From assembly GCA_039545335.1 (NCBI GenBank), contig BCIN01000003.1, positions 2,551,060 through 2,615,059 of the forward strand: a DNA stretch of 64,000 nt. Direction: 5' to 3'. Numbering within the stretch: the stretch's first letter is position 1; each line of letters opens with the position of its first letter. The DNA comes from Kondoa subrosea (taxonomy: Eukaryota). Of the stretch, positions 1-64,000 are shown in pieces. A program made the translations under genes and the position numbers. Below the pieces are notes generated by a model. It saw nothing but the letters and a program-made list of their open reading frames with translations, was not told the DNA's origin and made no database searches.

Positions 1-655
1 GTCACAACTAATGAGTTCTTCAGTCGCTCAATATCCCCTCGGCTCCGGACAAAAAGTACTGATTTCTGATCAAAACATGCACAAACAAGTCGCACCTCTT
101 TACGACGCCAACGAACGCAACACCATCTCTCTTTCTTTCTATCGCGGAACAGAAGACAGGAAAAGCCTTCTTTTCACCCGACCTGCTACTCTGGCCAATT
201 TCGGTCCATCCTTCCCCGCTCAAACCGATTCCATTCCCCTCGTATTGCCACCTAAGAAGCAAAGGAATGCATGTAAAGCTTACGATCCTTTACATGAACA
301 CAGTAAAAATCCTTCTTTCGTTTTGATCAAACGAGGCGATTGCACTTTCCATACCAAAAGTTCTATGGCATATCAAAGTGGTGCTTCTGCTGTGATTGTA
401 TGGAACGATGATGAAAGTAACGGATCATTCATTCCAAGTGCGGAAGGGGAAGTTTCTGAAAAGTCTCAACTCGTTCCGTTGGCTATGATTGATTATTCGT
501 ATGGGAAAATGCTAGAGACTTATATCGGTGTCCTGGAGACGAAGATTTGGGTTCAGGTTACTCAGCAGAAAGAACCGAAGCAAAGGTTGGAGGATATAGT
601 CGTCACTTTGAACGGGTACAAATTGGGTAATACGAAATTAACAGATCTAGTCTAA
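1..655 (+). CDS. 3' end of a PA (protease-associated) domain protein, probably the C-terminus of an EDEM/Mnl1-type GH47 alpha-mannosidase-like protein (partial)
   Basis: PA-domain motif LIKRGDCTFHTK...GASAVIVWND followed by VPLAMI; ORF runs from the window edge; GH47 identity is inferred from architecture only. Confidence 0.6.
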   Translation, partial: SQLMSSSVAQYPLGSGQKVLISDQNMHKQVAPLYDANERNTISLSFYRGTEDRKSLLFTRPATLANFGPSFPAQTDSIPLVLPPKKQRNACKAYDPLHEHSKNPSFVLIKRGDCTFHTKSSMAYQSGASAVIVWNDDESNGSFIPSAEGEVSEKSQLVPLAMIDYSYGKMLETYIGVLETKIWVQVTQQKEPKQRLEDIVVTLNGYKLGNTKLTDLV

Positions 656-722
656 TCTAGTCTAGTTTGCTTATTGCAATTGTCTAAAAAGTTTGTTAAA
701 TATGCCCCCGCTTACTTCTCAT

Positions 723-1578
723 TCAGTGACCTTCCGGTATCTCTTCTTCTTCAGTTATCAAAGCCCATGTTGGTGCTGGCAACTTTTCCCGACCTTTGAG
801 GAAACCGATTTCGATTACGAACAGATTTTCTATCACGTGCGCTCCACTTTGTTCTACTAATTGAGCAGCTGCAAATGCGCTTCCCCCGGTCTGCGCGAAG
901 TCAGACAGGTAGAGAAAAAATCAGAAGAACGCACTGCTATCAGATCGTCCACAATCAGGACATTCTGGCCTGCTTGTAATGCGCCGTTCTGCATTTCAAA
1001 TGTGTCCTGTAGGTCACAGAATCCTCAGAAACTCTCTACCGGAGAAGCCTGAGACTTCAGCCTACGGTTCCGTATTCCTTCACATAAGTAGCCTGCATAA
1101 CTGATCCAGGTAATTTACCCTGTTTCCTAACTGGCGCGAAGCCTGCACCCAATCTTAGCGCTATCAGAGGACCTAGTAAGAAACCTCTAGCATCTAATCC
1201 GACTACCATATCGATTTTCTTTCCTTCCAATCTTGGAAGAGTGGAAGTGAAGATATGGGTTAAGAAGGAATTGATGAGCGCTTCCGTCGCTATCGGATCA
1301 CGGAAGATCCTGTGAAAACACTTGTGTGATGAACGATTGCTCTTGTGAATGATAAGGTGAAATTGCAGTAAACTCACGGAAAGATGTCTGTGAATGTTAC
1401 ACCTTGCTTTGGAAAGTTTTCACTGACAGTATTTCAGTCAGCAGAGTGCAGACAGGTAAGTAGAGACTGAAGACACTTACTAATGTTGCAAATGTTTGGC
1501 TAGAAGATCTTTCACCTGAGCGGGTACAGGCTCATTCGGTACCAGAGTGGCTTTGGCGTGCTGTTCTATTGCGTCCAT
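723..1578 (-). CDS. APT1: Adenine phosphoribosyltransferase (spliced)
   Basis: [57 protein letters not shown]-binding motif; stop TGA at 725-723. Confidence 0.95.
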
Positions 1579-1665
1579 TCTGTAAATTGGGATTTTCAAG
1601 GGAGATAGCTCGTTGCAGGACAGAACAGCTCGAAGTAGTTTATTTCGCACCTTGACCCGTGTCGT

Positions 1666-3558
1666 ATGCAAGTGACTCTCAAAAGACTTCAATCTATCGT
1701 GTGTAGACCATTTCAGAGCCATAGCTGTGCATCTGATTCAATGCTTGGGGGAACAGTCCTCTCACATGTCTGCAAACAAATTACCGGACGTGTTCATCAT
1801 TGGTGCAGCGCGCACGCCTATAGGCAGTTTCAATGGAGGTCTCAAAGCAGTCAAAGCACCTCAATTAGGTATCGCAGCAGTCAAAGCGGCCTTAACTCAA
1901 GCAAATGTCAAACCAGAGCAAGTTGAGGAAATGTACTTGGGTAACGTTTTACAAGCTGGTGTTGGTCAATCCCCTGCTAGACAAGTAGTCCTTGGTGTTG
2001 GTTGCCCGGAATCAACTGAAGCTACTACTATTAACAAGGTTCGTGCGGAGCGAAATTCAGAGTTGTAGACTCTGACTTCTGCATTTGTGCGAACAGGTTT
2101 GCGCATCAGGCATGAAGGTAAGACAAGACAGAAGACAGTGTCATCGAAGCATCTCTCTGATGATTTGCATAGGCTATTATGTTGGCAGCACAAAACTTGC
2201 AAACTGGTCAGCGCGAATTAATGGTAGCAGGAGGCATGGAAAGCATGTCAAACACTCCGTGAGCACATTCTCTGAAGTATGGGGTCTTACTTATGCTCGA
2301 AGATCAGTTATTACTTCGTGAGTTTGCTTCAAAAGTAATACTCCAGAAATAGCTAAGCTTTCATCCGAAACAGCCTCGAAATGCTGGCTATGGCAATCAG
2401 ACAGCTCACGATGGTGTCTTGTACGATGCTCTGTTCGATGTGAGCATCCTCGCGTTCTCATACGCGAAACCTGCTCATGCTGTGTTCAGCCATATGGCAA
2501 ATTCCCTATGGGCAACTGGTCAGCAAGTCAAAAAGGCTTCAGTTTAATGCTGATGCTGGTTTGCGACTTGGTGACAGCGCTGAAGAAACTGCTCGCAAGC
2601 ATTCGATTGACCGAAGCGCTCAAGATGACTACGCGATCGAATCTTACCGTCGAGCAGCAGAAGCTTGGAAATCCGGAGCTTACAAAGCTGAAATCGCTCC
2701 CGTCACCATAAAAGATCCTCGAAAGGGAGATGTGGAGTTTGCTGAAGATGAAGAATACAAAAACATTAAAGTTGACAAAGTGAGAAGTTTGAGACCGGTC
2801 TTCCAGAAAGAGAATGGAACGGTCACTGCTGCTAATGCGTCTTCGATCAATGATGGTGCTAGTGCTGTAGTGGTAGCTACACAAGCTAAGATTGATGAAC
2901 TGGGTCTGAAACCAATGGCAAGAATCCTTTGTGAGGGCAGTGAATATGTATTTGTTACCTACTAATACATCTTTATCTGGTACTTACAGCCTTCGCCGAT
3001 GCTGCTTGCGCACCGATAGATTTGTAGGCATTGTATCTCAACATTCAATCTTCTACGCTCATCTTAACTTTCTAGCCCTATCGCACCATCAGTAGCCATT
3101 CCTATCGCCATGAAGAAAGCTGGTGTGACCGACGAGCAAGTCGCTCTGTACGAAATCAATGAAGCTTTCTCTGCTGTCGCTATCGCAAACATGAAACTGC
3201 TTAACCTAGATCCAAAGAAAGTCAATGTTGTGCGCACCATTCTCTATTCGTCTTAATGGTCGGAGCTGATGAGAAAGGATTTATTCAGTTGGGAGGATCA
3301 GTCGCCCTTGGACACCCTGTTGGAAGTTCAGGTTGCCGTATTGTCGTAACGTAAGCTAACAATCCTTACAACCGCGTTGGAATGTAGAGTACTGATCGAT
3401 AATGTAGTCTTTGCCATCAATTGAAGAAAGGCGAAATTGGTGTAGCTGGTGTTTGCAACGGAGGTGAGATTCTGCTTTCATATCTTCTATGGAACAGATA
3501 ATGATCATCCTGTGATCTAGGCGGAGGTGCTTCTGCTATGGTTATTGAAAAGCTTTAA
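1666..3558 (+). CDS. ERG10: Acetyl-CoA C-acetyltransferase (acetoacetyl-CoA thiolase); downstream ATG at 1766, putative upstream PTS2 exon from 1666
   Basis: ARTPIGSF, TINKVCASGMK (catalytic Cys), TAANASSINDGA, EINEAF, GHPVGSSGCRI, GVCNGGGGASA; many short introns. Confidence 0.95.
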
Positions 3559-3780
3559 AAGGGAATCTCCTGGTGCTAAGCTTAGCTGGGAAATTGACAA
3601 TATTTTAATGCAAACCCTGCCACAAGGTATCGACGCGGAAAGTGGTCATATCAGCTCGCTGCATGAGTGCTGTACGAGACACTTGACTTCAAATATTACG
3701 CGACTGTTCCTCCAAGCTTCAAACAAAACAGCGATCTTTGCTCGAGAGATACCACGCGCAGCCTGAGCCTCCAGACAAAG

Positions 3781-6700
3781 ATGAGCCTCCAGAGATTATC
3801 TCTTCAGAACGTCTCTGCAAAGGGCTCTACGAGCGAAGTCCTGAAACGCATCAAGGTCATTTCAAATCTGCATGAATTTGTGGAATATCAGTCTAAATTT
3901 GCAAACGGAACAGGCGCTTCATACTGAATTGGGAACATTCGAGCAAGGCGAAGTCGATAGGCCATCCTTGGAAGGAGTCAGGAAGGACTTGCTCAGTCAT
4001 AGCTGGCTAATTCATAAAGTAAGAAGAGCTGCTCTTATTACGCGCGCAGGACGAGCTGCATTCTGATATCAATGACAGGATCGATCAGTCAAGGCTTATG
4101 TTGCTTGCTGTTTGGCTGATCTGCTCAAGATCTATGCACCTGAAGCACCATACACAGAAAACGAAACTCGAGTAAGGACATTCATGCGCGTTGTTCTGTC
4201 CATGACTACTTGTCTGAGTACACAAATAGGACATCTTTCAGTTCATCTTCCGACAGCTGAAGAACTTGGGCAAGAAGACTGCTTCAGATCACACAAGCGA
4301 ACAGTATTACTATGTTCTTGATTCGCTCAGCAATGCAAAGAGTGCAACTCTGGTTTGCGATATGCCAGGCGGCGAGGAACTGATTCCGGAAACCTTCAAG
4401 GACTTCTTTGATGCCATTAGGTCAGTAGCAATCGGCCTGTGAGAGGATCTGTATTGACGGGGGTTGATGCATAAGTGCCGATACACCCAAGACCGCTCAC
4501 GCCGCTATGGCTGATATCCTTGGTCAACTCATTGACGAGTCACCATCCGTCCATCAAGACGTGATCGACATCTTGCTAGCACAATTTCTACCCAAGACAG
4601 CTAAAATGAAACCTTCAGCTTATCAACTCGCAGTAGACGTTTGCAAAGCTTCAAGTGATAAACTCCAACGACACTTCAGCCAATACTTTACGGACGTCTT
4701 CAGCAGTGCGGAAAAAGAAATCAACGAGGATAATGCTGCAATAGAAGACTTGACGGATTTTACAACCTCTCATGATCTGATCAAAGAGTTAGATAAGAAC
4801 GTACCCGATGTTCTGTTGAATGTGATACCGCAACTTGAAGAAGAGCTGAAAGTGGAAAACATTCAACTTCGGTCTTTAGCTATTCGAACTCTGGGAGCTA
4901 TGTTTGCAGAGCATTCTGGAACTTTGGATCATTTGGCAAGAAGATATCCCGCTACTTGGAAATCTTGGCTCGCTCGTTCAAAAGACAAGAATGCAGCTGT
5001 GCGAGTTTTGGTTTTGGAATCGCTGAGAAACATTTGGTCGGCACATGGAGAATTGGCGAAAGATGTGCAGGGTAATCTCAATCCTGGATAGCTGTCGACT
5101 CAAACTGACTTCGCAAACAACAGAGGTCGTACGCCTAAAACTGACAGATCCGGACGATAAAGTGCGAGCGGCGGCTTGTGCCAATTTGGGCTCTGCAGAA
5201 TTGGAGACATTGATACATAATGTCGATGTCTCTTTACTACGCGCAGTAGCGGAACGAATACGGGACAAAAAGGTAAGATCTTGCGACAAACGCACACAAA
5301 TAGATCATCTGCTGACAGGGTTTTACAGCGTCCTGTAGCAATGGAAGCCCTCAAGAACATCTGTAGACTTTTCGACATGGCTTATCCGGAGATGTGTGTT
5401 TATTCCGCAAAAGCCTCAACCCAGACTGATCTTTGGGATAAGCGAAACCGGCGAAACAGCATTTATTGAACATTTTGCCTGGATACCAAGTTACGTACTG
5501 GAGTCTTACCAAGGCAGCGATCGCTTCATTCAGTAGGCGTGAGCATATACCTCACAGAGACGGTTCTGATGATTTATCAAGATCGCAAATTGAAGCAAAT
5601 ACTGTTCAATATCTATTACCTCTGCCTGATCGAATAGAAGAAGAATCTGCCTGGGTCGATCGCTTCCTGAATGTCCTTGGCTTGTTGTCTGAGAAGGCTC
5701 GTCCGACGTTATGGAGGATAAGTCGGATAACGGACCGAAGACCAACAGTATGGGAACGATATCTCGAAGCCTGTGTCAAGTACAATGTATGGTGTGGTGT
5801 CTGGTGTTATTATTGGGCTGACCCTTAGTGCAGGGCGGAACAATTGACGAGAACGAAGAAACCGTGACGAACAACTTGAACAAGATCGTCACCTTTCTGG
5901 CCGCCTTCTTCCCTGATCCTCCAAAAGCTGCCGAAGATTTGCGGAAATTTGCAAAGATGAACGAAAACCGGCTCTACCGCCTTCTGCAGACATTGATGGA
6001 CTCGCAAATCGACTTAAAAACGCTGATCAAAACTTATGTGAGCAGAACTGGATCAGCTTTGGCCTTGATTGACCGACATGCATAGCCCGAATGCCTGCGT
6101 CGCATTGACCAGAGCTCGTCTGCCCTGAGCGCCAACTTCGGCATTCTCACCAGAAGTTGCTCGCTTCTGTTGCTGAACCGGTCGTCGATATCTTCGCTCC
6201 TTGAGATAGTCCAGCAATCACCTGAAGCATCCAATGCTTCGAAACAAGCACTAACACGCGAGTGTCTATCCGTCATCGCCAAAAGCTGTCCAGCTTTGTA
6301 CCGGTCGTATGCGTCACAACTAGCTACAATGTTGTCTACAGAACAAGATGATCAGGCTCTTGAAGCTGCTTTGATGGCATTGAGCGAATTGGCAAAAGCA
6401 GATATAGACAGCATTGTATTTGACCAGTGGGTCTGCTCTCGCCTCACTATTGGCAAGTGCTGATGTTTCCTAGGCCCTTATTGGACAAGTGCAATCGCTT
6501 TGTAAATGAAGGCACTGGAAATCAGCCCAAGTTCGCCGCTACTTTGTTGGCAGCAAATCCAGAAGCATCCGGCTACATCAATGACTTGGTCGATGTGAGT
6601 CTTCACGTGCTAATGCATCTAGAGCACATCTGAATAGATGCTTACAGGATCTTGTTGCTGGTCTACCCGGCGCTTCTGGAACTCGTCTCCTAGCACAATT

Positions 6701-8540
6701 AGGATCGTTGAATCGGCTTTCAAAACAACAGCCAGATGCTCTGAGACCTCACGACGAAGCTCTTGCGCGATTCACCACAAATCTACTTTCAACCGCTACA
6801 ACAGAAGACGAAAGCGTATGTCTATCTACAGTATGTATTGTCAAGTGTACTGATCTATTATTTCAGGATGAGAGTGACCCTGACTGGCTGGAGGATGCCG
6901 AAGAGGACGATCAAGTGAAGGCCATGGTAGCTGGCTTGAAGCTTATGACCAATCGATGTCTCGCGCAAGCCGATCATGCGGATAGCAGGACCTTCATCAA
7001 GAGTTTCTTCGCTCAACTATGGGCAATTCTTCGGCACGAAAACACGTCGGCGCACAAAGCATCGGCAAATTCTCGCCTGCGACTGCAAGCTGCTAGCTCT
7101 GTACTAAAACTTGGTGGAAATTCTGCTTTAGAGATCCAGGCGCTGAGCAGATTGGAGATCTTGGTGTGGACTGTGCAGGTAGGTGATCCCTGACTAGTCC
7201 TGCCACTATTGATTCTGAGCAGGATCCTTCCTATGCTGTTCGAAATCGCTTCATCAGAAAACTTTCGAAATACCTGATATACAGAAAACTCAACGACCCG
7301 CGTTTTGGTCTCGCTCTCTACCTTGTTGCACATGATCCAGAGGCTGATAACATCGATCTGGTATGTTTGCCCTACTATTGAAAGTGTCATTGGCGCATTC
7401 ATTTTTGCAGGCTAGAGCGAATATTCTTGGTCGACTGAACAAAGCCAGCCCAGGTAAGCCCTTAACCTTCCACTATCTCACGGCTCTGACACATCAAGCA
7501 GAAGTCCGCCTCCGCGAGTTCGAGATCCCCTTCTTGCGGTTGCTAAGTCTATTGGCACACCACCCAGACACTTCTCGAGAAACCGAGGACGTGCTGATCT
7601 CAATGAAGTGAGGCTTTTGCAATCATATTTCTTGGTCTGACATTGGCTGCAGATACATCCGGCTGTACTTGGACTGCGTCGCTCGCAAAGAGAACATCGA
7701 ACTGTTACACCATCTTTGTCTGAAATTGCGGACGGTTCGCGATAGTACTTCACAAGGGCATAGTGAGGTGAGGAGTGTTTTGACGTTGTAAAACGCTATC
7801 TGATTGTTTTGGGGACAGAATTTGTACACCTTGGCAGAACTATCGCAGCATATCATTTCCAATCTGGCGGCAGTCAGAGCCTGGCCCTTGAGCTCATACC
7901 CCGGTCGCGTCAAAATGCCTTCCGATATCTTCAAGGCGTTGCCATCCAAGGATGTGCAGAATGATGTGTGTGGGAATAAGTGCTCACACCGTGACTGAAC
8001 TTTCAAATCTAGGTTGCAAAGAAGACTTGGTTGTCGGCAGAGACGATGGAAGCTGTCAATTCGGCGCTCAAGACCAAAGGCGATGTTAGTGGCAAGACAT
8101 CGAAACCGAAAAAACCTGCTGCACCTAGAAAGCGAAAGTCTTCATCCAAAGCGTAAATCGTTTTGTTCCGAACCTTCACGTTTCTCGTACTGAAACGCTT
8201 CAATAGGCAAAACGGAACCAAGAAGAGACCTCGCACATCTGCCTCTAAGAGAAAAAAGAAAGACTGGGAAGGCTCAGATGAAGATCTGGTTTTGGCCTCA
8301 GACGAAGAGCTTGATGACGACGAGGAGGAAGAGAATGAAGAGGTAGGAGAAGATGAAGATCCGAAATCTAAAAAGGCAAAGAAGCTATCTGCGAGACCTA
8401 AGGCTAAGCCAACCAAGTACAGCAAAATGGATGTGGACGACAAGCCAGTTCGTAGATCTTCGAGAGCAAAGCCGAAGAAGGCAGCAGAAGTAGAGCAGGA
8501 CGAAAGTGAACTATCAGAACTTGAACCAGGCAGTTCATAG
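3781..8540 (+). CDS. PDS5: Sister chromatid cohesion protein Pds5 (HEAT repeats, Lys/acidic C-terminal tail)
   Basis: ACCLADLLKIYAPEAPY, LLNVIPQLEEELK, LTDPDDKVRAAAC, LSLLAHHPD, SYPGRVKMPSDIF. Confidence 0.92.
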
Positions 8541-8628
8541 CAAGTGTACAACAATGTAATCTGCACGATCCAGCCAATTTTACACAGCCTTGATTCTAGC
8601 ATGCAAGCATTAGTAGATTCGCAAACCA

Positions 8629-9816
8629 TCATCGCGAAGAGACTAACTGTTTCATAATGGCTTCGAAATCCGACAATGAGACTCGATTCGTAGATCCAGT
8701 GGACGCAAATTCGAGCATCTCGTTGATCTGAGCCCTCCCGTCACGGAGAGCCTTGAAAGGATGGGATCCACTCACATCTCCGTCTGTCAGACTCTCACCA
8801 AGTAGAGCAGCTACATAGCGTATCTCAGCGAGACCAAGTGTTTGACCATCAGTCCCAATCGCAGGCTTGTCCTTGAAGAAATTTGCAAACATGTCTGAGA
8901 CAATCTCTTGCTGCTCAGCGTTTAGGATGCGCTCAGATGCCAATTGTCTCTTCTTGCTACCCTTCTTCACTTTGTTCGCTGACGCAGTGACTTTTTCTTC
9001 ATCCTCTTCTGCGATCGAAAGCTCTTGGTCGTCATCGTCCAGTGATACCTGTTTCCCTTTCGTCGCCTTTCTCGCTGCTCTAGTCAAGCGTTTTGATCCA
9101 GGTTCAGCAACTTCTTCACTTTCCGAATCATCATCAACGTCAAACTCGTCCGCTTGAGTGGTGCCGCTCGGTCTCTTGCGTCTCCTCCATGACTCTTCTC
9201 TTACTTGCTCTTCTTCATCTTCCGAATCACCAATAAGCGCAGCACATACTTGCATGAATCTCTCTCTCGTTATCGATTCTCTAGCCGTTCCATTACCCCT
9301 CACATTCATTTCTTCCTCCTCGTCATCATCATCTTCATCTGACTCTGCCGCATGCTCAAATGTAGCGATAATATCCAAATCACAAGGTAGTTCTAATGCG
9401 TCCAAAGCCGCAGGAATAGAAGAAAGGGGAATCCGATCTGTATCCTTGTTCTCTCTTCGAGTGTTTGATGGAGCAGAAGTAGACGCAGTAGGTGTAGCAG
9501 TATGTAAAGCTACTGTATCAGGCATAAAACCACCTTGCATGGGCTCATCTTCATCTATCATGAATCCACCTCCTTCTGCTGAAGCTGGCTCTTGTTGCAC
9601 ATCTTGCGTTGGATCGGACCGCAAGTTTGCGAATTCGTTGAAGACTTTGTTCAAGCGTTGAATCTGAGAGCGAGTGAGACCTTCGAGGAAGCTGAAAGTA
9701 ATAAACGATGTAAACAGAGGAAAGAAAGCAAGAGGTGGGAACGAACTCAGTTGCCTGTACAACGTCAATCAGCTATCAATATTGTGGTTGTGGTAGGCAG
9801 AAGCTGAACTGACCAT
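8629..9816 (-). CDS. Acidic low-complexity protein with C-terminal EF-hand-like pair (centrin/Rad33-like)
   Basis: EIVSDMFANF...LGLAEIRYVAALLGESLTDGD...INEMLEFAS...VSLSDFEAIM; start reconstructed through two micro-exons. Confidence 0.6.
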
Positions 9817-10019
9817 AGTGGAAGAGAGAAGTAGCAGGCCTTTTCTTGCAATGACGGTTTCCTCTAGACCCAGAATATCATGAACGACAGATTGCAGCTT
9901 ATGCTGCGTGCAATTCAAGCAGCATATTCACAGTTCTGACGACTACGCGATCATGACCATACCAATTACAACATATCTTCCTCTAGCATGAAATATACAA
10001 AACCATAACACAGCATAAT

Positions 10020-13000
10020 CTAGTCCAATCCCTTGCGCTGATGCAGCGTTCCCTGTTCTTCTTGCACAGCCGTCGACTTGGCTGCATTTGAGTGTGAACG
10101 CCTTCTGGTCGGTGAAGTTTTCGCAATTACCCTTATTGAATGTTAGCGCGCTTCTGACAACTGAACACACTACACTCACTGATCATGATCAGGACCTTCG
10201 TCATCTGATGCGTCACGGGAGGCAGGTCGAGTCGGGAAAGCTGACGCAGCAGCTGTCGATGGAGCATTTCTAGACCAGCCAAAGACTTGACTATCCAACC
10301 AGTCGAAAGGGGAGGGGAAAAGACTCTGATCCTTGGCGTAGCTTGTCTTTCGTTGTCTTGATGACCGATCTTGTACAATTCTGTGCAATTCAAAGTCATC
10401 GAACAGCTGTGGTCCAAGCTCGCTGTAACTGATTGAGTGATAGAACCATCACAATCAGATTGTAGCTTACTTGATCAATTCAGATAGCTCTTCAGACAGT
10501 TCCCGACGCAAACGCTGCAATCGATCGATATATACTTGATTGCCCGGCATGACAGTAAGGAACAATGGCCGCAAAGACCTAATGACACGTCAATTATAGC
10601 CTCATACCAAATCAGCAAGACAAACTTGTAGATGTCCATTCCAGTCTCGCCAAACTTCAAGGCGGAATAACCAATTGAAGGTAAAGCGATAGCCAATGCC
10701 AATGGTATCAAAAGCTTATACCTCAAAGACAGCCCGTATCTGAAAGCCAGAAGGACTGAAATGATGCCGTAGATCGTGTATACAATCGGTGCCATTCCGA
10801 GCGAGACTAAGATTTTCCAAGTCGCCACCACATCTCGACCAGCGAGCTTAACTGTAGATGCTGCCAGTGCCTCTGTTGCCAAAGAAGTAGATATTAGCAC
10901 AGACTGTGCTGTTCTGCACTCCGACAAACCTTTAGCCTTGGCACGACTAATAATTGTAGCAGCAATGAACATGGGCGAATTGAGTATCACGCCCGGTAGA
11001 GCGACGATCGTCCATCCTCCCACTAACAACGATCGATAGATGAGTAGCGCTAAAGACCTCATGCGCGAGCGATTTCCACTGTCAACCTATTTTTTAATCT
11101 GTGTAAGCGGGTACAAACACTGAGTCGAAAGTACTCACTTGATGATCCCTCAAACCAATATAATTCAGTAGCTTGTTGTACTCCGTGACTTTGGCTTTGA
11201 GCGCCATGACTCGCGGTTCGTCTTTGAACTTTTCGTAGCCGACAATAAACCGTCGATTCATTTCGACAACTTGGCCGAGCGAAAGTGATTGTCCTGGTGG
11301 TCGGTACAGTCTTCTAGCGGCTTGGACCAACTACAATGTCCTAATTAGCGAATAGCTGCATCGCGGTTGAACTCTCAAGCCTACCATCAGTGTATCGTAA
11401 TCTGCTGCCCGAACCGTGACGCCCTTCAGACCATCAAAGATCAAGTCCAACACAGCTGCAATAGCAGTCCTTTTGTTTTCTCCGCCTTTAGCGAAATCTT
11501 GAACAAGTTCATTTGGTATATCGATAGGCGAGCCGAATTCGACTACTGCTCGAGATCTGAATTTGTTGGGTGCGAAATAGGATAAACCTGTTGGTATGAT
11601 CTGTACCTTCAGTCCGGGTGTTGCAGCAAGAGCGCCGAGAGCCATGATCGACACGCCCGCTTTGAGCGGCAAGAGATCAGCACGATCATGCGATCCGCCT
11701 AATTATCGGTTAGCGTCAGCCTGTTCGCACTGATTTGGCGCACCTTCAGGGAAGATACCAATGCAGCCGCCGTCTTTGAGCTTTTTGTAAACTTGCGAGT
11801 ACATCTGAGCTTGGCAATGAGTTTCAGCATGTATGTACTACAAAAGATAGACCTACTTTTGTTTGATCCACATGAGCCAAGCATTTGAAGGTTAAGCCTT
11901 CCTTTTTGACTTCTTTACTTTCAACCCACTCTCCCTCCATCTCTTCGCCTTTCAACCGTCTTCCAGCCTCGAGCAAAGCTTTCACTACCTTCTCACCACT
12001 GAACGCTTTTTTCAGTCGGACTGTCGTATCATCTACTACTTCGCTGACTTCAGCAGTAGCGAAACCATAAGATTTAGGTAACATGATTTGTGATTTCACT
12101 GCCAATTCCGAAGTGAATTTGGTGTTGTGACCATAGAGAGTATCAAGATCTTCAGAGTATGGTGAGAGGTAGACTACTCCAGTTCCAGCTACAGCGTTAT
12201 CGCCTGCTCGAACGACCGATACTGAAGAAGGAAAAACACCGATTAGTGATATATAAAAGGTAATAAAGTGGTAATTTACTAGACTGCATTGTTCGACATG
12301 CGGCGCCAACGAAGGATCGTTTCAGACTCTTCTCAGCTACTAGGAAAGAGATTCTTCGGCCGGCTGATAGTCGAACCTCGCTCATGAGCAACAATGGGTC
12401 GACAAACTGTCCATGTGTCAGTCGCTTGAATCGCCATGTAACACACAGTACGCACCTGATTAGCATGTGGTGCAGCTACAAAGATGAGAGCTGTGTCTTT
12501 TGGGATCTTGTATGCTCCTCGAGGTCGGATCTCGCGGAAGAAAAGGTTAACGACCCATTTCCAGAAAAGTACAGCAACATCATAAGCTGTCAGTTCAAAC
12601 CGTCTTATAAGCTCATAGCACACAGCTAGACAACTGGCTGCGCTGACCTAAGTTGCTCGCTAAAACCTGCGAAGACTTAGTAAGCAAAGCATTACCTGAA
12701 ATTAAGCCGACAAACGAACATTTTGAGAGTGTAAGAAACCGGCCAACCATCTGACTACGATTCTTGTATGAGGCGAAAGGATAGATTTTAGTTTGATGCG
12801 CTGGAGTAGAAAGAAAGCAATCGTCAAGGAAATTTACGTAATATGAAGGAGAAATCAAACGCACAAGAGGATGATTAGGAGGGAACCAGGGTATCAATCT
12901 TAGATATTGTAAGAGCAAACTCTGCAAGTCCGACACAGTTTGCTGCAAAGTCTGCTGTTGCTTGTCTCCTGATTGGTGTCCAGCGGCGGAAGAAGGCCCA

Positions 13001-13185
13001 ACATCTGGAATAGGAGCAGCTTCGACTAGAGATGCTTCTCTGATGGGCTTGAGCGCAGCAGAAGGAGGTTTGGCAGCAGAAGTCTCTTCCAACAAATCTC
13101 GAACTCTGACTTGCGGACTGTCAACGAATGGAGTCGATGGTGGAGACCGGTCAGGTGTTATCTGAGGCTTGTCTGTGCCATCCAT
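10020..13185 (-). CDS. Glycerol-3-phosphate/DHAP O-acyltransferase (Sct1/Gpt2 family)
   Basis: FFREIRPRGAYKIP, FVAAPHANQFVDP (HxxxxD), GIFPEGGSHDR, LPLKAGV, KFRSRAVVEFG, KLAGRDVVATWK. Confidence 0.93.
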
Positions 13186-13255
13186 TGTGCTTGCATGCAG
13201 GATGGGTCTTGGCTGATTTGAAATAAGCTGGTCTTTAAGAAACGGTGAACATGTC

Positions 13256-14965
13256 ATGCAAAGTCTGCTCCTCTGGTTTTGCTGTGTCGGCTGCGTCTGG
13301 CTAATACTGTATGGGGCCCGCAAGACATGGATTAAACGTATTCGTGCTGGGATTGAGCTCAAGCTTGGATTTGGCTGGGTCTTCGCTACATTACCTGTAA
13401 ACAAGAAGCTCTGGCTGCCACTGAACAAGCGCGTCTTCAAGGTCTTCTACGATATTGGAGCAATTGCATCCGTCGCAAGCATTTATCTATGCGAAGCATA
13501 TCTCTTGCACTCGACTGTCTTAGCTGTTTATCGCATCTTTCCCTCTGCGAGCACAAAACTTCTGCGTCTAGTACGAAGAGCCTCTATACCGCAAGAGGAA
13601 GAATCCTCAAGTGGTGGTCTAGTTCCTCTTATACCCGGCCTAACAGTACCGCTCGATCAAATCCTACCTATGCTTCTCGCCGGAATACTAGCTGGTTTCT
13701 CGCATGAAGTACTCGGTCATGCTTTAGCTGCTTCAGTTGAAGATGTTTCAACTCAAGGTATCGGTGCTTTCATTCTCTTCGTTTTGCCTGGAGCATACGT
13801 CTCGCTTTCCGAAGCACATCTCCTTAGAGTACAACCTTGGGCAAGATTGAGGATAGCAACAGCTGGAGTATGGGTGAATTTGCTGTTTGCTGGTCTTTGC
13901 TGGATGGTGTCAATGCGAGGATTGGCTTTGCTTTTTCATTTTCAGCGATTGACTGCTTGGAGGGATGTCAGTCATCGAGGTTTGAACGTGGTATGGGTTG
14001 ATCCTGTTAGTTTCTCTTATTGTATTGGTGCAATGATGATAAATTCGACGATAGTCATCTGCCCTTTCCCCACTGTTGTCATCGAATGAAGTAATAGTCA
14101 AGTTGAACGATTTCGATCTCGGTACAGCCAGGGACTGGTCTAGTCTTTTATTCGCTGCAGATGCTACCCAAGATACGGGCTGGTGCGTTCCATCTAAATG
14201 GTTTGCCGGTCAGTCAATTCCCATTCGCTTCGGTATATCAACTCACTACTCTTCTAGATCTGGATAATTCGTGTTGTATCGCCGCATCTATTACCTCTGA
14301 TCGCTTCTGCTTTGCTTCAACCTCTAATCAAAGAACTTGTCTCGCGGTGCAAGATGTATTATCGCCAGCGGATCGAACTAGGTGCACTTCTGAATGTCGA
14401 TCAGGCGAAACATGCATTCAACCAGCTCTCGGTCATTCTCTCATGCGCATATATACAGAAGACAATCAGAAGAAGCAAAAATTGGTTGTATTTGCCGGGA
14501 CTGCGCAAGAGCTGGCTCGACACCTGGAGGTCTCTAGATTGCAACCCATGTTACCTTTTTTGTCTTCTGAGATTATCACAGAAGGTTTTTTGACGTGAGC
14601 TTTGTGACCTCTGGTCAATGATTGAGACTGATCGGCTTTAAAGACTCTTGCAAAGCCTTAATCTAGGTTTCTTCTTCATCAACAGTCTGCTTCTGCCTCA
14701 TCTAGACGGATCGGAAACTATCAATGCTGCTCTTGCATGCGCTGAAGACTATCAGATGGCTTTGACAATGTCAAACACCGATTCGCCGGCTCGCATTCGG
14801 CCACTCTTTCGAACACTTCATCTCCTTCTTGTCAAGACAGAATATCACAAGCTACTGCTCCAACGTCTCACAATGCTAATGCTGTGCATTTCTTTGCTTT
14901 TATCAATCTACAACGCAATAAGTCAAATACTCTACGGATCAACTCTACTCCCTTCAGCTTCCTGA
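13256..14965 (+). CDS. Site-2 protease (M50 metalloprotease, MBTPS2/Stp1-like) with atypical HEVLGH motif
   Basis: LVPLIPGLTVPL, HEVLGH, PGAYV, RLRIATAGVWVN, Cys-rich lumenal insert, NSLLLPHLDG. Confidence 0.85.
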
Positions 14966-16862
14966 ATCCCTTTGTTAGTCCAATCATCAAGTAAAAGACC
15001 CAATTTCGCGACCGAAGCTTTAGCCCAACCCGTTTCCTTTGGATTGAAACCAGCTTTACCCTGCGATAAACCTTCTTCCCTCAAACAAACCCACAGTTTC
15101 TTCCATTGCGATCCGTACAGTGATTGCAGTTTGGATCCCAAGACGGACAGAACAGCTTCAATGAGTTGAGGAGTGGGTTCAAGGGAAACAAGAGGAGCGG
15201 CGAAGAAGTGGATCAAGAGCTTCCAAGCTGCTGCAGGACGGAATTGAGCGGGCACGTTAGGATCAAGAGGAGCTACGAAGACGATCGAGAGGTAGAGGGA
15301 AAGAATGCCAGTCATTCGTGCTGAATACGCCATGAGGGTTTCGTTTTGTGATGGAGGAAGGTAGCCCAGAAGCTTGAGATGTGCTTCAGGGGATTGCACC
15401 TGCGAATCGAATTTCAGCGGAAGATTCGATCAGAGGCGTATAGTACCTACAGTGGATCGAGGTGGGTAAAAACCAGTAACCCAAAAGCACTTCTTGACAA
15501 AGCGTGCCATCAGAACGTCCGCGAGCTGTAAATGGCCTTGTTCGCCGACCAGTACAATAGCTAAACGACCCAAAGGAAAAGCTACTTCGATTCTTGCTGT
15601 AACTTCCATTTCAGCTTGCTTGATGAGGGATTTCGCTACATGATTTAGACCCCAAGTATAAGCTTCCTGTGACAACTGGCGTAGTGTATTGAGCGTATCG
15701 CTGATTTGTCGCGACTGTGTGACGTGTCAATGCTCTGAGAATGATACCAAAGCGGAAAACGAACTATTTCTGCAATATGCCTTGCGGAGTTGGTCAGCTG
15801 TCCGACCTTTGGTGTAATCGCTCGTTTGGCATCTCGACAAGCTTTTCGCCAGACAACATTCTCCGATACACTTGGTAAGACATTGGTCTTGATCTGCTGC
15901 ATGATTGTATGCCAATGCTGCCAACTTTCTCTCGACTCGGCATTTGCGCTGCTGGCTTTCTCCAACTTCTCTGCTTCTTGCTTTTCCAAGAGCAGTTTCT
16001 GCTCTTTTGCTTTGCGTTCGATTTCTGCCTGATGCTGTTTCTTGAGTTCTTCTTCACGCAACTTCTCAGCTTTGGCTTTAGCTTCTTCCTGAGCTATTCT
16101 CGCTTTTTGAAGAGCAGCTTCCTCTTCTTGCTTGGCTTTCTTCTCTTCCTCTTCTCGCAACCTGATAGCAGCTTCTATCGATTCCCACAATTGTTTGTTT
16201 CTCGCTTCGAATTGCTGAGTGACTTGCTGTTCTTGTACTTTCCGAGAGACTTCTAATTGTTCCAACAATGAAGCTACTGCATTGATTTCACGTTGTTTTG
16301 CCAGAACAGCAGCCTGATCTTGGGCTTTCTGAGATGAAGAATTCAGGTCAGCGAAAGCTTTGTTGGAAGCTTGAAAGTGTTCTGTTGCTCTCGTCTAGAC
16401 GCGCTGTACGTCAGTATAGGCTGCGGAGCAAGATAGAGACGAATGGGAAAGACTGACCCAAGCGAGATCTTTCTGAGTTTCCTCATGCAATTCCCAAGCA
16501 TCCAAAGTAGACCAGATAGCGAGATTGTTGACATGCTTCCGTTTAGCTGTGCTTGGTCGCGTAGGCGGCGCTCGAGGTTTGGTGCGATATTGACTTTCTA
16601 CAGGATGAGCCTCTTCTTCTGAATCTTGGGAATCAGAAGCTGATGAGGATGTGGAGGATTCAGAGTCTGATGAAGTGTAGGCTGCTATAACCCGCGATCT
16701 AGCTTTACTTTTGGCCTTGCCTTTGTCAAGAATTGGTGGATTCGACTTGGACTTGAGAATGGATGTCGTGGGCTTCTTTGTAGCTAGGTATGATTGATCT
16801 GGTATATCGGAATCATCGCTCGAGGTATCTAAATCACTATCTATCAAGCCAAACCGAGGCAT
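14932..16862 (-). CDS. GLE1: mRNA export factor / nucleoporin Gle1
   Basis: Acidic N-terminus, coiled coil, KRAITPKVGQLTNS, AKSLIKQAEMEV, LMARFVKKC, YSARMTGILSLY. Confidence 0.88.
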
Positions 16863-16928
16863 ATCTGGTCGTGTCGAGCGAAGAAAGCGGCACCAAAACA
16901 CAATGCACGTAGTAATACATTCACTCGT

Positions 16929-18372
16929 CTAGAAAGTCTCTACACCCTGGAAGTTGTTCAACACGCTCTCAATCTCATCTTGTTTCCAGAATTGATCCAT
17001 GCTGGTTCGCGCTTTCTCGTCTAGCGGTTCGCAGAATTTCCGGAGCACCAGTCTCTCGATACACTAATACAGCTTGATGTCAGCAAGAGTAGTCATAAGC
17101 AGTAGGAACGCACGCATTCTGCAACTTGTCCACTGATGTCGGTCGAACAGAACAAGTCACAAGCATTGGTAACTGTCTTGACTGGTGTTTCGATGCCCAA
17201 TTCTTTAGTTTGCGGTGGAAGCGGTAGACCAGTATTCACGATAGCTAGTTTCACTGGTCAGTCACAACACAGTGCTGGCAAATCGAGAGACAAACCTGGC
17301 GCGAGAGCATTGATGGTTATACCTTCTTCCTTTATCCGAGGCGCTAGTGCTCTCACAGTACCAACTACACCAGTCTGATTTAGTTCACACATCAGCTTGT
17401 TCTAATCTGCTTGAGGTGCGGGCTGACCTTTGAAGTTCCGTATAACACATCGCAAGGGAAAGGATAGATGCCAGCGTTGGATGCAGTGACAATAATCTTG
17501 CCTCTACTGCCTTTTGAGTCTTTATCTTGTGTTCTGAAATGCGCTAGAGCGGCATAAATTGTATAAAGAGCTCCAACCAGGTTGACATTGCTGGGCAAGG
17601 AAAGTAAGCGGATAGTCAGAGTATGGGTTGTCAGTTAGGACCTACATGACACGCATTGCCGGTAGCTCGTCTGCTAATGTTGCTAGACGTTCATGTGCGT
17701 CGGATGAAGCGAAGTTCTATAATCATATCGGACATAAGTTGTAGTCAGTCAGTACTTCAAAGACCGCTTACAGTCTTGGTCCGGTCATGGAATTCTTTGA
17801 GCTGCCTTTTATAGGTCAGTACCCTTGCCTACGACATGGCTATGAACGCGAACCTGAGCAATACCTTTGTAAAATAATCAGCAAGATTCTGCTGGAACGA
17901 ACTGCTGCACGTACCAGCATTGGCAAAAACAAAGTCTAATCTATCCTGACCAAATGCTTTGCGTCCTCCAGCGAAAGCAGCTACAATGCTTGCCCCTGTG
18001 AACATAACATCAGCTTGACCTTATACCAAGACTTGCTCTTGTGCTTACAAGAAGATACATCACAGGTCTGGAAGTTGAATTGAACATCAGGGTATCTGAA
18101 ACATCCATCAGCCATATAGTTTGACAGGTATTCAAAGCTTCACGACGCACTCTTTCCTCAAATCTTTCACTGCTTCTTCCCCGGTTTCTCCATTTATATC
18201 AGCAATAACGATGTTGGCTCCTTGTCTTGCCAAATTGGAAGCTATAGCTTTACCAATTCCATGTGCACCGCTGTTGGAACAAGAGAAAGCTTGAGCTCTT
18301 CGTACTCGAAATCCAGCAAGACTTCATGTACCCTGTGATTAATGCTGTTTTGCCTTTGAAGTCGTTGGACAT
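16929..18372 (-). CDS. Short-chain dehydrogenase/reductase
   Basis: KTALITG-GAHGIGK Rossmann motif, VFANAG, VNLVGA, TASNAG, YGTSK (YxxxK), TINALAPG. Confidence 0.88.
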
Positions 18373-18707
18373 TATAAGTTTGCTGTGATATGTAGAGGCT
18401 GTGCGAGAACAGGGTCAAAAAGAGAAGGGGAATTAGCAACCAGGTCGGAATCAGCGGCTGATCGAAATAAGCGCGGCTTTTGGCAGGGGTTTGGTGTGAA
18501 CATCTTCACGCGTACGCAAGACGCGTCTATGCTCATCAGGATATTAGACTAGTATACATACGACTGGACGCGCACGCACGCACAATAATGCGGTATAGAA
18601 TGCTCAATATTGTTACAAAATTGTGTCAAACGATAAGCCCGTGTTATTGAATCCACTGCAAGGCAGATCAGACTGTGCTGAGTGAGGAAGAACTGCCTAA
18701 CATACTA

Positions 18708-19517
18708 CTACCAGAAGCAGTCTTCTGGCTGAACGATCTTGTCTCTTCCTCCATTCGCTATACTTGCCTTTTGCGTGTCTCTCGAGCAGCATATCCGCAT
18801 ATCTAGATTCATGTATCAACCCTAGTTGGCAATCGCTTTCTGTTGAAGCTCACCATAAGCATCTTCTTCACCAGCTTTCACTCCACCAGCATAATAACCG
18901 TTGACCGTCCGATAAACGCAATAGCCCATAGATTCATACATAGCAATAGCGACTGTATTACATATATGAGTACATTGTTCAAAGAGTGTAAAAGCAGCTT
19001 ACGATTATTAGATACTCTCACAAACAAGTCCACGAAATAAGCTCTCTGCAGATCGGACACCTTTTCTAGTAGATGCATGAGTGATTTAGCCAATCCTAGT
19101 CGTCGGTAATCAGGAGCCACTGTGATTGCTGTAACGTGACCGCTAAGCAATCAATGAGTATAACTGTGCGTCACTTGTTTCCTCGCAATTGGACTGACTG
19201 CCAGTCCTTCTTCTCGCCTTCTGTCTTGCCCATAACTTTCTCAATATCATAAGCTTGATCACGAAAGAAGAATCGAGATTGATTCAGCTTACCGTAGCCC
19301 ATCAAAGTCCCATCTGGCGTTTCTTGCACTGAGAAGAGATCAGGCCAAGCTGACATGTTGGCCAAATAGTAAGACACAGCATACTACAGGACAATGATCA
19401 GAGCAAAGTCTAGGACAGGTAATACGAGCGATGACACACTGTTTCCGTCCATGCATCCAAATTTATATTGTTGAATTTGAAGAGGTCATTCGCGTTCATA
19501 GGGCGTAGCAAGCTCAT
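18708..19517 (-). CDS. NAT3: NatB N-terminal acetyltransferase catalytic subunit (NAA20)
   Basis: DLFKFNNINLDAWTET, GHVTAITVAPDYRRLGLA, FVDLFVRVSN, EDAYDMR. Confidence 0.95.
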
Positions 19518-19664
19518 CTCAATGGAAAGAGCCAGAGGAACTAATGAACAGCTGTACAGAGATAGTGCTTGTCAGCAAGAAGAGACCCTCTAATGATACG
19601 CGGAAGCAAGCGACAATTTGCTGACTAAACTAACAAGCTACATATCTGTCAACCTGCCTTTAGA

Positions 19665-21317
19665 TTACCTGTCCCAACTATCTCTCTTTCCTTTCCTAGA
19701 GTGATCCTCTTCATCCGAATCTTCGCCCAATTGCAACCTTTCCTGTTCTTCAGGGAAAGCATCAAACAAGACTTCGTTATCCCCGCTTCTCCCTGCCGCT
19801 CTATTCTCATATATCCCCGCTTTTCTTACTGACGCCGATAGAGGTGAAGAATCAACCGAAGATCTTCCATGAGAGGTAGTTGAGTAATTTCGTGAGTGGT
19901 TGTTTCTGCTTGTTGCGCTTAGAGGGATATGGGAATTTGAAGGATGATGTGGTAGATGAGGTAAATGTGGATGTGGTGGATGATGAGAGTTGATATCGTT
20001 TTCATCAACTGATAATCTTGCTCCAAGCGACATGCTTTGTCTGGTTTCAAGCAAAGAATGTCTGCCTCCTCGATCTCTATCTGTAGGTAATGAACCGCCC
20101 CGATCATTCCTTTCATTCAATAGATAAACGCCAAGGAAAATGACCACGAAGCCGGCTATTAGGGAAATGGTATTGACTCCGCCTGAAGTGTTGAAGCCTC
20201 TGAAGAGGAGGAAAGAAGCGAAGATGGTTGCTGTAGAGAAACAGACATAGTAGATTGGGTTGACTACATTTGTCGAGAAGAGGTCGAGAGCCTGCGAATG
20301 TCAATTATTGCCTAATGTTGTCTGCTAGATCACCTACTTTGTTGAAGTAATTCATCTGTACAGCTATACATCCAGCTACAGTGAGACCAAACACGTAAGT
20401 AGGGGCATGAGTGAGTTGATTATTGCCAGCCAAAGTAAGTTTGAGCGCAACTCCAAAGCCCTTGATAGCCATGACTGATATCGAACCAACCAACGAGCAG
20501 ATTGAGATGTAGACAATTGGATTCTTCGATCCATATTTTGGCGCTATTCTATAAACCATAGTAAGGGTAAAAGCGAGAACGAAAAGACAATACGCCATGA
20601 AGCCTACAATACAATCAGCCCTTCATTCCTCTACTAAGTATGCACTCACCCGGCTGCATAGCGTATCCTAGTATTTCATCCACTGTTTCCACTTCTTTGT
20701 CTTCCGGTGCATGGAGCACAATAATGAGCGAGCCGACCAGACACAGCGTGCATCCAACCCTTCCTATCTTCCCTAACGACTCTTGCAAGAATATCGAAGC
20801 GAGAATAGCGCCTATAAGCACTGACAGAGCTCCTAAAGGGGTGACTAGAATTGCTGGTGCGAAAGTGTAGGCTGCAAAGTTTGCGACTGCGCAAGTCTCA
20901 GCACGCATAATGAGTGATGATTGAATAACGCACTCTCTCCCACTACCACTGTGAGCAGGAATGGAACATTTAGCATTTCCAACACTGCTAAGCCTGCTGA
21001 TCTCTGCTCACTCGTTATTATTCCAGCCCACCATGTTGCATTCCGTAGGTAGGCATAAGAATCTGAAGAGTAGCCAGAATGCCTTTCAGCAGCATCTATT
21101 AGGCCCTATATAACAAAGTCTTGAATGTTGAGAAACCCATGCTCTGGCTCGCAATTGTGAATTTTGGCTGACCTTTTTGGTGATGATGAAGGAGCTGCCT
21201 ATAGCTAAACTTGAAGAGACCGCCAAAGCCAGACCAATATATCTGTCGTTCGAAAACGCAGATCTCAACAAACTTGATTTCTGTCCAAGCAGGTAACCCG
21301 TACTTGTCCTCTACCAT
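19665..21317 (-). CDS. NIPA-family magnesium transporter (DUF803)
   Basis: YIGLALAVSSSLAIGSSFIITKK, ANFAAYTFAPAILVTPLGALSV, VYISICSLVGSISVMAIKGFG, QMNYFNKA. Confidence 0.93.
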
Positions 21318-21597
21318 GTCGGAGAATCGTCCACGAAGGATATAACAGCAGTAGCAAGGGTATTAGTAGCCCAATCCGCTCATCACGCGTCGGTTGTCAA
21401 AGACCAAGGAGTCGTCGCGAGGTGTTTCAAAAGCTGAGCATAGCTTTGTCACTGCACGCGCGCATCCCCATATTTCTTGTTAGTGCAAGTGCGGCAGCAC
21501 GTATCCGGTCTTTACAATATCGTATAATACAAAAGTTGTTGCCAGCAACCAGCCCATCCAATTACAGGTTACAGCTGCATCTTCTCCTTCTTCCTTT

Positions 21598-22251
21598 CTA
21601 ATGTCCCAGAAACAGCAAGCCGAGCAATACCACTGAGAATATCTTGATCCGCGGATTGAGAGGTGGTGCGCCTGCATAGACGATTGTTCCTCCTCCATTC
21701 GCTGGACAGCCATTAGTGCCAGGCTGCTGTTGCTGTCCTCCTTGTTGATTGCCATAGATCCAACCATTGGTTGCATTAGCACCAGAGTCGCCATTTGATG
21801 GATGGCAGCGATTGTCCGTTTCTTGCCCAACCGCCTGTTGTCGACCTTAGATAGGACAGAAGTAAGCTTCGCATACTCCAGACGCACTGAATTGACACAT
21901 GCATCACAACCTGGACCCCATGCAGTATCACCTATCAATCGTTGGAGTAAGGTAAATTGGAGCATGCGAAGGATTTGGTCACTTACCCCAGTAATTGATC
22001 GCCTCATAGCAGATACAGTAAGTGTAGTCGTCTATAATCAAGCATAAGATCGGGAGTGCAGCAAGCGGGTAAAACAAAGACTTACTACCACCGCCAACAC
22101 ATCTGTACTTGGGTGTATTGTATCCACAAGTGAATTGTGTGATACCTGGCTGACCACAAGCGTTCGATCCGCCTGTTTGTGTTTGACGTTGCAGAACAGC
22201 AGCGAAAGAAAAATTGATAAGAGAAAAAAACGATAGCAAATGTGATTTCAT
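21598..22251 (-). CDS. Small Cys-rich secreted, probably GPI-anchored protein of unknown function
   Basis: Signal peptide MKSHLLSFFSLINFSFAA; about nine Cys; spliced last exon ends ...VYAGAPPLNPRIKIFSVVLLGLLFLGH*. Confidence 0.7.
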
Positions 22252-22520
22252 CTGAAAAGGTGAATAGGGTTGGAGTTGAACTATGCGTAGCACAGGGAGG
22301 GCGAAGTGGTGCTTGTTAAGAAGAAAAAAAGAGAACAATAGCCCAAGTCCTCTTGGTAAAGATTTTCAACAAAGACCAGAAGATGACATAAGGCCAATAT
22401 CTGTCGGCAGAAAAGGGAGAGAGCAAGAAGATAAGCTTGTACGCTAATAGAAGAATAGATACAACTCGAGCAGCAAGAAAGTGAATTTAGGAGAGAAGAT
22501 GTCGAGCGGATTTCGAAATA

Positions 22521-24185
22521 TCATACATACGTGCCCTGCCAAAGCTTGAGCAGACTATTGAGCACACCGACGGTTTTCGGATCGGTGAAGACGAGATGAG
22601 GCTCCACACCATCAGTTACCTCTCCCCGAATCATCTTCACCAAGGTTCTACCTGTCTTGAAACACCAGGACATTCCCACGCCTGAGAACCCAGCAGCAAC
22701 AAAGTGACCAGGAGTATTCAAAGCCCCGACAATCGGCTTTCGATCAACCGTTACTCCTTCTGCAGTGACACACGTGAGTATAGGAAAGCGAGATTCATCC
22801 GGAGACACTCACGTATGCCTGACCATTCATTGACAGCGCTTGCTTCGATTTGCGCTTTACCATCAGCATACCATTCGTGCTTGAAGAGTCGAGGCATCTC
22901 TGCTCGAAGGGCTTGCAAGACTTTCGGATCAGAAGCAGAGTCATCAAAGGTCGCCAGCTCCAGTTGGTCTCCAGCAAACATTCTTCCACCAATGATGATT
23001 TCTGAAGGTGTTCCATCTTTGGCTAGCCGTTGATGCATGTACTAAGCATAAGAATCAGCACGGCGGCAACATATTAAAGTAATACATACTTCATGTGTAC
23101 CTAGAGTAGTCTCGCCCTCGTACAAGATATACGGACCACCGAGCTGTTTCTTCTTAAGTCCTCCTTCCGGCCTGAGAGCCACTACTGATCCTCTGACAGG
23201 CATAAGACCCTGTTACATCTATCAGCTTGTAATTATGAGCGGATCAGGACAACATACCGAGTGCAATTCAGGTATTAGTTGAGCGGCATAAGCGTTTGTT
23301 GCAAAGATGACCTTCTTTGCTTTGACCTCACCACGAGAAGTATGAAAGGTTGAAAAAGTGCTGTCAGAACTTCGCACCACACTTGACACAGGTGTGTTCG
23401 CGTGACATTGAAGGCCAAGCGAGATGCACTTGCGTAGGATAGCATGGACGAATTTGTATGGCCAAAAGATCGCCGAGATATGACTGAATGCACCTATAGC
23501 ACCTGACGTTCTTGCTATCTCATCGGCTTTTGAGCCTTCATAGATTTCGGTATCGGATAAGTCCACTCCAAGAGCTTTCATGTCTTCGAAAGCAGCTTTG
23601 ACGTCTTGCCAACGTTCAGGATGATCGAAGAAGACTTCTATTCGCCTATCGTGTCTGAAGTCGATTTCATCTGTCAGAGCATTCTCTTCGATATAAGCCT
23701 GCATTTCGGCAAAGTTGGCGCGAGTGAAGTTGAATTGAGCTAAAGCTGCCTCGAAGCCGTGTCTACGAATACCGTCTCGCAACTCGATGAAGGATTGTTG
23801 CAGGCAGTGTCCACCGTTTCTGCCAGTTGCAGCTGAGCAGAGCTGTCGAGCTTCAAGTAAGATGACGGAAGCTTTCTCTTCGCCATGAAGAAGTTCAAGA
23901 CAAATGGAAGATCCAGTCAGACCGGATCCTGAAAAGCAAATGAGACGTTAAGACATTCGAAGAAGCCTATCTCACCAATGACAGCATAGTCAAAAGTTTC
24001 GTCTGGTAGTTCATTGCTGCTTTGCAGACCAGCGATGTCCGAGGGAGGAGATTGCCAGCTGTAGTCGAAGTCAGGATGATGAGTACGGCTACAACAAGAG
24101 CTCACTATGAGGTGGTTGGGCTATCAACAGGAGCAATCGCTCGACCGCGAAACAGCCAATTGAGAATCGTTAAGGTGTAATGCAT
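22521..24185 (-). CDS. FAD-dependent oxidoreductase (DAO/glycine-oxidase-like family)
   Basis: PTTSYWQ, YAVIGSGLTG, LLEARQLCSAATGRNGGH, FWPYKFV, VIFATNAY, PVRGSV, AAGFSGVGM. Confidence 0.88.
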
Positions 24186-24224
24186 TGGTTTCAAAAGCGA
24201 CCGAGCTCGTGTAAAACAGAACAA

Positions 24225-24250
24225 GAGAGGAAGGAGAGAGAGAGAGGAAG
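24225..24250. repeat. Short GA-rich microsatellite in the divergent promoter region
   Basis: gagaggaaggagagagagagaggaag. Confidence 0.5.
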
Positions 24251-24807
24251 ACGGCTATGAGCTAGACGTCGAAACCGACCTCAGGCACAGCTGAAATGCA
24301 GCAGTGCAAGTGCGAGCAAGCGAGGTGTTAATTCCACAGTTTGTTCGCCGAGTTTTTCATTAGAAGGTCTCAGAATAGACCTTCTTACACGCTTATTAGT
24401 ATAGCAAGGTTGATATAGGAGTTTACCTGTCCATGCTGTTCTATGAATTGGTTGAGCCGTACTGCGCGATCACATAATTTGACAGCGCTCCTTCGGGAAA
24501 ACGAGCAAACGAGCCTCGAACAGAACAGAAAAATTCGTCTCCAGTTTCCCAGGCCACGAGCTCGATATCAGACGCTTCTATACCAGTCAGCTATCAAAGG
24601 AAGGCGACAAGCACAAGTAGCGGAAATATACTGTGTCTCGCTGAATTTCGGGTCAAACGATAGGCGGCTCGGTTGCATAGCTCAATAAAGCGCATACACT
24701 CCTGGCCCATCGCCTTCCGCAGCCTCGACTGTCACCGGTTCTGGAAAAGAAGCGGTGAACTAAATTGAGTCAATCTGGCGTCGACTTCTCAGCAAACGTC
24801 GAAGCGG

Positions 24808-27800
24808 TTGCCCGTCGCTGCAAGCCAAAGTCCTGCACCGAGCACGTCAACAGCAGAAGCAAAGCGATTCGCGGATTATATCCTTCAACCAAGTACACTT
24901 ACGGAAATTGCTAGCCCTGCTGGGACCGATAATTCCTCACCCTCCAGCTATTCAGATTACATATCTGCCTCCGACAAGTCGTCTTTATCCAGCGCTGGCC
25001 CAACAGAATCTCAAGAAGCGATGCAAAATCAGCAGCGCAAGAACACTCATGCGGCAACATCGGATCTCTCTTCTACTCATGCGCAACAAGGCCAAGGTCC
25101 CTTCACTGTAGATTCTGGAGGTGGTTCCATGCCGCTCAATGGAGCTCTTCCACATCAACAGCCTCATCCAAATGCTGGCTCACAACCATCCGCCTGGCCT
25201 TACTTCCAGCCGGGTGTACCAATGGGCTTCCCACCTAACATGATGGATCCTAGACTGGCCGCCTATAGTGGAAACATACCTATGCCTGGAGTGCAATGGC
25301 CCTTGTATGGAGTTGCACAGATGGGAATGCAACCTACTCCACAGAGCATCAATCAGATGCAAATCTATCAGCAAATGATGGCTATCAGTCAAGCTCAACA
25401 ATACGGGGCTTTTGCTTCGCCTGGCATGTATCCCTTCGGAGCACTTCCTGGTTATCCTATGCCTCAACTTTCACCGCTACCTCAGCAACAGCATCAACAG
25501 CTCGAGAATCATCTTTCTCAAGCTCCTGCATCTGCTGTAAATGCTTCAGCCCCTTCGCAAGTACCCAGAGCTCGTCGAAACAAGACTACTTTGTCAAATC
25601 AAGTATCTTTTGCTCCGCTGCCGAGCAACTCCGCGTCCTCGTCGTCTTCTTCATCGCGTAGAGAATCCACGACTGAAGCGCAGATCGCGTCTCTTTCGCA
25701 TCTTTCTACGGGTTCTGCAGAAGCACTTTTCAGCGGTTCGCAATCTTTCCCTAACCTGATACCGCAGACCAATATACTCGATTCTTGGCAAGACTCTCTG
25801 CATTCCCAGAGCTGGAATCAGCCACAACAGCATTCAACGCATAATTCAGCACATAACAGCACTCATCCTTCTCCTTCCACTTCAGCTGCACCTTCTCGCC
25901 GGAGTTCTGTATCGCATCGGAACAATGGCTCAACAGCAGTCACGCCATCAGATCAATTGCTTGACCCTTTAACAGCAACTAGTGAAGATCTAGTTGCTCA
26001 AATGTGGCAGTTGTGCGGTGGACCAGAACCAATACCTGAAGGATTGACGATGGACAATCTGACTACTCGGCTCAAAGAAGTGCAATTAGCCAATTCGATC
26101 AATTCTTTAGCAAATGGAGCTTCTGCAACTAGCAGCGGTCCGCCGCCACCTGCTTTAGCAAATTCGCCTTCTGTATTGCAGCCTTCAGCAGAACAACAAG
26201 CAAAGGAACAACTTGAAGAGACGGAGACTAGAGGAAGGAAACCGGTCAGGTCTGCTGGTCAGACGCCAGAGGATAGTACTGGATCTGGGTCAACACCTCA
26301 AAGCACACATGAGTACGTCAGCTTGACGTGAAGGTTCGCTTGATCTGATCAGTATTCACAGTACCGGAGCAGAAGATATGGACTGGCGAGCAAAAAGTGT
26401 TAGTCGCTCTAGAAGCCGTTTTGAGCAAATAGCAGATATGGATTGGCGAACTGCATCTCGGTCAAGAAGTCGAGCAAGAAACTCCCATCATCGCTTATCT
26501 TGGCCTGCTTTCGAAGCCAATGAACCTTCTTTCCCTGAGGCATTGCCTGAATTTGATTTCGATGCATTTGGCGAACCAGTATTCAGCTCTCCTTTAGATC
26601 CATCTTCTCAGCCGCAATCATTGGAAGAGATACTACGAGATGGTCTTACGCAATTAGCAGCTCAATCAACTGTACCGCTTGCAACAGATGAGGATGCACC
26701 TTCTACGCGACTGTCGAAACGGTCTTCCTCACGCCACAAAGGTCGATCTGTGGACGACAGTGAGCTGTATGGCCTCAACGATGACTACCTTTCTCGCTCT
26801 GTGGCGAATGATGGTTTCCAATTCTTCAGAACAAACGGATCTGTACCTGGTCTCAAGTCAGAATTAGAACCGAGAGAGAATCATCACAAAGAGTTTGGCT
26901 TCCTTCCCAAGATCGTGCGTAAAACGAGTTTCGATGAAGCTTTCCAACTGGCGTTTGCGAGAAATGCAGAGGAAAGGGATAACTTGTCGAGAGATGAATT
27001 TAAGAAGACTATTCCACCTGCTTTGTTAGCACAGGTATGAGCAGTTCTCGTCAAGCAGAATCACTACTAACGTAGCTCTTGCAGGCTAAGAAAGGCTCGG
27101 CTGTATCGACCAAGACAGTAGATCCACTCAATTTGGTCTACTCTTCCGGTGGAAGTCAGACATCAATTTCAACCAATCCAACATTGGCAGGAAGCTCATC
27201 TGCTACGAGTGCTCTACCCGCCGACAATCCCTACTCGAGCTTACACACGAATGGATCTCCCGTCAGCTCAATATACAGCAGCGTTCCACCTTCCGCCAAT
27301 ATGCTCTACGATCCTTCATTCAACACTATGTTTGGGTCATATACAGGACAGGCGGCTTCTATTGATCCAAATATGCTTTCAAACGGATTCGCCACGCTAC
27401 CCTATCCTACTTTACATCCGCTCATGATGGGCAACCAGCTACCTTCCCCATACATGTTCCAAGCTACTACGCCTGTCGATTCACCTCAATCCTCAGGTCT
27501 TTCAGCCAATTCGCCGACTCTGCCCGAACCGCTCTCAGCTACTTCTACAGTGAGCTTGAGTGAATTGAGTTTCAGCGGAGGTCCTTCACGTACGCCTGTC
27601 AACAAGTCTGCAAGGAAGAGTGTAGGGCATTCTCGGACAGTGTCAATAGACGAGCAAGGTCTTCGAGAGCAGGATCCAGCAAATGCGGAGTTACCTCCCT
27701 CAGCAAGTATCTCCCAGAAGACTGAAAGCAATCCGTCTGGCTCTGTGTGTTACAATTGCTCGACCACGGTACGTTATTTTACTTTCTACTTGGATATGGA

Positions 27801-28078
27801 AACTAAGTACCTACAATATTCAGAATACTCCTCTTTGGCGGCGAGACGAAGAAGGAAGACCACTCTGCAACGGATGCGGTCTGTTCAAGAAGCTGCATGG
27901 CATCAACCGACCTCTTTCGCTTGCGACGGGTATCGTCAAAAAGAGAAACAGGTCAAGAGCGAAAGATAAGAAAGGTGGAAGTGCTTCGGCAGCTCGAGCT
28001 TCGAGGAAAGCAACCGCAGCCGCAGCAAATCAAGCACTTGCCGCGGCGCAAGAAGCAGAAGACGATAAGGAAGATTGA
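24808..28078 (+). CDS. GATA zinc-finger transcription factor, AreA/Gat1-like (5' end uncertain; first in-frame ATG at 25021)
   Basis: [40 protein letters not shown]; degenerate DUF1752-like segment (QMWQLC...MDNLTTRL); two MDWR..SRSRSR motifs; [10 protein letters not shown]. Confidence 0.85.
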
Positions 28079-28228
28079 ATATTTTGGGACTAGAGCATGT
28101 TGTATTATTATAGAGTTGTACATATAATATATGTGATGTAAGCGATGTCATGGATTGGGAATTGTGATGAGGAATGACAATATCTTCGTTCATATGATCA
28201 ATTCATCGTCCGTAGTGTATTCATGCGT

Positions 28229-30112
28229 TCAAATGTGCCAGTTGCTCTCGAGCGATAGTACTCGAGCTGCCGATCTTACTACGTTCACCTGCAAAGGCTT
28301 GACAGGGACTCTGCACACACACACATGAGCGTGCTATTACACCGCGAAGACCTACTTACCTTTCTCCGTCTACCGCCAAATTTTTGTTCTGTGGTGCATT
28401 CCCTGGCGAAAGTTTGAATGCCGAGACCTATTAATTCGTCAGTGTAAGAGTAAATATATGAATGTCTGAAGAATTTACCTTGAAATACTCTACGTGCGGA
28501 CTCTTGATATGTTCGCCTTTATCTGAGCCGTCGAGGCATTGCAACAACGCAGCTTTACCCATCTTCTTCATTATAGCAACGTCTATGAGCCCATCTGATC
28601 CGGCAGCAGGGAATGCCTTCATATCGCTAGCCATATAAGGTAAAGTGCCTGTCGTACAATTCAACCTTAACATCGGGACTATGCTAAACAATATACCTGA
28701 ATAGAACATCGCTATCTCGTTAGCAGGAAACGTAGTCCATTCCTGCTGTTCTGCTTTCGGAGCCGAAGGAGCCTCCCGCTCGCTATTGCTATTCAACCGT
28801 TCTTTCGCTTTGGCCAGAATAACAGCTTTATCTGATTCGACTATTTGCATTGATATTTCGCAAGGATAGAAACGTGATGCCATGACGCCTCTGCTTTCTG
28901 TTGTAAGCAGATGATGAGACGCTTGAGATAGACTCACGCTACATAGCCTAAGGTGAATCTTTTCGCTGAATATCAGTGAAATGCTTATGGAGAGAAGCAA
29001 TCCAACTGACCTAATGGGACCCATCCACTGAGATTCGGCCGAGGAATCAGCTGTATAACCAGCAAAAAATCCAAGAAGACTTACCCTCATGTGATCAGTT
29101 CCAATGTCTGCATCTGCTATGAGACCGAAAGCAACAGACAAGAAGGAGTAGTATATCGAATCGCCTTGAGTGACTCGAGTGAGATCCATTGGCATTGGTC
29201 TGCCTTTCTATGCGGGCTTTCGTTAGCTTCTGTGTGCTCATTGTGAAGAGCCTTACAATGACATGCAGCGCCGCATTTGCAAGAGAGTGAGACTGTTTCG
29301 GACCGGCGATATTCACACAAAGCTGTACACATGGTCATCGCATCAATTAGCTTAAGGTGACTATCTTGCGCGAGACAAACTCACTGCGTTCCCTGAACCG
29401 CAAGGAAACAAACCGAGAGGAATCTTCAGGGCTTCTTCAGCATCATCTCGTAGTGCTAGACCATTTATGATTTCATGAGCCAATCCATCACCGGAAACAA
29501 TCACAATTGCTATTATTATTATGATCTAGAATCAATCTCCAAGATTACGTACGCAAAAAGCAGATACTCACAGTCAAAGTCTTTCAACGATAGGTCTTTC
29601 GCTATTTCTTTTGCATGTCCAGCATACTTGGTTTCCTCAAAATCAACAGTACACCCCGCGCTTGCCAAAACAGGTCTGATTCGAGTAGTCCACATCTCTT
29701 TGCCTTTGCCTTTCCCGCTCTTTGGGTTCAGCAGGACTTTGAGTTTCCTATATGGTTTTACAGAGCCGTACGCTTCAGACATCAGTTGTCTGATCCATTG
29801 GCTCGCTTCTTCGACTTGGGAAGAAGAGACAGTAGCTTCTATGAATGGTAGACGATGCGAGCCAGTCCCCAGTATTCGAATAACGAGCCGAAAAGAAGTG
29901 TTATCGAAAGTCGCATTCAGAACCGACCGCAAAGAGCACGAAAAAGCAGAAGGTTGTGAGAAGAAGGAGAAAGAGCTCGGTCGCGAAGTAATGAAGTGCA
30001 GCCTTTCCTTAGCTATCGATAGCTGTCCGGTGCTACCATTTGCCAAGGTGACAGACAGTTCTTGTGGAATTGAGGAATCCGTCGCGTAATGACTTGTAGA
30101 TGCTACAGCCAT
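28229..30112 (-). CDS. Sphingoid long-chain base kinase (Lcb4/Lcb5-like, DAGK catalytic family)
   Basis: [72 protein letters not shown]. Confidence 0.9.
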
Positions 30113-30644
30113 GTGTATCAAAGTCTCTGGTATCGCTTTGGCAGGTATAACAGCTCGCAGCAGCTTGGTCTCAGGTCAAGTGAATCTCGCTTTTCCTGTT
30201 CCGCGATGGCGCATTGGTCTTGCTTCCTCTCCCGCGTCCGAGGGCTTCTTCGCAGCGTCTCGAATTGCTTGCAGCATGAAGGCAATCATGCAAATTGGAG
30301 TTACCTCAATTTCGCTCTGCTTAATACCGTGACACAATTCTATATTTGCTTCCTGTTTATCTGTTGTGATCGCATTGCATGAGCGTCATATGCACGTGAA
30401 GCACAATTCTTATTCCTCCCTGTTGCCATCTGTGAGCGAACATGGAGTCGAACATGACGAATGGCCAAACATCTTACATTCGAAGGCTCAAGAAGGCATT
30501 TGCAACCCGGCAGCTTGGCGACTGCTATGCACAGCGAAAAGAAAATGATGTGCTCGTTCTCTTGAATAATCACTCGATTGGATTCCAAAGGTGTTCAACG
30601 GCGAATCTCTCACTCTCATTCCATAAGTCATCCTCGACGGAAAG

Positions 30645-31829
30645 ATGGATCATTCACAGCGGCAAATCCCGACAAGACGGAACCAAGCTTACGAGCAATC
30701 TGATGGATTGGCCTTAGCCAACGCTCGCGAATTCTTTGGCGAATCTACTGGCCCTGAAACTTACCCTCAAGCAACACCAGGCCAAGCCAGTCAATATCCT
30801 GCTCAAAATCCCGCTAATTCAAGTCTTGGTATGGGTTCAGGCTATAATCAGGTCCAAGGACAGATGGGCGAAAGAGGTTTGGGTCAGTCTCAAACATTGC
30901 CGAGATGAAAATCCCCGCTGAAGCATATCCAGGAGGAGAATCTGCTTATCAATCTGGGCCTCAACCTATTCCAGGTCAGGCAAGTCAATATTATGCGCAA
31001 CATCCTGCAAATCAAAGTCTTGGTCTTGGGTCTCGTGACGATCAGCCTATACAATAGTCAGCTTTGACTTGATTATATCGTCATTGATGATAGAACTAAA
31101 TTTACTGTACAGCGGTGGTGCGCAAGAACTCAATCAAATTTCTCAGCGATCGGGCAATGCGAGCGATTCACAGAACGGACAAAATGGCGAAAGAGGTTTC
31201 GGTAAGTCCTATAATTGTGTCAGTTGTAGTATCCAACGCACTTTGTGATAGCTGGAGCCGCTCTCGGGACTGCAGGAGGTGCTTTCGGCGGTCATGAAGT
31301 CGGTCACGGTGTTTTGGGAGCGATGGCAGGTGCTTTCTTGTTAGTGGGACTCAACAGCTGTATGATGATTTGCTGATGCTTGTCTGACTGTACAGCGGTT
31401 CACAAGCCGAAGATGAGGTAACTATACGTTTGAACCTGGCGGAACACAGCTACTGAACAAAACTTACTAGATAAAGAAACACCATGAGGAGAAAGAGGCT
31501 AGGGAGCGTGCTGATCGCGAGCATCAATTGGCACAGCAACAGCATCAATACAATCCGCAACAATACGCTCCAAACCAATATCAGCAGCAGCAATATAACC
31601 AAAGTCCGATGTATGGAGAAGACCAGAAAAATCTTGGTTCACCGCAGATCGGTCAGCAGTCCAGTGAAATCAAGCAACACAATCAAGAGGCCGATTGGGA
31701 TCACAAAAAACACCATACTGGCGCGTTGGCTACACTAGGCATGGTTCTGGGCGGCCACAAGCCATCAGGTTCGTAGATTGCTGGCGATAGGACTGTTTAA
31801 TTCATCTTACGACAGGCGGCGGATATTGA
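30645..31829 (+). CDS. Gln/Gly/Pro-rich protein with glycine-zipper motif and internal repeat
   Basis: GERG motifs, GAALGTAGGAFGGHEVGHGVLGAMA-GSQAED glycine zipper, Q/N/Y-rich stretch; multiple short introns. Confidence 0.7.
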
Positions 31830-32030
31830 GGTACACTTTCGGATTCGGCCCGCCTACATAGTGAGGGGACAGACCTAGGTCCGTTGTAGCTGCGCTATCG
31901 GCAACAGTCAATGTTTTGCAGGATGTGATGATCCCTGCGTCCAGACCCGCGTTGCCGTTCCAGATTGCCAGAGACAAATCACGTTTTGGACGTAACCTTA
32001 TTTTCTTGACCTACACCCAATCCTCGCTAG

Positions 32031-33847
32031 ATGGCTGCGGCCGCAAGCTACTGGCCGGATGAACAGGTGTATCACTATTCCTCTCACTACAATCAAGGCA
32101 CATCTAAACTTCGGACTTGTTGATTTTTTTTTGGCTCATGCATGAATATGTAGATCAATATGGCGGATATGGAGACGATTCGGCTACTACATCTGGTCCA
32201 TATCAGTCCTCACTAATGGTTGCCCCAGCTCCTACGGCTTACCTAGGCTGGCATGATTCACCCAATGAAACATATGCAGAACCGCAAAGTAAAGATTTGT
32301 ATCGGTCTACGACTCTCTATGAGTCACCGCGCTTGCCGACGTCTCTTCCTACTTGGTCAGATGGCTATCCGGCCTATAGCTCATGCGGTTCAGCGGAACT
32401 TGCAGCAAGTACGGTCTATTGTCGAGCCGAATCAGAAGAGCCTTGGATACCTGTCGCGTCTACGTCTCAGCAACTCTATTACGATGAACCGCTGTATCAA
32501 GATTACGAGGAAATGCCAGCAATAGCTCATTCGGGTACATCAGCTTTCGATCATCTTTCACCGCTTGATCAACTTTCCCTGGATCCTTCACCGCGTCAAT
32601 CCCCACTTTCTGTACCGCTCCCTGATAGTCCGGCAGTGTACACATCAACCTCACCTTTTATACAGAAGCAAACGGTTGAAATACCGGCTCAGCATAGAAA
32701 CGAACCAGCACCAGCAATGCATCGCCGTGGTGCTTTGTCTCTATCCTTAGATGGGCTAGATCTCTTACCTCCCTTTCCTGAATCATTTCCTCCTGCAGCC
32801 AGCACTAAGGAGTATACTTTGTCTCCATTAACGAAACCCCCAACGACGCATTTCAATTACTCTACTTCATCCGAACCCTCTGCAGCCACCTCTACTTCAC
32901 AAGCCGCCCTAGCAAAGAGTATACCTGCCACGACTGCGCTCAAGAAATCAACGTTGGGTACATCGACGACCAGAAAACAAAGGCAATCGGTCAAGAAAGC
33001 GAATAGTCCGGAGAAGGCCAACAAGTGCGATCAATGTGATCAATCGTTTAATAGGAATCATGATCTCAAACGTCATCAGGTGAGCATACACTTTCTTGGA
33101 GGGAAGTTCGAAAGCTGATTGTACAATCCGCAGCGCATACACTTAGCTGTAAAACCTTATCCTTGTGGATGGTGCGAAAAACAATTCTCAAGGAAAGATG
33201 CATTGAAACGGCATTTGCTCAACAGTCCTTGTGGTAGAATGCCCGGTCAAAGGAGAGAGAATTCGGAAAATGGGATCTCAGATTCACCTTTGGCTGTAAC
33301 GTTTCATGAACAGCAAAGAGCAATTGGCGAAGAGACAGAACCACGAGTCAGGAAGCGAAAACGACTACCTACCACAGATGAAAATGCGGAAGCGAATTTG
33401 CAAACCTCAACTGCTTCCCCTTTTTCGACCGCAATCAATTCACCTCAATTATCAACCTCTACTTTGCACGAACCAATTCCTTATCCTTCTTACTCCATGT
33501 CTTCTGCACTTCAACAACAGCAAGAACAACAACCAGCTTTCCTTACTTCTCCGACCAATTCTTCTGAATCAATGAACTCGTTATCGACATTGCAATCTTC
33601 TGCGACATCATTATCTATTCATTCACCTTACTCAGCTACGACCAATTGGTCCTCCTCCAATCAGCAACAGCAACTCACTCCAGCTAGTCCCGCTCTCGCA
33701 CCAGTACCTTTCAGTTGTCCGGAGTATCTCCTCAGCTCGCATGTAGGTAGGGATTCAATGGACGGCTTCACTCCTCACCATCATCCTTCTCTGCATCAAC
33801 AACATATGTACGAGTATGAAGATTACGAAGGGGACTATTTCGCTTGA
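32031..33847 (+). CDS. C2H2 zinc-finger transcription factor (two fingers)
   Basis: CDQCDQSFNRNHDLKRHQ-RIHLAVKPYPCGWCEKQFSRKDALKRH; S/P/Q-rich flanks. Confidence 0.88.
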
Positions 33848-34358
33848 AACCCTGCAAGATGGTGATTGGTGTTTCATGGCCTGTTGTTTCTCCTCTCTTC
33901 ACTTTGGGTATTATGATCTATCGCCCGTTTTTTTTTTTCTATGTATGAATTCTGTTTAGTAATGGGCTATCTGGGTTAGCGGTGATAGGGGAGAGCAGGA
34001 ACAGATAGAGATCTCCTTGATGGGATTGTAATATATGCAGCAGCAGTAGCAGTTCTCTCTAGCACTTTGTAAATTAAGCTGATTATAATAGACACATGTT
34101 TTTCTCGTGCTTCTCCCGGCCTTCGACTAAAGTAACCCATTCCTTTGCGCAATGATTCAGACTGACATTGTTCCGATTGATATGACTGCCGGATGATGTA
34201 CTGCTGTCTTGACTGACTGTGCCACCATACATGCGATATCAAATCAGCTCGACATTGAACTCTGTTATCGTTGTATGCACCTTGCATGCTGGTTACACTG
34301 TACGTTAGACCAAAGAAGATCAGCTTCAAGCTGGAATTGCTCATGGCCTAGCGTACCA

Positions 34359-35141
34359 TCAAGGTTTACTCCTGTCCTTTCTTGGTCTACCAGGTCCCGG
34401 TTTGCCCGTCTTCAACCTTCTCGCAGCCGCAGCAGCTCTTTTCGCAGCTACTTCATCTTTATTCCTAGGTGGTTTACTTGGACCTCCTCCGGTAGCCGTA
34501 GCAGGTGTTTGACCACCACCAGTAGCTCCATCTTCTTCCGCTTCTTTTGAAAACTTGCCATAAGACACTTTCCCAATTTCCCTCATTTTCTTCACTTCCG
34601 CTTGAGCTCGAACTAATTCATCCGCTCGGGATAATTGTTTGGAAGTTTGTCTATGTCTTAGTGCGAACCGAACGTCTTCCAATTTCATTTTGCGTTTGTT
34701 TGAAGAAACTTTATGAGCTGCTGATGCCTGATCTCAAACGTTCAGTCTTGTAGAAAGTGGAATAGAGGGGAAGGGAAAACAAACGATTTCTGCTATGTAA
34801 TCTACTAGGAGCTCTTCCATTAGATCAATCGTTTCTTTGTTAGGTGTAGCAGCATCTCCAAATCCATACATCATAGGAGCGACTGTCCATTGGTTTACGA
34901 GAATATCAGCTTCATGCTGATAATCCGAAATATCAGACGGACGTTCTTTAGCGAACAAACCCTTCTTAGATAAGGGCGCTCTAGTTCGTTTAGCTGTATT
35001 TGTAGTGCCAGCTTGATTCGTTTGACCAGGTTGTTGAGCTTGACCTCCAGCTAGAGACGTAGATGCTTGTGGTAGAGGAATAGGACGATTCAAAGTCGGT
35101 GCTACTGGACCTTGTGTAGGACGAGAGCCTGGGAATTGCAT
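34359..35141 (-). CDS. TAF13: TFIID subunit 13
   Basis: GLFAKE-APMMYGFGD, ETIDLMEELLVDYIAE, KLEDVRFALR, RADELVR histone-fold signature. Confidence 0.88.
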
Positions 35142-35329
35142 GGCCTTTCAATCAAACAGACAAAACAGATAGTCGGATGAAGGGGGATTACGCCAACAGC
35201 AGGCGATAGATACAGGTCTAGATAGAGAACACAGGCAGATCTCACACAACGGACACGAGACACTGAGTGGCAGAATGAGGTCAAGGGTGTTCAGAAATTG
35301 GCAGTTGCGTGGTCCATCACAAAACAGCC

Positions 35330-36949
35330 ATGGACATCTTAGGCGTAACAGTGCGTCCCTCTATCAGCCTCACATCGCGCTTACTGACCTCTTGGAGCAG
35401 GACACAGCTCCAGAGACGGCGACAGCTGACCTTCTGGCGACTGCTGAAGCAGAGGTGACTTCTCGCCTTATACACTGCCAGACGTGGCTGATGAGAGTCT
35501 GCTAGGCTCCTGAGGATCTGTTTACAAGGCTGAAAGTGCTGCAGCGGCACTCTGAGTTCCGTAAGTCATGTCTTGTCCCCAAGCTCATTTGAAAGCTAAA
35601 CCTCGTCTTTGGTTATTAGTCGACATTCAGACGGACTACATCAAAGACGAGCAACGTAACCTGAAATCTCAACTTATCCGAGCTCAAGAAGAAGTCAAAC
35701 GCATTCAATCCGTTCCTTTGGTTATTGGACAATTCTTGGAACCAATAGATCAACACACTGGAATTGTTGGATCAACTACTGGATCGAATTATGTTGTTCG
35801 AATACTTTCAACTATCGACAGAGAACTCTTGAAACCTTCTTCTTCAGTTGCTTTACATCGACATTCAAACGCATTAGTCGATGTTCTTCCACCTGAAGCT
35901 GATTCTTCCATTTCAATGTTATCAGCAGATGAGAAACCAGATGTAGCTTATTCAGATGTTGGTGGTCTTGATGCTCAAAAACAAGAAATCAGAGAAGCAG
36001 TAGAATTACCTTTAACTCAATTCGATCTCTACAAACAAATTGGTATTGATCCACCTAGAGGTGTTTTATTGTATGGACCACCAGGAACGGGTAAAACTAT
36101 GTTGGTCAAAGCGGTAGCTCATCACACAACAGCCAATTTCATCAGAGTCGTCGGATCGGAATTCGTTCAGAAATATTTGGGTGAAGGTCCAAGAATGGTC
36201 AGGGATGTGTTTCGATTAGCAAGAGAGAACGCTCCTGCTATTATCTTTATTGATGAAGTGGATGCTATTGCAACAAAGAGATTCGATGCCCAAACGGGAG
36301 CCGATAGGGAAGTGCAAAGAATTCTGCTAGAGTTGTTGAATCAAATGGATGGGTTCGATCAATCAGCTAATGTCAAGGTATGTCTTTTAGCCTTTCTTAC
36401 TCTTGATCGCAAGCTGACATGCGGCTAGGTCATTATGGCTACTAATCGAGCGGATACTTTGGATCCAGCTTTACTTCGACCAGGAAGATTAGATAGAAAG
36501 ATCGAATTCCCTTTACCATCAAGAAGAGAGAAACGATTGATCTTCCAGACTGTGACGGGAAAGATGAACTTGTCTGCCGATGTGGATTTAGAAGATTGTT
36601 CGTTGTTTTTGTCTACAGCTGTTTGTGAACAAGCTGAGGCACACATCGGCTGAACAGACGTCCAGAGACCGGACAAGATGTCTTCTGCTGAAATCACTTC
36701 AATCTGTCAAGCGGCTGGTCTGCAAGCAGTCAGGAAAAATAGGTGCGCAGTCTTGGAGCCAAGCAATTCAATGCTTAGTTGATCCGTCTCGTTGCGCACA
36801 GATATATTGTCCTGCCTTCTGATTTCGAGGAAGCTTACAAACAGACAGTCAAGAAAGACGATTCACGAATGGATTTCTGTGCGTGCTTTCGGTGTAGCGA
36901 CTTCATATGCATGTGTTGACTTGATTTCTTTCCTCTTACAGACAAGTGA
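35330..36949 (+). CDS. RPT3: 26S proteasome regulatory AAA ATPase subunit 6B
   Basis: [85 protein letters not shown]. Confidence 0.97.
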
Positions 36950-37192
36950 TCGAAGCGAATTCAAACGTAGCAAAGGGTTCTACGACCAACAAAGCATGCA
37001 TTGTATCATACACAGAACTCTTCCTTTGACTTTACGAATAAGTTGATGTTGACCCAAATCCGCGAACCTGCCATGATCGCGAACAGAGCTTGCTAAGATA
37101 TCCTCTCGCTCAAGCGGTCATACCTTTCAAGTCGTACTACTACTCTGTTGTATCCTTCCCGCGCCCTTCGCCCTCCTACCTAATTGCCAAAA

Positions 37193-37985
37193 ATGCAGAG
37201 TGAGCTCACTACATCTCCTGTTTTGGTTTGGTTTCTCATAATCCACCCTATTTGTAGCTGGGATACTTGCACTGATCATCATCTTATCTATTGCTCTTTT
37301 CTTCTGTCTAGCAGCTGTCCTCGTCTTCCGCCTACGTTCTCGTTCACGACGACTGAAACCTTCAGTTACTCGAGCAAGAATAGGTCGACTACAACAACCA
37401 CCTACAATGGATGATCCGTATGGCAATTCTAATAATCAAAGAGATTGGGAAGAAGGCAGTAGCTTAAGTGGAGATGAAGAGGAATTGACTGCGGTTGATG
37501 AGTTTGGGAACAATACTACTAGTGTGGGTAAAGGAAAGAAGAGAAGTAGGTTGGTAGAACAGTACTCTGATACTATTGGGACTACGAACAAAGATGGGAC
37601 GAGAAGCTTCTTAAATGGCTGGTTAGTGTTTCGCTTGATTCGTGGTTATTGATTATAGCTGATGAATATACTCAGGTTTGGACTAGATACTGTATGTCCC
37701 ACGTGCGAGAGACGAAGCCGTTTACTGAACAGATTGTCAGGCAACGACAAGCTCGCGAGAAACAAGTCGACAATCGAGATTAGCGAGAGAACAAGCAGTA
37801 GCCAATTCTTTACCTAGACCAAAGAATCAGATACCTGGCAGAAGGCTGTCTGTTTCCAGTGAAGAAGGGAGCGTGCGGTCGGAAAATGAATTGGGTCGGT
37901 CACATTCCCTTCAGGTGGTCAGCCTACTGATATTCGACGTACAGGGGAGAATGAGGAAGAAGAATTCGATCGGTTGGCGGCATGA
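37193..37985 (+). CDS. Small single-pass membrane protein of unknown function
   Basis: Reconstructed MQ-TGILALIILSIALFFCLAAVLVFRLRSRSRR signal anchor in frame with ORF 37407; four GT-AG introns give a continuous frame to TGA 37983-37985. Confidence 0.65.
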
Positions 37986-38416
37986 TGGAAAGCACAAATC
38001 AACTAACTCTTATAATACTTTTGAACCCATTAAGCACTCATTCTGTTCTGAATCCTTGCATTTATATACTGTCGTTTGGGCCTAGGGCCTGCTTCAGTCT
38101 TACGTGACTGCTACTGACCTGACTGTACCTTCGAACATTTTTATCTCTGCGATTCACTCTGTACATTCTGGCTCCGTTGATGCTACAGTTTCCTTCTTGC
38201 TTCAAAACCCTGTGCCGGCAACTGCGCTATCTTTCCTGAGCTAGCATGATATTTTGAAGCTGCCCTCGCGCTGTAACGGCAGGCTTGTCATCGGACGTGG
38301 TGCTGAAGTTGCTGATGCTGGCACCATCAAATATATAGGCAAACAGTTTCAGAAAGTACACAGGCACATATGCATTGCTCGAAAAACTGCTAGAATACTA
38401 TAATGGTGGAATTCTA

Positions 38417-39216
38417 TCACTTGCGAAAATCATCAAAAGCTGCCAAGACGTCGAAACATTCTATAGCAGTAGGTCCAGGCTTAAGACAATTCTTGCAGTT
38501 GGGAGGAACTGAATTTAGCTGATGATCGACTTTACCGCGCGCTTTGGCCATAGCGGACAGCATATTGCCATGATCGCGGTCGATGCTGTAATCTTCTCGT
38601 CGAGGAGATCTGAGAGAAGATCCAGCTCCATAATTGGGGAGCGCCTTCCAATCTGGGCAGGTTGCGTATGCGTGCAGGTCACCGTGATATGGACAATGAT
38701 GAGGAAGTATTATTGCCTCTGACTTAATGGGTGATTTAGACGTGACTGATCTTGCGGTGATTCTTTTGAGGCGATGAGTTGAGAATGAGCATACAGATAG
38801 TTCAGTAAGTACTAAGACACACGACTTCGTTGGAACTTTGAGCCAGGCAGATTGGGTGAAACTTCCTGCAGACCTTCGAACGACCTGCCCATTTATGTCA
38901 CCGTAAATTGATATTCGATCTACAGAGAAGAAATACGTACAGATACAGGTGTAAGCCTAGGTCTATCTGTTGTTTGCAAGGAGGTATGAGGCGGCGCAGG
39001 CGGTGAAGAGATATTGATGACAAGAGCTGCGCTCGTCTTAAGCACAGCTGGCGGGACCATAGGAGACCGCAAAGTATGGGGAGGAGAATTCTCTTGCGCT
39101 GGATGAGCAGACTGAAATCCGCCATTCTTAATTTGCTTTGGTGCTTCACGGCGGATATCATGCGTTGGCGCAAGCCTCTTGATCCCAGAGATACCAGGCA
39201 TTCCTTGTTGATTCAT
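38417..39216 (-). CDS. Putative spliced orphan protein with two zinc-knuckle-like motifs
   Basis: ORF 38920-39222 joins via GTACGT..CAG and GTGTGT..AAG introns to an open exon containing CPYHGDLHAYATC and CKNCLKPGPTAIEC. Confidence 0.45.
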
Positions 39217-39869
39217 GATCACAAGAACACAAGAGCAGAGGCAGATTTAACAGAGTATATGTAGCTCGGGAGGACAGACATTTCCCATGACAAATAATTA
39301 TTTGAACAAAGGGCAAAGAACAGCCTGTTATCTATTCGAGTTCTGTATACACCACTCCAGAGGCTTCCAATAGTTAGTTAGGACAAGAGACCACTCTTCC
39401 GGCACGGCAGGTGAAGACGAGTAAATTTGATGAAGCGAAACTCGAGTTTTTTTGTGATAACATCGGATCGATCGAGGATGTAGCATGACAGTGCGCCGCA
39501 ATTCGACATCGTCCAAGTCATGGAGAGCTCCAATCACTCGACAGGCAGTTTCCGCAGAAAGGACCAGAGCATAAATTCGAAAGATATAGCTTGGAAGTGC
39601 AAGGCTTCACGAGAGACTTGGAATAGCGAGAACAGCAGGTCGATGCGAATAGATTCCGATGCCAAAGGGGTACCGAGCGGATATACTTGGCTTGCCGAGG
39701 CAATTCTTGTCACACCCGTTCGTTCGTTTTCTTCAGTGACCACGAAAGGAGTTATACCCACGCGTCCGCGGTGATACACAATCCTGGAGTGATACACAGG
39801 CCGTGAACAGGTCAGAATAGAGCGTGGTCGAGAAAAGAAGATAGCCACTGTTTTTCTTTCAAGTCTGGC

Positions 39870-42800
39870 ATGACCTCCATCAAGTTCGCCTCGATTGCTG
39901 GACCTGGATGGGGAGACGCTACTCAAGCTCCGACTGGAGCAGGCGCAACCGCTTCAGGGACTCTGGTTGGAGCTGTGCGTTTCAAATTACATCAGCTGTT
40001 GTGTAGGGCTGACAGGAAAGCTGCAGACTACAACGCTCGTTAATGGTATTATCTGGTCGACTCAGAACCCTTTGGACAAGTAAGCCCACCATTCACAACA
40101 TCGTTACTTCTGATTAATATCGCTCGGCAGTGAAAACCTCAAAGACTACTTCACTGAACCTTACCTCGTAGCACACGAACTAAGCTGGCCTTCATTCCGC
40201 TACTCATATATCTTATGGATTGTCATTGCTTTCGTCTTTGTGGCTTGGTCTATCGCTCATCTTCTGACCCGGAGAACGAGTAATCCAATTGGCGTAACAG
40301 CAAGAAAGGTCGGAATGAAGCAGTTCTCATGGGGCGGAGAATGGAAACCATCTTCAGTGAACCCTGCTCAGGCAAATCAATCAGGAAGAAAGAAGCTATG
40401 GGTTACCCCTACAGTTGCTCAAATGATTGCTATGGCTGTCAGTTTAGCAGTCATCTTCTGCGTATCTTATATTGGTCCGGACTACCTCTCGCCTACAACA
40501 TGTACATGGGGTGGTGTTTGTGAAGCTGCTGTATCTCAAGGTCCTCCTAAATCTACTTTCCATCCAAATCGACGAGATTTGGCCCAATTATCTCTAGACC
40601 CAGCTCAACCAACACCAAGACATATAGCTCCCAACGTTCCTCAAGATCTTGTATTCCGCGATGGGGCATTGCATAAAAGAGCTTGGGGAAATCTGAACCC
40701 AAATGGATGGGCGCCTTACAATGATCCTCTTCTGGCTGGACCGAATTACGAGATTGACAAGAACCTCTGGGTCTCGTCATCAAGAGTGGGAATGATTGCA
40801 TATGCAATCTTACCACTTTCCGTCACCCTGGCATTGAAGATGTGGCCTTTCGCTATTTTCGCTGTACCCGCTTTAGTCAATTACGGGATTGACAAGACTG
40901 CTCTGTTCCATCAATGGTTTGGAAGAATCGTTTGGGTCTTGAGCACGGTTCACGTTGGATTATGGTCAAAGCAGTTGTTCATCGATATGGATCCTTATGG
41001 TCGACCTGTCTTCTTCCCTGTCTGGCAGTACTGGAGATTTAATGCTGGTGTAGTAGTAGGTGTTTCCTACAACCTTTTCTGATTTGGACTGATCGCCGAA
41101 TAGGCTTACGTCGCGCTTTGCTTCATGGTTGTTCTTTCCCTCAAACCTTTTAGAACCCGCTACTACGAATTCTTCTTCTACTCTCACTGCGCTTTGGTCA
41201 TTGCCTTTCTTCTGGGCTGCGCTTTCCACTATAGATACCTCGATGTGAGTATCGCGATGCGGTATAGAAGCAAGACTGATTTGTCTTCTTGCGACAGCCT
41301 TATCCTTTTATCGCTCTAGCTCTGTGGGGCTGCGAACGTATTGTTAGAGTCATAGTCTGGTTCTACCTCAATGGCTTCACCAAGGGTCTTTGGTTCACCG
41401 AAAAACGATCTGCTAAACTGAACCGTCTGCACCAAACTTATTCTGCCCCACTGTCAGAGAAACATGCTCACAAAGAGCTGACATCACCGTATAACAGTCC
41501 TATGCCTAACGATTACGTTGATGGTCGTCTTCTTTCGGCTGATTCCTCTCATACCATGCTTGACGATCAATACGATTCTTCAACTATTCGGTCTACTTCC
41601 AAAACTCCTTTCTCTTCTGTCGACTTGCATAGCAATTCTGTCACAAGACAAGATCCACCTCCTGGCTTCGCGCTTTATCAATTGTTGCCTGGCAGAAATA
41701 TTCGTGTTACTTTAAGAACACCAACCAAGATCAAATGGAAGACTGGTCAATCTGTATCACTCACAGTACCCTCTGTCCGATTTTGGCAAGGTCATCCGTT
41801 CACAATCGCTTCAGCCGATGATCGCTTGACGAAAGATAGCAAAGATACTCGACCAGGAAACACTTTTGTGATTCTGTTAAGAACAAGACAAGGTTTCACT
41901 AAAGATCTATGGAAGAAGATTGTGAAAGAAAAGGGAGAATTAGGTCAAGGTTTGGTCAAACAGCAAGGTGGTGTTTATCTTCGAACGCAAATCAGTATTC
42001 CGATTGGATCGAGCGCGAGAATGCAATTGGATGATCAGGCTAGTGTGTTGATTATTTGTGGCGGTACTGGTGTAAGCTTTGGGTTGGGCGTTTTCGAGCA
42101 CGTGTGCCGCAATATGGCGAGACGGCAAGGGAAGAACTCGAGAGTTAGATTTGTCTGGATTTTGAGGGAGCACGGTAAGTATTTTATTTCGAAGCTGGAG
42201 GAATTTGTGCTCATTGAGAGATAATAGCTCATCTTACCTGGATTGCTACTGCTGTTCGCAAATGCCTCGATCTCTGTCCGCCTGATCGAATCCAAATCGA
42301 CTTCTATGTCACCAGAACCGAAGGAGCTGTCAAAAGCACAGAACCATCGCAAGCAGATGGCTTACTTCCACCTAGACCTGGCTTTGCAACTACGGAGCGA
42401 AGAGGAAGCGACTCGAGCATTGCTTCCAACTACAGCGCACCAGCTTCGGAAGCGACAGGCGATGGTATTGGTGAATCTGTCTTGGACTACGTTATGTTTG
42501 AAGGAGAGAACGATACGCCCACTATGGCAGAACGAAACTTGTCTTCGAGGGTCGAAAAGGAAGGCAAGCTTCGTCGAGCGAAATCACGCAAAGAACAGAA
42601 AGGTCGCAAATCATCTTGGTTCGGCTTGAAGGAGAAATTTTCGAACAGCGAAATGGGACACTCTTACCCGCCAAGCCTTGCGCAATCGCCCGCCGGTCAG
42701 CTTACACCAAATACCGAAGCTGAATATCGAAGCTATTTCGCAGAAGATCATCATCAACGAGCTTCTTCACCGGCCATGAGCGATGCCGAATACGATTACC

Positions 42801-43194
42801 CTCAACATGGGAATATCCGTCACTCCCAGCATTCTGAACACAGCATCAACGCTCTCTTAACAAGTCCGCGTCAATTTATGGATACGCAAGATGGCGTGTC
42901 GCTTGATGTCTACGAACAAGATGAACAAGATCTGAATATCATTTCAGAATTAGCTCGCACTGGCAGACCAGATCTAGGCAAGACCATAGATGAAGAGCTC
43001 AGACTATGCCAGCAAAAGATGCTCGTAGCATGTGAGTTATTCGCGCGTCGATGTTGCCCCGAGCTAACTTGTGCTCTGTAGGCTGCGGACCTCTTGCACT
43101 GAACGTCAAAGTCAGACAGCTGGTCTCGCAGCGGATGTCGCCGAGCACGAACTCGTCAGCGCAAATAGCCTTCTGGGCAGAAGATTACAATTAA
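39870..43194 (+). CDS. Ferric reductase-like transmembrane flavocytochrome (FRE family)
   Basis: Heme His pairs FHQWFGR...VH and SHCAL...FH; HPFTI FAD motif; ICGGTGVS NADPH motif; RFVWILRE; C-terminal CGP. Confidence 0.9.
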
Positions 43195-43322
43195 TAGGTG
43201 ATGATCAAACGGACATTATAGATCTGTACAGAACGGACTCTTCAAGTTGAGAAGCTCATAGTCATTATTTGTAAATATGCTTTATATCTTGAGTATCACT
43301 GCATGGCATTAGGCATATAGTG

Positions 43323-46054
43323 TTAACGAAAGTTCAGCTTCACTCTGCACAGAAACCATTAATTCACGACTCTGAAGCAACGTCAAGCGGCTTACAAAAA
43401 GAATAGAATGTCCATTACTGGTCTCTTATCAGGGCATGTTTTGCTCTGAAGGATAAAGAACACTAACAAACATGTGTGCTTGTCCAGACAAGGGCAGGCG
43501 TCAACTCTGGATAGTCTCGCATCTTGCTCAAACCAGTCTGAGTGACATCCAGCTTGTAAATTTTAGATATTAAACGCCTAGCAATGAAGGCTGATGTGAG
43601 TTCTGTCGCCCAAATGACCAGACTGGCAATGGAAGTGAGGCGGTAGTTGTATGGATCCTGACCTTACACTTCAGCTATGGCACGCAGCCCAGTTGGGAAC
43701 ACTCGTACCTCTGCTGTGGGCTTGTCCAAGGCAAAGAAGGGGAAAACAGAGACGTTCGGCCCAAAGTCTGTCACGAATGAATTAGCTTTCTACAGAACAC
43801 AAAGGCAGAGCGTACGCAGTATGGTCAGCCACCCAAGAAAAGCGAACATTGTCTAGCGATACCTCATCAGTGCCATGAAAATTATGCTGAAATCAAGCGC
43901 ACAACATTCTCTGCCAGATTGCGGAGATACATCGATTGTGCCATTCTGGTATATTGTGAGCCTATACGTGACCTCATCCTGCTCAATAAAGACGCACTGC
44001 TCCATGTGCTCCTCGTGCGTCTTCTCGTAACCGACAAGGATGCTAAGCAGCCAATGAACGATCCTTGACATGCTCATTGGATGAAATATAACCTGTACAC
44101 CAGCAGGATTGAGATCCCGGTTGACTCACAATTAGAGACGAGAGCAACATACAGTCCAGATAGAACTATTCTCGGGAATCAGCCTTGCGAAATAGCTTAA
44201 GGCTTTAGCTTACCTCCAAAGCTGAATGAGCAGATACTGATCTGGTGAACGAAGTCTTGCGAAAAGAGTGCGATAGAAAACGAAATATGCCTAACTCAAA
44301 TCATTCAGAATTCTTCATGTCCCACATTTAAAGTCAGCTCACAAGATAAAAGTAATACTGTAAGTTGATCATCAGCTCAAAGTTGAGTCCACTGCCAATT
44401 GGAACTCACACGAAAGACAAATACTAAAGCACTTGAACGAACTTTGACTTCCAGCACTGTTTGTGTCAGAGCGCTCAGAAGTTGTACAGTAGCGATCCAT
44501 GACCTGTTAAGTGCTATGAGCGGGACTCATTCAGATACCAAATGTGATTTACCAAACATAAAAGACGCCGTCAATACTGGTATCTGTTGGCACATTGAGT
44601 GAGATAGAGATGATTGTAGTTTTCGGGAAACGCACGTGGTAGGGTTGAGAGGTATATAGATGCAAAGCCTTGTCCTTTAGTAAAGGGTTGAGTAGTAGCT
44701 TGCAGAGCATGACATGATACATACCGGCTGTAAGTGTGAAGAATCCAATAGATAAGGCTACGATAAACCAAAGGAAACGAATGTAGCTGCGAGGTATGCG
44801 GCTGTTGAGCTGCCGTTCGAGGAATCTGCTCTAACAGTCAGATTTGCCTACACAGAAGTAGAATGCTTACGTTTTCTGCATGTCTGTGGAAGAAACTTGA
44901 GTAAGGCAAACAGATGCTTCACACAAGCTTTACCTGTTAAGGAATGCCTGTAGGTCATTCTTCTGTCCGCTCGTAGCTTTGCAAAACAAGCTAGAGCAGG
45001 TAAAGACATCGTTCCGAAAGCGAGCATGACCCAAACGGTTCTGTCGCCGAGTCATCAGTCAAGGTCATCAGCCTTAAGATAAGCGTCGCCTCACTTGCGC
45101 TCCCAATCCTGACCTATAGCATGACTTCCTCCCGTATTATGCTTCTTGTCCCATCTACCTCTAACACCCAATAAATCCAATTGATGCAACACTAACCCAA
45201 AAAGAAGAGAACCCATCCAAAAGCAAAAATAAGACGCTTGGCCGCCGAGTGATTTAGGCCACCAATTGAGTCTGTAGAGACCGAATAGTGATGTAACGAA
45301 CATCAAGGCGCAAGCGAGATAACATCCAAAGAACCAAAACTGTTCGGAAGTGATCAAATCGGAGCAATTGCAGCTCCTTAAGCCAATGTAGACGTACGAG
45401 AAAGAAGTAGAAATTAGCTGCATACAATGATGAGCACGCTGCTCTTGAGACCATGGGCGTGCAGACTTACTATCGACATGCCGACTTGGTTGTTGCTCGA
45501 CAGGCCGTTCCGGTTTAAACGTGAGCAGATTCAAGGGATCCGTAGGAGAGGTAGAGACTGGAAAGGGTACAGCTATCCATATCCAAACCTAGCAGACCGT
45601 TCAGCCTAGGCCCAAGGAGCTGCTTTAGAACCGACCAGCACGCTCGGTAGCAAGACCAAGATAGACAAGCGTTTCCACCAAGATCTGAGCCAATCTTCTA
45701 CTTTGTCTTTTGGTGGACGCAAACCAATCATCAACCAAGTCCGTTCATTCACATCATTAGCAGGTTGCAAAGAAGCATTATTCAATCTCTTCCTTGGGCT
45801 TGTCGCGTTGTTGGAGAAAGCCTTAGAGGAGGAAGAAGCCGGATGAGCTCGAAAGCGACCTGCAGCGTATTGCGTTGCATCTGTAGATTCTCCTGACTTA
45901 GAATGCCCAAGGTTGAGAATGTTCGCATAGACCGTCAAGCACCTTCGTTAAATCGGCTTGTACTGTCCTTTCCTTGCTGAACTGTCAGCAGGTGTTATTC
46001 CGCGGACCCGCTGAGCGTAATGCGCGCAGCTCACAGCTTGTAAACATTGAGCAT
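43323..46054 (-). CDS. Conserved fungal multi-pass membrane protein of unknown function (5' end uncertain)
   Basis: WLRSWWKR, FWFF...LYRLNWWPKSLGG, PASYIRFLWF, SIYLSTLP, FYRTLFARLRSPDQ, C-terminal VKLNFR*; many introns. Confidence 0.7.
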
Positions 46055-46176
46055 GCTCGTTCACGTCGAACCCAATATTATGTAATCTGCGATAGACCCA
46101 TCCTAATTTCTAGCGTTCGGAATAATGGATTGCTGTTGTACATATGCGAACACGATATAACCAACGAGCGAAAGTC

Positions 46177-47774
46177 TCAATCCAGATACATATATTCTCC
46201 TTCGCCTTGCCAACTGTATCTCTCCCAATTTGGATTCGCATGCCACTTGACTAAACCTTTACCCTTGCTGTCGACGATCATAGAAGCAGGGCCATTATAA
46301 CGCCCAAATGTGCCGTTATAAGGTGTGAAACTGAAATCGACATTGACCCCTTTTCTAAAAGCAGTCACTTGCTCCAAATCCTTGACCAATCTCTTGCTGA
46401 TAGCTTTAATTCCAGCAGCTTCTTCAGCCAATTCTTGCTCAGTTGTAGGTACTAGGTGTATTGTGAGGGGCGCTACTCTGTCTAAACCGAACGCATCGGA
46501 CATAATCCCTAAATCGTTGAGTCTAGACTTCATGTGAATGTGCTCCAAATTGGGAAAGATAGTAAGGTCCAGAAAGTATTCAAGCAAGTGAACAATAGTA
46601 TCGGAGGTAGTATACTGCGAGGGATCAAGCTGGTAAAAAAAGGAAACAGATATCGTCAAGCTGGTCATGTCGTTCCAAGTATTGCAAGGTGGAAATAACC
46701 TTTCCAGCTGATCTTGCAAATCGTTTTGGCCCCAGTCCACCAGTAGATCGACCAGTCTGAAAGTCCTTACGGATGGAAAAAGAAGGGACAGAACACATTC
46801 TGTCGAAGGGTCGAGCGAATCAAGCGATATGGAACCCAGAGTCAAAGTAGTGATTTTATGCAGAGCTGGACGACTTTGCCAATCGGTATACAGCTGATGG
46901 AGCCAGCTTATTGAACTGTATTCTCCATGGATGTATTCCACTTCGACCAGATTTGGACGTCGATCTAGAATTGTGCGAAGAGAGACAAAATGTCGTAAAT
47001 CTCCTGAAGCTGGTTTACAGATTGATAACTTTGTTAAAGCTTGGAATTCTCTTGTATCTTGCTCTGGGTATCCTCCTTTGAAGCTGATGAAATCTGGCAG
47101 AATAATCGAGCGCAGATGGGGACAGCGACTCAGATTCCCTAGCATTCGCCAACAGAGGTCCAGCACTTTAGGTTTCGGGCTTGGGTAAGCTTGTTCGGTA
47201 CCAAAGATGAAGCGTCTTGGTCGACATAGTACTGTATCAAGATATTCGAGGGGTATATCCTTGAAATTGGGCATGAGACTTGGTATGCCCGTCCTCGAAA
47301 GGTCCTTCTCTTGATAGTCTGTGACTGAGCCTTTTTCGATCATATCCAGTTGAATATCAAGCCGTCTCAAATTCGGACTGTTCTTGATCACTGATAAAGG
47401 ACCAGACAGGTGCTGTACAACTCTGTCCTTGGAATAAACAGACGCATTATCTTCTATTGAGCGCCAGTACTCGATGTTGATGGCCCATTTGATGCTTTGG
47501 ATGTGTCTGCCGCGCTCGGTCCCTTCTACATTGACTCGGAGACTTGAAGTCTGCAATTGACTGCCTTTTATCGATTTGTATAGGAATGGGATAACCGCAG
47601 AGTGGAATGGACCTAGCAAGAGGTTAGCTGATTGGATTGCTAGATTCCGAGAAGCTTACTTGAAACAAGTGCCAACCTCGCAAGCTCCTTGCTGTTGTTT
47701 TCATCATCAAGCGTGTAAAGTTCCACAATCTCGCTCAGAATCTCTCCAGGTAAGGCGCCGAACGATCTAGCCAT
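46177..47774 (-). CDS. F-box / leucine-rich (RNI-like) protein
   Basis: First exon MARSFGALPGEILSEIV...LARLALVS, then PFLYKSI; repeated LxxLxL segments (PNLRRLDI, PHLRSII, PNLEHIH). Confidence 0.7.
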
Positions 47775-48041
47775 CCTCCCATGCAGCTACTGTTCCAATT
47801 TCAACACTTTGGTGGTCTGCAACAAGAGTTGACATTTTTCGATTTTGAGCAATCTTGCTCTTGTCCGGCTTTTGCTGTTGACAGTCGACTGCGACAAGGA
47901 CGACGTCAAATGAGTACTTGATATCAAGGCTCTCAGCATAAGCATTACCCCGAAATCTGAAAATAGCATCTCTGCAGCACGCGTTCTTGTCTCGATACCC
48001 TTCGAACTGTTTTGTATCTCCTCTGACTCATCGCACAAATC

Positions 48042-49555
48042 ATGGCACAAGGCGCTCCCGTTCAATACTTGCGATCTGCTTCCTTTGCTCTCGATTCGGG
48101 GGTCACTTTACCGGAACTAGTGGTAGCTTATCAAACCTTTGGAGATGCGAAAGATGCCAGCGGCAAGATGAGGCCTACTGTGTTGGTATCTACCTGCTTT
48201 GGAGAAACTGTTCGTTCTATTCAATGAGCGCATGTGCTCGATCAACGAGCTCATGCTATCTTCCATCGGTGTTAGCTAAGTCCTTATGGCAATCCTCTAG
48301 TTGGTGCGGGCGAAGCTTTTGATCCGGCCAAGTATTACATTGTCAGAGTGGGACTGCTCGGCGGATCTGATGCAGGTTGTCATTATTCATCTCTGATCAC
48401 TCTAACACTTGAGAACAGTCGTCTTCGCCTTCTAATACTCCTTCGCCGTATTCTGGAGCGGATTTCCCTCATATAACCTATTCTGACAATGTTCGGGCAC
48501 ATGTCTTATTGCTGAAAAGCCTTGGTCTGGATATCAACAAAGACAAGCTGGAAGCAGTGTGCGGGTTCTCGATGGTCAGTCACATTCTAGCAATATACGG
48601 AGACCGTCTCATAGTGGTATACATAGGGAGGAGCAATCGCTTTCCACTGGGGCGCATTGCATCATGGTGTGTAATCAAGAACAGGACCTTTCGACTAGCT
48701 GATCACTCCATAGATCGAGTGAAACTTATTGTTGGCCTGGCCACATCGGCCAAAACATCTCAGCGTAAGCGACTACATTGATCATTGATGAGTCTCATCA
48801 GGCGGGACAGATAACATTGCATTCTTGGAGGGACCAAAGGCCGCACTGCTGGCCTCAGACTCTTATGAAAAAGGCAGCAAAGGACCCGCAGCTTTTGGCC
48901 AGTACGTTACTTTTAGGTAAAAACATCGATGCGCTAACACTTCTGATAGTGCATATTGCGCTTGGGCTATGTCGTATGAGTGGTTTGAGCAAAAGAAGTG
49001 GGAGGAGTTGGGATCTAAAAGTCTCAAAGAATTCATGGTCAGTTCACTGTGACAGAAAATAAAGAAAGTAACTGGTCTCACTCACTCTAACAGGATAAAA
49101 ACTGGTCATTTGACGACTATAATGGCTACGACTTGCTTGCTCTGACCTGGACTGTACGCAGCACTTATTCCGAGATGCTACTAGCTGACATATACTTTAT
49201 TCTCGACTTGCAGTGGCAGCATAGCGATATTTCTAAAGCAACACATCAAGCTGGAGGCGAAGCAGCTTATTCTTCCATCGAAGAAGCGCTGAAAGACATC
49301 ACATGTAAAGCTTTGATCATGCCGACCAGTACAGATCAGTACTTTACTGTAAGTCGGCATTCTCTGTTCAGCAGTATGCGATTGATTCTTTCCTTCAAGC
49401 CCGAACACGCTGAAAAGGAAATTAAGCATATGCCAAACGTCACTTATGAGGTAGTCGAGACCATCTATGGCCATGTAGGAGGAGGTGACGGATCATGCAA
49501 GAAAGAACATGCTGTCATTACCTCGGCAATCAAGAAAGCTTTAGCTGAACTGTAA
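48042..49555 (+). CDS. Homoserine O-acetyltransferase-family alpha/beta hydrolase (divergent, probably not canonical Met2)
   Basis: LDSGVTLPELVVAYQTFG, SSSPSN, DNVRAH, GFSMGG nucleophile elbow, STDQYF (Asp), YGHVGG (His). Confidence 0.82.
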
Positions 49556-49640
49556 AAAGTATGCGCCGCAAACGTGTCAATTGATGCAAAGTGTATCTAA
49601 TGAAGTATTAACAAATTTACTACAAGTGTTTTGCTGCGCC

Positions 49641-52600
49641 TCAGTCAAAGCTCGCGCCAAACTTGAGTATTCGCTTGATTTCAGGTCTTTGAGCTATCCA
49701 AGTCTGTGTGCACATATTAGGTGAAATCATACTAACGTTGATACCGGGCTGACCGTGAAGGATGAGCATTCATCGACCGGTTGTTTGCTCGATTTTGAGA
49801 ACCGCTTTTCCAATAAGTAAGCCGAGAAGGCGATGAGCATGCCTAGTATAGGTTAGAGAAGCACACTCAAATCACGTAAGACCCTCACCGTAGCGGAATA
49901 GATAGTTCTGAGCCATCTGCGAAAGATGTGCTTTCTTTGTTGATCGAGTTTCAGCTGCTTCCCTCGTAATGTAGTCATGTATAGCCTTGCGAAGATTCTG
50001 CATTGCTTCCATTTGACTGCGTACTAATTAGCGTACATGCTGCTGTTGATGAACCGACTCACTCTATTGCAGCCTGTAACGACAGTGGTCAGATCAGCTT
50101 ACACAAACAGATTTTGTAAAGACGTACGTCCGTATAGCGCTTCGCCTCTCTTCCGCGCTGCCAATAATCCGTGAGATCAGGTCATATCGATCAATGTCAG
50201 CCTACTGGAAGTATGGACAAAAGGAGTAAGATGTTTTTGTACTCTCCTGCGCAAGAATGAGTACATGAAGATCGGAGTAAGTAGAAGTGCGGGTACCTTG
50301 CAAGAATAAATCTTCCTCTTTGTCGAGATGCACCACGCTGTGCGAGAGCAGCGTGACAGGAGAAGTTAGCGGATCAGATGCTTCGCCTTCTGCAAGCAGT
50401 ATGTTGTACACCAGTGTCGCAGCGACCATTCCAGTTGTTGTACGTCCCCGTCTGCGACGATGATGAGAGACCAAACTTCGCACAAATCTCCACACTTACC
50501 CGAGCTGACAATTGAACGTTAGGCCTGCTGTATCTTTGCCATTAACTGCTGCGGTGACCTATTCATAGCTTATAAGCCTTTTATATGGGACGAGACTAAT
50601 ACTGACGCGGCTTTCGAGGGCAGCAAAGACGTCAGGAATCTACGAATGATTCGAATCAGATCATAATTTGATACTTTGGTGAGAAACAACTCACCGGCGC
50701 TTGTTCGTCGGTAACAGGAACTCGCTGGTAATCAACCTTGTAACCTTCATCTTTGACGGAAGCGAAGAGCTCTTTCGTTGTCAGCACGTCAGACGCTTCA
50801 ATGGATAGCCATTCCGGCGCCAGATCGAAACCCTTGTCATGGACTATCTCATCATGGAGCAGAATTTGTCCATTGTTAGCTTTTGCTTCCGCGATCACAT
50901 CGTTTTTGAGAGCTTCCTCCATTCTTTCGACAGTATCGCCTTTAACACCAGTGGTTATAATATTCTCGTATGGCGATTCAAACATTCGTAGCACAAAGGG
51001 TCTCTTGTCGACGAAAATGACTGGTTCTTCTCTTAAGCTTGTCCAATGTATTGTTCGTTCTCCTTCCGGTCCAGCATCCATTCTGACAAGTGCCTTTCGC
51101 AAGCCTTCCGTAGTCGGCATACCGACGCCAAAGAGTGTTGCTGAATCGCTTTCAGCTGAATCCGGACCCTCCAGCGACAAATCTGCCTCGCGGAAATTGA
51201 CAGCGCCATCAATCTTTTCCGGTAGTACACGTTGTTCCGGTCCAGCGAAAGCGTCGCTCTTTAGTATCGTATTGGCAGCTAGCACTGTCCCGCGTCTTTG
51301 ACTGACGTATGCTTTATCGTCTGAGAGATTAGCTGAATCGTCGTGTAGGCCAAGAGGCGACAAAGCTCTGCAATGGCTCAACGAGTAATAATTACTCATT
51401 GTGTGGTGGCTTACTCGATTTCGGCATTCGAGAACTCCTTTTCCAAAGTCTTGAACACTGTGGGGCTATTAAATCTTCTCAGGAAGAGCTCGAGCGTAGC
51501 TTACCTGGCCGTTGTGACACGAAGTCTTGAAATGGCATATTGCGAGACGGAGGGACTTCGCTCAAGTAGATTGTCAGGATGCAGCAACGGAAGTATCTCT
51601 TGAGCGCTGCGTAGCAACGTCAGTCTCGCGTTCCGCCGACAAGTTGGAAAATCACCATTCAAGCCTCGATTCAGGGCAATACGTTGTTCTTGACCTGAAG
51701 AGCTACGAGCTTTATCTCTAAATCTGAGAATCGACTCAACCAGGTTCTCATGAGCGTCGCAAAGTAGAACAAAGTGATCCAGTGTACTTTTGACCTCTCT
51801 ACTGTTTCTTGTGACCCGTAGTAGATTGTTGATAACCTGGAAGCCTGATAGTGGGTCAGCAAATACTCGACTGGAATCCAAACAGCTGCTGACTTGGCAG
51901 CTTGCGCTCAGCCTGTTTGAAGATGAAGCGGTCGTCCTTCTGCCAGCTCTGAAGCCAATGTTGCATAAGAGTGATCGTGATTAGTGCTAATGTGCTGCGA
52001 CCTTTGCCTAATTGACAGTTGACAATGATTGCCTCTTCTTGATGGTCCTTGACCAGCTGGAAAACGTCGGAGATGTCATTGTAATTCAGAGGAAGTTCAG
52101 CAGTGATGGGCTTTTCAGGTTTGTCAGCGGGCGACCTTCATCAGTGACTTAGAGCACTTACCAATCGCTTGTAAGTGAAGCTTTGCAATTCTGCCGAAGC
52201 CATGCAATCGCGCAAGGTCTTAACGTCTTCCGGCTGAACGCTCTCGAACATAGCGACTACAGTACCGTCGGGTTGTTCCGAGTGCACTAGGATCCGTCCA
52301 TCGTACAAAGCGAGTTCGGCCAAGCTGTCAGACTGTCAATCAAACAGCGGCGAATGGTATCGCTAATTGCTTACACATCCGCCTTCAAACGCTGCTCGAG
52401 TACTTCGAGCCTGGTATTGTTCTAAATACGCTCCTAGATGTATTTTCTGCTTAGGCTTACCTCTCAGAATTGATACCTTCATAATCTCGCGTATTGCGCA
52501 GGCTAGTTCGCTCTTCTCTTAGTACAAATGGCACACCATTGAGATAGACTAAAGGCTCTTCTCGCTATAATACAACCTGAGCTTTTGATACCAGATCTGG

Positions 52601-54609
52601 AGATCAGGCATACCAAATTGACCCAAGTGACTGACGCTTTTGCATCTCCAGCGACTGACTTGACAATTTCCTCGATATCGCTCTCTTTCGGTTGACTCAA
52701 TCCAAAGAGTGCCGGTTCACTCAAAGGTACTCTTCTGAAATTATAAGCTGGTGAAACAGAATCTGAATTACTTGAAGCTTCTTCTCTATGCCATTGATCC
52801 CTTTTCAAGATCGTTCCATGTCTTAAAGTAATTCCACCTCGATTTTGAACTATAGTTGAAGCCCAAGCCATTTCATCATTTCCTCCTCCAGAAGCTTCAG
52901 CGAACAAATCAGAATAGTTGGTTTTACGTTTGTCGGAAGATTTTGATAAAGAGGAAAGATCATTGACTGGTGCGTAGAGTGTTAAAGCACCTCGTTTGTA
53001 ATCCCGAAGTCGAGAGATCATGTTTCTGATTTCGGCTCGATCTGAAACCCAAGTGGAAAAGCGTTCTGAACCATTGAGAGTGACGTTATTGAGGAAAGAA
53101 GCAAAGGAGATGAGGAAGAAGTAGCGCTCGAGTTGACGTCGACCTAAACAACCGAGTTAGCAGATAGTAGCATAGAGATCGACAATTAGAATGCACCTTT
53201 GACTAACGCAGCCCGTTTCTGCTCCTCAGGAGCGCTCATACCGACACTAGCAGCTTGCAGCCGATGTATCAAGATCATGCTGCGTAAGTTCACAACAGCA
53301 TCGCCTAGAAGATCGTCTCAACGTGAATGTAGATGCATTGCAGAAAACAACTTACAATGATCTAGCACAGCATCCACTACAGATTTACTGGTCAATCCAT
53401 CATCCACACAACTGAGTAATTGCAGTACAATATCATATTTGCCTTCCAAAGCGTTTCTGAGATCTTCAAGTACTTGAGGTGCTGTAGTAAGGGTTTCTAT
53501 GAGTTCTGATTGATTTCGGAAAGAAGTAGTTTGGGAAAGAATATCCATGAGTTTGAGTAACGAGCGAGTTCGAAGTTTCTGGCTGGCTACTTCTTCAAAA
53601 GCTCGAGAAGAACGAGGTGAATCTGTGATTGAAGAATCACGTCGATGTTGTTGAGCAAAATCGAGCTTGAAAGGATCCTTTTCGCCTCGAAGTTGAATTT
53701 GCCTCCTCCTTACGAGCAAAGCAGCTGACATGGCATACGTCTGCAAAATGATCAGACGGAGGTGCTGAATATTGCAACAATCGCTCACTGTTCTGACTAC
53801 TCCCATACCGCTGGTCAATGGGTCAGAAAAGCATTGCCAGACAATTACCAAAGTGCCCACCAATTAAAGATCAAACAATGTTCAACAGGAATCGTTCTCA
53901 TCAAGGATAGATAAGCATCAAGATATTCTCTTTCTGGCGACTGATTTGCTGTGATGGGTATGCGATGATATGCTATCCGATAACCTTCCTCTTTGACTGA
54001 TTGAAACAATTCTCGAGGTGTCTTGACTTCATCAGCTGCTAACCAAACAGGAACGATCTTGGTTTCCGTTGAATCTGGCACAGCTTGTTCTTCATGAACT
54101 AAGATCACACCCTTATATTTACGTGCTTCTTTCAGTATATCTTCTTTGAGACGAGATTCCATCTGCTCTAGGTTCTCTGCACTGTCTGTGAAGGTAATAC
54201 TTTGTTTCGGTCGCTCAGAATCGCGCAGGATATAGCTTCTTCCTCCAATGTAGCACAAGACTTCCTCGTGTGTTGAGATCCAGCAGCAATCTTGAGGTGA
54301 TTCAGCTCTGTCATAGCAAGCAAGTACAGAGAGGATGGTTCGTAAGCCTTCTAGCTTTGGTACAGCCGTTCCATACACTTGTAATTCAGCTTGACGAAAC
54401 AGAGGAGCACCTTGAAGCGATAATTCCATTGGCTGCTTGGGTGGATAGTGTACTGCTTCCTTCAAAATCATGCCTCTTGATAGGACAGCTCCATCTCTAG
54501 CTCGCACGACCTTTGGAATCAATTGCGAGTATTTCAAGACGCTCGGTATAGGCTTTGTGTTCTCGATTTTCACTTGCGGCTGCAATGCGTTGGTATTCCT
54601 GGAAGCCAT
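49641..54609 (-). CDS. Paladin-like protein with three PTP-like phytase (inositol hexakisphosphate phosphatase) domains
   Basis: Three repeats of R.G..L....ILK / NFR / W.SLREEP / Y.R.P.T; CX5R motifs CGMGVVR, CQLGKGR and CQLGRGR across splice junctions. Confidence 0.88.
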
Positions 54610-54826
54610 GGGGTACACAGCTCAGATCAGCGCAAAGCCGCACTCGACTTGACTGCTACAGATCAACAAAGGATGCGCCAAGGCGGAATGTGTCATCGAA
54701 TGCTCTTCTCTGCTTTCAACGACTTTCAGGCATCTTGCATCTTGTTGCGATTTGTCCATTGGTGTATCAGCTCGGCGCATATCTAAATCCCAAGGAATCC
54801 CTCGAATCCCCGCCTAAATAGCTAAA

Positions 54827-56119
54827 ATGGGTCTTATGGACAAGTTGAAAGGCAAGAGCCACAAGTCGACTGGTTCTACTGGTTCTAACTCGTCTGGCTA
54901 TGCCGCACCACCTGGTCCTCCTCCTTCTGCTCAAAGATCGCAATATGGTCAGCAACCTCAACAAGGCTACGGTCAGCAGCAGCAAGGCTATGCACCACCT
55001 CAGCAAGGATTCGCTCCTCCTGCCGGCCCTCCTCCTCCTGGTCTGCCTGCAGGAATGGAGAATCAACTCGCCGCTTTACGAAGATATGATACTGTGTATG
55101 TCTTCGAACGTGTGGAATCGATCTTTTGTTTAAATTGATATGTGCAATAGCGTTCTTGTGGACGATTCTGGAAGTATGGGCATGTACTGGGATCAGACTG
55201 CTGAAGCTTTGGCCGGTTTATGCAAAGTTGCAAGTCAATATGATGCTGACGGAATCGATGTATATTAATTCATTCTAGAGTCGCTACTGCCTTGTTTGCT
55301 GACATTGTTTCCTGCTGTAGTGCTACTTCTTCAATTGGCCTACACCAGTCCTTGGTGCAAACAATCCACAAATGATTATGCGAACTTTCGATCAGATCAA
55401 CCCTCGTTATCGCACGGTAATATCCATTTTCTCAGAGTCGGAGTGGTGCTTATGTAGATGATCTACATATACAGCCCACTGCCAAAGCTTTGAGAGTCAT
55501 CACCGAACCTTACATGCAGAAATTGGAGGCATCCAAGGCGAACCCAAATGCGCCCAAAGTGAGCTCTATCTATCCCACTCTTGCCCTCAGGACCAGAGAA
55601 ACTTTCAGGTTAAACCCCTGAATCTATTATGCTTGACGGATGGAGCGCCAGATAAAGGAGAAGGTATGTCAAGAGCCTCCCTCAGTAGTAAACAACATTG
55701 TTCGCTCATATTTATGCTTCTTGACTGCTAATAGAGCCGGACAATCTGATTATCAACATAGCTCAAAGATTGGATGCTGGTCGATTTCCTTTATCTCAAT
55801 TCGGCATTCAATTTGTTCAAATCGGCAACGACTCAGAAGCTAGAGAAGCCTTGGAACATCTTGATGATAATCTTGCAAATGCTGGAGGACCAAATGGCAA
55901 ACTCAGGGACATTTGTGATACCACTCTAAGCGAGCCAGGGGTGAGCTACCTAATCTAGCGGTATTCTGCGTTTCTAATTCTTGTTGTAGCAAACTCTTGA
56001 CTCAGCTTTCTTAATCAAGGTATCATCCAGTCGTTACTTAGTGATTAGGCGAAATGCTGATACCATTTTGTCAGGCCTTACTCGGAGCCATCAATCGCAA
56101 AGTGGATAATTCTGCCTGA
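54827..56119 (+). CDS. VWA-domain protein, copy 1, with Pro/Gln-rich N-terminus
   Basis: LRRYDTV-LVDDSGSM (MIDAS), QYDADGID, KPLNLLCLTDGAP, LDAGRFPLSQFGIQFVQIGND, KALLGAINRKVD. Confidence 0.88.
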
Positions 56120-56427
56120 ATCAACCAGCTGTAATGTTGTATAGTATTGAGAATTGACAAAATGAACTAAATTATCATGTTTTGAGAGGTACAGGAACCT
56201 TTCTCTAATATGTCGCGTCACGCTGTTCTCTAGCCTGATCTCAGGGCTGTGCTCAGTCTGGGCTCGCATGAATGTTGTTGAAGACTAACACCAATTTCCA
56301 GTCTGACTAGCACAGCCTTGTTGAGGCTCTTATATGCCGCTTTACTATTCTCTTGTTCTTCACTCTTTCATCTTCAGCTCTCATCTTGATTCCTGCTTTC
56401 ATTCTATCCCAATTTTGCGGACCGAAA

Positions 56428-57471
56428 ATGGGACTCTTGCGTAAACTTACATTCCAGAGATCTAACAAGACCAAAGTTCCCGAAGAGAAGAATGACAAGC
56501 CGGTATCACATTCTCCATCTTTGTCAACTTACAAGATGCCAGCCAAAGAAGAATCTGCCTACAAAATTCTACCAAAGAACCCACTATTCCCGAAAATCAA
56601 CTCGCTGCGTTGAGAAGATATGACGTGGTCGTACTTATCGACGATTCCATATCTATGGTAAGCTCTTCCAACGGAGCAATGGAGCAATGCATTGACGTGA
56701 TTGCTTCAGTCAGGATCAAATTGGCGCGAAACGCGAGATGCGCTTCGAGGATTGGTCGAAGTTGCTGTTCAATACGACGCAGATGGTATTGATCTTTATG
56801 TGAGTCTTCAAATCAAATGCGACTTTCTCGCACAGCTGACAACGTTTCTTCAAAGTGGTTCAATCATCTCACCCCTTCTCTTGGCGTTAATTCCGCCAGT
56901 CAGTTAATAAAAATCTTTGAGAAAGTTAGCCCATCTGGTGGAACACCTACTTCAAACGCTCTTTTCCGAATTACTGAACCTTATATGAAATCTTTGGAAG
57001 CTCACAAAACAAACCCCGATTTGCCCAAGCCCAAACCGCTGAATATTCTCGCAATCACTGATGGTAGTCCTAATCCCGGCTACGAACCAAATGGGGTCTT
57101 AATTGATTTGGCAAAACGTCTCGATGCTGGAAGATTCCCGCTTACGCAATTGGGTGTACAATTTGTTCAGTAAGTCTGCATCTCACTGCATCATGAGCTA
57201 CACTAAAATATCATATCAGAGTTGGCAATGATTCGGGGGCAACTGAAGCTCTTCAACACCTGGATGATAATCTTGCTCAACTGGGACCGAATGGCAAACC
57301 GTTGTTCAGAGACATGGTCGACACAGTGCCCTATCAGAGAGGTGTAAGTCGTACAAACAGCGGTTCTATAGTATCTGACTGATCAATCAGACCAAGGTCA
57401 CTTCGGAATTCATCATCTAAGCTCTTATGGGATCCATCAACAAGAGAATGGATTCGCAGGACTTGTATTGA
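56428..57471 (+). pseudogene. VWA-domain protein, copy 2 (tandem paralog) with apparent 5' frameshift and in-frame TAA at 57418-57420
   Basis: ENQLAALRRYDVVVLIDDSISM is out of frame with MGLLRKL start; EFII*ALMGSINKRMD aligns to copy-1 FLIKALLGAINRKVD. Confidence 0.65.
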
Positions 57472-57511
57472 AAGTTTCATCATTCTATACATTAAACATG
57501 TACATAGCTCG

Positions 57512-59315
57512 TTAGCCTCTTCTAGTCCTAGATGATCTTCCGTTTAATGATGCTTGTAGATCCCTTGCCATCTGTTCATCGGCCGATAAAGTCTTGACTC
57601 CTTTCCCGTTCGACATTGCAGTGGAAGCATTTGAAAGAGACCTAGCCATTGATGATGATTCCAATTGTACTGGCATGACCATCCCTTCCACCGCGGGCTG
57701 GCCATCGAAATGCAATTCCACATCATGTGAAGGTCTGAAAAGATCATCATTATCCATCAAATCGGCTTCGATGCCATCTTCTCCCATTGTACCAGCAAGA
57801 TTATTCGTTGTAGCATCTTCACCGAAGACATCCACCACAACTTCTTGCTGTTCATCCATCAACCTTTTTTCCGCTTCCGATGCAGGAACGATATCGAATT
57901 CGTCTTCCTTCTCCCAGTACTCTTCATTCTCTTCCAACTCCTCGAACCCAGGCGCATAAGCGGCCCAATGTTCCGTTGCTGGAGTTACCCAGGTATGAAT
58001 CATTCCTTGATCCGAAACGGTGACTACAACAGGTCGAGTAGGATGCCACTTGATCATACAAATTAGCATCACATATTGAACAAACACGAGGGGAAAAGGT
58101 ACATCACAATCTTCCATTGGATCTTTTGTACCTTCAAGAATCTTTGCTAATGCTCCAGTTGCAGAATTCCAGATATACACGCCATTAGAAGTATGCTGAG
58201 CCGTTCCTTATCATTTTACAGTCAATGGCGAGTACAGAAGTAGATTAGGAATGGACTTTACCTCCGCAAGCTATCACATATTCCCCATCTGCTGAGAAGT
58301 TGCATCTGTTCCAAGGTGTTCTATTGATCAAATCTTGAAACTTGTGATTCAAGATCAAAGTCCCATCTTCTGGATTGATAGATAATACTCTAATCATTCT
58401 ATCGTTTGAGTTGATAGCTACTGCTGAACCTGTCCTATCGAATTCCATACTCTTTATACTTGAATTAGGTGAAACTCTTTCATGGTGCACAAGCTACTTG
58501 TAAATCAGCAGTAGTACACTAGTGAAAAAGCGGGCACGAACAGTTTTTGAAGCGGTTTCAAAGATATATAGCGAGCCTAGAGAAGAGCCAACAAAGATGA
58601 GATCGCCATTTGGACTGAATCGACAAATAGTCGCCGTTTCTCTGCTTATACGTGAGCCAAAAATCAAAGCCAAAACTAAATGGGAAGGCAAACCTTTTTC
58701 GCCCACCTTTAACTCTTTCTTGCATTCCTTCCAGATCAATCTCCATAGCGAGCTCAAATCGAGCTCCACCAGGTCTGAGATCTACAAATATGGTCTCTGC
58801 TTGATTCTGCAATGTTGCAACTAGAACATTGCTAGAGACATATTCAGTAACAAAGAAAGAAAAACAGCAAAGTATAAGACTAACCTATTGTTCGGATGCA
58901 AGCTTGCACTAATTACAGGAGCATCGAAGCGTACAGTATGTCTTCGATCACCAGTCTTGAGATCCCAAACAATGACATTCCAATCTCTTGAAGCCGACAT
59001 CAAATATCTACCTTTTCTTGACCAACAAATGGAAGTGATAGCTCGAACATGACCTTCCAAGTATCTCACGACGTTCTTGCTTTCGAAATCAATGATGCTT
59101 ACTATCCCATCGTTTCTTCCTACAGCTAGATGATGACCTGCGTAGGTGCCGTAGGTGTTGAAACGTGCACAAAGAGCTGCTGCATCGATTGTTGACTCTA
59201 CCTAAGCGAAGACTTATCAGATTCTGTCCGCGAAAGAACTTCGCGCAATTTGTATATTTACACTGGATGGGATGTCTTGCGCGAACGGGTTCAGCAAGGA
59301 CGGTATGGAGGCCAT
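57512..59315 (-). CDS. SWD1: COMPASS/Set1C WD40 subunit Swd1 (RBBP5)
   Basis: SLLNPFAQDIP, LEGHVRAITSICWS, NSNDRMIR, HKFQDLINRTPW, WAAYAPGFEELEENEEYWEKEDEFD. Confidence 0.93.
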
Positions 59316-59407
59316 GAGGACATGCTAAGAAGCTGCAGGCGTGTAGGCAGTGGCTGTACGAGGTGAGCAGAGGCGAGTCACTCTTCTAAACACCACGAAG
59401 TCGAAAC

Positions 59408-61203
59408 ATGAGAACCTCACTTATATCCCTCGTATTATGCTTAAGCAGTGTCCTGGCGTTGCCAACACAGCAACAGATACCCTTGCAAGCGCAGAAATTG
59501 AGCCTCATCGATACTTTGTCATTACCAAATGCAGTCGAGGATCTAGCTCGCCTCCAAGAGCACATCTCGTCACTGCCTGAACAGCGTAGAATTCGATTGC
59601 AAGACTTCACAGAACATACAATTGTGAATACTTCGTATTCCCCTCCTATCCTTAGAACTGGGTTTCTTAGTGTGCTTGCGTATTTCTCGAATAGACTGAA
59701 GGAGAGAAGAGTGTATTGACTTACAATGGTCTACGTTTCGACGATATTACCGATGAACTACCTCTGCTCGAATTGGCTGCAATAGATAAAGCTGGCGCAG
59801 CTAATGATCTACCGAAGAACCTCTCGAAATCGGTTCATCAATTACAGAAGTACTTTGATTCGGTGGACATAGAACGCATGCGCAAGACATTAACCAAGTT
59901 GTCCGTCAAACTTTCGCTAGTAATCGTGTCTCTTATTGAGATTGTTTGGGAATATAGCTCATCCTTCTACACTCGCTACTACCGATCACCGACGGGAAAA
60001 CAATCTCAACAATGGTTACTATCACAAATCAAAGAGATCGCAGCTCATAAACCAGATCTCGGCATCAAAGTTTCTGAATTCCCTCATTCATGGTTCGTGT
60101 GATGTTCAGGTTTAGGTTCCTAGAATCCAACCTTAGGATCCATTCGAACAGGGGTCAGAATTCGATTATTGCACATTTCCCTCGTCATAAGGACGCAAAG
60201 GGTAAAGATAAGAGAGTCGTCATTGGAGCTCACCAAGACAGTACCAATCTTCTGCCTTTTCTTTCAGCACCCGGGGCAGAGTGAGTCGTTCTCATGTATT
60301 CTCAAGAGTTATTCTGACGAGTCTTTATGTACAGCGATGATGGGTTAGGCATTTCACAAATGTTTTCAGAACAAAAGAAGGCTAATTTGAAATGCACAGA
60401 TCTGGTACAACAACCGTTCTAGAAGTAATGCACGCCTTGGTAGAGAATAGCTTTGTTCCTTCAAATTCATCAGTAGAACTACACGTCAGTGAAAATCTTA
60501 CTTAATGCAAGACTGGCTTTTTGTTGAGATTGAATTCGTGTCAATAAAGTGGTACTCTGCTGAAGAAGGTGGATTGCTCGGATCTGCGCAGGTGGCGAAC
60601 AAATACCATGCAGACAAGATTCCAGTCAAAGCTGTACGGGTCTTTCTTCTGGCGTTTGAGCAGCGCTCTGCTCACGCTGAAGTACACCCTATAGATGCTG
60701 CAAATGGATATGACAGCATACGTCAAACCCGGCACCGAGAAGAGAGCTGGTATCATCAATGATTTCGTTTCACCCGAATTGACTTCTTTGGTACAAGAGA
60801 TGGTTACTGCTTACACAAATGTGGCTCCGGTCCAAACGAAATGTGGGTATGCCTGCGTGAGTGTTATTCGACCAGTTGAATGGGATATAGCTGATCTTGT
60901 GGTTTTCCAGAGTGATCACAGTAGCTGGACCAAGGTCAGACTTTTATTACGTCCACCTTGATTTATTTCCAATGCCTCTTGACTGATTCAGGTCGGAGTT
61001 CCGAGCGCTTTCATCATCGAGGCTACCTTTGAAGACTCCAACACTGGAAATATCCATTCATCGAGGGATACCATCAATGTTGACGGCTTTTCCTTTGAAC
61101 ACATGTGCGCCCTCCTTTGTCCATCAAGAGCATCTACTGATCTCCTGTACTTAGGTCACAATTCGCGAGAATGAGTATTGCGTTTGCCAACGAATTGTCA
61201 TAA
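59408..61203 (+). CDS. Secreted M28 leucine aminopeptidase (Lap1-like)
   Basis: Signal peptide; SSFYTRYYRS, IGAHQDS, APGADDDGSG, WYSAEEGGLLGS, MLQMDMTAY, CGYACSDHSSW, IHSSRD. Confidence 0.93.
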
Positions 61204-61338
61204 GATATATTTTGCTGTATGATTTCAACATCTGCATCGCTGTCATTATGTTACCTTGTACTAGTATCGCATTTATACATGAATTGCTTGGATTGTACAA
61301 ATTACCTTATTATTGACTACAACTCAGACCCCTTATGT

Positions 61339-64000
61339 TTACAAATTAAGTACAGTAACGTTCTTTTGCTCGAGGAGTAAGATCCTGTTCGTTTCCGTCC
61401 AACAAACTTGCACAATGGCTGTTGAGTTGCCTTTGTATTCAACAGCCGGCATGTTGGTTTTACGGATGTCCCAAACTTTCAAGCTCTTCTCGTCCCCCAA
61501 AGCAAAAGATTTGCCATCAGGTGAAAAGGTACCGTTGACGAAAGAGGACAAAGCTTTGTCTGATTCGTAACCAAAACTGAGATCTGATTTGATGCTAGCT
61601 GCTTTGCGAACATCGAAACCGCAAACTTGATCGAACTTTGCCATCAGTTCGCACAGAAGGAGGTTAGGATCGTAAGACCTATCAACGAGAGTCAGATAAT
61701 GTCAGTTTAAATAGCTGATTAGCCTTACCCAAAATGCAACGCATTTATGTTAGAGGTGACAAAGTAGGTTGGTTTCGCCGAGTTGATCATTCGTGGAGGT
61801 CCATCAAGTGATACATCATAGAGGCATATCTTCTTGTCTGCTCCACCAGAAGCCAACATTTTTCGATGCGGGCTGTAGGCCAGTGCAGTGATAACGCTCG
61901 AATGACAAGTAACAACCATTTCGGGTCTTTCGCATGTTACTGCGCTATCTTTGCCTTCCAAATTCCAATAAAAGAGGAATCTGTCACTAGTTCCACCCGT
62001 TACCACGCTGGTTCGACCAGGTACTTGATTTGGAAGAGCAAGGAGTGCAGAAATGCCGAAGAGTTTATCAGGCTTAGGAGAACTATGAGGTGTTCCAAGA
62101 CGAGGAGAATAAAGTGCCGAGTCCTGTAGCGGATATCAGTGACATTCTGGAGTAGTGATTGCCGACAACTTACCGTGCTGACTGGCAACAGTCCTAATTG
62201 CTGTGGCTTGTTCCCGGTAGTGGTTTTGTCAAGGTATGCCAGAGCGACGACTCCATGCTCCGGAAGAAAGCATGAGGTGGGAGACTCCTTTGGCGTGTTT
62301 CCAGTATCGTGCAAGCAAGTTTTCTCCTTAGTGTCCGCATTGAATGCTAAAACATCACCCCGCTTGGTAGTAATTAGATACTGAGCAGTATCAGGCACTT
62401 GATAGATGCGACGGGGAATGCTGCGAAGCTTGGCGCTGGCGCTTGTAGATGCAGAAATATCAATGGCGGCGGAAGTCGAAACGGAGAAATACTTTTTTGG
62501 TTGCGGAGGTGGAGCAACACTCTTCTTCTTCCCTAGCTTGATCGGTACAATTTCGTCTTCATCAGATGATAACGTTACAGACTGTGCAACTTGAGAAGTG
62601 CTCGCTACTGGTGCCGCAGCCCTTCGTATTATGGCTTGAGCTGCAGGCTGCTTCTTTACTACAGGTTGTCTGACCAGCACAGGCTTTGTAATCACTTTCG
62701 GCGGTGCTTGGGCTGATTCCTGTCTTGGCTCGTTGTCTGGCGAAACACGGACGCTTACCGTCGATTCGATCAATGGAGCCGATCTTGTTTGTTGCAATCT
62801 TCTGACACGCATTTCCTCCTCTTCTCTTTCGATCTCTTTGTTGAGATCAAGCGCTTCTCGAATCAAGGCTTGCCGTTCTTTCAGCTTCTCGATTTTAGCT
62901 GCTCTATCGGCCCAGTACTCTTCTTCCTCTGCGGTCAAAGTAGGTGGTACTACTACTAGTTGTTGAGCAGGGTCTTGATTTCCGAGCAATACCCTCGGCG
63001 GTTCTTCGATTTCTGAGACTTCTTCTTCATCAACTTCCATCCTGCTTGTTCCTCTATGTACACGAGACAAAGATCTTTGCTGGCCCTGAAACAGATCACC
63101 TGAATTCACTCTTGTTCGCTTGGATTCCCGTACAGATGATTGATGAGCTGGAGCTTCAACAGCAATAACATCATCTGACGAATTGTTCTCTTCGGAAGAA
63201 GACGCAGGCGATCGGGTCCGTTTCTGAGACTGAGAATGGGAAGTCATGATAGGAGCAGATGCTTGTTCAGCTTGTCTTGATGTTGATGCGATAGGCCGCG
63301 ATTGGGCAGATGTTACAGACGAAGAGTGAGGTTGATTCACCAAATGCACCGCATTTGAGGCAGCAGTTGAAGCAAGAGAAGGTTTGATAGTAGCTTGCCG
63401 ACTTTGGACCGATTGATTTGATTGAGCAGAAGTAAGGCTTGTATCTTGAAGTTGGCAACTTTGCGTAACATTGCTTTGCATAGCACGAGTAGGTAGAGTA
63501 TTTGTTGCCGCATCTCTCGGAGCAGAGGACGTTGGAGCGAAAGAATGAACAGGTCGATTAGAATCGGTATGACTCTGGCTGGCATGCATATTTGCAATCA
63601 CTGTCTGGAATGCAGTCTTCTGAGGCGATGTTGCTTGCAATTGATGTTGTGATGGAGGAGCAGGAGAAGGCAGAACTGCTGCGATTTGTCTTTCCAGACT
63701 CGTCAAGCCAGGAATAGGTTGATCTTGCATTGCGACAGCGGGGAGAGGTTGTACAGGAGCAGCGAGTGACTGAGTAAGCTCAGGAAGCTCAGGGAAAGAC
63801 TGTTCTTCCGCTTCGACAACAAGCGTAGACGGTCTTGGAGTGAATTTGCGGACATTGAGCTGATCGTTCAAGATTGCGAACTCGAGACCAGCAGTCACTC
63901 TAGCGATATCATTCAGCTTGTACACCCTGACTCTGATCTCGTGCTCACCTCCTAGTATCCTCAAGCAACCTCAACACAAATGTCCGGGTGAAGGACCGGT
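61339..64000 (-). CDS. WD40-repeat protein with long S/Q/P-rich N-terminal region (5' end beyond or near window edge)
   Basis: LVTGGTSDRFLFYWN, HSSVITALAYSP...LASGGADKKICLYD, FSPDGKSFALGDEKSLKVWD. Confidence 0.75.

Follow-up and report, generated by a model that had tools for sequence, protein, structure and literature searches.

A candidate spliced mini-exon would add a PTS2-like N-terminal extension to an ERG10-type thiolase

Does the acetoacetyl-CoA thiolase gene in this stretch of Kondoa subrosea DNA (64,000 nucleotides, hereafter the window) encode a cytosolic enzyme only, or also a longer form that is addressed to an organelle? The first-pass annotation had proposed that an upstream start codon, joined to the main one across a short intron, gives the enzyme a cryptic PTS2 and thereby dual targeting to peroxisome and cytosol. 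In our analysis, a tiny extra first exon seems to add a 14-residue organelle address tag to the thiolase. The organelle to which this tag would lead was assessed from the anatomy of the locus, from chance expectation and from the N-termini of fungal homologues.

The thiolase coding sequence lies at 1766..3558 on the forward strand. Its gene model, obtained by tblastn of the homologue P0003 against the window, has 12 exons (1766-2038, 2097-2117, 2173-2258, 2308-2317, 2374-2439, 2490-2518, 2578-2930, 2990-3023, 3076-3229, 3289-3350, 3408-3463 and 3521-3558), and the spliced translation is stop-free. The short form has 393 aa and the predicted long form 407 aa. Pfam Thiolase_N matches were found on two of the exon ORFs, the best PDB matches were all acetyl-CoA acetyltransferases (best E 2.1e-25), and the protein fell with the fungal ACATs in the tree. 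Its V-C-A-S-G-M-K and C-N-G-G-G segments aligned with P0003. Judged by its fold and its nearest enzymes, the product of 1766-3558 is an ERG10/ACAT thiolase (type II, acetoacetyl-CoA). The divergent neighbour on the reverse strand, at 857..1578, is an adenine phosphoribosyltransferase (APRT) gene. Residues 20-104 of its ORF piece 1057-1377(-) matched residues 29-109 of yeast APRT 1g2p (E 1.6e-20), and its Pribosyltran Pfam match was weak. The APRT start codon, assigned by inspection to 1578-1576, is separated by 87 nt from ATG 1666 and by 187 nt from ATG 1766. A transcription start site (TSS) for the long form would thus be confined to those 87 nt or would overlap APRT.

The coding part of the candidate 5′ mini-exon occupies 1666..1698 (+). 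It consists of an ATG (1666-1668) and ten codons, CAA GTG ACT CTC AAA AGA CTT CAA TCT ATC, which are translated as M-Q-V-T-L-K-R-L-Q-S-I. A candidate intron of 58 nt follows at 1699..1756 (+), with a GTGTGT donor at 1699-1704, a CTGAT branch motif at 1733-1737, the branch A of which lies 20 nt 5′ of the acceptor, and a GAACAG acceptor that finishes at 1756. The next three codons, TCC TCT CAC (S-S-H; 1757..1765, +), would be coding in the long form and are 5′ UTR in the short form, and are followed by ATG 1766. Removal of the 58 nt joins ATG 1666 in frame to ATG 1766, and the first 15 residues of the resulting long form end in S-S-H-M. The joined peptide includes the nonapeptide R-L-Q-S-I-S-S-H-M, positions 6-8 of which, His included, are supplied by TCC TCT CAC. 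With the intron retained, ATG 1666 would instead open an out-of-frame overlapping uORF of 86 codons (1666..1926, +). The peptide, donor, branch, acceptor and in-frame join of the original proposal were all recovered when the sequence was read directly, and the uORF that it had predicted upon intron retention is present in the ORF listing.

The gene has 11 homology-supported introns with which the candidate can be compared. They measure 49-60 nt, a range that includes the 58 nt of the candidate and agrees with its earlier description as typical in length. Like all 11, the candidate has a G at +5, and it has both its length and its last six bases (GAACAG) in common with the intron at 2039-2096. 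A CTGAT or CTGAC branch motif is present in 6 of the 11. The T at +4 of the candidate donor occurs in none of the 11 other donors. Between ATG 1666 and ATG 1766 there are three frame-keeping GT..AG pairs, of which only the 58-nt pair is as long as the real introns of this gene. We rejected the 85-nt pair at 1672-1756, which has no G at +5 and deletes the motif, and the 22-nt pair at 1703-1724, which is below intron size. No upstream ATG other than 1666 can reach ATG 1766 in frame through an intron of real size. A non-AUG extension in the main frame was set aside: the frame opens only at 1676, contains a GTG at 1727 and yields no targeting-like peptide.

Ab initio intron prediction across the window gave 396 candidates, mostly false, and GTNTGN donors were seen beside long ORFs at several sites. 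The statement that GTGTGT donors also occur in PDS5 could be followed only part of the way: a noisy ORF-joining scan gave one putative GTGTGT donor site (7966-8012, +), which lies downstream of the PDS5 Pfam hits.

To estimate chance expectation we used 5000 dinucleotide shuffles of 1579-1765, together with 3450 other 187-nt segments of the window. In 197 of the 5000 shuffles and in 150 of the 3450 other segments, an upstream ATG could be joined in frame and without a stop across an intron-like stretch. Intron-like GT..AG pairs as such occur in the window at 1.6-3.1 per kb per strand. A PTS2-like product was obtained from none of the shuffles and from a single one of the 3450 segments, which we assume to be the real locus. 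The PTS2-like spliceable configuration upstream of the thiolase is not due to chance. When the R-L-x6-M frame was held fixed and residues were drawn from the pooled composition of the extensions, the relaxed motif appeared in about 1% of draws.

We surveyed 91 fungal homologues, and 54 of them possess an N-terminal extension that runs up to an internal Met and usually includes a basic-R-[L/I] motif. The basic-R-L motif of the mini-exon is common to the homologue extensions. Extensions of at least 11 aa were present in 47 sequences (46 homologues and the long form of the window), 44 of which lack an acidic residue, and most homologue extensions resemble mitochondrial presequences. Long forms were found in transcript-like contigs of several lineages, such as P0141 (22 member sequences), P0066 and P0073. 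The nearest lineages with extensions were the Microbotryomycetes, the rusts and Mixia, and their extensions do not fit PTS2. In all Ustilaginomycotina sequences of the survey, inspection of the strings revealed the same R-[L/I]-x6-M spacing and no PTS2 fit. The nearest relatives, P0004 (86% identical over 393 residues), P0003 (82%) and P0005 (77%), are known only as short forms, and the Met of ATG 1766 aligns with the first Met of all three. A metagenome scan with exon 1 as the query detected no close relative among the 80 loci kept, all with an identity of 62% or less, and these loci were left out of the comparison.

The PTS2 consensus was fitted by only 3 of the homologue extensions. P0066 and P0058 have fully canonical motifs, in both cases combined with a presequence-like basic tail ahead of the internal Met, and P0068 also fits; all three belong to other clades than the window. 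Among 53 distinct N-termini, there were 3 matches to the broad motif and 5 to the relaxed one (the window included), as against 0.06 and 0.11 in shuffles, and the observed count was attained in 0 of 2000 shuffles. The window gene appears to have a one-gene, two-start layout, with an upstream start in frame, an internal Met that serves as the start of the short form and a putative targeting peptide between them. Since a two-start layout is found in 54 of the 91 homologues and the configuration at the locus is far beyond chance, the data support a real spliced alternative N-terminal exon, which would give a long isoform beside the cytosolic form from ATG 1766.

The PTS2 consensus is [RK]-[LVI]-x5-[HQ]-[LAF] (PMC7710942, citing Kunze 2011); in addition, position 5 is expected to be large and hydrophobic and position 6 to be one of [LSGA] (Petriv 2004 as cited in PMC4585086). 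The window nonapeptide fits at positions 1, 2, 5, 6 and 8, with Ile at 5 and Ser at 6, and, as residues 7-15 of the long form, it is inside the first-40-residue zone of PTS2 signals. It fails the strict consensus by one conservative residue, the Met at position 9. The PTS2 match claimed in the first-pass annotation was right in its R, L and H, but the Met that it took as the ninth position is not part of the consensus as given in PMC7710942. The same source mentions RIx5HM in an oomycete peroxisomal thiolase, reported as likely functional and untested. Our literature search, to which Kunze 2011 was external, found no experiments on Met at position 9 of a PTS2. In titles and abstract openings, no PTS2 was described for a basidiomycete thiolase of the ERG10 type, and neither thiolase nor acetoacetyl occurs in PMC11842775.

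PTS2 proteins have been described with an unstructured linker to the folded core and with upstream acidic residues (PMC4585086), and the window departs from this description in both respects. The linker from the motif to the first strand of the fold is only about 6-7 residues long, with the alignment of exon 1 beginning at its residue 4, opposite residue 3 in cytosolic acetyl-CoA acetyltransferases of known structure, and the 6 residues ahead of the motif include neither Asp nor Glu. A PTS1 route was rejected, as none of 87 homologue C-termini matched [SAC][KRH][LM] and the protein of the window ends in E-K-L. In the absence of a PTS1 among the homologues, an N-terminal signal would be the sole way into peroxisomes. 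The window extension is plausibly a PTS2. Of the dual targeting first proposed, the second N-terminus has gained from its counterparts in the 54 extended homologues, whereas the identification of the signal as PTS2 is weakened by the Met at position 9, by the short linker, by the lack of upstream acidic residues, by the mitochondrial-like extensions of most homologues and by the short-only products of the nearest relatives.

It is possible, and it is the reading that we tentatively adopt, that the long form of the thiolase is a peroxisomal isoform beside the cytosolic enzyme. The main product, from ATG 1766, would be the cytosolic enzyme of the mevalonate pathway, and a minor product would come from transcripts that, we infer, start upstream of 1666. 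Splicing of these would excise 1699-1756, bring ATG 1666 in frame and add 14 residues. There is a C at -3 of both ATGs, so ribosomes may leak past the first and translate both forms from the same spliced mRNA. The extension would represent this lineage's shortened version of an organelle-targeting extension on ERG10-type thiolases across Basidiomycota. In it, R-L-Q-S-I-S-S-H-M would form a PTS2-like amphipathic nonapeptide with the internal start Met as its last residue, and on account of this nonapeptide the long form is most likely a Pex7 cargo. Pex7, which the organism presumably has, would bind the peptide and most likely carry the long form into peroxisomes. A WD40 gene at 58.8 kb of the window was considered as PEX7 and rejected, as it matches SWD1/RBBP5-like proteins.

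The homologues invite another interpretation, in which the spliced extension is a short mitochondrial presequence, with a mitochondrial long form and a cytosolic short form, as appears to hold for most basidiomycete orthologues. We propose that such a long form would act in ketone, isoleucine and short-chain beta-oxidation metabolism. The window shares the basic-R-[L/I] motif with its homologues and the R-[L/I]-x6-M spacing with all surveyed Ustilaginomycotina, which do not fit PTS2, and it is one of the 44 out of 47 long extensions that are basic, acid-free and end at an internal Met. Its charge is that of a presequence, the first acidic residue of the long form being at position 22. Import in an unfolded state requires no linker (PMC4585086), fungi are known to have a mitochondrial ACAT (A. 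fumigatus Erg10A and M. oryzae ACAT1; PMC7082573), and genes of Cryptococcus and Neurospora commonly have a weak first AUG that is followed by a presequence and an in-frame second AUG (PMC7049704). However, with 14 residues, 2 of them basic (plus one His), this would be a weaker presequence than that of any extended homologue in the comparison. The maximum hydrophobic moment of the extension, 0.48, was equalled by 32% of shuffles and is thus no better than these, while ten extended homologues ranged between 0.48 and 0.83. No R-2, R-3 or R-10 processing motif stood out on inspection. The extension also has the essential PTS2 His at position 8, and in rat thiolase the replacement of this His made the PTS2 a mitochondrial signal (Osumi 1992 as cited in PMC4585086). 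We regard a mitochondrial long form as rather unlikely. An ambiguous signal, by which the long form would reach mitochondria as well as peroxisomes, or one of the two according to conditions, is in our view very improbable: PTS2s and presequences do share helix and charge features and are interconvertible by single substitutions (PMC4585086), and in P0066 and P0058 a presequence-like basic tail accompanies a canonical PTS2, but the window offers no specific support for such a signal, and each of the two candidate signals is weak in it.

The splice could also be a relic or a coincidence, with ATG 1666 unused for a longer thiolase, either because transcripts begin downstream of it or because it serves only a repressive overlapping uORF. 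This would agree with the short products of all three closest relatives, with the non-consensus base at +4 of the donor and with the scant room for a promoter and TSS beside APRT. Intron-like GT..AG pairs are frequent in the window, at the density given above, and fungal leaders often contain uORFs (PMC7049704). We nevertheless consider it doubtful, as the ATG, the intact intron, the in-frame join without a stop, the basic-R-L motif and the PTS2-like spacing came together in 0 of 5000 shuffles, and a neutral relic is not expected to retain all of these features. An 86-codon out-of-frame uORF over the start of an essential enzyme would, moreover, be costly if transcribed.

Should there be a long form that enters peroxisomes, as in the reading that we tentatively adopt, one ERG10 gene would serve cytosolic sterol and isoprenoid synthesis as well as peroxisomal acetoacetyl-CoA metabolism, and the choice of isoform would be set by TSS, splicing or start codon. 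A thiolase would then join the few known cryptic PTS2s in fungal 5′ regions, with a targeting isoform that standard ORF or gene calls would miss. The survey suggests that many basidiomycetes may encode an organellar and a cytosolic ACAT in one gene, and that the same short N-terminal segment may drift between mitochondrial and peroxisomal signals. A further idea, which we consider speculative and on balance unlikely, is that the ERG10/ACAT extension is an old mitochondrial presequence with a basic-R-[L/I] core that was independently retuned into a Pex7 signal several times, in the window lineage, in P0066, in P0058 and in an Ascobolus sequence. For the window we propose that this would have taken a truncation and two substitutions within the R-L-x6-M frame, the smuts keeping the non-PTS2 version. 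If true, such retuning would be a natural reverse counterpart of the laboratory result in which a His substitution made a mitochondrial signal of a thiolase PTS2, and a peroxisomal acetoacetyl-CoA thiolase would have arisen repeatedly in fungi from a sterol-feeding gene. The N-termini of the family provide a concrete natural sequence set for testing how mitochondrial and peroxisomal signals interconvert in evolution.

Among known systems, yeast Pot1 also has its signal as an N-terminal nonapeptide on a thiolase-fold enzyme, and 6 of the 9 residues are identical to those of the window, namely R-L-Q-S-I and the His at position 8 (PMC12173945). The Pot1 N-terminus quoted in the first-pass annotation agrees with the peptide of Pot1 residues 2-15 that appears in this source. 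The two differ in that Pot1 is a degradative type I thiolase and the window enzyme a type II (ERG10/ACAT) thiolase, in position 9 (Leu in Pot1, Met in the window) and in the linker, which is long and unstructured in Pot1 and has about 6-7 residues in the window. Unlike that of Pot1, the window signal would be optional and splice-dependent. Cryptic PTS2s have been described in the 5′ regions of fungal 6-phosphogluconate dehydrogenase genes, where they are reached by non-AUG initiation in U. maydis Pgd1 (PMC7214817) and by alternative splicing of a short 5′ exon in C. albicans GND1 (PMC7214817, citing Strijbis 2012). As proposed for the window, a housekeeping cytosolic enzyme has a PTS2 upstream of its main AUG, and one gene serves cytosol and peroxisome. 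The window differs from Pgd1 and GND1 in the enzyme and in having the internal start Met as position 9 of the putative motif.

The extended basidiomycete ERG10 orthologues (for example P0141, P0009, P0022 and P0066) resemble the window in that the internal Met is the start of the short form, in the basic-R-[L/I] motif and in the absence of acidic residues. The window extension differs from theirs in being split by the candidate intron, in being among the shortest and in belonging to the 5 of 53 N-termini that match the relaxed PTS2 motif. Two-AUG genes of Cryptococcus and Neurospora likewise have in-frame AUGs around a short targeting peptide, an arrangement that makes leaky scanning possible; in contrast to the window, these cases are predicted to be mitochondrial and do not require a splice (PMC7049704). 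In the ascomycetes A. fumigatus (Erg10A/Erg10B) and M. oryzae (ACAT1/ACAT2) the family is needed in two compartments, as proposed for the window, and the organellar copy bears an N-terminal signal (PMC7082573). Whereas these ascomycetes have two ACAT genes, both forms seem to come from a single gene in the window and in many of the basidiomycete homologues.

When P0003, a close homologue, was aligned to the window and the spliced translation was checked, the gene model obtained was an acetoacetyl-CoA thiolase gene of 12 exons on the forward strand (1766-3558), with a short product of 393 aa. This product matched Pfam Thiolase_N, and its best solved relatives were acetyl-CoA acetyltransferases without exception. 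Two micro-exons of 21 nt (2097-2117, forward strand) and 10 nt (2308-2317, forward strand) are needed, since the P0003 alignment stays in frame only with them. The 11 introns measure 49-60 nt. Their donors all have G at +5 within otherwise loose hexamers (GTTCGT, GTAAGA, GTGAGC, GTGAGT, GTCAGC, GTGAGG, GTAGGC, GTGCGC, GTAAGC, GTGAGA), and a CTGAT or CTGAC branch motif occurs in 6 of the 11.

The first-pass annotation had proposed a coding mini-exon upstream of this gene, and its sequence elements were all recovered. ATG 1666 and the ten codons that follow read M-Q-V-T-L-K-R-L-Q-S-I (1666-1698). Next come a GTGTGT donor (1699-1704), a CTGAT motif (1733-1737) with the acceptor 20 nt further on, a GAACAG acceptor ending at 1756, and TCC TCT CAC leading into ATG 1766. 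Removal of the 58 nt from donor to acceptor (1699-1756), a length typical of the gene's 11 introns, places both ATGs in one frame in the spliced translation and adds 14 N-terminal residues to the short product; the last three of these, S-S-H, directly precede the internal Met. Intron retention would leave ATG 1666 at the head of an out-of-frame ORF of 86 codons (1666-1926), as had been stated. Besides this candidate intron, only two GT..AG pairs between the ATGs leave the frame open; both were rejected, one (85 nt) lacking G at +5 and one spanning only 22 nt. The candidate intron is identical to intron 2039-2096 in length and in its final six bases, GAACAG. Its sole departure is T at +4, found in none of the gene's 11 donors, and with this exception it fits the pattern of the other introns. 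GTGTGT donors had also been claimed for PDS5. One candidate joining open frames (7966-8012, forward strand) does lie downstream of the PDS5 Pfam matches; this one and another at 19384-19439 (reverse strand) are putative introns from a noisy ab initio scan.

Intron-like GT..AG pairs are frequent across the window, where each strand has 1.6-3.1 per kb. Dinucleotide shuffles of 1579-1765 contained an upstream ATG joined in frame and stop-free by such a pair in 197 of 5000 cases, and other segments of the window did so in 150 of 3450. None of the 5000 shuffles gave a PTS2-like product; one of the 3450 segments did, and it is assumed to be the real locus. The spliceable PTS2-like configuration is therefore beyond chance, even granting that many genes were looked over.

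The exon 1 search gave 843 matches among 1041 candidates, and the best 120 of the 843 were examined as a list. A metagenome scan with the same exon retained 80 loci, all of them distant at no more than 62% identity. The two top-scoring matches (P0001 and P0002), "metaclust" proteins of 700 and 1126 aa with duplicated thiolase segments, probably reflect errors of assembly or prediction and were excluded from all counts. N-termini were surveyed in 95 rows (homologues P0003-P0074 and P0121-P0142, and the window), and the first-strand motif was located in 91. An extension ahead of the internal Met matching the short-form start was present in 54 of these 91. It was at least 11 aa long in 47 rows (46 homologues and the window), and acidic residues were absent from 44 of these 47 extensions. 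Near-identical proteins exist in long and short versions (P0073/P0074, P0022/P0024), and several long forms stem from transcript-like contigs, such as P0141 (22 member sequences). Shortly ahead of the internal Met, a basic-R-[L/I] motif recurs across subphyla, as R-R-I-x-x-M in rust-type sequences and Mixia, as R-R-L-A-H-I-R-M in Microbotryomycetes and, with the spacing of the window, as R-[L/I]-x6-M in all Ustilaginomycotina sequences seen. The window's mini-exon encodes this family motif and is therefore read as homologous. Judged from these comparisons, the shared motif is the strongest argument for the exon being real, and we consider a real alternative N-terminal exon quite probable. The survey also suggests that across Basidiomycota, where such basic extensions are common, one ERG10/ACAT gene serves organelle and cytosol, an arrangement for which a literature search found no description; ascomycetes have two ACAT genes instead (excerpt of PMC7082573). 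Two Melampsora gene models (P0055 and P0139, from M. americana and M. larici-populina) disagree. The M. americana model has a 41-residue extension opening R-L-Q-S-I, as in the window, then a low-complexity stretch, perhaps an intron that the model missed, and the M. larici-populina model starts at the internal Met.

The window protein was closest to P0004 (86% identity), P0003 (82%) and P0005 (77%), and the best named match among those listed was Mixia osmundae (66-69%). A quick LG+G4 tree was built from 84 rows (length limit 370-460 aa; 11 rows excluded, including P0058 and P0012). In it, these three and the window formed one clade (SH-aLRT 99) adjoining Microbotryomycetes, inside Pucciniomycotina-type sequences. 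The enclosing 21-row set, which includes a long-branched Ascobolus row, had an SH-aLRT of 95. All three relatives start at the Met equivalent to ATG 1766, and their sources are contigs of ~1300 nt with uninterrupted ORFs, taken as transcripts. As evidence against a long form such short-only relatives are weak, since each of the three is represented by one small cluster whose UTR adds up to no more than ~120 nt. That the exon goes unused seems to us unlikely.

Head-to-head with the thiolase lies an adenine phosphoribosyltransferase (APRT) gene (reverse strand), whose start codon, placed by inspection, is at 1578-1576. It is 187 nt from ATG 1766 and 87 nt from ATG 1666, so a long-form TSS would lie inside those 87 nt or overlap APRT. 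A TSS in that gap is possible in a compact genome, though tight, and the leaders or promoters of the two genes must nearly touch or overlap. Since C stands at -3 of both ATGs and the spliced leader has no further ATG between them, one spliced mRNA could give both thiolase forms by leaky scanning. If the intron stays in, the leader contains another ATG (1741) in frame with the uORF, and an unspliced long transcript would be expected to yield thiolase poorly.

The annotation had read R-L-Q-S-I-S-S-H-M (long-form residues 7-15) as a PTS2. Positions 1, 2, 5, 6 and 8 fit the patterns used for the constrained positions (excerpts of PMC7710942 and PMC4585086), but Met at position 9 is off-consensus; RIx5HM in an oomycete thiolase, a putative signal, was the only precedent found (excerpt of PMC7710942). 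Six of the nine residues are identical to the signal of yeast Pot1 (excerpt of PMC12173945), and the relaxed motif was met by ~1% of pooled-composition draws in a fixed R-L-x6-M frame. Of 53 distinct fungal ACAT N-terminal regions, 3 matched the broad pattern and 5 the relaxed one; composition-matched shuffles gave 0.06 and 0.11, respectively (observed count reached by 0 of 2000), an enrichment of about fifty-fold. The matches fall in separate clades (P0066, P0058, P0068 from Ascobolus, P0012 and the window), and those of P0066 and P0058 are fully canonical. The lack of a PTS1 at any of 87 homologue C-termini also counts in favour. Against a PTS2, alignment to solved relatives places the motif only 6-7 residues from the fold's first strand, PTS2 proteins being described with an unstructured linker and upstream acidic residues (excerpt of PMC4585086), and the nearest lineages with extensions do not fit PTS2 in sequence comparison. 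WD40-repeat gene pieces at 58824-62135 (reverse strand) were rejected as Pex7, their best natural solved matches being SWD1/RBBP5-like (COMPASS).

The short linker is no obstacle if the extension is instead a mitochondrial presequence, because import is in the unfolded state. The family context of extensions points to a presequence, fungal mitochondrial ACATs are known (excerpt of PMC7082573), and Cryptococcus and Neurospora commonly use two AUGs for dual localisation (excerpt of PMC7049704). The long form also lacks acidic residues up to position 22. However, with 2 basic residues among 14 and a hydrophobic moment of 0.48, equalled by 32% of shuffles, the window's extension has the weakest presequence-like signal among the extended homologues compared, and it retains the PTS2 His. 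Substitution of that His reportedly makes the PTS2 of rat thiolase act as a mitochondrial signal (Osumi 1992, cited in PMC4585086). We regard a mitochondrial long form as rather doubtful and an ambiguous signal as improbable. That the long form is a peroxisomal isoform we advance tentatively; on present sequence comparisons we favour it somewhat over the mitochondrial reading, and both fall short of established.

In degradative thiolases such as Pot1 the PTS2 is classic, whereas the window enzyme is ERG10-type, and a literature search of titles and abstract starts found no description of a PTS2 on a basidiomycete ERG10-type thiolase. If real, the window thiolase would join a known class of fungal genes with a cryptic PTS2 in the 5′ region. 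Fungal 6-phosphogluconate dehydrogenase genes carry such signals, which U. maydis reaches through non-AUG initiation and C. albicans through alternative splicing (excerpt of PMC7214817), and PTS2 signals encoded by a short first exon, together with alternative splicing, are on record for algae and Arabidopsis (excerpt of PMC7710942).
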